This document shows positions 1-64,000 of a DNA stretch of 64,000 bases, piece by piece. The position numbers were made by a program, and so were the translations under genes. Origin of the DNA: Octopus sinensis (Eukaryota); NCBI RefSeq assembly GCF_006345805.1, contig NC_043013.1, positions 11,160,001-11,224,000 on the forward strand, written 5' to 3'. The notes beneath the pieces were generated by a model, which worked only from the letters and a program-made list of their open reading frames with translations, was not told the DNA's origin and ran no database searches. How positions within the stretch are numbered: the first letter of the stretch is position 1; the number at the start of each line of letters is the position of its first letter.

Positions 1-142
1 ATTCTTTTACAAAAAGAAACTGTTTATGGATATAAATCAACAGCAGCGCACAGTAATATCCAGTGGGGTGATAATCCAAGTAGTATAAAGTTCTTGTGAT
101 AATCCGGGTGGAGTTCGGTAGTAAGGCAGTGCTCCTTAAGTA

Positions 143-485
143 CTCAACTGGTACTCAACTTATGGATCCCAAAAGTATGTAAGTCGACCTCGGTAGAATT
201 TGAGCCCAGAAATTAAAGAGCCGGAGGAAATATTGTAAAGCCCTTTTTTCCCACGCTCTAGCAATTCTCGTAGCTTACCGATCTGGATAATGGTTTCTGA
301 TTAAAGAAGCAATTTTGAGTGAGGTGGGGGGGGGGAGTTGGTCAATATAATCAATTTGAATGGTACTTTATTTTATCGATCCTGGCAGGATTAACAGGTA
401 ATGTTGTTTTCGAAGGTATTTCAACTTAGACCGCAAAGAGTCGGCGAGAAATACTATTAAACATTTCTTTTTTGGCACTTTAACA
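143..485 (-). mobile_element. Two degenerate SINE family A copies
   Basis: Decayed core (gtcgacctcggtagaatttgagc; tggtactttattttatcgatcc) matching intact family A copies at 17145 and 57740. Confidence 0.6.
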
Positions 486-525
<40 letters not shown>

Positions 526-586
526 CGATGATGATGATGATGATGATGAAAATGACGATGATGAGGATAATGATGATGATGATGAT
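484..586. repeat. (GAT)n microsatellite
   Basis: Direct reading. Confidence 0.95.
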
Positions 587-1539
587 TGGCTATTTACAGT
601 TATTGAAATGGTACTTGCCAACAATTCATGGGTCATGAGTTTCTCTCTCCTCCCCTATTTCTCTGGAAACTCTTGAAAAGCTCATGGGGACTGCCTTGTC
701 AATTTGGCCAAACTACATGAAAATGAATAGATGAATAAGAAAATAAATGTAACCACATTCTCGAAACACTCTGAAACAAAGCAAAAACTATTCACAGTGG
801 GGGAACAACGTCTGCTTCTGAGACCCAATAAGATTTACTTGCTCAGTAAGTTTGCTAAAAAAAAATGTCAGCTAAATTTTCTTCAATTCACACGCTACAA
901 ACATAGGGAAACATTGGAGAATTTAGTCTTCCAGGAAATATGAAACAAGAAAATTTTATGAGATGGTCACAACGAGAATATTTCTTGTATTAGATAAGCT
1001 CGAGAGACAACCTGATCGATACACCAACAACATGTACAAGAGGTTATCCTTTAAAAATGAGCTAATCAACATTCGGAAATGAATACAGGAGCAACCTTTT
1101 TTAATATAGTAATATCATTATCATATTTTGTTTATATTATTGCTCTAGCCCTACTGCTGAGGAAAGCAGAAATATCCTATTAAAATTTCAATGGGCCTTA
1201 ACTGTGGAAAGCAGTTCTATGCATAAATTTATCGTTTGTTGAAGAATATTTTGTTTGAAATAATTTTTTTTTTTTTAGGTATGTCAAATTTATTGAAGAA
1301 CCGTGAGTTGTAGAACATACCAATCCTATTTTTTTGTATATATTTAACTTTGTTACCGGAATAACTTTGAAGTTTAATACGCAGTGAAAGGGCTAATCAC
1401 GAATTAATATAGTTTTGTTTTGAGCGTTTCACAAAGGCGTTCCTCGGGGAGAATGTATTTTTATTATATTTGCAAGAATTGCAAGAGCTCTTATAGTAAT
1501 GCACTAGTTTCAATATTCGGTAATCAGAAGAACGAGGAA

Positions 1540-2215
1540 GGTATGTATAAAAGAAACTCGCTAGCTTCAATTCGATGTTCGTGCCTAGTCTTACCTATGG
1601 TCATAAATCTTGGGTAATGATCGAAAGAGTACGTTCGCTAATACAAAGGGGTCGGAATGGTATTCGTCGCGAAGAGCTTTTGGAGTAACTTGCTGGATAG
1701 AGTGGGTAAATCGGAGACAAGGGAACCGCTACTTCTCCGAATCGAAGGATCACAACTCCGACGCTAAAAAAATAAAAATAATGATTAACGTTACCTTCTC
1801 CAATCATACCAACTCATAAAGGCCCAGTTTCAGGATTAATCATTTTTGCCAGCTGAGTGGACTGGAGCAATATGAAATGAAGTATTTTGCTCAAGAACAC
1901 AAGTCGCCTTGTCTAGGAATCGAAACCTCAATCTTACGATCATCAGTCCAACACCCTAACCACTAATCCACACACCTTCACCAGCTCCGATACTACGGGC
2001 ATGTGATAAGAATATCTCAGGAAAGACACACTGGATAGGTTTTACGAACAAATCCAACTTGCAGGAGTCCCAGAGATAGGCCATAAACAAGATAGTTGGA
2101 TAATATTCATAAACTCGGTTGTTCTCGCAGGGGAGATCCAGCCGTATCAATTGGAGACATTTGCTTCTGACAGAACCGATGGAGGGCGTGCTTGAGGACT
2201 CTGCTCTAACGATCC
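1540..2215 (+). mobile_element. RTE-clade LINE 3' remnant (RT C-terminal region), interrupted by a SINE at 1810-1980
   Basis: Translates to decayed FVPSLTYGHKSWVMIERVRSLIQ and YGHVIRISQER...PRDRP...LDNIH, typical of RTE ORF C-termini; stops and frameshifts. Confidence 0.75.
1810..1980 (-). mobile_element. tRNA-derived SINE family C
   Basis: Minus strand gives a tRNA-like head (gtggattagtggttaggg...ggtttcgattcc) followed by gtgttcttgagcaaaatacttcat...cactcagctg; also at 15132, 20421, 45735. Confidence 0.8.
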
Positions 2216-3742
2216 TTTCATGATTAAGTGGGTGAAAAAGATGATAGGATATGAATTTCATATCGTATTCCGACAGGGTCGATACAATTCAGTGCCAGTT
2301 AAATACTGGATTCGATGGTACTGACTGAACCTATCTCAAGATTGATGTCTAAGTCAGAAACCATTACTCAAAGCGTCGAGCTTACAGAGTCGATTGAAGA
2401 TCGCAAACTAAAAGTCTTTACATGTTTCTGCGGGATCTTTATATTCTGCGGTCAAATTCCGTCGAGATAGACTTCGCCTTACATACTTTCTGGGTCCATA
2501 AAATAAATATCAGTTGAGCATATTTAAAAAAAAAATTTTACCTTTGCAATGAAAGACACTGTAACATAATTCTCGATATTTTCGGCCTTTTCCGTTACTT
2601 TCCGGAATGAATTCCTCGGCTTTGTATATAAGTAGTCAATATCAGCCAAGTCTGTCTCGTTATTTCAAATTATGACGGAATCACAATATAACAATAGTTA
2701 TTTTACAGGCTAGACGAAACGAGATATATATAATATATAATACATATGTAGAAAAAAGTATATATTTACCTCCTAGGTCTGTTATCATCGCTTTATTCTG
2801 TGTCGTTTCTCTTTAACCTTCCCTATATTTCAAATTAACCTTGTTGAAAGCATGAATCCAATTTATTTACTATCGAGGTCTTTGTTAATTTCTTCACATG
2901 AAAAATGCATGTTCGTTGTATTTGCAACACACACTCTCTCTGTCTCTGTCTCTCTCTCTCTCACACATACACATATATATATATATATATATATATATTG
3001 CATAGATGTATACTTATACTTAATTTATGTGAGTAATTTCTATAACCATGCGAAGAAGGCGATAATTGAAACCGCGATCTTAAGGCTTCCTATTTATAAA
3101 TCATTCCTGATGAAGTTACAGAGTGTTGACTCTTCTGTGACCGTCTAAATATCGCAACGTATCGCTTCTTACAGTCTAAATGATAGCATCCTATGATATA
3201 TGCAACAGAAATATATTTTGTACGAATCATATTATAATCTGTCATGCGAATAATAGGATATATACAACAATTTATATTATGCATGTTTGCGTACATATGT
3301 GCTTGCGTTCTTGCATGCGAGTGCGCGTATGTGTTTATGCGTGAATAAATGCGTGTTCGTGCATGCTTGTGTGTGTGCCTGTGTGTGTGTGTGTGTATGT
3401 GTGGCAGTATGTTTGTGAAGATCTCTAATGATGTTACGAGGGAGCTGACATACATCGCTTGATATCGAAAATAACATAAATATTACATACTATATTTACC
3501 CTCACACTTGCAAGTGAACACAGAGGCACATCTCTCTCTCTCTCTCTCCCTCTCGCTCTGTCTCTCTCTCTCTCTATATATATATATTCTGTATATACAT
3601 ACATATACATATATGTGAATATATATATATACATATATATATATAACCCCTATCTCAATTGTATATATATATATATATATATATCCATGTATCTATCTAT
3701 CTGTCTATCTATCTATCCATCCATCCATCCATTCATCCATCC

Positions 3743-3803
<61 letters not shown>

Positions 3804-4128
3804 ACGGGCTATTTGTATATGCTTATGTATATATATATATATGTACGCTAACATATACAAATTGCACACACACGCACACACACACGCGCGCATACATGCA
3901 TATATATATATGTACATATATATGCGTGTATATATTTAAGTATTATGTGTGTCTGCGCATGCGCGTGAGTGCGTGTGTGTGTGTATGCATGTATTTTAAG
4001 TCGTTTTCTTTGTATTTCCAAATATATTTATTAATCTTCATTTGGTGCAACGTATGAATTTTCGTTAGACATAAACAAGTTCGTATGACAGCCAAATGCT
4101 TATGTATGTACGTACGTATGTGTGTATG

Positions 4129-4162
<34 letters not shown>

Positions 4163-4319
4163 TGCATCCATACATACCAGTACGACTGTACTCATGCATG
4201 TAATTATGTATGTATGTATCTATGTATGTATATTTGGTTGTTTGGTTGTAGTCCCAGATCGTTCAAGACGGAGTAAAATTATGGTGAAAATTGTTCCAGC
4301 GCCGATCACTCGATAAGTC

Positions 4320-4500
4320 TATAACTTTCTTTCTCTTCTTTCTTCCTTTCTTCCTTCCTTCCTTTCTTTCTTCCTTCCTTTCTTTCTTCCTTCCTTCCTT
4401 CCTTCTTTCTTTCTTTCTGTCTTCCTTCCTTTCTTTCTTCCTCCCTTTCTTTCTTCCTTTATTCCTTCCTTCCTTCCTTCCTTTCTTTCTTTCTTTGCCA
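4320..4500. repeat. (CTTC/TTTC)n polypyrimidine tract
   Basis: Direct reading. Confidence 0.9.
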
Positions 4501-4571
4501 TACTTCAGTTCGTTCTGCCTATCTTTTATTTTCATTTATAAGAGTCTATATCATTTCTACTACAGGCATAT

Positions 4572-4690
4572 GGCCTGGAATTTGAGGGGAGAAGGATAGT
4601 CGATCCGATCACATCGACCCCAGCGCTTGGCTGGTACTTAATTTATCGACCTCGAAAGGATGAAAGGTAAAGTCAACTTCAGCGGAATGT
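4572..4690 (-). mobile_element. SINE family A fragment (tail 2)
   Basis: Core atcgaccccagc..ctggtacttaatttatcgacc..aaaggatgaaagg. Confidence 0.8.
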
Positions 4691-5047
4691 TTCGTTCAAG
4701 TACAAAACGTGTGGCCTAGTCCAGGAATTCAAACCGCAATTTTACAATCTTGCGTGCCACACTCCTAACCACTAAACCACGCACCTCCACAAACCAACAG
4801 AATAAGTACGAAAGTTTGAAAGAAAGAGAAAAAAGGACGTGGATGGATTTCTTCAAGGATACACGCCAAGGCCTGCCCCAGCATAGCTGCTGTTTGATGA
4901 TTGAAACCAGTAAAATATAATAGACTACAGGTAACAAAGCACACTGCAAATTAAACAAGACTGTAAGCATTTAAGAATATAGACGTATATTTAACGAAGA
5001 GTCATGAATTTGCTTCAGTTCTTCCAAGGTGTTTTACACAAATACAT

Positions 5048-5453
5048 TTTCTTTTCTACTCTAGTCACAAGGCCCGAAATTTGGGGGCAGGCGCGTCAGT
5101 GGATTACGTCGACCCAAGTACGCAACTAGTACTTAATTTATAGACCCCGAAAGGAGAAAGGCAAAGTCGGCCTCGACGGAATTTGAACTCCGGACGTAAA
5201 GACAGACGAAATACCTATTTCTATTTCTTTACTACTCACAATGGGCTAAATACAGAGAGGACAAACAAGGAAAGACAAATGGATTAAGTCGATTACATTG
5301 ACCCCAGTGTGTAACTGGTACTTATTTTATCGACCCTGAAAGGATGAAAAGTAAAGTCAACTTCGGTGGAATTTGAACTCAGAACGTAATGGCAGACGAA
5401 ATACCGCTAAGAATTTCACCCGACGTGCTAACGATTCTGCCAGCTCGCCGCCT
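5048..5453 (-). mobile_element. SINE family A dimer (head-core-tail1-core-tail2)
   Basis: Two core units joined at gaaatacc|tatttc (5215/5216). The central domain tentatively resembles the Meta domain of MetaSINEs. Confidence 0.85.
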
Positions 5454-5478
5454 TATATTTATGTACCTATCAACTATA

Positions 5479-5711
5479 CAGTGTTGGCCAAAAGTCACCT
5501 GGCAGTAAATGAAAACCATTTAATTCCGAGCTTAATTCATGTTTAACTACTGAAAGAATTTAATAAAAGTAGCTAAATATGGAACATCAAGAAAATTGTT
5601 CAAACTGAAGTCCTACTTGAGCGATACATTTTACCATTCGAGTCAATACAGAATTACAAATAGTAATCATGGAATTTTGATTGACTGTCGGATGACTTTT
5701 GGCTAACCATG
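5479..5711. mobile_element. Tc1/mariner-type MITE, about 233 bp
   Basis: About 33-bp imperfect TIRs (CAGTGTTGGCCAAAAGTCA / TGACTTTTGGCTAACCATG) with flanking TA at 5477-78 and 5712-13. Confidence 0.75.
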
Positions 5712-6059
5712 TATATGCTCAGGTACAACACACACATCAAAGCTCCCAGATTCTTACGCTAGGCCACACGTTCTTACATGCACATTCGAGCAAGTGTGTG
5801 TGCGTGTGTGTTCTGTGTCTAAGTGATGCTTGTGTTTGAATGGGTTTTGTGAGACTGTAAAAGAAATTATATATTAAGTAATTTATTAACCTTCAATATT
5901 CCTGTGGTCGTTATTTGAAGAAATAATTGGCGCGAATCTTTCAAAGATCGATGCGTTGAAAACGTTTATGGTATAGACATAAATACAGGCATACATACAT
6001 GCTTACATATATCTATGCACCAGTACCTATACACCACACATACGCACACCCACGCCAGC

Positions 6060-6400
<341 letters not shown>

Positions 6401-7343
6401 ATTCATATACTTATACTATATATATCATATACTTGAATATATAAGTATATATAACATATATATATATTTATATATGTACATATATATATATATATGAACA
6501 CACCTGCCCATAACGAGAGAGGGAGTCTCGAATTTGTAATCTAATCGATTTCATGTAAAAAAAAAAACATAAAATACAAACTAAAAATATCTAAACAGAT
6601 ATTAAAACAAATTAATACACAATAAAACAGCAGTAACTAAATCCACGTTTCATTTAATAACACCCAAGTAAGTTAGACAAGCAAACAAAAAAAAAAAAGA
6701 TAAAGAAAAAGGAAAAAAGAAAGAAAAGAAAAGAAAGAAGAAAACAATATAAAACATTCTTAACAACAACAAAAAAAAACATTAAATACAACAAATAATT
6801 AAATACAAGCAAAAAGGAGAAAAATATAAAAAAATATCATTTAATGAAAAACAATGTAGCAAAACAATAAATTTAGTTGTTATTAGTTTTGTTATTACTT
6901 TTATTGTTCTTCTTCTTATTGTTATTGTTATCATCAATAAGTGTGTTCCGGAGGTCTGTCGGTTTTGTAATAAGAATAGATTGTCGACACTCGGGAGACC
7001 GGACATAAAATAATTGAAATAATTAAAATGGTGACCGCCATTACAATGTCTGGACGCCATTTTGAATTTTGTTTTGCTTTTCTTTTTTGACGAAGCAGGG
7101 TAAAAGCAGTCAGAGAGTTTCGTACGGTTCTACCTGATCCAGACACGCGCGCGTGCACAATGTTCGCAGACACACACACACACGCACACACACACACACA
7201 CATACACACACACATACACACACACAGACAGACACACACACACACAGAAGTATACGCTCAAATACACACACCACACACATGTAAGTTCGTGCACTGTCAA
7301 ACATCTCTCTCTCTCTATCTATCTATCTATATGTCTCTGTCTC

Positions 7344-7374
<31 letters not shown>

Positions 7375-7383
<9 letters not shown>

Positions 7384-7480
7384 ACTTCTTTCTCTTTCCG
7401 TCCACCAAATTCACTCACAAGGTTGTGGTCGGCCCGATGCTATAGCAGAAAATAGTTGCTCAAGTTGCCACGCATCGCAA
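7375..7480 (-). mobile_element. SINE family B, 5' half fragment
   Basis: accaaattcactcacaaggttgtggtcggcccga..gctatagcagaa matches family B (62390-62844). Confidence 0.75.
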
Positions 7481-7755
7481 CCACGCCTGTATATAAATAT
7501 ATACATATATGCGTGTATGGGTGTGTGCGTGTATGTGTGAGTGTGTATTTATATACATATATCAAAAGGAATACAAAAAACACGGACGGGTCATTTGAAG
7601 TTTTCTTTCCTCAGTCGAGTTCCAGATTATCTTTGCAATTTCAACTCGAGATTGCTCCAATCTGGCCAGCCCCAAGAAAAAACTAAGCTAAGAGCACTAG
7701 ATTCCTTGGAAGTAAATAGCGAATATATATACATATGTATACATATATATATATA

Positions 7756-9044
7756 CGAGGGGCGTTCAAAAGTAATGCCTCTGACCCACTTGTAGTTGTT
7801 TGATCTAGCTGAAAGTTTGCATGTGCAATTATTTATATCTCTATAGATTAAGTGGAAAATTACAGCTCTGAACTAATTGTGGTTTCTGATTTACAGGTGT
7901 TTGAACTGAGTCAAGTGTGAAATGGAGCCTGTTGAGTGTCGAGCAGTGATCCGCTTTTTGTATTTGAAAGGACGCACACCACATGAGACTTTTGATGAAA
8001 TGAAAGTAACTTATGGTGATGATGCCCCATCATATGACCTTGTAAAACGCTGGCATCGTGAATTCAAACATGGTCGGAACTCTGTGGAAACAGCTCCCAG
8101 ATCTGGTCATCCCCCTTCTGCCATTGATGAGGCATCTGTCCGTCAAGTTGAGGCTGCTATTTTGGAAGATCGACGCATAACTATTCGCCAAATAGCCCAT
8201 GAGGTCAAGATTAGTACCGGGTCTGTGGAAACTATCATTCATGACCATTTGCATATGCAAAAGGTGTCTGCCAGATGGATTCCCAGGTTTCTCACACCTT
8301 TCCAGAAGCAAGAACGCGTCGAGTGCTCGAGGATGAATTTGGAGATGTGCCAAGAAGATGAGTCAAAATTTTTCAAAAGACTGATTACACAGGATGAAAC
8401 CTGGGTCCATCATTATGATCCAGAGACCAAAGCCCAGTCAATGCAGTGGAAGCACCGTGACTCACCTCCTCCAAAGAAGGCAAGGGTGCAACCCTCCGCT
8501 GGCAAGGTCATGCTCACAGTCTTCTGGGACCAGGACGGAGTAGTGATGACAGATTTCCTGGCAAAGGTACCACAATTGCAGGAGCCTATTATGCTTCACT
8601 TTTGAGGAATTTAAGAGAAGCTATCAAAATCAAGAGGCGGGGCAAGATCAGCAAAGGCATCCTCCTCTTGCAGGACAACGCTCCGGTCCACAACTCGCGT
8701 GTCGCCAGATCAGAAGCACAGGCGTGCGGCTATGAACTCCTCCCCATCCCCCCTACTCTCCTGACTTTGCACCCTCTGATTTTCACCTCTTCCCTGCCAT
8801 GAAGTTGTTTTTGAAAGGAAAGCGTTTCCCAGATGATGCAGCCTTGATTTCTGAAGTCACGTCGTGGTTGGAGGACCAAGCTGGGGTCTTCTACAAAATC
8901 GGTCTCCAGAGCTGCATCAAACAATGGGAGAAATGCATAACTCTGGGTGGTTCCTATGTAGAAAAAGACTAATAACTGTGCCAAGTTTCGTTGCTCTACT
9001 GCTAGGGGAAGTGGGTCAGGGGCATTACTTATTGAACGCCCCTC

Positions 9045-9045
<1 letters not shown>
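7756..9045 (+). mobile_element. Full-length mariner (DD34D) DNA transposon, 1290 bp
   Basis: About 35-bp TIRs (CGAGGGGCGTTCAAAAGTAATGCCTCTGACCCACT and its near-complement at 9011-9045), TA TSDs at 7754-55 and 9046-47, inserted in (TA)n. Confidence 0.97.
7922..8972 (+). pseudogene. Mariner transposase, about 350 aa when two 1-bp deletions are repaired
   Basis: HTH N-terminus, WIPR motif, TQDETW / QDNAPVH / YSPDFAPSD with 34 residues between the last two Asp. Frameshifts near 8566 and 8745; stop at 8970-72. Confidence 0.95.
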
Positions 9046-9089
<44 letters not shown>

Positions 9090-9935
9090 CATACATACAT
9101 ATGTGCGTACATATATATATGTATGTATGGATATATATATATATATATATCACCTTCGAAGCGTAGAGTAGATGAAACCATGGCGACTGAAGAAGGGGCT
9201 TTTTCCTTGTGTTATTTGTCTTGTACTCTATTTTTTTGTTGTTTAAGAAAAATGTCCATTTCCTTGGGTTTGTGTCTAAGTTTTCGTTTCTCATTGTGTT
9301 CGACGTCTTTTTGGCGTCCTGTACTCATATATGCGTGTATATATACATGTAGAGGTAGGTACGTACATATATGTATATATATATGCATATGTTTTATTTA
9401 TTAATATATTATATATATATATTTATATATATATATGTATTCACATATAGATATACATATGCATACACACACGCATATTACACGTAAATGTATATATACA
9501 TTTGCATGTACACATTATATAAACACACGCTCTTAGGCACAGGCACCAGTAAAAATAACATTGAATGACATTAGGAAACTACGTCTGCACACATGCTGTT
9601 AAATAAGCAAACACTTTCGACTCATAGTGCACACGTGCAGATGTATTTGTTATGAGATACAAGCACAGTTACTAAAAAAGATGTGTTTACATACATGAAT
9701 ACATACATTCATGCTTACATACATACGAGCATGCATATGTATGTAATATATTCAATTGCAAATCACCCACAGAGGTAAATATGCAACGTACATAGAAAAA
9801 TTGCCAGACAAACGTATACAGATGTACAAGTACAGAAACCATACACAGACGTAAAAACCATATGCGCACACACAAACACACACAAACGCGCGTGCGCGCG
9901 TTCCCTGCCTCTCTTTCTCTCTCTGTCACTCACAG

Positions 9936-10080
9936 CGTAATAAGAGACATCGACGCAAACAAGGGACTTCGTTATACGCACATAAACATAAACGTCCACG
10001 ATACGTGAGTGCCCGCCTTTACCACAAGCCGACCGGAAACAGCAGTCGCGTGCGTGACGTCACCGAATAATGGCGTAATG
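9936..10080. promoter_or_regulatory. Candidate promoter or small exon island
   Basis: CpG-rich, non-repeat sequence. Palindromic CRE GTGACGTCAC 10054-63, ETS-like CCGGAA 10033-38, YY1-like AATGGCG 10069-75, and splice-like sites on both strands. Confidence 0.35.
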
Positions 10081-11017
10081 CTTGAGGGTAACAAATTGAT
10101 AATGGAATAAAAAGATGAAATAAGTAGCTTTGGAAAAACAAACAGATAGATAAAAATAAATAAAAATAAATAAACAAGATGACAACATTTTTCTCAAATA
10201 AACAGAATGGATTACATAAACGAAATCTGTAAAATAAACAAACAAAAAATTAAAACAAGATGTCTGCGAAAAATTTGCTTGTTTGGATGTTGCTTTTTTC
10301 AGCTCTTAATTAGTTGTAGTTGCTTTTTATCCCCAATCAGTTTTTAGGCAGCAACCCTGTTAACAAAACCGTTCTTTCCATGAACGTCATGTCTGTGTGT
10401 TTATGTTTATCGAGATCTACGTTGTCTAATGATTAATGTTCTTTATGTAAAAAAGTTCGATGTAATTTGAGGGAGATTTGGCCATTATTGGCGTGGAGCA
10501 AGCATGGACAATAGTTTTCGAGAAGCGGGCTGTATCAAAAACAGCTCATCTTCAGGCGAGCCGCATCACTGAAATGATCAAGGTAATTATGCATTGGCTG
10601 GCCATTTGGAATGACTGCCGGGCCGCAGTTTGATTATGAGGAGCGTTGAGCCTTCCTCCTTGTTATGCCGCACGTTCGGATGACCTCTACTCAACTTCTC
10701 CTCTACTCTCCTACTCGTCTAGTCTACCTTAACGTCTAGACTTCTCCCTCTATATCTATGTATTGGGCTAGCCTACTTCATCGCCTGGGGGCGTCCACAC
10801 AACATCCTTGAATTTGATTATGAATAGTTCTTATTCTTTTTTGGCAGTAATATTAGTGATTAGCTTCAGGTCAGCCCTGAGCATTGCAAACCTATTTTTA
10901 TTAGTTATTGTTGATGCTTCTCAGCTCTTCCGCCAGTCCTGAGATAGCCAATTTGTGATCAAAAGAGTTCTAGCAATGACCTAATCACTTATATAAACGT
11001 ACTTTATTGATTTGAGT

Positions 11018-11085
11018 ACGGTTTGATTTGAGAGGGAATTGGTTGCTATTTTTACCAGGTCGAGCGACAACGTAGACACCTTCTC
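11018..11085 (+). repeat. Short dispersed repeat (GATTTGAGGGAGATTTGG..CTATTTCTAGCAGG)
   Basis: Related copies at about 10463-10490, 19557-19605 and 43405-43445. Confidence 0.6.
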
Positions 11086-11511
11086 ATTTCTGCTGTTGCT
11101 GCTGCTGCTGCTGCTGCTACTGTTGTTGTTGTTGTTGTTTCCGTTGTCGTCTCTGTCGATATTGTTGTCGCTTAGCCCCCAGAACACGCCTCAGCGAGCG
11201 AGCAAGTATCTTTTCAAAAGTGATCCAGCAATGACCTACCTATCTGTATTTTGCATGTTCGAGGGGTCGCATTTCGTTGCTACCTCTGGTATATAAAACG
11301 AACTAAATTGCAACTATAACGCTGGCTTTCCGGACAATGGTGATACAAAATTTCTTATAATCCGCACTAATTTATGAGCAGGAACTTCAAATTCTCACGG
11401 CCACCAGACCAACTTATTGGTATTTTGCAAAGATTAGTACCCTGTATAGCTAACTCGTATCATGTTAATGCACAAGCATTTATATTTTGTGTATCTTCTA
11501 ACATGTACCCT

Positions 11512-11650
11512 TCACTTGTTTCAGTCGGGAGACTGCGGCCATAGAATTTTAAGTCCAACAAATCTTGGTACTTATTTTGTCGGTTTCTTTTGCCGAACCA
11601 TGAAGCTACAGGGACGTAAGCACACCAGCACCAGTTGCCAAGCGATGTGT
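11512..11650 (-). mobile_element. SINE family B, 3' half
   Basis: cttgtttcagtc..actgcggcca..cttttgccgaacc. Confidence 0.75.
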
Positions 11651-11782
11651 GTGTGGTGTGTGTGTATGTGTGTGTGCGAGTGTGTATGTGTGTGTGTGTA
11701 CCGGCAAACAGACACAAAGACGCACACGCGCGCGTGCACACACACACACGTGCACACACACACACACACACGTGCACACGCA

Positions 11783-11812
11783 TCTATATATATATAAAGC
11801 AGAAACTGTCTC

Positions 11813-11853
<41 letters not shown>

Positions 11854-12540
11854 AAGTTCGAAGGTTTATAACTCGAGTTCCACTTTACCGATTCGATTGA
11901 AATTTCAGACATGCATTTGGTATGTTTCGAGGCATGTTTCAGTCATAACAACTGCTTCCATCAATGTTCGGTTTTCACAAAAACTCGATCGATAATTATC
12001 GATTTTTTTCCAAAAGTCGTTCGATTTTGATCAAACTTGACATACTTATGCATTCTTACCCAAGGGTTTTCGTTTCGTTATTATTGTTTTCAAATTCCGT
12101 TTCGTTAAAGCAGGCCATAGCGCCAGAACCATTGAGCCGAATTAAACCAAACTCGGTAAACGAATGCATTTTCACCCAATGAGTTTTATGCCATGGTTCA
12201 TTTAATTAAATTGCGCTTTGTTTGAGCACAATTCGACAAACTCACAGTCGAACAAAATGCCTTTCTTGAGGTAACTCCTGATTTGTTTTTCTCAGAACAC
12301 TGACCCCATTCCTTCTCCGATGCATAAACAATTAATCTCCTCCATGATGTGCACACACATTGTGACCCCACATGAACTCAAAATAGCCACTGTCAATAGC
12401 AGTAAACATCCGGCACTAAGGTTTTCCATTGCAATAAATGAAAACGATTTCTATGTGTAGCATGAGATAGTTAAAGCAATAACAGCCTCTGCACTGCACA
12501 AGCTACTGGTAGGTACTTACTGCTTCCTTCATCCATTTCA
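11783..12540 (+). mobile_element. Helitron-like non-autonomous element, 5' part
   Basis: Starts TCTATATATATATAAAGCAG followed by (TG)n, like the starts at 13676 (-) and about 63258 (+); no clear 3' end. Confidence 0.4.
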
Positions 12541-13676
12541 CTAGCAGTAGTAATCGGCGTTGCACGGGTCTTAATAAATTACCATGAAACTGCGGAAACA
12601 TGAGGCCTTACACTTGAGAAAAGACGGTTTTGGGTGTGACATTGTTAAAGCAATAACCTTGGTAACCTCTTCTCTTTCAATGAGTTATATTTTTGCGCTG
12701 TTTACGGTTTCCGTGCACAAGTGCTTTTGGGCGAAGCCGGGTCAAACCGCTGAACAACCAGACTTGTTGCTGGTAGTGTTAATATTAATTCACAAAGCTT
12801 CGTTAACTGGGGCAAAGCTTCATCTAATCCACTATTATGCAGAATGTAAAGTAAATCCTGAACGGATTTTGCTTTTAATTCAGCATCTTTCTACAAAGCA
12901 GTAAATTCGCTTCTTAACTTTTGGTTGTCGAAATGGTCTCCATAAGATGTTTCCTGGACGTCGTTATTTTATTTCATTAGACCGAGAAGTACTAAAAAAT
13001 GTAATTCATTTAAATTTTGACATCGTATCTCAATTTGCTCGCAAATTAAATCGATAATTTTGTAGAATAGCTGTATGTTTATTTCTTCTGTTTCAAGCGC
13101 ATTTTTTTTCTTTCTTCATTTGAGGATAAATGCCATCAACGTTAGCCCAAACTTTAGAAAAATTTATGCTTTTTTTCTTTCAAAACATTCACAATTTCAT
13201 TTATTTTAGGAATACAGTAGGATTTTTCAAATGTTTTTTTTTTTTCTGGAGGATATCAAAATGCTGCATTTGTGTAAATAAAAATACCTCCAAACACATT
13301 TAACAAAAAATTGAATTCACAATTTTGTAAATTAGAATACCACGCCAGAGTAAAAATTTTATCATTATGTAGCTTGTTATTCTCTTTAAGTAAACATTTT
13401 TCTGGTTGAAATACACTGAAAAATGCCAACACAGCAGTCAAAAAATCGTAAAAATAAATAGGGATTTTCATAAAAAAAAGCACCTTGTTGATGTAAATAA
13501 TTTTTTGTGTTAACATGGTCCGATATGAATTTTATCTTCTATGGAAGGAAGACCAAGCCTTCTTCTATCATACTCTCAATTTTGGTCAACTTGCGCCGCA
13601 GGGTCTCGGAAGAGATAATATTAGTTGAAGGCTACCAAACCTGCCATACACAGACAACTTCAGCTTTATATATAAT
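12541..13676 (-). mobile_element. Non-autonomous Helitron-like element, about 1.1 kb
   Basis: Minus strand: 5' TATATATAAAGCTGAAG, 3' GACCCGTGCAACGCCG..CTGCTAG|T (decayed GC hairpin plus CTAG before a host T); no TSD. Confidence 0.6.
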
Positions 13677-13678
13677 AT

Positions 13679-13724
<46 letters not shown>

Positions 13725-13734
13725 ATATATATAT

Positions 13735-13895
13735 ATGTATCTGACGGGCTTCTTCCAGTTTCCTTCTACCAAATCCACTCACAAGGCTTTGGTCGGCCCG
13801 AGGTCATAGTAGAAGACACTTGTCCAAAGTGCCACACAGTGGGACTGAATCCCGAAACATGTGGTTGGAAAGCAAGCGTCTTAACACAGCCATTT
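13735..13895 (-). mobile_element. SINE family B, 5' half
   Basis: gacgggcttcttccagtttcc..gggactgaatcccgaaacatgtggttgg. Confidence 0.85.
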
Positions 13896-14082
13896 GTTTA
13901 ATTTACAGTCTGTTATCCGCTTTGACTGTCTCTCTTTCTGAAAATTCAGTAATCCGACTAAGCTTTGGAATCAAAAGTTCTACGAAAGTGTTGTTGCACA
14001 TGTATGCACATGTTGCCTCGTGGATTCGTTTAAGATGACATACAGTGTGATTTGTCGGATATACCCTTGCTACTTCTAGCAT

Positions 14083-14469
14083 GTGTGGAGGTGCAATGGC
14101 CAAGTGGTTAGGGCAGCGGACTCGCGGTCATAGGATCGCGGTTTCGATTCCCAGACCGGGCGTTGTGAGTGTTTATTGAGCGAAAACACCTAAAGCTCCA
14201 CGAGGCTCCCGCAGTGGATGGTGGTGATCCCTGCTGTACTCTTTCACCACAACTTTCTCTCACTCTTACTTCCTGTTTCTGTTGTACCTGTACTTCAAAG
14301 GGCCGGCCTTGTCACTCTCTGTGTCACGCTGAATATCCCCGAGAACTACGTTAAGGGTACACGTGTCTGTGGAGTGCTTAGCCACTTACACGTTAACTTC
14401 ACGAGCAGGCTGTTCCGTTGATTCGGATCAACCGGAACCCTCATCGTCGTGACCGACGGAGTGCTTCCA
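14083..14469 (+). mobile_element. Full-length tRNA-derived SINE family D with 11-bp TSD
   Basis: A-box TGGCCAAGTGG and B-box GGTTTCGATTCC; TSD ACTTCTAGCAT at 14072-82 and 14470-80. Confidence 0.92.
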
Positions 14470-14810
14470 ACTTCTAGCATATTGAGCAAACACGTAGAGG
14501 CTCTCCCATTCGTGCGATTGTTTACAGGAAAGCTATATAAGTTAGTCTGATTTGCTGTTGTCGGTTGGTCGTTCATCTGTGTAATGGAGACTCGAAAATT
14601 GGAGTTGTTTATATTAACGAACAGGAAATGAAAGAGTTTGTTTAAAGTCGAAGTGAAGTATGGAACAGAATCAGAAAATTACTTGAGGAAATTTTTATTA
14701 AACACACTCTTTTATGTAGTTTCTTTATTTTTTTATGTATATTTCTTTCACATGTTTGTTTAAATTTGATTGTTTGTTTCGTGAATACTTTTCTTACATT
14801 TTCTACACTT

Positions 14811-14860
<50 letters not shown>

Positions 14861-14987
14861 GCACTTAGATATTTTTACGTGCCTACTCATCCTTCGCCCA
14901 CTTGTTTGAATTAAAAATAATATATATTATATATAATACATATATATATATATATATATATATACCATACATACAGACATACATCTA

Positions 14988-15019
<32 letters not shown>

Positions 15020-15025
15020 CACACA

Positions 15026-15085
15026 GACGAGGTCTGATAAAATTAGTATCCGGACATATTAACAAAGCTAAAGCACGTAGAGTAA
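15026..15085 (+). mobile_element. Mariner-type terminal fragment
   Basis: CGAGGTCTGATAAAATTAGTATCCGGAC..aagctaaagcacgtagagt; same family as 49229. Confidence 0.55.
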
Positions 15086-15131
15086 AGATATTGTTATACA
15101 TCGCTGGTCACAATGTCGGATATACCTTTGC

Positions 15132-15329
15132 ATTGTTTTAGCCTTCAAATGACGCCACACCGCTGGCCAGGAGAGCAGGCCAACAATCTCCAGTGATAGA
15201 AGTGGGGCTGGAGCAACATGAAATGAAATGTTTTGCTCAAGAACACAACGCGCTGCCCAGTCAAGGTATCGTACCCGCGATCTAGCGATCGTGAGTGCAA
15301 CAGCCTAACCACTAGGCCACACGCCTTCG
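15132..15329 (-). mobile_element. SINE family C variant
   Basis: tRNA-like head (gaaggcgtgtggcctagtggttaggc) plus gtgttcttgagcaaaac box. Confidence 0.8.
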
Positions 15330-15335
15330 CACAGC

Positions 15336-15369
<34 letters not shown>

Positions 15370-15449
15370 GCATGTGTGTTGTGATAGTATCACGCATTAA
15401 AATGCTTCCCCGTTTGCTGCCACCTGCCTTGTTAATTTCGCGGTTGAAA

Positions 15450-15452
15450 TGG

Positions 15453-15497
<45 letters not shown>

Positions 15498-15822
15498 GAA
15501 GAGAAAGGAGGCGAAGGGAGAAAGATAGAATGAATGGAGGTGGAGAGTTTCGATGAAGAGCGAGAAGACGAAGGGAAAGAAGAAAGGAAGGTCCAGTTTT
15601 GAAAGTCGAACAGTAAAGAAGAAAAGGAGAGGAGAAGGACTTCCAACAGCGAAAGATAATAGAAGAAAGACAACGAGGGAAGGAGGGAGGAGTAAAGAAG
15701 ATGAATAAGGTGTCGCGATGTAAAGGGAGGTGGGAGGAGCCGGAATGAAGTGTGAAACGTGAAGAGTGGTAGTTCACGCCCTCTGTGAGATGTAGAAATG
15801 AGATGCAAAAAGGAGAAAGAGA

Positions 15823-15857
<35 letters not shown>

Positions 15858-16192
15858 GTATTGGCTAAAATAAATAAATATAGGATTATGATAATTAATC
15901 TTAGAAGGGAAGCTAAAGCGTCATGCTGGAGCAAAATATAGAATAGAAAAAAACATAAATAATAAATACGCAAAACAACTAAGGTAATAGATATAGGGGA
16001 GTAGAAATGGGGGATGTGACAAAGATGGGGGAGAAAAACGATGTAGGTTGATGATGATGCTGACAACGACGACGACGACGACGACGATGATGATGATGAT
16101 GGTAATGATGATGATGATGATGATGATGATTGTAATGATGACAACAAGGAGGAAGACGACAGCGACGACGACGACGGCGGCGACGATAATGG

Positions 16193-16223
<31 letters not shown>

Positions 16224-16394
16224 GGTGGTGGTGGTGGTGGTAGTAGTGGTGGTGATGGTGCTGACAACGACAACAAAGGTGGTGGCTGTAATGCTGATGA
16301 TGAGGAAGAGAATAACGACGACGAAGAGAGAATAAAAGAATTGAGGAAAGAAGAAAAGAAAGAACGAAAGAATGAAATGTATAAATAAAGGAAA

Positions 16395-16440
<46 letters not shown>

Positions 16441-16450
16441 AAAGGAAGGA
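15450..16450. repeat. Purine-rich and compound trinucleotide (GAT/GAC/GGT) low-complexity region
   Basis: Direct reading; source of the spurious 369-aa ORF. Confidence 0.9.
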
Positions 16451-17144
16451 AAACGGAAATTGAAATTGCACGAGGGCATCTCTGCTCCAACATTAGTTAT
16501 CTCTCTCTCTCTTTCTCTCTCTCTCTCTTTCTCCCTTTTTGACACGGTACAATAACAACAACAAGAAACACTAAGAATATAATCAAATAAATAAAGATGG
16601 AGGAAGAGGAAAGAGCTAGGAGAGGCTGATGGGAAGATAAGCGGAAATCAAGAAATAAAGGTATAGAACAACAATGACAGGACCGCTACAGCAAATACGG
16701 TACACACACACACAATGTGTATGCATGTACGTGTGTTTCAGCGTCTACCTGTCACCTCAGTGTCGAGAGAGAGAGAGAGAGAGAGAAAAAAAGAAAATAA
16801 TAATTATCTGTCACTTTGAACTCTGGCGATGACTTTTCACTTCCTATTGTTTTATTGGGAGTATGACCCAAAGCTGTTCTTCATTTATTATTCACCGGAC
16901 TCGAACGCTGGACGAATGGGAGAAAAGACAGACTACTACTTAGCAAGGCATTCTGGTTTTGCTTTCAAAACTTTCTTGAAGCCACCACCCCTCATCCCAT
17001 CAGTAAATATTTGAGCACCGAACATCGTGCCATACTCGTATTGTTAGTTCAAATTAAGGCGGCAAGCTGGCAGAATTGTCAAACCGAATAAAATGCTATC
17101 GGGACCATTCCAAAATTTCAGGCACGTGCCTATAACAGTAAATA

Positions 17145-17370
17145 TATTTCTTTACTGCCCACAAGGGGCTAAACACAGAGGGGACAAACAAGGACAGACA
17201 AACGGATTAAGTCGATTACATCGACCCCAGTGCGTAACTGGTACTTAATTTATCGACCCCGAAAGGATGAAAGGCAAAGTCGACCTCGGCGGAATTTGAA
17301 CTCAGAACGTAACGGCAGGCGAAATACGGCTACGCATTTCGTCCGGCGTGCTAACGTTTCTGCCAGCTCG
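17145..17370 (-). mobile_element. Full-length SINE family A (tail 1)
   Basis: Head gagctggcagaaacgttagcacgccgg, B-box gagttcaaattcc, core, tail ...gcagtaaagaaata. Confidence 0.9.
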
Positions 17371-17669
17371 GAGTTCAAAAGACGGGCGACTGGCAGAATC
17401 ATTAACGCACCGGATAAATATGATTAACGGCATTTCGTTCGTGTTAGTCCATAGATACCCATACAAAATGAAGTCTTAAAATTTTACTTGGATAAAACGT
17501 TATGGTAAGCTTTCACAATCTGGAAGAGAAGGACAGTATGCAACTGTTAGCTACGGGTGTCGACTGCCTATTGAACGTTTCGTACGCTCAGTCAGATGTC
17601 TCCCAGCGTGTTCATGTCCAACTAAGTAGGAGTAGGCTTTGCGTTACGAAAACGCAACCAGGGGTATAT

Positions 17670-18150
17670 ATGAGTTCTGAGTTCAAATTCTGCCGAGATC
17701 GACTTTGCCTTTCTTTCTTCCTTTTGGGATCGATAAAATAAACATCAGTTAAGCGCTGGGAGTCAATGTAATCCATTTCCCCTTCACCTCTTAAAATTGC
17801 AGGCCTTGTGCCGAAAAAAGAAATGTTATTATTTGAGCCCAAAAGGCGGCAACGTGGCAGAATTGTTAGCACGCCGGATAAAATGTTCAGTGTGATTTAG
17901 TCCATCATAATGTTCTTAGTTTAAATTCCGCCGGAGTCAATTTTGTCTTTCATACACTCGGGATCAATAAATTAAGGTACCAGTTGAACACCTGGGTCGA
18001 TCATATCGATTAAAATCTTCCTTTAAAATCCAGAGGTTGTATCTATAAGCAGAAAAGCTGGATTGAGTCCAAATCTGCAGAGGTTGACTTTACCTTTCAT
18101 CTCTCAAGCGTCGATAATATGAAGTACCAGTCAAGTTCTAGAGTCGATGG
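17670..18150 (+). mobile_element. Cluster of three decayed SINE family A copies
   Basis: Repeated core (gactttgcctttc..gatcgataaa..accag). Confidence 0.75.
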
Positions 18151-18674
18151 TATCGGCTACTTCCCATTGCCGAATCTTGCTACAATCATATGAGTTCAAA
18201 TCCGCCCGAGCCAACCTTTCCTTTGGACGAGATGCGAAGCGATGTTTTGTTACGTGTTCAAATGCCACGTTGTTTACTTTGTCTTGTGAATTTAATTTAT
18301 CGACCAGCTTAAAAGCATTACTTGATATGGTTAACCGATGCCTTTAACGGAGCTCCGCTTTGTTGTAAGACACTTTCTGAAATTCACTATAATCGTGCCT
18401 TAGCCGAGAACAAAAACCAGACTGTTCATTACATAAATAATCATATTAACTTTCAGAAATTAATTACAAATTCTCTTAACATTTCACGTCATTTTATTTA
18501 CTTTCTCTCGCTTAGAGGGAAAGTTTAATTAATTACGAAATTTTGGGGAAACGGTATTAATTACTTTGCTCTTTAACGTAATTGGTTTTCGACCATTTTT
18601 GCTTAGGGACTCCTTTTGATTCCTACTTTACTCGGATGGTCCCCATAGTCATTTACTGTCTGAAATCTCCTATT

Positions 18675-18837
18675 AGGCGCAGGTGTAGCTGCGTGGCAAG
18701 AAACTTGCTTTCCAACCACATGGTTCTGGGTTCAGTCCCACTGCCGTGGCACCTTTGGCAAGTGTCTTTTAACATAGCCACGAGCCAACCAAGCCTTGTG
18801 AGTGGATTTATAAAACGGAAACTGAAAGAAGCCCGTC

Positions 18838-18888
<51 letters not shown>

Positions 18889-18932
18889 TATATATATATT
18901 TATATCGATATATATATATATATAATATATAT

Positions 18933-18981
<49 letters not shown>

Positions 18982-19300
18982 ATATATGTATATAATATAT
19001 AAAAGCCTTGTGAGTGGATTTGGCAGACGGAAACTGAAAGAAGCCCGTCGTATATATGTATACATATATATATATATATATGTGCGTTTGTTTGTGTGTC
19101 TGTGTTTGTCCCCCTAGAATTGCTTGACAACCGATGCTGGTGTGTTTATGTCCCCGTCACTTAGCGGTTCGGCAAAAGAGAACGATAGAATAAGTACTGG
19201 GCTTACAAAGAATAACTCCCGGGTCGAGTTGCTCGATTTAAGGCGGTGCTCCAGCATGGCCGCAGTCAAATGACTGAAACAAGTAAAAGAATAACAGAAT
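18675..19300 (+). mobile_element. SINE family B with internal duplication and long (TA)n
   Basis: Head aggcgcaggtgtagctgcgtgg, gcacctttggcaagtgtc box, tail gactgaaacaagtaaaaga; the segment 18791-18840 is repeated at 19003-19052. Confidence 0.9.
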
Positions 19301-20229
19301 ATATATATATAAAGTAATTGTAATAAACCTCATTAAGGGATCATAAATCCAATGAAAATACTGGTTAGTTACCAATCTATAGAAAGGTCAGCAATAAGGT
19401 AATCATATGAACTATGGTTCATCTATATATATATATATATATATATATATCTAAAGAATAAGGAGAAAATTTGTAAGAGATTCGGGTGTGATTTGACTAT
19501 TCCATTTTTTCTCTTATATCGACTACATTATCTTTTCCCCTTTTAAAACAGTAAAGCGTGATTGAAGAAATTTGGTTCTTGCCTCTAGCAGGTTGAGTGA
19601 ATACAGAAGCTTTACTCGTTGTCTCGTCATCTCCATTTTTGGGGCCTTTTTTATGTTTTTACAATTTTGTCTTCCATAATTTGCAGCCATTAAAGTCATC
19701 AAAAGTTCGCCATGTTTATTCGACCGCGTCTCCGCACTCCCTCGTAATATGGAAGTACTGAAGGAGTTATAGGTGTGTTTGTAATGGGCTTATTGTGGTG
19801 AGTGATGTTGGGAGACCAAGAGAACATGGGAAAAATAGGGAGAGAGAGAGAGGAAGAGAGAGAGCAGGGAGAGAGACCTGCGAGAAGGAAGTGAAATGAA
19901 TGGCAAGCAGTCCATGAGTATTAAAAATAAGGATAATTAGATCAACAACAAGGCAGGAAAATATATGTTATATGAATGTAAGAGTTCTTTGTATTGATCC
20001 TAGGTACTTTATTGAAATTGTGAGGATGGACGGTATAAAGTTATGCTCTGTGAGATTAGAGTTAGAAGGTGATAAAGCGTGGAAAGAAATACCGCAAGGC
20101 ATTTTGTACAACGCTCCAACGTCTCTGCAAATCTACCGTCCTAAATTCTTGGGCATATCGTAAATAATGGAAATTTGAAGAAAGAAAAATTGGCCTATTA
20201 AATCCACTTAATACGTTCAGTAAGTTGAT

Positions 20230-20390
20230 ACTCATTTTTTTTTTCATATTCATTTGTTTTCATCCCAGGAGGATGAAATGTAAAGTCGACCCGAGCTGGA
20301 TTTGAGCCAAGAACGTAATGAGATACAACAGAGATAAATACTTCAAATTTTTTACCTAACCGTCTGATGATTCTGCCAATTAGCCACACT
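20230..20390 (-). mobile_element. Decayed SINE family A
   Basis: ggatgaaatgtaaagtcgacc..atttgagccaagaacgt. Confidence 0.65.
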
Positions 20391-20420
20391 TTCTAAACAA
20401 TAATTTCTAATATAGTTACA

Positions 20421-20708
20421 GGTAAAAGAAAAGATCTCCATCGGTCACAAATGACCATAGGATTGCACCTAGAAAGTCTCCTCCCACCGCCAAAGACTGG
20501 GGGAGGTTGTTTTATGGAAGACCGGCACTTGCCCATGCATACCAGCCTCTCCTCTCCGTGTCACCGATACAAGGCAAAGGCCGATACAACTTGGCACCAG
20601 TGACTTTGCAACTCATTTCTGCAGCTGAGTGAACTGGAGTATCTTGCTCATGAAATAAAGTATCTTGTACAGTCCGGTACGGAAATCGAAATCACTACCT
20701 CATGATCC
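20421..20708 (-). mobile_element. SINE family C
   Basis: Matches 45735-45996 over about 250 bp. Confidence 0.85.
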
Positions 20709-21279
20709 ACGCTGCAGTAAAATATTATCTGCAACATCAGTTTTTCCGGTAATTTAGCGCGCCAAAATAGTAGTCACGAGTGCAATAGGTAGGACTGTTT
20801 TACAAGTCTGACTTTGTGCGGACATCCTAGTATGCAGTCCTGCAAATTATATTCATCTGGACGGTCGTACCGATGATCTACAGGCAATTACGTAAGTAAG
20901 ATTACGTAATTTGTTGATAGTGAAACATGTATACGAATAATCCATATTTTTATTACTTTTTCTTTTATGTTGCTCGATTACGTTTTGGTTATTTTGCTAA
21001 ATTTTTCTTGAGAACACTTCTTAGTAGTGAGACCGTAGCGGATCTATTTCTAGCATAAGGGTGTCCACATAGTGGTTTCCCTCTAATATATATATAATAC
21101 ATACATATATACGCGCACACACACGCATAAACAGTAAAAGTTGAAGGCTAATCTTAACATTGGCTTTTATTTGTTTCAGTTATTACAAACACAATACACA
21201 GGCACACGTTATATATACATACAGCATACATGTGTACATGCATACGTACAGATATACATATATAGATATATACGCACAC

Positions 21280-21420
21280 ATTTACCGTCTATTTCCGTCG
21301 TTCAAATCCACTCAGAAGGCTGTGGTCCAACTGGAGCTATAGTAGAAGACACTTACCAGAATGCCACGCAGTGGAACCGAGTACGAAAGCATGTGATTAC
21401 GAAGCAAGCTTCTTAACACA
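21280..21420 (-). mobile_element. Decayed SINE family B, 5' half
   Basis: aaatccactcagaaggc..gctatagtagaagacactt. Confidence 0.7.
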
Positions 21421-21437
21421 CGTCTTTGCTTGACTTT

Positions 21438-22160
21438 ATGTATGTATGTATGTATGTATGTATGTATGTATGTATGCAAGCATGCATGTATGCATGTATG
21501 TATGCATGCATGCATGCATGTATGTATGTATGAATGTATGTATGCCTGTATGCATGTATGCATGTATGCATTATGTATGTATGTATGTATGCATGCATGC
21601 ATGTATGTATGCATGTATGTATGTATGCATGTATGTATGCATGCATGCATGTATATATGTATGTATGCATGCATGCATGTATGTATGTATGTATGTATGA
21701 ATGTATGTATGTCTGTATGTATGTATGCATGTATGCATTATGTATGTATTATGTATGTATGCATGCATGTATGTATGCATGCATGTATGTATGTATGCAT
21801 GTATGTATGCATGCATGCATGTATATATGTATGTATGTATGCATGTATGTATGTATGTATGTATGCATGTCTGTATGCATGAATGTATGTATGCATGTAT
21901 GTATGTATGCATGTATGTATGTATGTATGTATGTATGCATGTATGTATGTATGTATGCCTGTATGCATGCATGTATGTATGTATGTATGTATGTATGTAT
22001 GTATGCATGCATGTATGTTTGTATGCATGCATGTATGTTTGTATGTATGCATGCCTGTATGCATGAATGTATGTATGTATGCATATATGTATGTATGCAT
22101 GAATGTATGTATGCATGTATGTATGTATGCATGTATGTATGTATGTATGCATGTATGTAG
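21438..22160. repeat. About 720-bp (TATG/CATG)n compound microsatellite
   Basis: Direct reading; source of the MYVC/HTYI ORFs. Confidence 0.97.
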
Positions 22161-22623
22161 ATATGTATATGTGAGAGTGGATGTGTACAAACATATATTG
22201 CAAAATGTGCACACGGACAAAGGAGGCTTACAGGTAAAATGGAAAGGCCTCTCTAACACACGCGCGGAGGTTTGATCACTTCATTAGTTGTTCATTAGAA
22301 ATCGTGGAAACTTTAGCACCAAAGACAATATTATTCTATGAGTATCCATAAGTCGTTGGAGAGGTGGAATCTTTCTGATTTGAATCAGTATTTCTAATTT
22401 TCTTCCAGTTGTTTTCAAATTCGGGATATGGATTATGCTTCGTATACTAATTATGAACATGAAAATCATTTTTCATATAAATGTATAATTAATGCGTGTG
22501 TATAAGGGAGAGACAAAACAAAAATGACCATGCGTGGTTATGTGATGAGAAGTTTGCATCCCAAAAGCATGGTTTAGTGTTCAATCCTACTGTGTATGTG
22601 TATGTGAGTGTGTGTGTGTGTGT

Positions 22624-22659
<36 letters not shown>

Positions 22660-22784
22660 GTGTGTAAGGGGGAGAGAAATCAAAAATGGTCTCCTGATGT
22701 AGATTCCAGAAAAAATGGATACAAAGTAATACACAAAACACACACACACACTCACACATAGATGTGAGAGTACACATATATGTC

Positions 22785-22853
<69 letters not shown>

Positions 22854-24429
22854 GTTTGTGTCTGTATGTATTTTATATATGTATCTATGTATATATATAT
22901 ATACATATATACACACACACGTACCGTCACACGCATACACGCTTACACATTGAAAGATAGTCACGGTTACACGGTTATATATTTCAAAATTATTTTATTG
23001 CCTCTCCTCTCTTTCTTTGCTTCTCTCTTTCTTTATTTCTCTGTCTCTCGCTTTCTTTCTTCCCCCCTCCATCGTGTTTTAGTTCTCCTCCACGTCACCC
23101 TTTCCTTCTTCTTTGGGGTGGCAACACCGTTGACCGCTGACACGATTTGTAAGGCCGTAAAACCTGAACGGTGTCATTTTGTTCTAAAGGATTTGTCTTC
23201 TTTATAGCCCTCTACTCGATTGAACTCTTGAAATAATAAACCATTGCTCTCTCCCTATCTCACTCTTACTATTTTTAGATATGACCCCTTTCTCTCCTCC
23301 TCGTCCCCCCGTCTTTCTCCCTCCCTCTCTCTCTTTTCTATTTTCTCTTGATGTCTTTTCATCTCTCGCTATATCTCTTTCATTTACCATCTTTATCTCT
23401 CTCTCTCCTCTCTCTTTCCTCTCTCTCACTCTTTGTCTCCCCGTCTCTTCCTTCATGTTAATTTTCTCTCTCTCCCTCTCTCCCTCTGTCTGTCTGTCTG
23501 TCGCTGTCTCTGTCACTCTTTCTCTTTCTCTCTCTCTCTCCCTTTCTCTCTTCATTTTCATTCTATATCTATCTTTCTCAAAAATTTTATTTTCTCGTTC
23601 TTACTTCTTCTTTCACACTCCCTGTCTTCACATTTCTTCTTCCTTACTCTCTTCCTCTCTGCCTCTCTCACTCTTCTTACTTCCTCTTACCCTCTCTCTC
23701 TCTCTCTCTCTCTCACTCTCTCCCTTTTTTCCTCATTCGCTACCATGGTGTACTCCTCTCTATCTACCGCTCATTTTCACATCGTTATTGTAGTTGTTGT
23801 TTTTGCTGTTGTAGTTACTGTTGTAGTTGTTGCTTTATCTTCTATGCTTTAATAATTATACATAGAAACCTTCACATTTGTTCATAAACATAAAATGTCA
23901 ACGAGGGCAATAAAGAAAAAACATCAACCAATGAAAATTAAAAACAACCAACAAACAAACACGAATAACATAAATATACACAGGAGCAACAAGAAGGAAA
24001 AAATGACCTCCCGTCACCCAAGAAAATAACCCCTGAAAACGTGCAATAAAACGTATTTATGGGGTCGGTTTCTGTCTTTTTATTATATTCTTTAGAAGCT
24101 GCTTTTGGCGTTTTTGTTTTAGCTTTTTGGTCGGGGTTAAAATGGGATGGGATTGTAAACGTACGGATCTAGAAGGTTGGCAAAAGGTTATAAAATACAA
24201 TATGTGTATGCTAATATATATATAAATATATTTGTGTCTGCGTGTGTGTATATCTCAGTGTGTATGCGTGTGTACAACAACTAATGGTTGGTTATTTATT
24301 GTTTGTTTTATTCCTTTAGCTGTTTAGTATAAAATGAGAAATTTTTTCATATGTATCATAGAGAGCATTTTCGGTCCGTTTAGTCGAGTCATAGATGAGA
24401 CGTCGTGCTTACCAAAATATCAGACTATA

Positions 24430-25560
24430 ACAGATGATACTGTTTTGGACAATATATACATCATGCTATATCCTTCAATACACACCAAATGATACATAAA
24501 AAAAATTATACACAAAATGCTATACCATGGAATTTCTACCAAATGATACCCAATCGTACTGTCATATAGTATGTGATATAGTTTATATCGAATGATATAT
24601 ATATTACAATATATACGTAAGGATCCCTTATAATATATATACCAAAGGATACGAAGCCATATAATATATACCAGATGATATCATATTATATATACCAAAT
24701 ATATACGATACAGTTTGCACCAAATAACATCCCATGCCATTTAATGTACATTCCACGATTCCTTCATATATTGTTTATATCAAATGATACATACTTTACA
24801 GTATATACCAAAGAATATCATATGACATAACAAAGGATACCAAACCATGTAACACATAAAATGGAACAAGCCTTATAACATGTACCGAATTACGATACAT
24901 CATAGATGTCATCATAATACCAAATACCACACCATTTACTATACATCTCTTGATACGCTACTATACAATTCATATTAAAGGATACTTCACGAAACAATAT
25001 ACATACCAAATAAGAAACACATTATACAAGTGTGCCTGGAGAACGTCTTGTATTTTACAAGATTATTGATGTGTTTGCTTATACAATTTTACTGATGACC
25101 ATGATATCGTCATGTCGTTAATGCTTAATCGTTCATTTCATTTACTGATTGAGTTTGGACTGAGAATCATCGAGCGTTTTTTGTTGAAACATTTAGCAAA
25201 AATGTTGAATTTACGGGGTTTAATTTTATGCCGCACCCTGTATAACGCTTTACCCTACAATGTATGCTAATTGATGCAATATTATAGAAAATATACAAAG
25301 CAATCACAAGCTGTAGCTTACTTACTGGATTACACCATGCCATGTCTACGATGTGATACTGGAACACTATATCTTACCATATTTACCTCATATCTACCAA
25401 GTTATACAATGTCACACAATTTCTACCAGATTATGCAATCATGCCGCACAATATCAATTAAATAATACCAAGCGATATCTGTTGATTTATACCAAACGAT
25501 GGCATTTATATTTAATTGATAGTATTCCACTCCAAACTATATAAGCCATAATATGCCATG

Positions 25561-25621
<61 letters not shown>

Positions 25622-25760
25622 GTATAGACACACACACACACATACACACACATATTCATACCCTACAATATCGAGCCGTAAAGTAACAAAGTACATCAAA
25701 TCATCTCGCATTATATTTTATCTATGTTATCATATAACATATCAAATGCGTGGTCTGAAG
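24430..25760. repeat. Decayed array of a TATACCAAATGATA-like motif
   Basis: Motif variants recur every few tens of bp (24537, 24638, 24665, 24691, 24777, 24803 and others). Confidence 0.6.
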
Positions 25761-25949
25761 AATTATTTAATATAACAGATGGCTATATTTTTTTATACAA
25801 ATATAAACAACATTCAATAATTTTTACATGTCAAGTCACGTTAGTCCATGAGCGAATACTTGTGAGAGAATAAAAGACTTTAGAATATAAATTTAAAAGA
25901 CTACAGACTTTGAGAAAGAGAGATACAAAATGTATAGAATTAGAATAAT

Positions 25950-26720
25950 TAGCAGTTACTAAAAAACACGCCTCAAATACACTGGTAAAAAAATATGGTG
26001 AGAAAAATATATACTTAGAAAATATAAGCACTTTGAAAAATAGACTCGTAGTTAAATTACACTTAGAAAAACTATACTCTTGGAAAAATACTGTTAGAAA
26101 AATATGCATTGTGAAATAAGCATTTAGAAAATATATTTACTTTGAAAATTGACTAAATGTAAGTGTATATATTTTCTAAATAAACATTTAGAATGACCAA
26201 TACACTTAGGAAATAAACTTAGAAAAAATGTGTCTAGAGAAATATATACTTGGAAAAATATGCACTATGAAAATATACACTGTAAATAGAAGTAATTACA
26301 TAAAAAAATAAATTTAAAATAACACTTTAAAAAATAAATCTTTAGAAAAATATAAATTAAGAAATATAACAGAAAATAAATACATTTAGAAAAATAGATT
26401 CCTAGAAAAAATACAGTTAAATAATCTTTCTTGCAAAATTTACACTCTTTGTAAAATATACATGAAAACAATTTTCTCCGAAAAAATACACATTTGAAAA
26501 GCATGCAAGATTAGAAGAAAATATACACAGAGAAAATATATACACAGAAAAAGTATATATTTAAAAGAATATATACTTTGAAGTTGTGCAATGTGATAGT
26601 AAAAATACACTTGGATTAAACTTGAAGAAAATATACATTTCAAAAAATTAAGCATACAGTAAAAAAAAAAACCCCAGAAAAAAAGGAGAAAATCCCTTAT
26701 AGAATTTAGACACACACAAA
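25950..26720. repeat. Decayed A-rich minisatellite (TAGAAAAATATACAC-like)
   Basis: Recurrent agaaaaatatac/actt units. Confidence 0.65.
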
Positions 26721-27144
26721 AATAAAAAATACCCCAGAAAACTAGACAAATATAGCTAGAAATGAAGAAAAAAAGTTTTTCTGCCATGTCTCTGATTTTA
26801 AAGAATTTCTTGGTAACAGTGGCAAAAGCATTGTGGGACTAAAGTTGAAATAAAGATGAAGACGCTTATGTCTGGAAAGTTAAAAAGAAAAAAAAGGAAA
26901 CGGTTATTTCCTGTATTTGATTTGAAGAAGTAAAAAGTACGAGAATTAATCAAGAAAACGAAACTCGTGTGAAGTAAAAACATACTATTAAACTAAAAGA
27001 AAGAAATTAGAGGGAAAAACAAACATGGGAACCGAGAGAAATAAACATAAGCCTTCACCGAAAGTAAAAACGAATTCCAGGATTTACAATAGTTAATATA
27101 TCCATCACTCCCAGGAAATTATTTACCTATCGTGAAGTGGAAGA

Positions 27145-27189
27145 TCATCATCGTCATCATCATCATCATCATCATCTTCATCGTCGTCG

Positions 27190-27232
<43 letters not shown>

Positions 27233-27295
27233 TAGACAATACAAAGAGCGTGCGCTCTTCGTATTGTGTATTTACCATTGCGTCAATCCTTTTAA

Positions 27296-27353
<58 letters not shown>

Positions 27354-27379
27354 TATTATTATTATTATTATCATTATTA

Positions 27380-27419
<40 letters not shown>

Positions 27420-27435
27420 TTTATTTTTATCATCA

Positions 27436-27472
<37 letters not shown>

Positions 27473-27527
27473 CATTATCATCATCATTATTATTATATTA
27501 TATTATTATTATTATTATTATTATTAT

Positions 27528-27569
<42 letters not shown>

Positions 27570-27580
27570 AGTAGTAGTAG
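27145..27580. repeat. (CAT)n, (TAT)n and (TAG)n microsatellites
   Basis: Direct reading. Confidence 0.95.
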
Positions 27581-27980
27581 TACTCATATTATTATTCCGA
27601 AGCTATTACATGCTGATATAATTAGCAGGGATGATGTCTTGAAGTTTGGTGACAACAACTCTCCTTAAATCTCAAATATGTTTTTTTTAGGATTCTTGCA
27701 AAACACTGAATTGCAACTTTTTTGCGGGTCTCAGTTCCAATATATTTCTGTCTCATAAACAGCGGTCTGGGTATTATGCCAAGTGTATCATTTACCACGG
27801 GAATAAAATGTTTAGTCTTGCATAATCTCTTCATCTCTCTAAATTTCAGTTGAGAAGTATCAATCCTGATATTGTTTTTTTCATTTTTTTTTAGTCTCCA
27901 CTCTGTTTATTATATGATGTTGCAAAGTCTATGATCTTACATACACCGTTTGTTTCTTTTCTCATCTATAATAATATCTA

Positions 27981-28212
27981 AGGTGGCGAGCTGGTAGAAA
28001 CGTTAGCACGCCGGGCGAAATTCGTAGCTGCATTTCGTCTGTCGTTGCGTTCCGAGTTCAAATTCCGCCGAGGTTGACTTTGCCTTTCATCCTTTCGGGG
28101 TCGATAAATTAAGTACCAGTTACGCACTGGGGTCGATGTAATTGACTTAATCCCTTTGTCTGTCCTTGTTTGTTCCCTCTGTATTTAGCCCCTTGTGGGT
28201 AGTAAAGAAATA
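27981..28212 (+). mobile_element. Full-length SINE family A (tail 1)
   Basis: aggtggcgagctgg..gagttcaaattccgccgaggttgac..gtgggtagtaaagaaata. Confidence 0.92.
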
Positions 28213-28229
28213 TATAATAATATCTGATC

Positions 28230-28730
28230 CTTTTGCTTCAACAAAGCAGTCAGGCTTCATGGAGAAATCCCATAAAATCCCCCTAATTCTTACTCTTGTG
28301 ACAGCCTCTGGTTTAAATTCGTAACACTTTTCTGTTACTTGGACGCTGCACACTCGGCTAACATCCCCATACAATCTCTTACTTTCACAATAACGCCTGC
28401 GCTTATCCTACTTTCGTGCTAGCTAACTGCATTTACTCAATAAATGAATAATACTTTCGTCTCCTTTTCTGCAGATTTTGCGTTTAGTCTCTGACTGTGT
28501 TTTATCGGTCTTCGTCTTTATCAGATTCGTCGTAATGACGTTCTATAGCAACTATAATTAAGTGCTTCAGTTCAGGTTTTCGTCTTTTAGCCATAGCCGG
28601 CGTGCTTTACTTCCAACAGCCTCCGTTTGTTGCTTGACTTGGTTGGGTATTTCCGTTTCTTTCCATCTTCTTGCTCTGTGTGTTTCCTTCTGTTCTCGGA
28701 TTTCACTGTTCCAGTAACTTTTCGGACATC
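28230..28730 (-). pseudogene. Possible decayed L1/Tx1-type ORF1 fragment
   Basis: Minus-strand pieces YG-MLAECA, AVTRVRIRGI and RRLWLKDE loosely parallel the ORF1 at 38163-39397; many stops. Confidence 0.35.
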
Positions 28731-28734
28731 CCTA

Positions 28735-28922
28735 GCCAGGCGAAATGTTTAGCGGTATTTCGTCTGTCTTTACATTCTGAGTTCAAATTCCGCCGAGGTC
28801 GACTTTGCCTTTCATCCTTTCCAGGTCGATAAATTAAGCACCAGTTGCGTACTGGAGTCGATCGAATCGACTGGTCTCCCACCCCCAAAATTTCAGGCCT
28901 CGTGCCTAGAGTAGAAAAGAAT
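28735..28922 (+). mobile_element. SINE family A (tail 2)
   Basis: Core plus tail ccccaaaatttcaggcctcgtgcctagagtagaaaagaa. Confidence 0.88.
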
Positions 28923-29493
28923 ATTCCAATAAGTGTGTACCTATGTATCTCCCACCAAACGAATAATAAATACAACAACGACAACCAAATAACTACAAAA
29001 CTCTAGCAACAAAAACCTGACAATGAAATTAAAAAGATATAAATAAACCTATGAATAATCGATAAAGGAAATGAGCAATATTTGTAGAAACCGATTTTAT
29101 AAATATCTAATTGATATGTATATTTAATTAATTTTATGATTTTGAAATAAATACGGATATTTAAACAAAAGAATCCTAAAAGTAAATAAATAATAACATA
29201 TATAAAAATATATTGTTAATTTATTAGATATAAAGAAAGATAGGTACACAGAATGAATCAATGGATGAAGGAAGGAAGGAAAAACGAAAGAAGGAATGAA
29301 TGAAATGAAAATATCAAAAGGGGAAGGTGCTACGTGTTAAAATATTTATTTCATTCATAAAGTATTTTCTTACATTTCTCATTATTAACTGATGTATTGG
29401 AAGTATTAAAAAAATATTTGTTGGGAAAATGTACGCATGTGCGTTTTTATGTGTGTGTGCGCGTGTATACATGCATACCTATCTATCTATTTT

Positions 29494-29591
<98 letters not shown>

Positions 29592-29651
29592 ACTCAATCT
29601 ATATATATATATACATATATAAACACACTATACACTAAACAATTTCACATC

Positions 29652-29682
<31 letters not shown>

Positions 29683-29772
29683 ATTAATGTATATGTGCGA
29701 GTGTTTCTTTGATGTGACGACGTGTTTGTGTGTGCAAAATTATCGTGATTCTGAAGGATCAAGAAAAATTTC

Positions 29773-30215
29773 GCAGGTGTGTTTGCTTCCCAACCGCATA
29801 GTAATGGGTTCTGTCCCACTGCATGGTACCTCGGGAGTATGTTTTATACCATAGCCTCGGGCCGACCAAAGCCTTGTGAAAGACGCCCGTCGCTTACATA
29901 CATACATACATATATGCATACATACATACATACATACATACATACATACATACATACATACATACATGCATACATGCATACATATATACATACATACATA
30001 CATAGTTATTAGTGTGGGTGTATTTGTGTTTGTGTTTGTCCTGTCATCGCGTGGCAACCGGCGTTCGTTTGTTTACGCCCCTGTATCCAAGCGGTTCAGC
30101 CAAAGACACCGATATGAATTAGTGCCAAACTTAAAAACAAAAGTACTGAGAACGATTTTTTGGGCTAAATTCTTCAAACCGTTTCCTAGCATGGCTGCAT
30201 TCCAATAAATGAAGG
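29773..30215 (+). mobile_element. SINE family B with internal (TACA)n
   Basis: Head, body and 3' half recognisable. Confidence 0.82.
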
Positions 30216-30417
30216 AAAATTCTTTCATTATATATTGATTATTGTCCTCATTTACCAACGCCGATTACATTTGTAGAGACATATATGCCAAGACATACAT
30301 CAAGCATGCATACCTGCATGTATAAACGTATATGTATAGCCATACGTGACATACATATATATCAACATTGATGAAATTATATATATATATATATATTATA
30401 TATATATATATATATAT

Positions 30418-30822
30418 GGCGCAGGAGTGGCTGTGTGGTAAGTAGCTTTCTAACCAGCCACATGGTTCTGGGTTCAGTCCCATTGCGTGGCATCTTGGGC
30501 AAATGTCTTCTGCTATAGCCTCGGGTCGACCAATGCCTTGTGAGTGGATTTGGTAGAAACTGAAAGAAGCCTGTCGTATATATGTATATATATATATGTG
30601 TATGTATACGTTTGTGTGTCTGTGTTTGTCCCTCTAGCATTGACAACCGATGCTGGTGTGTTTACGTCCCCGTCACTTAGCGGTTCGGCAAAAGAGACCG
30701 ATAGAATAAGTACTGGGCTTACAAAGAATAAGTCCCGGGGTCGATTTGCTCAACTAAAGGCGGTGCTCCAGCATGGCCGCAGTCAAATGACTGAAACAAG
30801 CAAAAGAGAGAGTAAGAGAGAA
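30418..30822 (+). mobile_element. Full-length SINE family B
   Basis: ggcgcaggagtggctgtgtggtaag..gactgaaacaagcaaaagag. Confidence 0.93.
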
Positions 30823-30907
30823 TATATAATATATATATAATATTATATATATAATTTCAGGCCGTGTGCCCATAGCAGAAAGGATTCTTCTTCTTCTTCT
30901 TCTTCTT

Positions 30908-30938
<31 letters not shown>

Positions 30939-31497
30939 TTATTATTATTTTATTATTATTATTATTATTATTATTATATTATTATTATTATTATATTATT
31001 ATTATTATATTATTATTATCATCATCATTATTGGTGAGCTGGCAGAATTGTAAGCACACCAGGCAAAAATGCATGTACAAACACACATGTATTTGTTTAC
31101 ATAAGAATGTACACATGCAAAAACATGCACACATACTTTAAAGCAGCAAAAGCGCATGGGTGTTCACATGTACTTTTATCGAATGTCTGTCGTTCTAATT
31201 TAAAACAGATTTTTCATTGAATTTAACCATACATGCCCAGTTGCACACATAGAGGGAGAGCGGCAGGGAGAGAGAGAGACGGAGAAAGAGAAGGGTGGAG
31301 AGAGAAAGAGAAAAACTGGAGAAAATATGGGTGTGTATTTCTGTGGTATGTGAGTGTGTGTGTGTGTGTGTGTGTATCTGTCTAAGATAGAAAGGGAAAA
31401 AATAATGAGAGAAGGAAATATTAAAAGACTAGAGTTAGAAAGAGGGACACAGGATGACGAGAGAGAGAGAGAGAGAGACAGAGAGAGAGACAGAGAC

Positions 31498-31532
<35 letters not shown>

Positions 31533-31753
31533 GTTTGATTCAAAGCGGGGTGAGAGAGAAAAACAGGAAGGTGTAGGTTTGTGTGTGACAGAAATGGTTG
31601 AATATACCTCCTAGAACAGAATTAACATATAAATACTAACACACACACACATACGTATGTGCATTAACACATATATTTTATGCGCATTCAGCATATGCAT
31701 TAGTACTAAGTAATATGCATGCATAGATACATGCATATCTATATCTATATCTA

Positions 31754-31807
<54 letters not shown>

Positions 31808-31816
31808 CCTACCTAC

Positions 31817-31881
<65 letters not shown>

Positions 31882-31890
31882 AAATCTCTA

Positions 31891-31946
<56 letters not shown>

Positions 31947-31951
31947 CTTAT

Positions 31952-31987
<36 letters not shown>

Positions 31988-31991
31988 ATAT

Positions 31992-32200
31992 ACTCTTTTA
32001 CTCTTTTACTTGTTTCAGTCATTTGACTGCGGCCATGCTGAAGCACCGCCTTTAATCGAGCAAATCGACCCCAGCCTTATTCTTTTGTAAGCCCAGTACT
32101 TATTTTATCGGTCTCTTTTGCCGAACCGCTAGTAACGGGGACATAAACACAACCAGCATCGGTTGTCAAACAATGCTAGGGATACAAACACAGACACACA
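31992..32200 (-). mobile_element. SINE family B, 3' half
   Basis: ctcttttactcttttacttgtttcagtcatttgactgcggccatgc. Confidence 0.88.
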
Positions 32201-32281
32201 AGCATATATATATATATATATATACATACATACATACGGAGATACAAGAAAAATAATAATTAATGCACACACGCATATTTG

Positions 32282-32381
32282 NNNNNNNNNNNNNNNNNNN
32301 NNNNNNNNNNNNNNNNNNNNNNNNNNNNNNNNNNNNNNNNNNNNNNNNNNNNNNNNNNNNNNNNNNNNNNNNNNNNNNNNN
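32282..32381. other. Assembly gap (100 N)
   Basis: Direct reading. Confidence 1.
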
Positions 32382-32439
32382 AGTGTGTGTTGTGTGTGTG
32401 TGTATTTGTGTGCGTGTACTTATATGTATGTACTTGTGT

Positions 32440-32645
32440 GTCCGTATTTGTCTCTCCACCATCGCTTGACAACCGATGTTGGTGTGTTTACGTCTCCGCA
32501 ACTTAGCCGGCTCCGCAAAAGAAAACGATAGAATAGGTACTAGGTTTACAAAAAATAAGTCCTGAGGTTGATTTGTTCGAGTAAAGGCAGTGCTCCAGCA
32601 TGGCCGCAGTCAGACGTCTAAAACAAGCAAATGTAAAAGAAAAAA
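32440..32645 (+). mobile_element. SINE family B, 3' half
   Basis: cttgacaaccgatgttggtgtgtttacg..ctccagcatggccgcagtc. Confidence 0.85.
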
Positions 32646-32699
32646 GAAAGGAAAGATTATCGGACGTCCGGAAGGATCTGCTTACCAGACTGTCATCTA

Positions 32700-32771
<72 letters not shown>

Positions 32772-32772
32772 G

Positions 32773-32831
<59 letters not shown>

Positions 32832-32832
32832 G

Positions 32833-32863
<31 letters not shown>

Positions 32864-32868
32864 ATCTG
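32700..32868. repeat. (TATC)n microsatellite
   Basis: Direct reading; similar tracts at 3690-3800, 29480-29590, 31740-31945 and 49405-49480. Confidence 0.95.
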
Positions 32869-33787
32869 CCTAGGTACCCACATACACATATATCTACATA
32901 TATATATATATGTAGGTAAAAGTATGTGAGTGTGTGTATATATATGTGTATATATATATGCATATATATGAGTGTGTATGTATATAAAGTTCAAATTCAG
33001 TTAAATGAAATGAAGAAAATGGAGTTGATATAATAATTTATGCATAAGTATGTGTGTGTGTGTATGCGTATTTATATATATATATATATATATTTATTTA
33101 TGGCTGTGTGTGTGTGTGTGTGTGTATCCAATAAAATTAAACGCGTGTAAGCGAGAGTAAATGCATAACTCGTTGAATCCCTAAAATATTTGTGACTTTC
33201 TTTAATTTTTGAATGCGAACAGAAAAATAAGATGGAAATATATCGATCATGTATTCAACCAAGACGTTAATTAGATTCGAACTCTTCACCTGGACACTCA
33301 CCGTAGAGATTATTGTCGTATGTCTAAAAGCACCTTCACGTGGAAAGTGTAAGATTTAATTAAGAAAACGATAGGTAGCGCCTTTCAGTTTTCGTAAAAG
33401 TACGAAGTTTGTGCGTGCAAGCCCTACACTAACGCTCAGATTCCTGTCTGTGTGTGTGTGAATGCCTATGTTTAAGTGTGTGTAAAGGTGTCCATGTCTC
33501 TCTCACGCCCACTATCTTTGTACAAACATTTATACAAACACACATGCATGCATACAAAGACACACGCATAAATACACATACACACACACATATATGCGTA
33601 TATATATATACATCTATATATATATATGTGTGTGTGTGTGTATACATGTATATTTAAATATATTATGCTTCTGTATATAAGCATAGAAATACTTCACTAT
33701 ATACATACATGTACTATACAATTCATACATGTACTATCATTTCAGACATCTATATATATGCATTTAGAAATGTGTTTGAGTATATTA

Positions 33788-33822
<35 letters not shown>

Positions 33823-33876
33823 GGTCCATCTGCCGTTTCCTTTTTCACTTATATATATATATATAGTATAATATAT

Positions 33877-33917
<41 letters not shown>

Positions 33918-33986
33918 GTCTATCTATCTATCTATCTATATACATAAAAAAATCTTGCACCACAAATATATAAACGTATATATATA

Positions 33987-34031
<45 letters not shown>

Positions 34032-34677
34032 CTATATATATATATTATATGGTTTGCAGGTCCTACTCTCAACACAAACATATAGACCCGTGTATTGAAA
34101 TGTGTTATTAAAGGGACTCAAGTTTTACAGCATCACATATTTTTTATATTCAAGCAATTTTCTACTTTCGATATAAGTCAAACGTACATAGAAGACAAAA
34201 ACAAAATGCTACGGACGCCATACATGTACGCATGCCTATACACATGTATATATATTCTCTTGCGTTTATATAGCCGTAATTGTTTCCGAAAGTTGCTTAC
34301 ACTACCTCACACTCAAACACATACATGCAAAAGCTGATATACGCTTACTTATATATATAAAGATATCAAATTCAAGCTGTAACTTCTACGCGTATCTTAG
34401 TTTAGTGTGTGTGTGTGTGTGTGTGTATTTGTGTGTAAATAAATTTGCATGCTTGCATAATTATGTGTATATATATTTGAATATAAGCATACATAGCAAC
34501 ATATATATATATATATACATATAGACTGCAAGGTGGCTGCTGCACTTATGTGTAAATACATATATGTAATATATATATATACACACACATTTGCACACAC
34601 ACACACAGAGCTCTGTATGTTGGTATATATATGATACTTCTCTACATTTCTCTCTCTCTCTCTATCACGCTCCCTCT

Positions 34678-34722
<45 letters not shown>

Positions 34723-35404
34723 TATATATATGTATGTACGTATATATATGTATGTGTATATATATGTATGTATATATATATATGTATGTATATATATGTG
34801 CGTGTGTTCATGTCTACCTGTTTGTATAGAAAATATATATATTCTTTCATTATACATATATATGAAGTATTCTGTTCCCGGACTAGTTCTGTAGCGCGCC
34901 AACAGATGTCAGCATACGGTAATTTGCACAGTGAGAGCTAGTAGTGACCTTCACGAGGCAGAGTGACGAACGATATCGCTGTATTTACTTCACATGTAAA
35001 TTTTGTGGTTTTGGGGATCACGTGTATGCTGTTGTCGGCGATTTCAACAGGGACAGGAAGCTGGAACAAGGAACTAATGGGTCATTCGGCGTTAAACTTG
35101 GAATGTCTGCTACAGAGACATTGTGTATAGTTTGGCAAGCTTACAGCGACGAGGCAGTGGGTCGTACGCAATGCTTGGAGTGACCCGGGCACCGCAAAAA
35201 CGGAAGAATTGCCCTGGAAGACGATGAGCCCCTGGCACGTGCTTCACCCCTGGGTATGTGAAGAAAATTCATCAGTTGTGCATGAGGATCGTCAGATATC
35301 AATCTATCGACATTACTGATACAGTTCTATATTTAAGAATGAGTACATTCTGCTATGTACATTATTTACATTTGACGGATATTTGTCCTCAACGTGTTTG
35401 TTGT

Positions 35405-35452
35405 TAACACAACGTTTCGGCTGATATACTCTCCAGCCTTCATCAGATGTCT
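35405..35452 (-). ncRNA. Minimal type I hammerhead ribozyme motif
   Basis: GACAT-CTGATGA-a-GGCTG..CAGCC-GAAAC-GTT-GTGTT: stem I, stem II and a palindromic AACGTT stem III. Confidence 0.7.
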
Positions 35453-35660
35453 CATTCCTAAGGTGTTTTTCGATGTTATCATCATTATTATTATTATTCA
35501 GGTCACTGCCGGTAATCGAACTAGGAATCTTGGGGTTTGTTGCCCGCGCTCTTAACCCCAAGATTCCGAGTTCGATTCCAGGCAGTGAGTTGAATAACAA
35601 CAACAACAACAACATTGAAAAATAACTTGGGAATGGTAACTCAAGTTCCAAATTTCCTCA

Positions 35661-35706
35661 AGACACCTGATGAAGCTGGAAGGTATATCAACAGAAACGT
35701 TGTGTT
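35661..35706 (+). ncRNA. Minimal type I hammerhead ribozyme motif (decayed stem II)
   Basis: GACAC-CTGATGA(35667-73)..GAAAC(35694-98)-GTT-GTGTT. Confidence 0.6.
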
Positions 35707-37064
35707 AACAACAAACAAGATGAGGACAAATATCCGTCAAATGTAAATAATGTAAATAATGAACATTACTGATGTTGGTCTGTGCAGTTGAATTTAACAT
35801 GCAGCGTGTCTCTGTCGTGTTTGTACCCCGCTTGCTGACCACTGAGCAGAAAGAAAATTGCATCAAATCCTGTCAAGATCTCTGTCAGCGTGTCGGCTGT
35901 TGACTCATCCTTCATATCGAAGACCATCACCGTTGACGAGAATCGGGTCTACACATACGACCCTAAGGCGAAGTAACTGTCGTCACAATGGAAGAGCTCT
36001 TAATGGGCACAAGGAGTCTCAGCGCAATGAAGTACATGGTCATCGGTTTCTCTTTTTTTACATCCGTGCTATTGTGCATCGAGAATTTGGCCCCCAGGTC
36101 CGGGGTGCCAATCGAGAGTTCTACTATTTTGAAGCGTTTGACGGAGGACAGTGAGCTAAAGTGAAGCGCGAAGAATTGGCTTATTCAAAGAGCTCTCCTC
36201 ACTCGCTAGTTTCTCGCCGAAAACAACTTGATGTCGCTTCTGCACTGGCTCTATTCGCCACTTTAAGCACCTGCAGACTTTCATCTCATACCCAAGACGA
36301 AAATGCACATCAAAGGTCGCCATTTTAACACCGTTGTCAAAATCCAGACTGAATCGTACAAGTTTCTTGATTCACCTACGGAAAACGACTTTCCGGTCGG
36401 ATTCCAAAAATGGCAGGAATTCCGGGACCGGTGTATTGCGGGGCAAGGCAATTTCTTTGAAGGAGATGATGTTAAAATTTGAGTAAATAACTTATTGTTT
36501 ATAAAACGTAACTAGTCCGGGAGCATTTTCATACCACCTGGTATATGTATATGCATGTATATATATAAGAGCATGTCTATATATATGTGTGTGTATGTGT
36601 GTGTAAGTATGTATATATAAATATTTATACTTACACACACATACACATACACAAACGCATACACACACACACACAAGCCTACATTCCAGGTTTAGTTGAA
36701 GGGAAACTTACGTTATTCTACTTGTGAGACCACGCGAGATCCCAACGCCTCTTGACTAATATATGCCTGGACACCTTTGCTGGAAACTCTATAAGTTAGG
36801 TTTTCACTGTAATAGCGCGATTGAATATCTACTTTCAGAATTCAATTCGTTCATGAGCTGGAGTAAATGATTACTGAGATTTTGGAACATCAAAGACCCC
36901 AAATCAAGTGGTCCAGCTGAGGCTCATCTGGCCTTGAATATAGGTATACATACATACGTATGTATATATGCATGTATGTATGTATGTATGTATGTATGTA
37001 TGTATGTATGTATGTATGTACGTACGTATGTATGTTTGTATAATTAAACATATATTCTATTTCT

Positions 37065-37286
37065 TTTTTCAGCCATTTGACTGCGGCCATGCTGGATCAC
37101 CACCTTTAGTCGAACAAATCGAGCCCAAGACGTATTCTTTGTAAGCCTAGTACTCATTCTGTCGTTCCCTTCTACCGAACTGCTATGTGACGAGGACGTA
37201 AACACATCAACATCGGTCGTCAGGCGATGGTGTGAGTACAAACACAGACACAAATAAAAACACACACCACACACAGACTCACACTT

Positions 37287-37344
<58 letters not shown>

Positions 37345-37618
37345 CGACGGCCCTCTTTCAGTTTGTTAAGATCCAGAGCGAATCACCGAAGTTTCTTGAT
37401 ACGCTTACTTCGCTTACGGAAAACGACTTCCAGGTCGGATTCCAAAAGTGGCAGGAATTTTGGGTCCGCAGTATTACGGCGTAAGGTGACTATTTCTTCT
37501 ACCAAATCCTTTCACAAGGCTTTGATCGGCCCGAGGCTACAGTAGAAGACACTTGTCCAAGGTGCAACGCAGTAGGACTGAACCCGCCGGTACCATGTGG
37601 TTGGCATGCAAACTTCTT
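37065..37618 (-). mobile_element. SINE family B, main part (5' head resumes at 40037-40066)
   Basis: The sequence across the two halves restores aaacttctt-accacacagc.cctcctgc.cct; it also carries a mariner fragment. Confidence 0.88.
37357..37495 (+). mobile_element. Internal mariner transposase fragment inside a SINE
   Basis: Similar to 36340-36465 (acggaaaacgactt..gtcggattccaaaa.tggcaggaatt); no TIR. Confidence 0.8.
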
Positions 37619-40036
37619 TATTTCATTACATTTGCCATAAAGGCAGTACATAGAGTAAAGTGGCTTTGCGGGCTGGACGAGGACATTAATGAAATGAATG
37701 ATAATGAAAGAAAGATGATAAGGATGGGAGAAGACAAAAAGCGCCCGCCGACTTCTGCTTCTCTAAAACATTGTTCTTTAAAACCAGACACAAAACGAGG
37801 TATTAAACCTCTTACAACTTTTACAACTTTTCAATTTTTGGACTTAACAGTCCATTACAAACAACAACATAGTTCAATAATTACATCTAATATAAATACA
37901 ATACACAAAGCCCCTCCTCCCAGACCTGGCTTACACTTCCCTTAGGAATGCGCCAGCTCTAGGTAGGGGCCCCTCAAGTCGTATCTAAACATGTCCTATC
38001 AAACATAAAAAATGCATTATCACTTTTCCCTTCCTCCTCTTTCCGGACCCCCAGTCAAATATCTAGCCGCCTGCAGAGCAGACCACGTTGACAGCCGGGG
38101 AGTTCAGAAAGAAAGCGAAGTGCCTATTATCAAATGTTTGTGTCACAATTTACGACTCATCCTCAAAATAACTTGTGCTCGCATCCTCTGCCATCCTCCA
38201 AAACCTCATCGATTTCCGTGTTAGCGTTGCCCGGGTACAAGCGATATTCCTCATTGAGCTTCTCCAGCTCAGACGTCACGTCGAACTTCGTGGCCACCAC
38301 AGCTATCTGCGGAGGCCATTCGGGGTCCTGTGTGAAGGCTGAAGGTGCTCCCTTATGGTGCTTTTCTATCACCTTTTCAATCTCTCCGCCTCTATGGAAG
38401 AAGATCAATACATCGTCTTTCCCCGGGGGCTGTATATTCAATTCTTTCATTGGCGGCACAGTTCCCGCCAACGGTGTTTCTTCTGTCGGTGGCACAACCC
38501 CAACCGGCGTAGTTCCGGGACATTCCGGTACTATGTCACCGACTACCGGCAATGTCCCGTTTCTCTTTCTCTTCCTCTTTTTTTTTCTTTTCAACTGAGG
38601 GAGGGTGCGTCTCCTCCGTGGCCGGAAGATTCGCCTTTCCCTCCTCATCCCTAGGGTCCTTTAGTGAGCACCCATTGTTGCTCACCTTCTTCCTCTTTCG
38701 GCCCCTGTTTGAGGAGTCCTCCGCCACCTCAGCCGTCTTCATTCCCTCTTCTACAGGGGTCTCCCTTAACTGCTCCGGGATCTTATTTTGTTCCCGGGGA
38801 CAGTTTTTCTTTATATGGGCTGACTCCAGGCACCGATGACACCTGGGGGGCGACCCTCAAGTATCACCGGCTACCTGTGCCCGGCCATTTTCAAAAAACT
38901 GGAAAAACCAGATTGACTGATTGGGTCCAAAGGGTCTAAATTGCTTTTGACCCAACCCATACAGCCGCAGGGAGAACTTTCACATTAAGAAGCTTGGTCC
39001 CGCTGCCACCCAGATCCCGGCGGATAGACTCCTCTATCCACTCGGGTTTTATCCCGGGTGGCAGCCCGCCGATCCAAGCTTTCGTCAACCTCTTCCCATG
39101 ATACGTGGGAAGAAATAAAATTTCCTTACCCTCCAGGGGTTTACTAGCAAATTTGCGAGCCTCTTCAGGGGTGTCAAATAGCAACCACATCGTTGCATAT
39201 CTGACACCCCTGGAAATGAATTTAATTGTTGGCAAATAACTCTGCCAACTCCTTTTCAATTGCCGTCTTTTCGAATAGGCGATGGGTTCGAGTGCCTTGG
39301 AGTAGGTTTCAACACACCGTCCTATCTTCACGGTCTTTTAACCACTTTTTAGGCGGTATAATCTCCCATTCCAAAATTTTTCATTTTTTCATTGCCATGT
39401 TTCTTTTTTTTTTTTTTGAAATATATTGAAAATAAGCTTAAAAAGCGAGAAGAAAAAAGAAATCAAAAGAAAGTCACAATAAACAAGAAGGAGAAAGTCA
39501 AATAAAGTTTAGAAGAAAGTCAATAGTTCAGGAACACAGCAAAAAAATTCTTCCGGACATTCGGTACTTACTCCCGGCTAGGTTGAACCCGGACACCACA
39601 CTGGAACACAACTTCCACAAAAATTGATATACAAATTATTCATCTCGGAGGCAAAACACTCCCCCATTCAGCAGTTCTCACAATTATTAAAGTTCTTCAA
39701 AAGGCACAATACAAGCAATAATTCTCATAATTAAGTGAGAAAAATATTCACTCAACGTAAACTGAAGATGAGGATACGCCCCACCAAAAATGAATTCAAT
39801 AAATTCGGAATACACAAAAACAGCAGCCGCCAAGAGCAGGCGAAATTGTCCCAGAGCTGGGCACAATTTACTGAAAAAAAATTCGCACGCAATAAATTAT
39901 GCCCAGCTCACAACAAGCAAAATCACCTACCTCGACAACATTCTTTGTTTTTTATCTTTATTCTTTTTAGGACGGAGCTCACGTCCTCACCGTTCTGTGT
40001 CAAGAAGTCAACTCCACGACCGGAACCGGAAGCAAT
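37619..40036 (-). mobile_element. ORF1-only non-autonomous non-LTR retrotransposon (HAL1-like), about 2.4 kb
   Basis: TSD CTTCTT (37613-18, 40037-42) splitting a SINE. 5' end ATTGCTTCCGGTTCCGG; single ORF1; about 540-nt 3' UTR with no RT remnant; ends in AATAAA. Confidence 0.8.
38163..39397 (-). pseudogene. Disrupted L1/Tx1-type ORF1 protein, about 400 aa: RRM-like region, CCHC zinc knuckle, K/E-rich linker, C-terminal domain
   Basis: TKAWIGGLPPGIKPEWI; ILEGRPPR followed by CHRCLESAHIKKNC (CX2CX4HX4C at 38800-38841); several frameshifts and stops. Confidence 0.8.
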
Positions 40037-40064
40037 CTTCTTACCACACAGCACCTCCTGCACC

Positions 40065-40108
<44 letters not shown>

Positions 40109-40372
40109 CCTTATTTAGAAATCTCCTGGAAATAAAAACAACGATAATTCCTGCAATATAAAATAACGTCACAAGAAATTTGAAAAGCTACACGCGAAAC
40201 CGGTAATTTCTTTAAAAATTTTAAAATTATGTCATTTTAAGGAAGGAAAAAAAATTTTCCAATATCTCCAGACATTTTGACCAATATATATATTTTTTAA
40301 CATTAAGCCTTCGTCGTTTTTTCACACTTACTATTTCTTATATATATATATATATATATATATTCCGGAGTA

Positions 40373-40515
40373 AACTCATAAATGTGAAACAAGGTGGGAA
40401 AAAGGGTACACAAATACCAGGGGTAGAGTAATATGCTTTATTTAAAAGCAGCAGAAATTTAACAAAACCTGTTACTCGGAATTTCACATTCCCGTTCGTC
40501 GGACAGTTTTGTTAA
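40373..40515 (-). mobile_element. Penelope-like terminal repeat with hammerhead-like motif
   Basis: CTGT-CCGACGA-AC..GT-GAAA..GTA-ACAG (40468-40507) followed by AATAAA (40437-42). Confidence 0.55.
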
Positions 40516-40769
40516 TATATATATATATATATATACATATGAGGTCTACGTACTCATACGAAGTGCTTCTTATAGTATATACTGCATACTCAGCGCATGT
40601 ATATACTTTGCTATGTAACCCTGCACTGATGCAGAGACACCTGCACAGGTAAACTGTAAGACTGAATGTGTGTGTGCATACACACGCGTGCGCGCACACA
40701 CACTCACACACGCACACACATTGTATATATGCATACAAATATACAATTTTACAGTGTAGTAATAAGATT

Positions 40770-40919
40770 GCTACTCAATCTTATCCTTCCTGGTTCAGTC
40801 CCACTTAACTGCGTCCAGTGTATGCGTTTTCTTTTATAGCCACGCTCTGACTGAAACCTTGCCATTTGATTTCGTAGGCAGAAACTCAACGAAACCCGTC
40901 GTATGTGTGTGTGTGTGTG

Positions 40920-40956
<37 letters not shown>

Positions 40957-41155
40957 ATTTCTTTACGTTGTAGCTATCAACACTACTTGACAACCACTGT
41001 TGATTTACGCTTCCTTAACATAGCGGTTCGGCAAATAAAGAGCCGATAGAATAAGTACCAAGCTTTAAAAATTTAAGTTTTAGAGACGATTGGTTCGACA
41101 AAACCTTTCTTGGCAGTGCTCCAACATGGCCGTTGTCTATAGACTGAAACAAGTA

Positions 41156-41160
<5 letters not shown>
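40770..41160 (+). mobile_element. Decayed SINE family B
   Basis: ggttcagtcccact, internal (TG)n, tagcggttcggcaaa, gactgaaacaagtaaaag. Confidence 0.8.
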
Positions 41161-41200
<40 letters not shown>

Positions 41201-41496
41201 AACACACACACACAAACACACACACACAAACACACACACTCACATAATTGTAATTATGAATTTACGTATTATTTTTTATACTTATAATAGAGGCTCTAAT
41301 TAAAGCGACTAAAATCTACACAAATGACTGAAAATGATGACCAAACCATTGGGAATTAAACACGACATCTTTCTTTTAGCCATTTGTTTAGATTTAGTTG
41401 CTTTAATTGGAGCCTACATTATAATTATAAAAACACATTATGATTACATATATGGTGTCGCTTTTCTCTGAAATTTACAGCTCACGGGTTTGTTTG

Positions 41497-42335
41497 TTTT
41501 TTTCTGTGTATCTTTCTGTCGAAGAGCGTAGGCTCGAAACGTAAACGACTTTTTCCATTTCTATTCCTGAGCGCTATACTAATACATTTGTATGTTTGTA
41601 CTCCACCTGCCTTCGTCTTTTGTTTATTTTCGTAAACTTATATATATATTCCCGTATGATTCTCTCTCTCTCTCTCTTACCTTCATTTTTCCTCTTTTTT
41701 CTCTCTGTCTCTCCCTCTCCCTGCTGTCTTTCTCCTCTGCATGCTACTGTCCAGCGTGACCAGCAGCGAATTCCACCCTTTCTTCCTTTCTTACACAGGT
41801 CCATTTCCTGACCACTCGCAAATTCTCTGTCTCTCCGTTCACCATCTTTCAAGTCATTTTCTAAACGTTACCCCCTATCCTTCTCTCCTTGGCCCCAACG
41901 CTGTATTTTTGTCCGGCTGTTCGTCCTCCTCCACCGTCCTAAATCTGTGTCGTTTTGCTTGTTTTGCTTCCTTGGTTTCCTCTTGTCCCTAATTCTCCGC
42001 AAGAAGACCGATTTTTTTTTTTTGCGGGCACCGCCAATAGGAAAGCGCTACGTCTTATCGTTGAGTGTATGAAACTGAAATTACCAATTGTCGATAACTG
42101 ATGAAGAGTTACGAACCTTCTGATTGTCTCCCGTTCGTTGTTACATTCAGTATGCGTTAAGACGTTTGCTTATACATTTTTCTCTCCTTGTTTATTTCTG
42201 TGTATCTTTCTGTCAAAGAGCGTAGGCTCGAAACGTAAAAGATTTTTCTGTTCCTGAGCGCTATACTAATACATTTGTTTCTTTGTACTCTAGCTGCCTT
42301 CGTCTTTTGTTTATTTTCATAAACTTTCCCTTTAT
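41497..42335 (+). mobile_element. Non-coding element bounded by about 140-bp direct repeats with hammerhead-like motifs (PLE pLTR or retrozyme-like)
   Basis: Repeats at 41497-41640 and 42190-42330; cores 694 nt apart. Confidence 0.7.
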
Positions 42336-42349
42336 ATATAATGTATGTA

Positions 42350-42387
<38 letters not shown>

Positions 42388-42524
42388 AACACACAGTCAA
42401 ATACATATACAGATATACACATCTCCCGCTTGCTCTCTCTCTTTCTCTCTCTGTCTGTCTCTCTTTCTCTCTATCTATCTATCTATCTATCCATCTATAT
42501 ATATATATAATATATATATATATA

Positions 42525-42572
<48 letters not shown>

Positions 42573-42923
42573 TACTTGTGCATATGAATATGTATATATG
42601 TATATATCGCTGTATGCATACGCATACACACAGGCACATAGAAACAAGCAAATAACATACCGATAGTAAATCGAAGAAGGTTCATTAGTTTGATATTAAA
42701 ATATTAAAAACATGTATTAATTACCTAATTATTTCGATCAATTAATCAATGGAAAAGTTATTTGAACTAAATTAAACCTAGATGTATATCTGTAAATACA
42801 TCAAACCAACCTCACATACACACGCGCGCGCACTTATTAACACACACACTCACTCACACACTCACACTCAAACACAAACACATTCATATACATAATTACG
42901 TGTACAGCTTTCTGCTCACAGGC

Positions 42924-42924
<1 letters not shown>

Positions 42925-43004
<80 letters not shown>

Positions 43005-43040
43005 CAGTATTATCATCATCATCATCATCATCACCATCAC

Positions 43041-43092
<52 letters not shown>

Positions 43093-43143
43093 GTCGTCGT
43101 CGTCGTCATCGTCGTCATTATTATTATTATTATTATCAGTATT

Positions 43144-43174
<31 letters not shown>

Positions 43175-43184
43175 CCACCATCAC

Positions 43185-43239
<55 letters not shown>

Positions 43240-43255
43240 GTCGTCGTCATCGTCG

Positions 43256-43287
<32 letters not shown>
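42925..43287. repeat. Duplicated compound (TAT)(CAT)(CGT) microsatellite
   Basis: The unit tattatcagtattatcatcat...cgtcgtcat occurs twice. Confidence 0.9.
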
Positions 43288-43290
<3 letters not shown>

Positions 43291-43467
43291 CCCCCTAGCT
43301 CAGTCTTCATTATGAGACATTTCTTTCAAAAGCTTTCCCCTCTTGCCTTGTTTTTAGGCGACCAGAACTATATTAACAAGACACTTTCCCCTGAATACGG
43401 TAGTCTGTGATTTGAGAGAGAATTGCCTGCTATTTCTAGCAGGCCACATCCTCGTGTTTGCGTTACT

Positions 43468-43508
<41 letters not shown>

Positions 43509-43859
43509 CACACACACTTACATACAAAACACATACATACATGGATGTACAAACATGGCAAATTGAACTATTTTTCCGTAGACTGAATAGAAAGGTGAAC
43601 GGCATTAATCGATTGTCGTCCCTTATTAGTATCTCATCAGGATTCTGAACATCGTTTGAGCAGTCTCGGTGAAATAAGCATCCAATCTGTTTACCTACAC
43701 AAAATATACAGAAGCTTCGGCGAACTGGGACTCCGAATTTGTGTAACAATAAGTACTTAACATTTTATTATATATAAGAATCTTGTTAATGGGGATCTCA
43801 CTCTACACTATATCAAAGAATGATAGTGTATATGTGTGTGTGCGCGCAAATTCACATAG

Positions 43860-44335
43860 TAGATATTCCAACAAGGTACACTGCAGGCGTTTTGACTGCA
43901 ACCGCATACGGGAATTCGTCCAATAGCTGCAGGAAGAGGGACTTAGGCTCAATTTCGATGGCTACGTAAATTCGCTGAAGATTATGGTCGAAGCCAGGCT
44001 GGCAATAATTGCTATAGGAAGGCGATGTGCGGCAGCTGGTTTCAGCTCCTTGCCGCACAACTGGAAAGAGTCATATGTGGTTGTCTTAAAATTTCTCTGA
44101 GTTCACCAGCTCCAATTTCTGGCTTCCTAATTTGCATGATTGTAATCTTAGGGCTTAATATGACTGAGGAAACACCAATCACTCTGCCTGTATTATCAAG
44201 GCCAAGCTGGTTGACCAAGATCAGAGAGGTGTTCGAAGATCCTCCCTGAGATAAAGAGAGGAACTCATGTGCCAAGTTCAGGAGCTGTCTTGAAGCCATG
44301 AGGGAAACTGAGAGTGGTTATTCTGAATAAACTGT
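43860..44335 (+). mobile_element. Tc1/mariner maT-like (DD37D) transposase C-terminal remnant
   Basis: SAPCRTTGKSHMWLS*NFSEFTSSNFWLPNLHDCN..KIREVFEDPP..CAKFRSCLEAM..GYSE*; spacing consistent with D37D. Confidence 0.75.
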
Positions 44336-44362
44336 TATTTCTCAAACAGGTTTTAATTGAAA

Positions 44363-44767
44363 TACTCTTTTACTCTTTACTCTTTTACTTGTTTCAGTCA
44401 TTTGACTGCGGCCATGCTGGAGCAGCGCCTTTAGTCGAGCAAATCGACCCCGGGACTTATTCTTTGTAAGCCCAGTACTTATTCTATCGATCTCTTTTGC
44501 CGAACCGCTAAGTAACGGGGATGTAAACACACCAGCATCGGTTGTCAAGCAATGCTAGGGGGACAAACACAGACACACAAACACACACATACATATACAT
44601 ATATATACATATATACGACAGGCTTCTTTCTGTTTCCGTCTACCAAATCCACTCACAAGGCTTTGGTCGGCCCGAGGCTATAGTAGAAGACACTTGCGCA
44701 AGATGCCACGCAGTGGGACTGAACCCGGAACCATGCGGTTGGTAAACAAGCTACTTACCACACAGCC
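44363..44767 (-). mobile_element. Full-length SINE family B
   Basis: (CTCTTTTA)n tail through to head ..cttaccacacagcc. Confidence 0.95.
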
Positions 44768-45632
44768 AAATGGTTTTGATTTTTTTTTTAAATACATATA
44801 TTTTTGGATTGGACATTGATTTCTTTTCCTTTTATGCAAGCTCTCAAATTTAGTCCAAAATCCTTGTAGATTTATGTAAGAGATTTAATAATTTTGGAAA
44901 AATATAGATTTACTGCTGGACTAATCAGCGGATTATTTTTCTGCGATGAAACCTCTGGTTATTAAGATATACCTACGTTCGAACTTTCATAATACATACG
45001 AATACACACATACATACACGTACGTGACCGAAAACATAAACATCTGAAGCCAATATATATCATTATCATCGTTCTGTGTTTGTTCAAATCAATGCATTAA
45101 AATTCTGAGAAAATATTAATGACAGTTCATTTTAACTTTCAAAGTCATTCAGTTAAGTATTTGTATAATAGTCTCTCATAATTCTCTTTACATTTTCGTT
45201 ATTCAATACACGAAACGATTTCATATTAGTTCAATCGCCAATTGTAATTCAGGCCATTCTGGAAATTCTGGAAAATCTAAACTTTAAAAATGGGGCTCTT
45301 ATATAAAATATAAAAATGGAGGCTCATTGACAGGTTCGATCCGTGTCTTCTCTTGTATTTTTATGTTCTTATCAATTTGCCCCACCGTGGTTTTATTATA
45401 ATACTCTCTATTATATTTTTGTCTCACGCAGGGTTCTGTTTTATGTCCCACGTTCCCTTGTGTCCCACTCTTACTTCGACAAATTGTTAGTCGTCACATA
45501 AACAAACCCAACAAAAACACTATTCTGCAGATAATATCCCACCAGTTACGGCCCTTCAATTCACACTAACTTATGATAGTGAAAGGTGTCATCCATATGT
45601 GGTGTATACATACGCATACACACATACATGTT

Positions 45633-45679
<47 letters not shown>

Positions 45680-45734
45680 TATATATATGTGTATGTATGT
45701 ATGTATGTATGTATGTATGTATATATACATAAAA

Positions 45735-45996
45735 GGGTAAAGACCCCAATCGGTCATGAATGACCATGGGATTGCACCTAGAAAGTTACCCTCCTAGACA
45801 CAAGTCCGGGCAAGGTTGTTTATGGAAGACCAGCAGTCGCCCATGCATACCAGCCTTCCCTCTCCACGCCACCAGTGTTATCCAAGGGAAAGACAAAGGT
45901 CGATATAGCTTGGCACCAGGGACGTCGCAACTCATTTCTACAGCTGAGTGAACTGGAGCAACGTGAAATAAAGTGCCTTGCTCAAGAACACAACAC
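45735..45996 (-). mobile_element. 5'-truncated SINE family C
   Basis: gtgttcttgagcaaggcactttatttcacgttgctccagttcactcagctgtagaaatgag on the minus strand. Confidence 0.88.
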
Positions 45997-46009
45997 ACAT
46001 ATATATATA

Positions 46010-46040
<31 letters not shown>

Positions 46041-48349
46041 ATATATATATATCTTAATTAACATCATGATTTAAAATCTACCCCTACCCAGTCCTTTTTT
46101 ATAGGCATTTACTTATATCCAACTGACTAATCCTAATGTGTTATTTCCTCCCTAAGAAAAAGGGATACATATGATAATATCTATGACCATAACTAGCCAT
46201 GAGCTGTCATCTCACTTTTGTCCTTTATTCAAAATAGTCACAGTCTTCTAGTCTTAGATTTGGTAGTTGATAAAGAGATAACTGAATTAGAAATGAATTA
46301 CAATCCCTTACAATACTATGACCCCCAATAGGCTTTGTGCGATTGTTGGAACTGTAGTCTGTTCTTAGCTACAATATCGACAGCATGAATTTCTTCCATC
46401 TTCTTGCTCTGTTAAAATATTTGAGAAAAACTATATTAATATGTCCTACTTGTTAAAATTTGACTTATTTGTTTGTGCAACTGAAGATGGCACTACATTC
46501 AAATTGATTTAATGATTGCATTGTTTACGTAAATGGAGCCGCTTGAAACGGTCATACTGCTCCTTGTTCTATGATACATGCACCCTGTTATGAAGCGATC
46601 GAAAATAAGACCTATCAAAATGTCATGCTAATTTATGTTCCAGATACCTGTTTAATAATGACAAAATTATTTTACAATATTCTTAACCATTTTCAAAATT
46701 TATTTAATATAAATGTAGGGTTTTTCAATAGGTGTTAATTGGAGGTTTTTTTAGATTTGCTTTTCTTGTGGTCTACAACTATTTATTCGTTACATGTAGT
46801 TGCTTGTAGCTGCTGGTCAGCTACAACCCGATATTAACCGGGTAAGCCCAAAATTAAAGGAATTTCACTCAAGTTAGTCCTTTCCTGCTCACAGTCACGA
46901 AATAAGTAGCAACAGACGTGACCCTCCGATCTGTTATTTAGGCATGTTTTTCAGCTTTATATTATTGCATATCCCTTTCTACTTTCCGCGATGATAGGAA
47001 ATGCTTCGAGAAACATTCGACTATAATTTATAGCAGGTCAAGCAGCCACGTGCTATCTCTTCCTCTCTAGCGTCATCTTCGTGAAACCCAGATGAAGTAC
47101 TTCTCTCACATCTGGGATGTTGCAGACATTCTGTTGCATCCATAAAATACCAGAAGATTGTTTGGCATCAAGTCATTTATAGCTATGCACCAACACGTGA
47201 CCCACGGGTGGGCTGTCTCATCTCTACCCGTTTTACTAATTCTAGAAATGTTTTCTCTTATGCCATTGCATTCCTTTTTTTGTTTTTTTTTGTTTTGTCC
47301 GCCTATTCGGCATCTCTGATTTGGCACTGACTTATTTGAGAACAAACGTTTTAATGTTTCTCTCGTCTCTTCCAACTCACTTCTCTCTTACCCCTTCTCT
47401 CACCTTCTCCCCCTCTCTCTCTCTAAACGTGTGAGCATATCTAATGAATCTCACCCTTTCTCATTATCACTATGTGTAAGAATATATTTTTTGGCGCCCA
47501 AGCCTGTGTCCTTGCTTCCAGTGCCAAAAAGTACTGTCGTCATGACTTCTTAAATGTTGTGCCAAATCACCAACGTCCATGCAGCGCCGCCCAGTCGTCT
47601 CATTCTGGGCTACACTCGTGCTCTCTCCACTCACTCGACTTACCCTTCGTATCACTCGAACTATCTAATCGTGTAGATCTATCTATGATGAAAGTCGTTA
47701 TAGTCCTGACAATTATGTCAGGTTTTCCTTCAATCGACACCCACTTTTATTTGACAGAGTGTCATCGTAAATAAAAGATGACTCTTAGGAGTTAGAACGA
47801 AATGTAGAAATTTTATTGCTCAAACCTATTTATCATATCAAATTATGTCGAGGTTTTTGCGCTGAAATTAAACAACATACTTTTGTGTACCTTCACTATG
47901 TCACTGCAGTTGTTTGTAACACCGTCCAAAGGATGTCCACCATACTTATTGATATGAAATTCTTCGCCAAAAGATGCTCAAGCGTCTAGCCGGTAGACAT
48001 ACTCTCCGCTGTCTCTGCATTTTTTACTGCGGTCTCTACTCCTCAGAGATTGATATTGTATTGACGTCTATAGTCAAGCGTTCTCGATTCATTTGTACTT
48101 TTTCTTACAGGTCCAACTGCATTAAACACTGCCACCAATATTTTCAATCATCCAAAATGTCGACCCTCAGTGACTTCCTCCTTGTGAATGTTTCACATTC
48201 GGCTGTCTATTTGCAGAAGTTCCAATGGAAATTTGGAGTCACTCATCTCACAGATTTAGAGATTTCAGCCAAAGGTCATGGACACTACTACGTGATCCAG
48301 GCCAAACCATCAAAATAAATGCATGTAGGAGTTAGACAGAGAAAATACG

Positions 48350-48750
48350 GAGAGAGGGAGAAAAAAGAGAAATAAGAACAGGAGGAGGAGGAGGAGGAGG
48401 AGGAAGAGGAGGTTGTGGTGGTGGTGGAGGAAGAGGAGGACGAGGGGGAGGGGAAGGGAAGAGGGAGGACGAGGAGGGGAGGAGGAAGGGGAGGAAGGAG
48501 AAGAGGAGGACGAGAAGGGGGAAGATGAAGGGGAGGAGGAAGGGGAGGAAGAAGAAGAAGAAGAGAAGAAGAAGAAGAAGAAGAAAGAAGAAGAAGAAGA
48601 GGAGGGGAGGAGGAAGGGGAGGAAGGAGAAGAGGAGGACGAGAAGGGGGAAGATGAAGGGGAGGAGGAAGGGGAGGAGGAAGAAGAAGAAGAAGAAGAAG
48701 AAGAAGAAGAAGAAGAAAGAAGAAGAAGAAGAGGAGGGGAGGAGGAAGTA
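48350..48750. repeat. Polypurine tract with about 135-bp tandem duplication
   Basis: ggacgagaagggggaagatgaagggg occurs at about 48508 and 48636. Confidence 0.9.
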
Positions 48751-48999
48751 ATAAAATATCACCTCAAGTATATATCTTGAAATTGAACTTGCACATCTTT
48801 GAATCATTCACACTGTTTTGCCGAAGTTTCCGTTTACATCTAATGGCCTTCCGCTGACGACAGATATTCCAGCATATTCCAGCAGCGGTTGTGTTACAGA
48901 CAGAATGCTTTTAACAAGGGTTAAATTATCGAGTAATTCTATCTGCAAATTTGCTAACCTTCTACCGTCATTGATATCGCTTGTTAAAGACAAAAAGCT

Positions 49000-49200
49000 G
49001 GCAGAGTCACCAAAGCGTCGAATGAAATTCTTACAAGACACTACTTTTAGCTTTTTAAATTTTGAATTCAAATACTGCCGTGGCCGATTTTGTCTTTTAT
49101 TGTTTCGGGGTCGATAAAATAAGTTCTAGTTGAGCAATGGGATCGATGTAATTCATTTATGCGCATCCCCGAAATTTCTGGTGCTATGCCAAAATTGAAA
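49000..49200 (+). mobile_element. Decayed SINE family A (tail 2)
   Basis: agctggcagagtc..gaattcaaatactgccg..cggggtcgataaaataag. Confidence 0.7.
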
Positions 49201-49228
49201 TCAATGCACACACACACATACGAGCATA

Positions 49229-49310
49229 CGAGGTCTGATTAATATGTATCCGGACTGTTGCCATTGTAACGAAGCTAAAACATGCAGAGTGAAGCCGCTT
49301 GGCACAGATT
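49229..49310 (+). mobile_element. Mariner-type terminal fragment
   Basis: TA-CGAGGTCTGATTAATATGTATCCGGACTG. Confidence 0.65.
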
Positions 49311-49339
49311 GAGATATATATATATAGTATAACGTTCGA

Positions 49340-49404
49340 GAAGTGAAAAAGTCTTTAACGTTTCGAGCCTACGCTCTTCCACAGAAAGGAATACAGAAAG
49401 ACAC

Positions 49405-49405
<1 letters not shown>
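49340..49405 (-). ncRNA. Third copy of the CUGUNGA hammerhead-like motif
   Basis: CCTTT-CTGTGGA-a-GAGCgtagGCTC-GAAAC-GTT-AAAG on the minus strand. Confidence 0.55.
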
Positions 49406-49481
<76 letters not shown>

Positions 49482-50158
49482 GCTCATCTGACTCTAGATT
49501 TCACCCTGTGCTATCCAAATAGTAGTATACGTACTTCCAGATTTGTTTCTGGGTTTCTCTAGTGTGTGAATTAATAATTAAAAGACTGGAAGTCAGCAAG
49601 AAGGAGTGTGGCTGGACATTTATTTTCAATCATTACAATTGTTTCTGCGCAACGTAGTTCTCCAGTCTTGCAGGTTATTGGTTATGCAATAGTCTCCCTG
49701 CATTATGAGATCAAGTTGTGTTACTGTCTCCGTAAGTTCAAATTCTCGACTTCAAGAGCATCCTCTCTTCCATAAACACGTTCGCGCACGCGTATATACC
49801 ATGTACTAACGCACACGTATTTGCACACAGACGTATTCGCACGCACACACACACTCATTTTTTCTCTCTTTTTCTAATGTATCTGATGTCGCTGTCTTGC
49901 CGATCTCATTTCACGCAACACCATTGAAGAATAGCAGCCTATTTTCCAGTTTCCATCACGGTTGAAGAATAGCATCCTATTTTCCAGTTGCCATCTCGGA
50001 CTCCCGGTAGCCATCTTCGACTTCATATGTTTCTTCATTCGGTAGCTAAGCCTGAATAAGGTGGAATTCAGTTAGAAACTGCAAAAGTTTAAGCTGCATT
50101 GAACCGAATCAAACTTCTTTGAATAAAAATAATAATAGCAATAATAATGACCAATGAA

Positions 50159-50221
<63 letters not shown>

Positions 50222-50226
<5 letters not shown>

Positions 50227-50612
50227 TGATGATAATAACCAATGTATACTATGAGTTTCTTTGCCCTAGGAGTCGGGAAGACGCTCGGCAAGAAATGGAA
50301 GCAAATTTGAAAGAAGAAGAAAAAAAAGAAAAAAATAATAATGATAATAATAATAATGATGATGATAATAATAAAAATAAATTCTTTTATTGGCCATAAG
50401 GGCTGACAAAAATTAATTATAACAAAAAGGGGACAAAACAAGACGAAACGTTACAAAGGGTTTTGTCCGTTTGTAAAAAACCGTGTAGAAACAGTGTAAC
50501 AATCAAAATTTATAACAACGAAAAACTCCCAATAGTGGGAGGCGTTACGAAAGGTTCCTGGTGGATAATAATAATAATAATATAATGATAATAATAATAA
50601 TAATAATAATAA

Positions 50613-50655
<43 letters not shown>

Positions 50656-51035
50656 TAATAATGATGATGATAATAACCAATGTATACTATGAGTTTCTTT
50701 GCCCTAGGAGTCGGGAAGACGCTCGGCAAGAAATGGAAGCAAATTTGAAAGAAGAAGAAAAAAAAGAAAAAAATATAATGATAATAATAATAATGATGAT
50801 GATAATAATAAAAATAAATTCTTTTATTGGCCATAAGGGCTGACAAAAATAATTATAACAAAAAGGGGACAAAACAAGACGAAACGTTACAAAGGGTTTT
50901 GTCCGTTTGTAAAAAACCGTGTAGAAACAGTGAACAATCAAAATTTATAACAACGAAAAACTCCCAATAGTGGGAGGCGTTACGAAAGGTTCCTGGTGGA
51001 TAATAATAATAATAATAATGATAATATAATAATAA

Positions 51036-51080
<45 letters not shown>
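50222..51080 (-). repeat. 438-bp near-identical tandem duplication containing LINE-like 3' ends in (TAA)n
   Basis: ccaatgtatac at 50239 and 50677. The minus-strand end agcccttatggccaataaaagaa abuts (ATT)n. Confidence 0.85.
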
Positions 51081-51082
<2 letters not shown>

Positions 51083-51149
51083 TATATATGTTTGTGTACG
51101 CGTGTGTGTGAGTGTGTGCGTGCGTATGTGCGTCTGTGTGCGTGTGTGT

Positions 51150-51370
51150 ACCTTTGCGTCTGTGTTTGGCCCCAACCGCCCTTGATACTCGGTGTTGGTG
51201 TGTTTGTGTCCCCGTAAGCTAGCGTTTCGGCAAAGAGATCAATGGAATAAGTAGATTAGCCGGCTTAAAAGACAAAAAAAAAAAAAAAAAAGTGGGATGA
51301 GGTCGATTCGTTTGACTGAAATATTCTTCAAGGTATTGCTCCAGCATTGCCGCGCTTTAATGTCTGAAAA
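51150..51370 (+). mobile_element. Decayed SINE family B, 3' half
   Basis: ggtgttggtgtgtttgtgtccccgtaa..cggcaaagaga..gctccagcattgccgc. Confidence 0.7.
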
Positions 51371-52054
51371 AAAATATAAACAAAAAATTAACGAAAAAAT
51401 AATTTTAAAAAATAGTATGCGTAAAAAAGACACGATTTGGTCGCAGCTGGAATACCTTTGATCATAGGCTTGCCTCAAAAGTGATGATTGTAATGGTGGA
51501 AAGGTGTCTGTGAAGATGGCAGTCATTAGCCTAGCTGCCAGGGAAGATAAGGAGAAAGCAAAGAGAGAGAGAGAGAGAAATCGAGCGAGCGAGAAATAGA
51601 GAGGGAGACAGAAAGAGAGAAAGAGAAAGTGAGAGATAGTGATGGTGACTTTGCTGGTGTTTGTGATGACTGTGGTAATGAGTTTGAATTAGTAGGTGGG
51701 TTGGTGTTGTTGGTGGTGAGTAGAGTTATTTATGGTCAATACTAAAATGACACGCGGAAAATAGAAAAAAAGAGAAAAATAAAATATCAAAAAATATAAT
51801 GAAAAAGTAAAAACAATATAAATTTAAACAACTGACCAAAAAAAAGCAACTGCAAAGAGCTTTTCCGTCATACATTCACACGCATGCACGCATATATTCA
51901 CACACATAGAAGCATACAAGTGTGTGTGTGTTATGTTTTTGTTTTGTTTTTTTTGATGGGGAGGGGTATTTTTTTCGCTCTTTTATATATTTCAGCGACG
52001 CGGCACCGGTCATGCTGGAGTGCTATTGTGAAAATATTACTTAGATTTCTGAAG

Positions 52055-52112
52055 GTGCTTGAACCCGCAAGTCCCGGCTAAGGAGACCAGTGCCTTATCC
52101 ACTGGTCCACGG
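52055..52112 (-). pseudogene. tRNA-Arg(CCT)-like remnant (tRNA pseudogene or SINE head)
   Basis: GTGGACCAGTGGATAAGGCACTGGTCTCCTTAGCCGGGACTTGCGGGTTCAAG closely parallels metazoan tRNA-Arg-CCT; no intact acceptor stem. Confidence 0.6.
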
Positions 52113-53885
52113 AATTTTCTTTTCCACATTTGTAGAATTTAAGCCGGTAACAGAGAGATTAAACAAAAGAAAAATATAATGTTACGGTCAAGACAGCTCT
52201 TGCAGTTTTTTTTTGGGGGGGGGATATCTAAATTCATTAGGGGTGTACGTGTGTGTGTGTGTATTCATGCGTGCATGTGCATTTGTGCGTGTGACTGTGT
52301 CTGGCTGTTTATGTGTATGTGTCTATGTGTCAGTACCTATGTGTGTGTGTGCTTATGCGAGTGTACGCATGTGTGTATACAAGAATATGTGTGTGTATCT
52401 GTATATGAGAATAATCTTGCATTTTTGTATACAAATATGGGTGCTTCAATGCTGTATATTGTGTATGTCTGTCTGTCTGTATGCATGTGTGTGCATCTGT
52501 GTGTATGTGTGTGTATGCATGTGTGTATTCTATTTGTGCATTTGATTCTGTGCATATGTCCGACCCAGGTACCTCAAATAGAGAATCCCTGAAATGCTTG
52601 TACACATTTGCACAATACCTGTAGTCGACTGTCGACGAATGAGTCTGCTCTATTCCCTTTTCGGGAGAACCCAGCATGTCTATGGCTTTCTGCAAACCTA
52701 CAGTTCCGCAGACCTGTGCATCTATGATAATAGGTGCAAATGAATATCTATAGCTTGGATATTACGATTTGTAGCTTTCACGTTTAGTGTTCCATAGATA
52801 TTCTCCATTATCACAATATTTTATGACACCTTCATATCCACTGTGCTGCTGGTCACTACAAGAGTGGTTGATGTTTCCTCGTTGTGTCATATCATTGTAT
52901 GAGCAAAACGCCTCCGTCCAATGGACGGTGCTGAGTTATCAAACATTTAAAACAAATTTTCTCAAAACAACTTGTCCGACCGTCCCATACGCCTCCCCTT
53001 TGAGAAACACTGATTTAACCTAAATTTGAGACACAAGCAAAAGAAGAAATAAAGATAAACTTTTTTTTCTATTCCAAAGAAAAACGATTTTATTCACACA
53101 ATGATAAGACTGTTGACTGGGAGAACACAAACATGGTTTAAGCAGTAAACTTGGCAGGAAAAACAAAACGTGCATTTAAGCAGTACAAAAACAACGAAAA
53201 ATGGAAGGTGCAGTTATGTACAGGTTGACGGAAGAAAAGGGGGACAAAAACGGCTTTATCGATCGCATTCTCACCTGGAATCGATTTTGTAATTTTTTTC
53301 AAGACTTATACACGCCCTGCTACCGTCGGTATCTTCATATCAAATTTGAGCGCAATCGGATGGAGTATTTTTAAATATTTTTTAACGTGACTGCTTAGTA
53401 GATTGTAAAATATTAAACCATGACTGACTTTGTCGAAGGCCTAGGCCAGTGCCAGATGTATCACATCTATATTTGAACGGTTGAGCGGTTGTTTCTCTAC
53501 CCAGTCATAATACTGTAGTAGCTGTGCAGGGCACTGCATTCCAGGACGGAAGCCACTACTGTAGGAGAGAATTTTCAAACCCATCCACAATTACACCTCG
53601 TAGCTCTCTGCTGTTTTTTGATTGGAAATTGAAAAGTTATGGACCCTCGAAACCTAAGTTGCAACAGTACTGGGTCCTTACTCAAGATGGAGAAGGTTAG
53701 ATCTTTGGTACTGTACAGTGGAGTCCAGTTCGCTCGTTGGTATTGCTTTCAATATTAATGCTGGTGATAAGATATTCCAGGTATTTCCATATAAATATCA
53801 CCACATACTTTTCTCGTCTTCTGTCCTGGGAGTAGAGTTTAATTGTTTAGCTGCTCCAAGAACTCATCTGTTCGTATCAAGACAA

Positions 53886-54428
53886 TTACCCACCCCATTT
53901 GACAATTACTCCCCATAGTACAATTCTTCCCTACGACAACTACCTCCTAGGACATTTATCTCCCTTGGTTAATTACCCCTCTTCAATATATTAAGAAGTT
54001 TTAAATCATCATCTGTTGTCCTCGGGGGTAATTGTCTTTGGAGAGCTGCGGAAGGGAAGGCGCTCACAGGACGGTCAGAGGAAGCGCTTTAAGGACACAC
54101 TGAAAGCCTTCAACATCGACCATGACACTTGGGAGCAGTCTGCTCTAGACAGAGAAGGGTACCAACACATGCGAGACCAATAGAATCGCTGCTGCAGAAG
54201 ACCGCAGACTAGCTAGGAAGAACAGAGCTAACAACCCTGTAGTAGGCGCTACTATTCCCTTTCCACACTGTCAAAGACACTTTCGGGCGCAGATTTCCTT
54301 CACTAGCAATCTGCGAACTCACAAAATAAGCCAACCCCATGACTAGATGGTCTTCGTCGCATCGACGGACAAACTACACAATCGTCCTTGGGGTAGTAAT
54401 TGTCCATGGGGGTAAATGTCCTAGATTC
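53886..54428. mobile_element. MITE or foldback-like insert with GACAATTACCCC subterminal repeats
   Basis: gacaattacc/ggacatttatc repeats on the left and ggtaattgtc/ggtaaatgtcc on the right. Confidence 0.55.
54040..54380 (+). mobile_element. RTE-clade LINE 3' end
   Basis: GELRKGRRSQDGQRKRFKDTLK..TWEQSALDR and a decayed C2H2-like motif PFPHCQRHFRAQISFTSNLRTH*. Confidence 0.8.
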
Positions 54429-55964
54429 CATCTGTTATATCAAGGCAAACTTCTTGATGTAGTGGCAATGGATTGCCTCGAGTTCTGTTGTTAGTTTAAA
54501 CACTCTGTGACTACCATAATTAGGAGCGGTATTCCATTCCAGGCGACTGAGAACAAATGTTCTACATATGATCAACATAGGTTCCTTTTTTCTCCGTTCT
54601 AAATGATTTCAGAATCCAAGCAGCTAGTCACCTGTGCTCTGTTGCCCTTTAGTAACACGGAATGATGCCTCATTTCTTATGTGAATTCCCAGTTCACGCA
54701 ATGTGATGCCCTACCCTTGTAGTCTGTATTCTGATGGTAATCCCTTCAGAGACTATACCAGAGCATTTAAAATTTCTCAGCATTGAACTGCATGTTGCTT
54801 CAGGGTTCTTGAATAACTAGTAGATTGTGACATCAGCCCTTGATCGACTTCGCCGAAGGCCTTGGCAAATGCGAGATATATCACATCCATATTTGAAAGG
54901 TTGAGCTGTTGTTTCAGTTCCCAATCATAATGCCGCCGTAGCTGCCGAAAATAATGCGTTTCACGACAGAAGTCACGCTACGCGACATTGAGCTAGCTGT
55001 ATTCTTTTTGGAATGGGAATAGCTTTTTGACATTGCGTTTCATGACCGCTAACGAGGGAGGTCGGAAAGATAGGCTGGTAATATTTTGAATATGTTCTTC
55101 TTCCTTCTTTATGGACAGGGCATATTATACCATATTTTAACATGCACCATGTAAGGATCTCTGGAAATATCTTTGCATTAATTTTGCGAGAATTTGCTTG
55201 AATATCTTTAAAGAATGACTGGAAAACCATCAGGGCTGTTGATGACTCCAAGTTCATCAGTGGCTGATATTAATGTTATCAATGGTTACCGCTTCCCTGT
55301 GTTGATTTCAAAAATGCTGAAGAATTTATCAAGCTAACTTATTTGCTTAACTTCCTTCAATGTATGCATCGACAGTTCAACCAACACACGAACTTAACCA
55401 CATATTTACAAACACCAAGTGAATGTCTGAGTGTGTGGGAGGGAGTGTCAATGGCAAAAGAACATGGTTTGCACAATCACATTAGTCGTCCATTGAAACG
55501 GTTCTGAAGAACGTAAAAAATATCGGACTGGCACGCAGCTCTAGTCGCATAGTTCTTTTAAGAGAAACAACGTTAAGCCAATGCAAGTGGTTACGTAAAT
55601 TCCGTTCGTTTCTTTTATTCATATTTTTTATTATTAATATCTATTTCCGTAATAGCTTGCTGGTTTACTGCAAAATATTAGTATATTGAGCTCTAACAAT
55701 TGGTTTTCAGCATCGCAATGGCAAAAAGGAATCATTTTATAAATACGATAAATGTGCATGCATGTTGGCCCTCATAGTTTTGTTCATTGGAGCCATATTA
55801 TCAATGAGGGTGCAGAGCTTGCCGGGAGGTAGTCATTGCTTGGCATTAATGTGAATTAGATTATCGAGAAGAATGGGCGTCAAATGTTTGGCAAACAAAG
55901 TAACAAATATTTAAGCCTTATGCAACTCATTATCCGCGTGCACACAGGCATACACTCAAACGCA

Positions 55965-56015
<51 letters not shown>

Positions 56016-56020
56016 AAACG

Positions 56021-56051
<31 letters not shown>

Positions 56052-56164
56052 ACACATATTTGTACATTTAGAGGAATAATGGTGACAACGACTTGTAGCT
56101 TTTCTCAGACAGAGGAGGACAAGCAGGCCAAAACTGTATGTGTGTGTGCGTGTCTATATTTAAA

Positions 56165-56355
56165 AGTGGCGAGTTGGCAGAATCGTTGCCGTGAAGGGCA
56201 AAATGCTTAGTGGTATTTCGCTCGACTTTTCGTTCTCTGTTGAAACTACTCCGAGGTCGACTTTACCTCTCAACCATCCGAGGTCCATAAAATAAGTACC
56301 AGTTGAATATTACGCCCTGCGACCAACTTTGCTGGCCTAACGTCAAAATTTTAAA
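56165..56355 (+). mobile_element. Decayed SINE family A
   Basis: gtggcgagttggcagaatcgtt..gaggtcgactttacctc..aaataagtaccag. Confidence 0.75.
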
Positions 56356-56428
56356 ATCTCTCTCTTTCTATTTATCTGTCTATGCACACACATACACAAA
56401 CGCAGACGCACACACACACACACACAAA

Positions 56429-56506
<78 letters not shown>

Positions 56507-56950
56507 CATAGCGGCAGAGGATTTAAGAAAAACCAAGGTAGTTCATGTGTGTGTGTGTGTACATGTGTGCGTACGGGTTTTTCTTTCTTTTTTTGTTTTT
56601 GTTTTTTGTTATAACAAGATAAGAAAGCAATAAAGTTTTATTGAATGACATTTGTAAGGTCGGCGTTGGCTGTTGAGTAGGAGGCGGTGGTGACGGAGGC
56701 GAAAAATCAAAGGCTGATAAAACAGACCATGCATGACTAAATAGACTAGAATGACAGAGTTAAATGATAGATCTAGTGAAGAGGAGAGAGAGAGCTAAGG
56801 AGAGAAGGAAGAAGAAGCGAAGTCATTGGATTGATTGAAAGCAAAGAAGAGAGGGAGAGAGTTTGTATGGTGTGAAACGGTCAGCATGTGTGTGTTAGGA
56901 ACAAAATAAATAACAGGATTAGAAGTGGTGTGTGGTTGTGTGTGTGTGTC

Positions 56951-57034
<84 letters not shown>

Positions 57035-57059
57035 TGTATGGTTGCGTTTGTGTGTATGC

Positions 57060-57250
57060 TTTTATTCTTTTATTCTTTTACTTGTTTCAGTCATTTAAAT
57101 GCGGCCATGCTGTGGCACCGTTTTAAAGGGGTTTTTTTCCGTCGAAGAAATCGGCCCAGGAGTTATTCTATGTAAACCTAGTATTTATACTATCGGGCTG
57201 ATTTGCCCAATGGCTAAGTTACGGGGACGTAAACACACCAATATCGGTGA
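57060..57250 (-). mobile_element. SINE family B, 3' half
   Basis: ttttacttgtttcagtcattt..gcggccatgctg..acggggacgtaaacacacc. Confidence 0.8.
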
Positions 57251-57399
57251 AACATCATAGAAGATTGCAGACATCGACATATCCTAAAAAGGAACTAATA
57301 ATATATATCCAAACTTCAAAAAAATCTGTGCTGTCAACGATGTTTAGGATAAGAATTTCAATACTCAAGCATCTACCGAATTATAATTTTCTTTGTGTT

Positions 57400-57968
57400 T
57401 TTGCTCTAGGCTCAAGAGCCCGAAAGTTTTAGGGAGGGGGCCGGTCGTTAAATCGATCCCAGTATGCAACTGGTACTTGATTTATCGACCCCGAAAAGAT
57501 GAAAGCCAAAGTCGACCTCGGCGGAACTTGAACGTAAGGGAAGACGAAATAACCTATTTCTTTACTACCCACAAGGGGCTAAACACAGAGAAGACAAACA
57601 AGTACAGACAAACGGATTAAGTCGATTTTATCGACCCCAGTGCGTAACTGGTACTTATTTAATCGACCCCGAAAGGATGAAAGGCACAGTCGACCTCGGC
57701 GGAATTTGAACTCAGAACCGTAAAGACAGACGAAATACCTATTTCTTTACTCCCACACGAGGCTAAACACAGAGAGGACAAACAAATACAGAGAAACGGA
57801 TTAAGTCGATTATATTGACCCCAGTGCGTAACTGATACTTATTAATCGACCCCGAAAGGAGGAGGGGCAAAGTCGACCTAGGCGGAATTTGAACTCAGAA
57901 CGTAACGGCAGACGAAATACGGCTACGCATTTCGCCCGGCGTGCTAACGATTCTGCCAGCTCGCCACC
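57400..57968 (-). mobile_element. SINE family A trimer (head-core-tail1-core-tail1-core-tail2)
   Basis: Junctions at 57554/55 and 57739/40; the middle unit is 185 bp. Confidence 0.9.
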
Positions 57969-58116
57969 TTACATCCATCGAATTATAATGCTTTGTCATT
58001 GGAAAAGTTACGTTCGAATCGAAGAATAGTCAGTGATCTCAATGAAGGTGTTCCTCACCAAAATATGGAGTTATCCGAGAAATGTTTAGTAAGATGTGAA
58101 AAGGAAAATGAACATA

Positions 58117-58326
58117 AGGCGGCGAGCTTGTAGAAACGTTAGCGGTATTTCGTCAGTTGTTATGTCCTGAGTTCAAATTCCGCCGAGGTCGACTTTTCCT
58201 TTCATCCTTTCGGGGATCGGTGAATTAAGTACCAGTTACGCACTGGGGTCGATCTTATCGACTTAATCCCTTTGTCTGACATTGTTTGTCCTCTCTATGT
58301 TTAGCCCCTTGTGGGCAATAAAGAAT
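58117..58326 (+). mobile_element. SINE family A (tail 1)
   Basis: aggcggcgagc..gccccttgtgggcaataaagaa. Confidence 0.88.
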
Positions 58327-58428
58327 TAAGATGTGAAAATGAAATATAATATAAGTACTAACTTTATTAATTATTTAATGTGTATATACATTTTTGGGGT
58401 GACACTCTATGTTTGTTTGTATGTGTGT

Positions 58429-58468
<40 letters not shown>

Positions 58469-58794
58469 ATGTAGGCGCAGCATAACTGAATTTTTAAAAG
58501 TTTCCTCCAAAGCCACAAGGTCACGGGTTCGATTATGTCATTATCTTAAACCGTGGGTCGATATAAATTGTGAATGAAATTGGATAACAGAATATTGTAT
58601 CGTAGCCTATGAAGTTGTTTTTTGTACCTGAAGTACAAGAAAAAAAACCCCTGAAAAATGAAAAGAGGAAAAATACATGCAGACTGACTGCATATTATAT
58701 AAGTATAGCTTACGAATGTTGTAATAAATTAGTAAATGAATTAGTTTTAACATAGAACTATTAACGTATTTTTTGTTTCCAAGTAAAAAACATT

Positions 58795-59885
58795 CAGTAA
58801 AACTTCATACGTAGGCCAACTCAAATTAAGCTAAATACATTGACTTGAATTTTAGAGAAGCTACATCACACTGAGCAGGAAGAATTTGGAATGCCTTTAT
58901 CAATGTCATGATGGCCGAAGGTTGTGCTGAACATCTGAGGAAGAACCAGGAACACGTTTCTCATTTCACCACCATTTTAAAGAGTTCTGGCAATGTAATC
59001 TGTCTCATTAAAATGGATTTCCGTCTAAGTTGTTTTTCTACACTTATGTAAACTGCCATATTCTCCCTGATAAATACTTATCAATCCACGTCAGCAATTA
59101 ACTGATCTCATATTTTCTCCATATCCTCTTCGGTGAATTCTAAATTTGTGTCCACAATGTCATCACCATTATTAACATTACTATCTTCATGCTTATCTTC
59201 ATTTCAGCCATTTTTCCATTGCTCAAAGAATGCCCGACAGGTGCATCATTATCAATCTTCAGTGCTTCATCCATGTGGGCTGCTTATAATCTTCTGACAC
59301 ATGTAGCTGATATACTTTTGACTAAGCAATGAGATTTCGTTTCCTCTCAGTAATCATACGGAATCTTTCAAAATCTTCGTCTCAACGCTCATTTTTATCG
59401 AACATAGCTGAAGGCTAAAGTTTGCGCAACTCTTATCTTAATATTGATTTAGTAACATTTTTCGAAGCATTAATAATGCATAAATAGCATCCTTAAATCT
59501 GAAGTATTTCCAGTAGTTCTGGAGCATTTCATCTTTGTTGACAGCATCAAGTATGATGCAGTCTTCATACATTTGATCACCATAGAGAGTAACATTACTC
59601 GGTGACAAAACTGTATAAAAAAATTCACATGAAGCAGGGAAATCAAATACCGAAGACATTGATTCAAATAAGAAGTCCGGTAAGGAGACTTGCGGAGTAG
59701 CTGTTTAGGATCAATAAAACCTTACAGTTCTCTTCTATGGTTAGATTCCCTGGAAGGCAATTGTAAAAATGTTATCAATCCAAAACATATGTAAATGTCA
59801 TGTTGCTAGAAGAAAGTGTTTACTGAGACGATCCGTAAACATTTTCCGGGTTACCCATGTTTTCTTGTTTGCATAACAATGCAAA
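58795..59885 (-). mobile_element. pogo/Tigger-like (DDE_1) transposase remnant
   Basis: YANKKTWVTRKMFTD, KVLLILNS, IQFCHRVMLLSM, FRFKDAIYA; possible terminus CAGTAAAAC at 58795. Confidence 0.7.
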
Positions 59886-59888
59886 GGT

Positions 59889-60145
59889 AATTTGAACTCA
59901 GAACGTAGCGGCAAACGAAATACCTATTTCTTTACTGCCCACACAGAGAGGACAAACAAGGACAGACAAACGGATTAAATCGATTACATCGACCCCAGTG
60001 CGTAACTGGTACTTAATTTATCGACCCCGAAAGGATGCAAGGCAAAGTTGATCTCGGCGGAATTTGAACTCAGAACTTGACGGCAGACGAAATACCGCTA
60101 AGCATTTCGTCCGGCGTGCTAACGTTTCTACCAGCTCACCGCCTT
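59889..60145 (-). mobile_element. SINE family A with the start of a second headless unit
   Basis: Same gaaatacc|tatttc junction at 59924/25. Confidence 0.88.
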
Positions 60146-61491
60146 TGTAGTTAACATCTTTTAAAGTTAAGGTATTTAAAGCTAAGGTTTGCATTTTTCC
60201 AAAGCATAAGGCTCATGCATAAATTTTGAAAAATATCCGCCAACAGGATCGTGTGTTGAAACCGGGTGTTGAAACATATATTGTTATATATCGGGATAGC
60301 AATTTCTTTCTCTGTTTTCCAAATAAACACCTGCACTATACACTCCTTTACTTCAACTTTATTAATGTTCTTACTTTAATGACTTTGTCTGAAATCTTTC
60401 ACCAAACATCCTGTGACCTCTTCGGCGACTCTCCTTCCCACATGTCGCCTGTTCTGTTTAGTCCATTCTGTCTTCCAGACAGTGTGGATCTACACACACA
60501 CACACACACAATCTCACACATACACACACACACGCACAGAGGCGCACGCACATACACACGCGTACACACACGCGTGAATACATAACTACATACATAGACG
60601 CAGACATACATTTTTAGACATATTCTATATTTTGAAACATGTATTAACTGTTTTAGAATCTAGAAATGACATTTAAAGGAAATAACTCGAATAATAGCTA
60701 AACCAAAATTAAAAAAATTAAATCAATGCATTTAGGATTGGAACGACCATTTTAGAGTTTGTTGGTGGGAAGGAACTGACATGTTCCTGTGTATGTGTAC
60801 ATTGTGTGTGTGTGGGGGGGGGGTGTATGTGCGGTAGAGAGAGTGGGAAAAAGGCATAAAACCCAAAGAAGTGAAACTGGTAATCTGACACTGTAGAAGA
60901 AAACGACGAAGGACACATGAAATATGGCAATGGTAAAGGGTGAGGTAGGATGTAGAAAGATTGAAACGACAGAAGATGAAAATTGAGAGAGAGAAAGAGA
61001 GAGAGTGTGTGTGTGTGTGTGTGTGGAAGAGGTTGAGACGGGAAGGGCGAGAGAAAGGAGGGCAATTTAGTTAGAAGGAAGATCAAGGGATGCTGAAGAG
61101 ATGAAGAGGGAGTAAGTAAGAGAAAAATATGATAGAAAAACTAAAGAAAGATGGGGGGAAAGAGAGAGAAAGAGAAAGAAAGAAAGAAGAAAGAAAGAAA
61201 GAAAGAAATGAGGAAGAGGAAAAGATGGAGAGAGAAAGTGTAAGAAAAAGGACATATGGCTCTGACGGAAGATCAAGGGATGCTGAAGAGCTGGAGAGGG
61301 TGTAAGTAAGAGAATAAAGAAATTGATGAACTAAAGAAAGATTGAAACGGGGAGATAGATGGAGAGAGTGAGAGAGAGAGAGGGCAAGAGAGTGAAAGAG
61401 GAATAAAGAAAGAAAGAAAGAGAGAAGTTTAAAGAAAAATGAGTATGGTAAAATAGAGAGACAACCACCAAAATGACAGTGATACGCTTTA

Positions 61492-61904
61492 ACTCTTTTA
61501 CTTGTTTCAGTCATTTGACTGCGGCCATGCTGGAGCACCGCCTTTAATCGAGCAAATCGACCCCGGGACCTATTCTTTTGTAAGCCCAGTACTTATTCTA
61601 TCAGTCTCTTTTGCCGAACTGCTAAGTAACGGGGACATAAACACACCAGCATCGGTTGTCAAGTAATGCTACGGGGACAAACTTAGACACACAAACACAC
61701 ACACGCATACATATATATATATATATATATATACATATATACGACGGGCTTCTTTCAGTTTCCGTCTACCAAATCCACTCACAAGGCTTTGGGTAGGCCC
61801 GAGGCAATAGTAGAAGACACTTACCCAAGGTGCCACGCAGTGGGACTGAACCCGGAACCATGTTGGCGGTAAACAAGCTACTTACCACACAGCTACTCCT
61901 ACGC
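61492..61904 (-). mobile_element. Full-length SINE family B
   Basis: Complete tail, body, internal (TA)n(CA)n and head. Confidence 0.95.
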
Positions 61905-62335
61905 GATGGTGAAGCTTCGACTTGTAAGAATTTAGAAAAATGACGGGTTAATAAGATTTGTTTTCTGTTTCTCGATGACACAATAATGAAACATAAAACA
62001 ATAAAACAATGCACAAACGAATAAAACATCACAAAGACATAAAAAGTAATCAGAAATACTAAATAAATAAATAAAAACAGATGATAATAAAAAAAAATTC
62101 AAAGATGAAAAGTGTTTTTTCATCAGCACAAATAAAAAGAAACAATGAAAAAAACAAACATATTTACGGATGCATACACAAACAGACTGAGTCTCTGGCA
62201 CACATACATATACATACATACATACATACAAACAATCACATACGTAAATACATAAACACAGGCGCACGCGTTCACTTACACACAGAGATATATACAACCG
62301 CGTAAACGTATCCTACCTCCGTTTCGGATATACGT

Positions 62336-62380
<45 letters not shown>

Positions 62381-62389
62381 ATACATATA

Positions 62390-62551
62390 GCAGGAGTGGC
62401 TGTGTGGTAAGTAGCTTGCTAACCAACCACATGGTTCCGGGTTCAGTCCCACTGCGTGGCATCTTGGGCAAGTGTCTTCTGCTATAGCCCCGGGCCGACC
62501 AATGCCTTGTGAGTGGATTTCGTAGACGGAAACTGAAAGAAGCCTGTCGTA

Positions 62552-62629
<78 letters not shown>

Positions 62630-62844
62630 TGTGTGTGTGTTTGTCTCCCTTGCATTGCTTGACAACCGATGCTGGCGTGTTTACGTCCCCGTCACTTAGC
62701 GGTTCGGCAAAAGAGACCGATAGAATAAGTACTGGGCTTACAAAGAATAAGTCCCGGGGTCGATTTGCTCGACTAAAGGCGGTGCACCAGCATGGCCGCA
62801 GTCAAATGATTGAAACAAGTAAAAGAGTAAAAGAGTAAAAGAGT
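62390..62844 (+). mobile_element. Full-length SINE family B (CORE-like box, internal microsatellite, (TAAAAGAG)n tail)
   Basis: tRNA-like head with B-box GGTTCAGTCCC; gcatcttgggcaagtgtc resembles the CORE-SINE box. It resembles the octopus tRNA-SINEs of Ohshima & Okada 1994, but the exact family is not assigned. Confidence 0.95.
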
Positions 62845-63225
62845 ACATACATACGAAAAAATGCTCACATACACAAGATCACGTTTATTCAGTCGAATAC
62901 ACTTACCTGTTACAATTCAAGTTTTATCTTACCTGTACACAAGCACTCACATGCGCGCACATACACACACTCACACACATCTATTTACAAATTCATACAC
63001 ATACAATCACCAAAGAAGCTCCAAATTTAACAACCTGAAATATGGTCTTTTCACAGTCAACGAAGGATCCTCAACCACCTGAGTTTAAATAACGTTTTTC
63101 ATCTTATTTTTCTATGTGAGTTCTTATGCTAAATTCGTAAATACATATATAATTTAATATATATACACATAAATCTTTTATGCAAACGCACAAATTCAGA
63201 TGTATTTATACTTACAAACACACAC

Positions 63226-63251
<26 letters not shown>

Positions 63252-63271
<20 letters not shown>

Positions 63272-64000
63272 CTGAGTTTATATGTTTGTGTCTGTGTGTG
63301 TATGTTCCTTTTGCATTCAAAAACTTAGTAGCCGATTTTGACTTATAGGGTATCAAATTATTCAGTAATCTTTCGGGTACCAAATAAACTTTATTTTCAT
63401 TTATATATTTGCATTACAAAAATTCAACAGTATAATCTTTCTATAAATCAACCATCGTATACGACGTTTTATACCACTAGACGACGACGATGTCACATAT
63501 TTTAATTGAGTGTGTATATATCTGTCAAAGTGTGAGTTTACGCGATCGTTACGTATTGAAAAGTATATGCGTGAGTGCATGTGAAGGTGTATGAGTTTGT
63601 CAGTATACATACATTTTTGTGATGACTGACACACATCTAAAGACAGAGACAGATGCACAGAGGTAGAGACAAGCCTGAAGCGTGCGTAAATGTATGTATG
63701 TGTGTGTCTGTCCCAGTATATGTATGTGACCGTACCACCCAACAGTGAAACGCACCGATTTTGAAAGTGTTTAGGTTAGTTGCAGTCTGGACCTTGAACG
63801 GACAACAGAGTTCACTTTAAGCTACCACCGTTTGGATTTTCCCTTTCATCATGGAGAGTTGCTGTTTAAACAGCATTAACGAATGTCACTACTTATGTAT
63901 GTCACTACTTATTTATAACAAACATGAAGATTTGACTGATTTTTCAGAACTCACAACACTAGCAAATATTTCTGAGAAAATTTTATTGTGGTTATTGTAA
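63252..64000 (+). mobile_element. Probable Helitron-like non-autonomous element, 5' part
   Basis: TATATATAAAGCTGAG..gtgtctgtgtgtg start shared with 13676 (-) and 11783 (+). Confidence 0.4.

What the first reader, a model, noticed from the sequence alone, without database searches (positions are those of the whole stretch)
37619..40036. Full-length ORF1-only (half-L1, HAL1-like) retrotransposon
Seen: both ends are fixed by a split SINE and the TSD CTTCTT. The pre-insertion site TCTT/A fits an L1-type endonuclease nick. The element has a 5' end with tandem CTTCCGG/TTCCGG, a 5' UTR of about 640 nt, one ORF1 with an RRM-like region and CX2CX4HX4C knuckle, and a 3' UTR of about 540 nt ending in AATAAA with no EN/RT trace. 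Known: HAL1 elements encode only ORF1 and borrow ORF2 in trans (Bao & Jurka 2010, mainly mammals). Inference: an independent invertebrate origin of a protein-coding non-autonomous retroelement that supplies its own RNA chaperone.
Basis: partly seen in the sequence, partly recalled or inferred. Interest (0 to 1): 0.8.

Follow-up and report, generated by a model that had tools for sequence, protein, structure and literature searches.

The report
Dead ORF1-only octopus LINE derivative
This is an old, mutated copy of an octopus jumping gene that kept only the RNA-binding gene (ORF1) of an L1/Tx1-type LINE, has no reverse transcriptase of its own, carries the same 3' hairpin tail as the complete LINEs, and sits at one precise spot inside a tRNA-derived SINE.

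Summary
The insertion is real. A 2,411-bp element (minus strand, 37619-40029) splits a tRNA-derived SINE. Its target-site duplication is 13 bp (11/13 identical), not 6.

It is not an intact ORF1. The coding region has 6 frameshifts and 3 in-frame stops.

Its protein is homologous to ORF1 of octopod LINEs whose ORF2 carries an APE endonuclease and zf-RVT. The modelled fold is two RRM-like domains plus a CCHC knuckle. No EN/RT trace exists in the element.

Its 3' end carries the same hairpin plus AATAAA tail as those LINEs, as LINE fragments in the window and as a second SINE family.

Two more copies in Octopus sinensis lack ORF2 but are 3'-truncated, so the full 2.4-kb structure is seen only here. 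Ka/Ks between deep lineages is 0.26, so the ORF was long under selection.

A separate ORF1-only unit in O. vulgaris has an intact ORF and its own TSD, so the class exists in octopods.

All three family copies abut the same nucleotide of the SINE head, which suggests site-specific integration as in the Tx1 clade.

It works like HAL1 or HeT-A but belongs to neither family. It is a new variant of a known kind, of moderate interest.

The parts
37619..40029 (-). The inserted element, 2,411 bp: 5'UTR, decayed ORF1, 3'UTR.
   Evidence: Bounded by the split SINE and the 13-bp duplication. It is the only copy in the window.
40030..40042 (-). 5'-side copy of the target-site duplication (sense AAGAAGATTGCTT).
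   Evidence: Aligns to the same SINE columns as 37606-37618; 11/13 identical.
37606..37618 (-). 3'-side copy of the target-site duplication (sense AAGAAGTTTGCAT).
   Evidence: The first AAGAAG could also be read as part of the element's AATAAAGAAG-type tail (microhomology; inference).
40030..40067 (-). First ~37 nt (tRNA-like head, with an apparent A-box-like segment read by eye) of the host SINE, in the same orientation as the element.
   Evidence: Alignment with SINE copies. The same head abuts the 5' end of the L001 and L002 copies.
37053..37618 (-). Remainder of the host SINE: B-box-like region (read by eye), body, internal microsatellite and 3' domain. It also carries an extra ~110-nt insert at 37365-37490.
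   Evidence: blastn to other SINE copies in the window and in L002.
39399..40029 (-). 5'UTR, 631 nt. It starts CCGGTTCCGG (ETS-like TTCCGG motifs). The first ~240 nt are unrelated to the 5'UTR start of the two O. sinensis copies.
   Evidence: An inverted repeat GAGCTGGGCA...TGCCCAGCTC lies at about 39854-39909.
38163..39398 (-). Decayed ORF1 (about 410 conceptual codons) with 6 frameshifts and 3 in-frame stops.
   Evidence: Homologous to P0001 and, more distantly, to ORF1 of octopod LINEs.
38852..39320 (-). Two RRM-like beta-alpha-beta-beta-alpha-beta units. Coordinates are approximate, mapped from P0001 residues 27-98 and 103-182.
   Evidence: AlphaFold2 model of P0001: pLDDT 80.9, about 90 or higher in most 10-residue blocks of the core. 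Foldseek top hits are tandem-RRM proteins SFPQ, NONO and hnRNP A1 UP1, with probability 1.0 but low TM-scores.
38800..38841 (-). CX2CX4HX4C zinc knuckle (CHRCLESAHIKKNC).
   Evidence: The family profile matches retroviral NC and ZCCHC knuckles in the PDB. zf-CCHC Pfam hits occur in relatives.
38163..38500 (-). C-terminal domain of about 100 aa (DDVLIFFHRGGEIEKV...YRLYPG), conserved in all three copies, with no detectable homologue.
   Evidence: WIN vs L001 Ka/Ks is 0.41 over 41 codons. It lies in a different frame from the knuckle in every copy, probably through indels in an A-run.
37619..38162 (-). 3'UTR, 544 nt, with no EN/RT remnant. Only the first ~65 nt are shared with the L002 copy.
37619..37660 (-). 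3' tail: CTCTATGTA-CTGCCTTTATGGCAAATGTAATGAAATAA. This is a 4-bp hairpin (UGCC / GGCA, loop UUUAU) followed by an AAUAAA-like end. Complete LINEs, LINE fragments and a SINE share it.
   Evidence: The motif GCCYTTRTGGSNAAT occurs 4 times in the window against 0.09 expected. Alignment A3. Pair counts: 90.6% paired, 3 of 4 pairs with compensatory changes, 0/500 shuffles reach the covariation score.

Best explanation
This is an old, inactivated copy of a non-autonomous derivative of an octopod L1/Tx1-group LINE. The derivative retains the 5'UTR, ORF1 and the LINE-type 3' tail, and has lost ORF2.

Proposed mechanism:
1. The element RNA, probably coated in cis by its own ORF1p (two RRM-like domains plus a CCHC knuckle), ends in a short hairpin followed by an AAUAAA-like sequence.
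2. The ORF2 protein (APE endonuclease plus RT plus zf-RVT) of a related autonomous LINE recognises that tail in trans.
3. That protein nicks the target and copies the RNA by target-primed reverse transcription, leaving a 13-bp duplication.
4. The target is one particular position (GGT^AAGAAG) in the tRNA-like head of an abundant SINE. The partner is therefore probably sequence-specific, as many Tx1-clade LINEs are.

Shown here: the insertion and its TSD, ORF1 homology to ORF1 of complete LINEs, the absence of ORF2, the shared tail with covariation, past purifying selection, and the same junction in three copies.

Inferred: trans-mobilisation, cis use of ORF1p, site specificity of the partner, and the partner's identity.
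For: - Split SINE and 13-bp TSD.
- ORF1 relatives: phmmer against 1.84 billion representatives gave 47 hits. All of the 10 looked up that carry a source name are from octopods.
- Three relatives are directly followed by ORF2: L003 has Exo_endo_phos and zf-RVT, and L005 and L013 match its EN, RT and C-terminal pieces.
- No EN/RT in the element, or in the window by tblastn at E<=1e-3 with those ORF2 pieces.
- The 3' tail motif and hairpin are shared with those LINEs, with two truncated LINE ends at 50.4-50.9 kb and with a SINE at 58.3 kb.
- Two further copies in O. sinensis (L002 80.7% identical, L001 72.8%) have no ORF2. L002 is collinear with the window copy through the stop codon plus ~65 nt.
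- Ka/Ks: L001 vs WIN 0.26 (CI 0.17-0.37), L001 vs L002 0.27, at Ks about 0.95.
- A parallel ORF1-only unit in O. vulgaris (L004) has an intact 389-aa ORF, the same tail and its own 14-bp TSD.
- Site specificity: all three copies join the SINE after ...AAGNAGNTTGCTT. Their upstream flanks are unrelated.
- The three SINE heads are each closer to the SINE consensus (4-5 of 35 differences) than most pairs of heads are to each other (5-9 of 35).
- WIN's first 240 nt are unrelated to the L001/L002 5' end (z 1.1-1.6, against z 28 for L001 vs L002), yet the junction is the same.
- Precedent: Tx1-clade target specificity, shared by their non-autonomous passengers (PMC4494074). A related octopus LINE sits in (ATT)n in 3 of 3 insertions seen.
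Against: - Only the window copy has both ends. L001 and L002 lose homology at window ~38500 and ~38098, and no SINE remainder lies downstream of them. So neither recurrence of the whole 2.4-kb unit nor a second 3' junction is shown.
- No autonomous LINE with a closely related ORF1 or the same SINE target was found. The nearest ORF1 attached to an ORF2 is about 24% identical.
- The direct 3'-tail similarity of WIN to the LINEs is weak. It is significant only to L004 and at the level of the short motif and hairpin.
- All copies seen are dead, so activity as a family rests on Ka/Ks from three sequences.
- The hairpin is 4 bp, judged on 8 sequences.
Confidence: 0.72

Rival explanations
1. The SINE head is part of the mobile unit rather than the target. 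One ancestral element landed in a SINE. Its descendants then carried the first 37 nt of the SINE as a 5' extension (5' transduction), or the whole SINE-insert-SINE composite moved. The shared junction would then be inherited and would not show site specificity.
For: - All three copies begin at SINE nucleotide 1 and share the same junction.
- L001 and L002 show no SINE remainder downstream.
- WIN and L002 share the variant AAGAAGTTTGCTT.
Against: - WIN's 5'-terminal 240 nt are unrelated to those of L001 and L002, yet the junction is at the identical nucleotide. Inheritance would need a replacement whose left edge coincides exactly with the junction.
- The heads look like independent SINE copies.
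- In the window the SINE continues seamlessly after the 3' end with an 11/13 duplication. The SINE parts are only ~15% diverged, while the family's deep Ks is ~0.95.
- T5-T8 runs in the 5'UTR argue against Pol III transcription from the SINE head.
Confidence: 0.2
2. This is a one-off internal deletion. A complete LINE inserted here and lost ORF2 during or after integration. No propagating ORF1-only family exists.
For: - The complete ORF2-less structure with both ends is documented only at this locus.
- The 479 bp of 3'UTR downstream of window 38098 have no counterpart in L001 or L002.
Against: - L002 shares the ORF1 stop and the first ~65 nt of 3'UTR, and is not followed by EN/RT.
- L001 has no ORF2 either.
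- No ORF2 remnant of any length exists in 544 nt.
- Another octopus ORF1-only unit with its own TSD shows that such units do retrotranspose.
Confidence: 0.1
3. These are retrocopies or duplicates of a domesticated, ORF1-derived host gene (an L1TD1-like exaptation) rather than a transposable element family.
For: - Strong purifying selection between lineages.
- NCBI annotates P0001 as a single-exon gene.
- Only three copies of this family were found.
Against: - The RNA ends in the LINE-type hairpin tail rather than an ordinary poly(A) site.
- Three copies sit at the same SINE nucleotide.
- Every copy seen, including P0001's own locus, is disrupted. P0001 stops at an A-run frameshift before the conserved C-terminal domain.
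- The locus lies inside another repeat.
Confidence: 0.06
4. The three copies arose by DNA-level segmental duplication of one ancient locus.
For: The same SINE-element junction is present in all copies.
Against: - Sequence upstream of SINE nucleotide 1 is unrelated in the three loci.
- The flanks are not collinear.
Confidence: 0.03

Closest known systems
HAL1 (half-L1) of mammals (Smit 1999; Bao & Jurka 2010; summarised in PMC5753468)
   Same: A non-autonomous LINE derivative that keeps the 5'UTR, ORF1 and 3'UTR, lacks ORF2, and must borrow ORF2p in trans. HAL1 arose repeatedly. At least two unrelated ORF1-only lineages are likewise seen in octopods (the window family, and L004/L006).
   Different: - HAL1 derives from mammalian L1 with the coiled-coil/RRM/CTD ORF1p (Pfam Transposase_22) and an A-rich tail. 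It integrates at loose TT/AAAA sites.
- Here ORF1p has two RRM-like domains plus a CCHC knuckle, with no Transposase_22 hit.
- The tail is a hairpin plus AAUAAA without poly(A).
- All three copies occupy one SINE position.
HeT-A of Drosophila telomeres (PMC5537684)
   Same: An invertebrate non-LTR element that encodes only a Gag/ORF1 protein with CCHC knuckles, lacks pol, depends on RT from another element, and integrates at a specific kind of site.
   Different: HeT-A belongs to the Jockey clade (from general knowledge), targets chromosome ends and has a host function in telomere maintenance. Nothing of that kind is indicated here.
Tx1-clade target-specific LINEs and their passengers: Tx1L in Tx1D, Keno in U2, Kibi/Koshi in microsatellites, Tx1-Mar with SINEU in Mariner-N4_AMi (PMC4494074)
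   Same: - The related LINEs have an APE-type endonuclease, with ORF1 and ORF2 separate.
- Insertion is into a defined position of another repeat.
- Non-autonomous elements share the partner's target.
- A related octopus LINE is (ATT)n-specific.
   Different: - The passenger here is protein-coding (ORF1), not a SINE.
- The target is the head of a tRNA-derived SINE.
- Clade assignment by RT phylogeny was not done.
Stringent-type LINE/SINE pairs that share a 3' stem-loop tail (Kajikawa & Okada 2002, cited in PMC4494074)
   Same: A conserved 3' hairpin and terminal motif are shared by the autonomous LINEs, a SINE family (window 58.1-58.33 kb) and the ORF1-only elements.
   Different: Recognition of this tail by the octopus ORF2p has not been tested. 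The hairpin is only 4 bp.

Membership tests
HAL1 (mammalian half-L1) | Encodes ORF1 only; no ORF2 (EN/RT). | tested here: met
   No EN/RT similarity by tblastn at E<=10 or by Pfam in the three 3'UTR frames. There are only 544 nt between the ORF1 stop and the 3' end.
HAL1 (mammalian half-L1) | ORF1p of the L1 type II kind (coiled coil, RRM, CTD; Pfam Transposase_22). | tested here: not met
   Pfam gives no Transposase_22 hit for the window pieces or P0001. The model shows two RRM-like units plus a CCHC knuckle. The PDB sequence search matches only the knuckle.
HAL1 (mammalian half-L1) | A-rich or poly(A) 3' end and loose L1 EN target (TT/AAAA). | tested here: not met
   The element ends ...GCCTTTATGGCAAATGTAATGAAATAA with no A-run. 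All three copies lie at the same SINE position.
HAL1-like family in general (propagating ORF2-less unit) | Several copies with the same ORF2-less structure and different TSDs. | tested here: inconclusive
   Three copies lie at three loci, none with ORF2, but two are 3'-truncated. The criterion is met for a different octopus ORF1-only unit, L004, which has a 14-bp TSD.
HAL1-like family in general (propagating ORF2-less unit) | ORF1 under purifying selection during amplification. | tested here: met
   Ka/Ks is 0.26-0.27 between the L001 lineage and the WIN/L002 lineage. WIN vs L002 gives 0.64, mostly post-insertion decay. Only three sequences were compared.
L1/Tx1-group LINE (as source of the ORF1) | ORF1 homologous to the ORF1 of elements whose ORF2 has an APE endonuclease, RT and C-terminal zf-RVT. 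| tested here: met
   P0003 (E 3.6e-14), P0005 and P0020 are followed by ORF2. L003 has Exo_endo_phos and zf-RVT. L005 and L013 match at 50-61%.
Tx1 clade | Placement of the partner's RT inside the Tx1 clade by phylogeny. | not tested
   No RT tree or RTclass1 was run. O. vulgaris is reported to hold 13 recently active 'L1-Tx1' families (PMC13282606).
Tx1 clade | Sequence-specific integration into a repeat. | tested here: inconclusive
   3 of 3 copies lie at one SINE nucleotide, with unrelated outer flanks and unrelated 5' termini. Only one 3' junction is preserved.
Non-LTR retrotransposon insertion by TPRT | Target-site duplication flanking a unit with a defined 3' end. | tested here: met
   13-bp duplication, 11/13 identical, inside a SINE whose joined halves align to intact copies.
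Stringent LINE/SINE tail sharing | 3' terminal sequence and structure shared with an autonomous LINE. | tested here: met
   Motif count is 4 against 0.09 expected in the window. See alignment A3. The hairpin has compensatory changes in 3 of 4 pairs.
Processed pseudogene of a host mRNA | Poly(A) tail and an intron-bearing parent gene elsewhere. | tested here: not met
   There is no poly(A). The only close relatives are two other disrupted, single-exon copies. Absence of a parent gene could not be tested across a whole genome.

The most novel reading that the evidence does not exclude
Octopods may harbour long-lived 'half-Tx1' lineages. These would be protein-coding, ORF2-less LINE derivatives that arose more than once and kept ORF1 under purifying selection over a synonymous divergence of about 1. 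They would be mobilised through a shared 3' hairpin tail. In this family they would be aimed at one nucleotide position in the tRNA-like head of a SINE. That would make them the first ORF1-only passengers of a sequence-specific LINE, and it would imply that ORF1p supplied in cis matters for trans-mobilisation.
Probability: 0.4. Interest if true: 0.62.

Novelty: new variant of a known kind. Interest (0 to 1): 0.5.

Why it matters
ORF1-only LINE derivatives are known from mammals (HAL1) and, in another clade, from fly telomeres (HeT-A). An independent case in cephalopods would differ in three ways: a different ORF1p architecture, a structured tail shared with the LINEs, and apparent site specificity.

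Such a case would show that keeping one's own RNA chaperone while parasitising another element's reverse transcriptase is a recurrent strategy. It would also give a natural system for asking whether ORF1p must act in cis.

It adds to the picture of octopus genomes, where LINEs and SINEs are unusually abundant and L1-Tx1 families are recently active (PMC13282606).

The particular copy in this window is dead and has no functional consequence of its own.

Tried and rejected
- Pfam on the three open pieces of the window ORF gave no hit.
- Rfam on 36.9-40.3 kb gave only sub-threshold microsatellite artefacts.
- A word-indexed protein search with the repaired translation found only two O. sinensis proteins.
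- The same tool with a 21-sequence alignment was swamped by low-complexity candidates and added nothing.
- Two exact-pattern scans of the metagenome contigs for conserved ORF stretches found nothing. No eukaryotic genome collection could be searched by similarity, so copies could not be collected genome-wide.
- I first misread a BLAST hit as a second copy in L001. The file held both L001 and L002, and the hit was the L002 copy.
- The C-terminal ~100-aa domain has no detectable similarity to the C-terminal tails of the related ORF1 proteins or to anything else.
- I considered that the 479-bp distal 3'UTR was 3'-transduced flank, because L002 lacks it. I rejected this because its end carries the family tail and is significantly similar to the 3' end of the L004 unit.
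- I considered a non-autonomous LTR element with tRNA-like LTRs (Helenus; PMC10886601) and rejected it. The two ends share only 13 bp.
- Segmental duplication was rejected on the unrelated flanks.
Full report
**1. What is in the sequence**

The feature lies on the minus strand. Its left flank (to 37618) and right flank (from 40030) are two halves of one copy of an abundant composite SINE. I call this SINE-A.

- Joined in silico, the two flanks align without a gap across the junction to at least four other copies in the window, at 78-82% identity.
- In a multiple alignment both flanks contain the same 13 SINE columns: ATGCAAACTTCTT at 37606-37618 and AAGCAATCTTCTT at 40030-40042.
- The element is 37619-40029, 2,411 bp.
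- SINE-A has a tRNA-like head. I read A-box-like and B-box-like segments by eye; no tRNA or Rfam scan of SINE-A copies was run. Its sense strand is the strand of the element. The insertion lies between the two boxes.

**2. Anatomy**

- The 5'UTR is 631 nt and starts CCGGTTCCGG.
- The coding region runs from the ATG at 39398 to the stop at 38163-38165, but it is not open.
- Against the 281-codon open reading frame of the paralogue P0001 it shows 6 indels that are not multiples of three and 3 in-frame stops. The longest open pieces are 131 and 161 aa.
- The knuckle CHRCLESAHIKKNC lies at 38841-38800.
- The 3'UTR is 544 nt and ends ...GCCTTTATGGCAAATGTAATGAAATAA with no poly(A).
- Nothing in the element resembles an endonuclease or reverse transcriptase. 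This was tested by tblastn with octopus LINE ORF2 pieces at E<=10 and by Pfam on the three 3'UTR frames.
- This copy is a pseudogene.

**3. What the protein is**

- Pfam finds nothing in the window pieces.
- A word-indexed search found only two Octopus sinensis proteins. P0001 (LOC115225585, 281 aa) is one. P0002 is a chimeric gene model whose first exon is another copy.
- An exhaustive phmmer search of 1.84 billion representatives with P0001 gave 47 hits at E<=1e-3, at about 24-35% identity except the partial match to P0002. All of the 10 looked up that carry a source name are from octopods: O. sinensis, O. bimaculoides, O. vulgaris and Argonauta hians.
- The hits share a conserved core ending in VxVEGRxPxCxxCGxxGHxxxxCP.
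- An AlphaFold2 model of P0001 built on that alignment is confident. Mean pLDDT is 80.9, and most 10-residue blocks of the core are at about 90 or above. It shows two beta-alpha-beta-beta-alpha-beta units followed by the knuckle.
- Foldseek against the PDB returns tandem-RRM proteins (SFPQ, NONO, hnRNP A1 UP1) at probability 1.0. TM-scores are low, as expected when domain orientation differs.
- At sequence level only the knuckle matches solved structures.
It is not the mammalian L1 ORF1p architecture.

**4. Link to LINEs**

Three of the relatives are directly followed by an ORF2:

- L003 (O. sinensis, P0003) has an Exo_endo_phos ORF and a zf-RVT ORF.
- L005 (O. vulgaris, P0005) is a head-to-tail array.
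- L013 (Argonauta hians, P0020) has a perfect 16-bp TSD.

So the ORF is an ORF1 of the L1/Tx1 group. RT phylogeny was not done.

Two other relatives, L004 and L006 (O. vulgaris, P0009 and P0012), have no ORF2. L004 has all of the following:

- an intact 389-aa ORF;
- a 3'UTR of about 510 nt;
- the family tail;
- a 14-bp direct repeat (13/14) exactly at its ends, where 0.01 is expected by chance.

ORF1-only units that retrotranspose therefore exist in octopods, independently of the window family.

**5. The 3' tail**

- The last ~40 nt of the window element match a motif found at the 3' ends of L003, L005, L013 and L004.
- The same motif ends two 5'-truncated LINE fragments in the window (50.4 and 50.8 kb, both inside (ATT)n) and a second SINE family (58.1-58.33 kb).
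- The motif GCCYTTRTGGSNAAT occurs 4 times in the window against 0.09 expected.
- It folds into a 4-bp hairpin. 90.6% of cells pair, 3 of 4 pairs carry compensatory changes, and no shuffle out of 500 reaches the covariation score.
- This is the usual signature of LINE, SINE and passenger sharing a tail that the LINE's RT recognises. The recognition itself is inferred.
- It also shows that the distal 479 bp of 3'UTR, which L002 lacks, is genuine element sequence and not transduced flank.

**6. The family**

Two more copies were recovered, both in O. sinensis. L002 is 80.7% identical over 1.7 kb and L001 is 72.8%.

- Neither is followed by ORF2.
- L002 is collinear with the window copy through the stop codon and ~65 nt of 3'UTR, and then breaks.
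- L001 breaks inside the C-terminal domain.
- The complete 2.4-kb structure with both junctions is therefore documented only in the window.

Ka/Ks in the L001 frame:

| Comparison | Ka/Ks | Note |
|---|---|---|
| L001 vs WIN | 0.26 (CI 0.17-0.37) | Ks about 0.95 |
| L001 vs L002 | 0.27 | Ks about 0.95 |
| WIN vs L002 | 0.64 (CI 0.41-1.01) | mostly neutral decay after insertion |

The ORF was maintained by selection while the lineages diverged.

A conserved ~100-aa C-terminal domain has no detectable relative. In each copy it lies out of frame with the knuckle, next to an A-run.

**7. The unexpected point**

All three copies abut the first ~37 nt of SINE-A at the same nucleotide (...AAGNAGNTTGCTT|CC), in the same orientation. 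Four observations bear on why:

- Upstream of SINE nucleotide 1 the three loci are unrelated, which argues against DNA-level duplication.
- The heads differ from the SINE consensus at 4-5 of 35 positions and from each other at 5-9, as independent SINE copies would.
- The first ~240 nt of the window element are unrelated to the 5' end shared by L001 and L002 (z 1.1-1.6 against z 28), although by ORF sequence L002 is the window copy's nearest relative.
- Two unrelated 5' termini joined to the SINE at the identical nucleotide are easier to explain by a fixed pair of target nicks than by inheritance of one junction.

Many Tx1-clade LINEs are target-specific, and their passengers share the target (PMC4494074). 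The related octopus LINE sits in (ATT)n in 3 of 3 insertions seen.

I therefore favour site-specific integration, at about 55-60%. The alternative, that the head travels with the element, is not excluded. No SINE remainder lies downstream of the two truncated copies.

The target AAGAAG can pair with the AAAGAAG-like end of the family tail, which may contribute to site choice. This is inference.

**8. Comparison with known systems**

- It works like HAL1: ORF1 only, with ORF2 borrowed. HAL1 arose several times in mammals (PMC5753468).
- It also works like HeT-A, which is gag only and lacks pol (PMC5537684).
- It is a member of neither. The ORF1p architecture, the tail and the target all differ from HAL1. 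By ORF1 homology it belongs to the L1/Tx1 group, whereas HeT-A is, from general knowledge, a Jockey-clade element.
- The claim of a first invertebrate origin is therefore overstated.
- The combination of a protein-coding passenger, a structured LINE tail and a SINE-head target was not found described in the papers searched.

**9. Verdict**

This is a real, old, dead ORF1-only derivative of an octopod L1/Tx1-group LINE, inserted by TPRT into a SINE. It is a new variant of a known kind and of moderate interest.

The decisive step could not be run here. It is a genome-wide census of copies and junctions in the octopus assemblies, together with identification of the autonomous partner.

Noticed in passing
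window 50372-51000 (minus strand): Two tandem ~190-bp 5'-truncated 3' ends of an L1/Tx1-like LINE, each embedded in (ATT)n. They belong to the same family as the full-length (ATT)n-flanked LINE in O. sinensis locus L003, which suggests a microsatellite-specific LINE.
   Followed up: partly
window 58100-58330 (+); other copies near 5221-5454, 17145-17370, 27972-28219, 57549-57974, 59919-60146: A second SINE family that looks tRNA-derived by eye. Its 3' tail (CTCTATGTTTAGCCCCTTGTGGGCAATAAAGAA) is the same hairpin plus AATAAA tail as that of the LINEs and the ORF1-only elements, so it is probably mobilised by the same LINE group.
   Followed up: partly
L004 7920-9652 (O. vulgaris OX597833.1): A 1.7-kb ORF1-only unit with an intact 389-aa ORF, the family tail and a 14-bp TSD GCTGGGTTCG[T/G]CTA, inserted next to a palindromic (foldback-like) repeat and (TA)n. 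It is possibly a young or active half-LINE. L006 holds a diverged, 3'-truncated relative inside a similar foldback repeat.
   Followed up: partly
L005 4274-17024 (O. vulgaris OX597840.1): A complete LINE (ORF1 plus EN, RT and C-terminal region) present as a head-to-tail tandem array with a period of about 5.28 kb.
   Followed up: no
L013 7790-13245 (Argonauta hians): A full LINE with a 527-aa ORF1 and an ORF2, flanked by a perfect 16-bp TSD TCTTCAACTTATGTTT. It looks recently inserted.
   Followed up: no
window 38163-38500 (minus strand); L002 ~17300-17620: A conserved ~100-aa C-terminal domain of the ORF (DDVLIFFHRGGEIEKVIEKHHKGAP...YRLYPG) with no homologue in any search. It lies out of frame with the knuckle in all three copies, next to an A-run. 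Either independent indels or a programmed frameshift could explain this.
   Followed up: partly
window 37365-37490 and 36334-36457: The host SINE copy carries an extra ~110-nt insert that has a 75%-identical paralogue 1 kb away. It is an unidentified small repeat.
   Followed up: no
window ~39854-39909 (minus-strand 5'UTR): An inverted repeat GAGCTGGGCA...TGCCCAGCTC (10-bp stem) lies in the part of the 5'UTR that is unique to the window copy.
   Followed up: no
L001 11520-11600: A cluster of NRF1-like (GCGCATGCGC) and ETS-like (ACTTCCGG / CCGGAAGT) motifs. It resembles the 5' ends of the LINE-like elements and is possibly the promoter of another element or gene.
   Followed up: no
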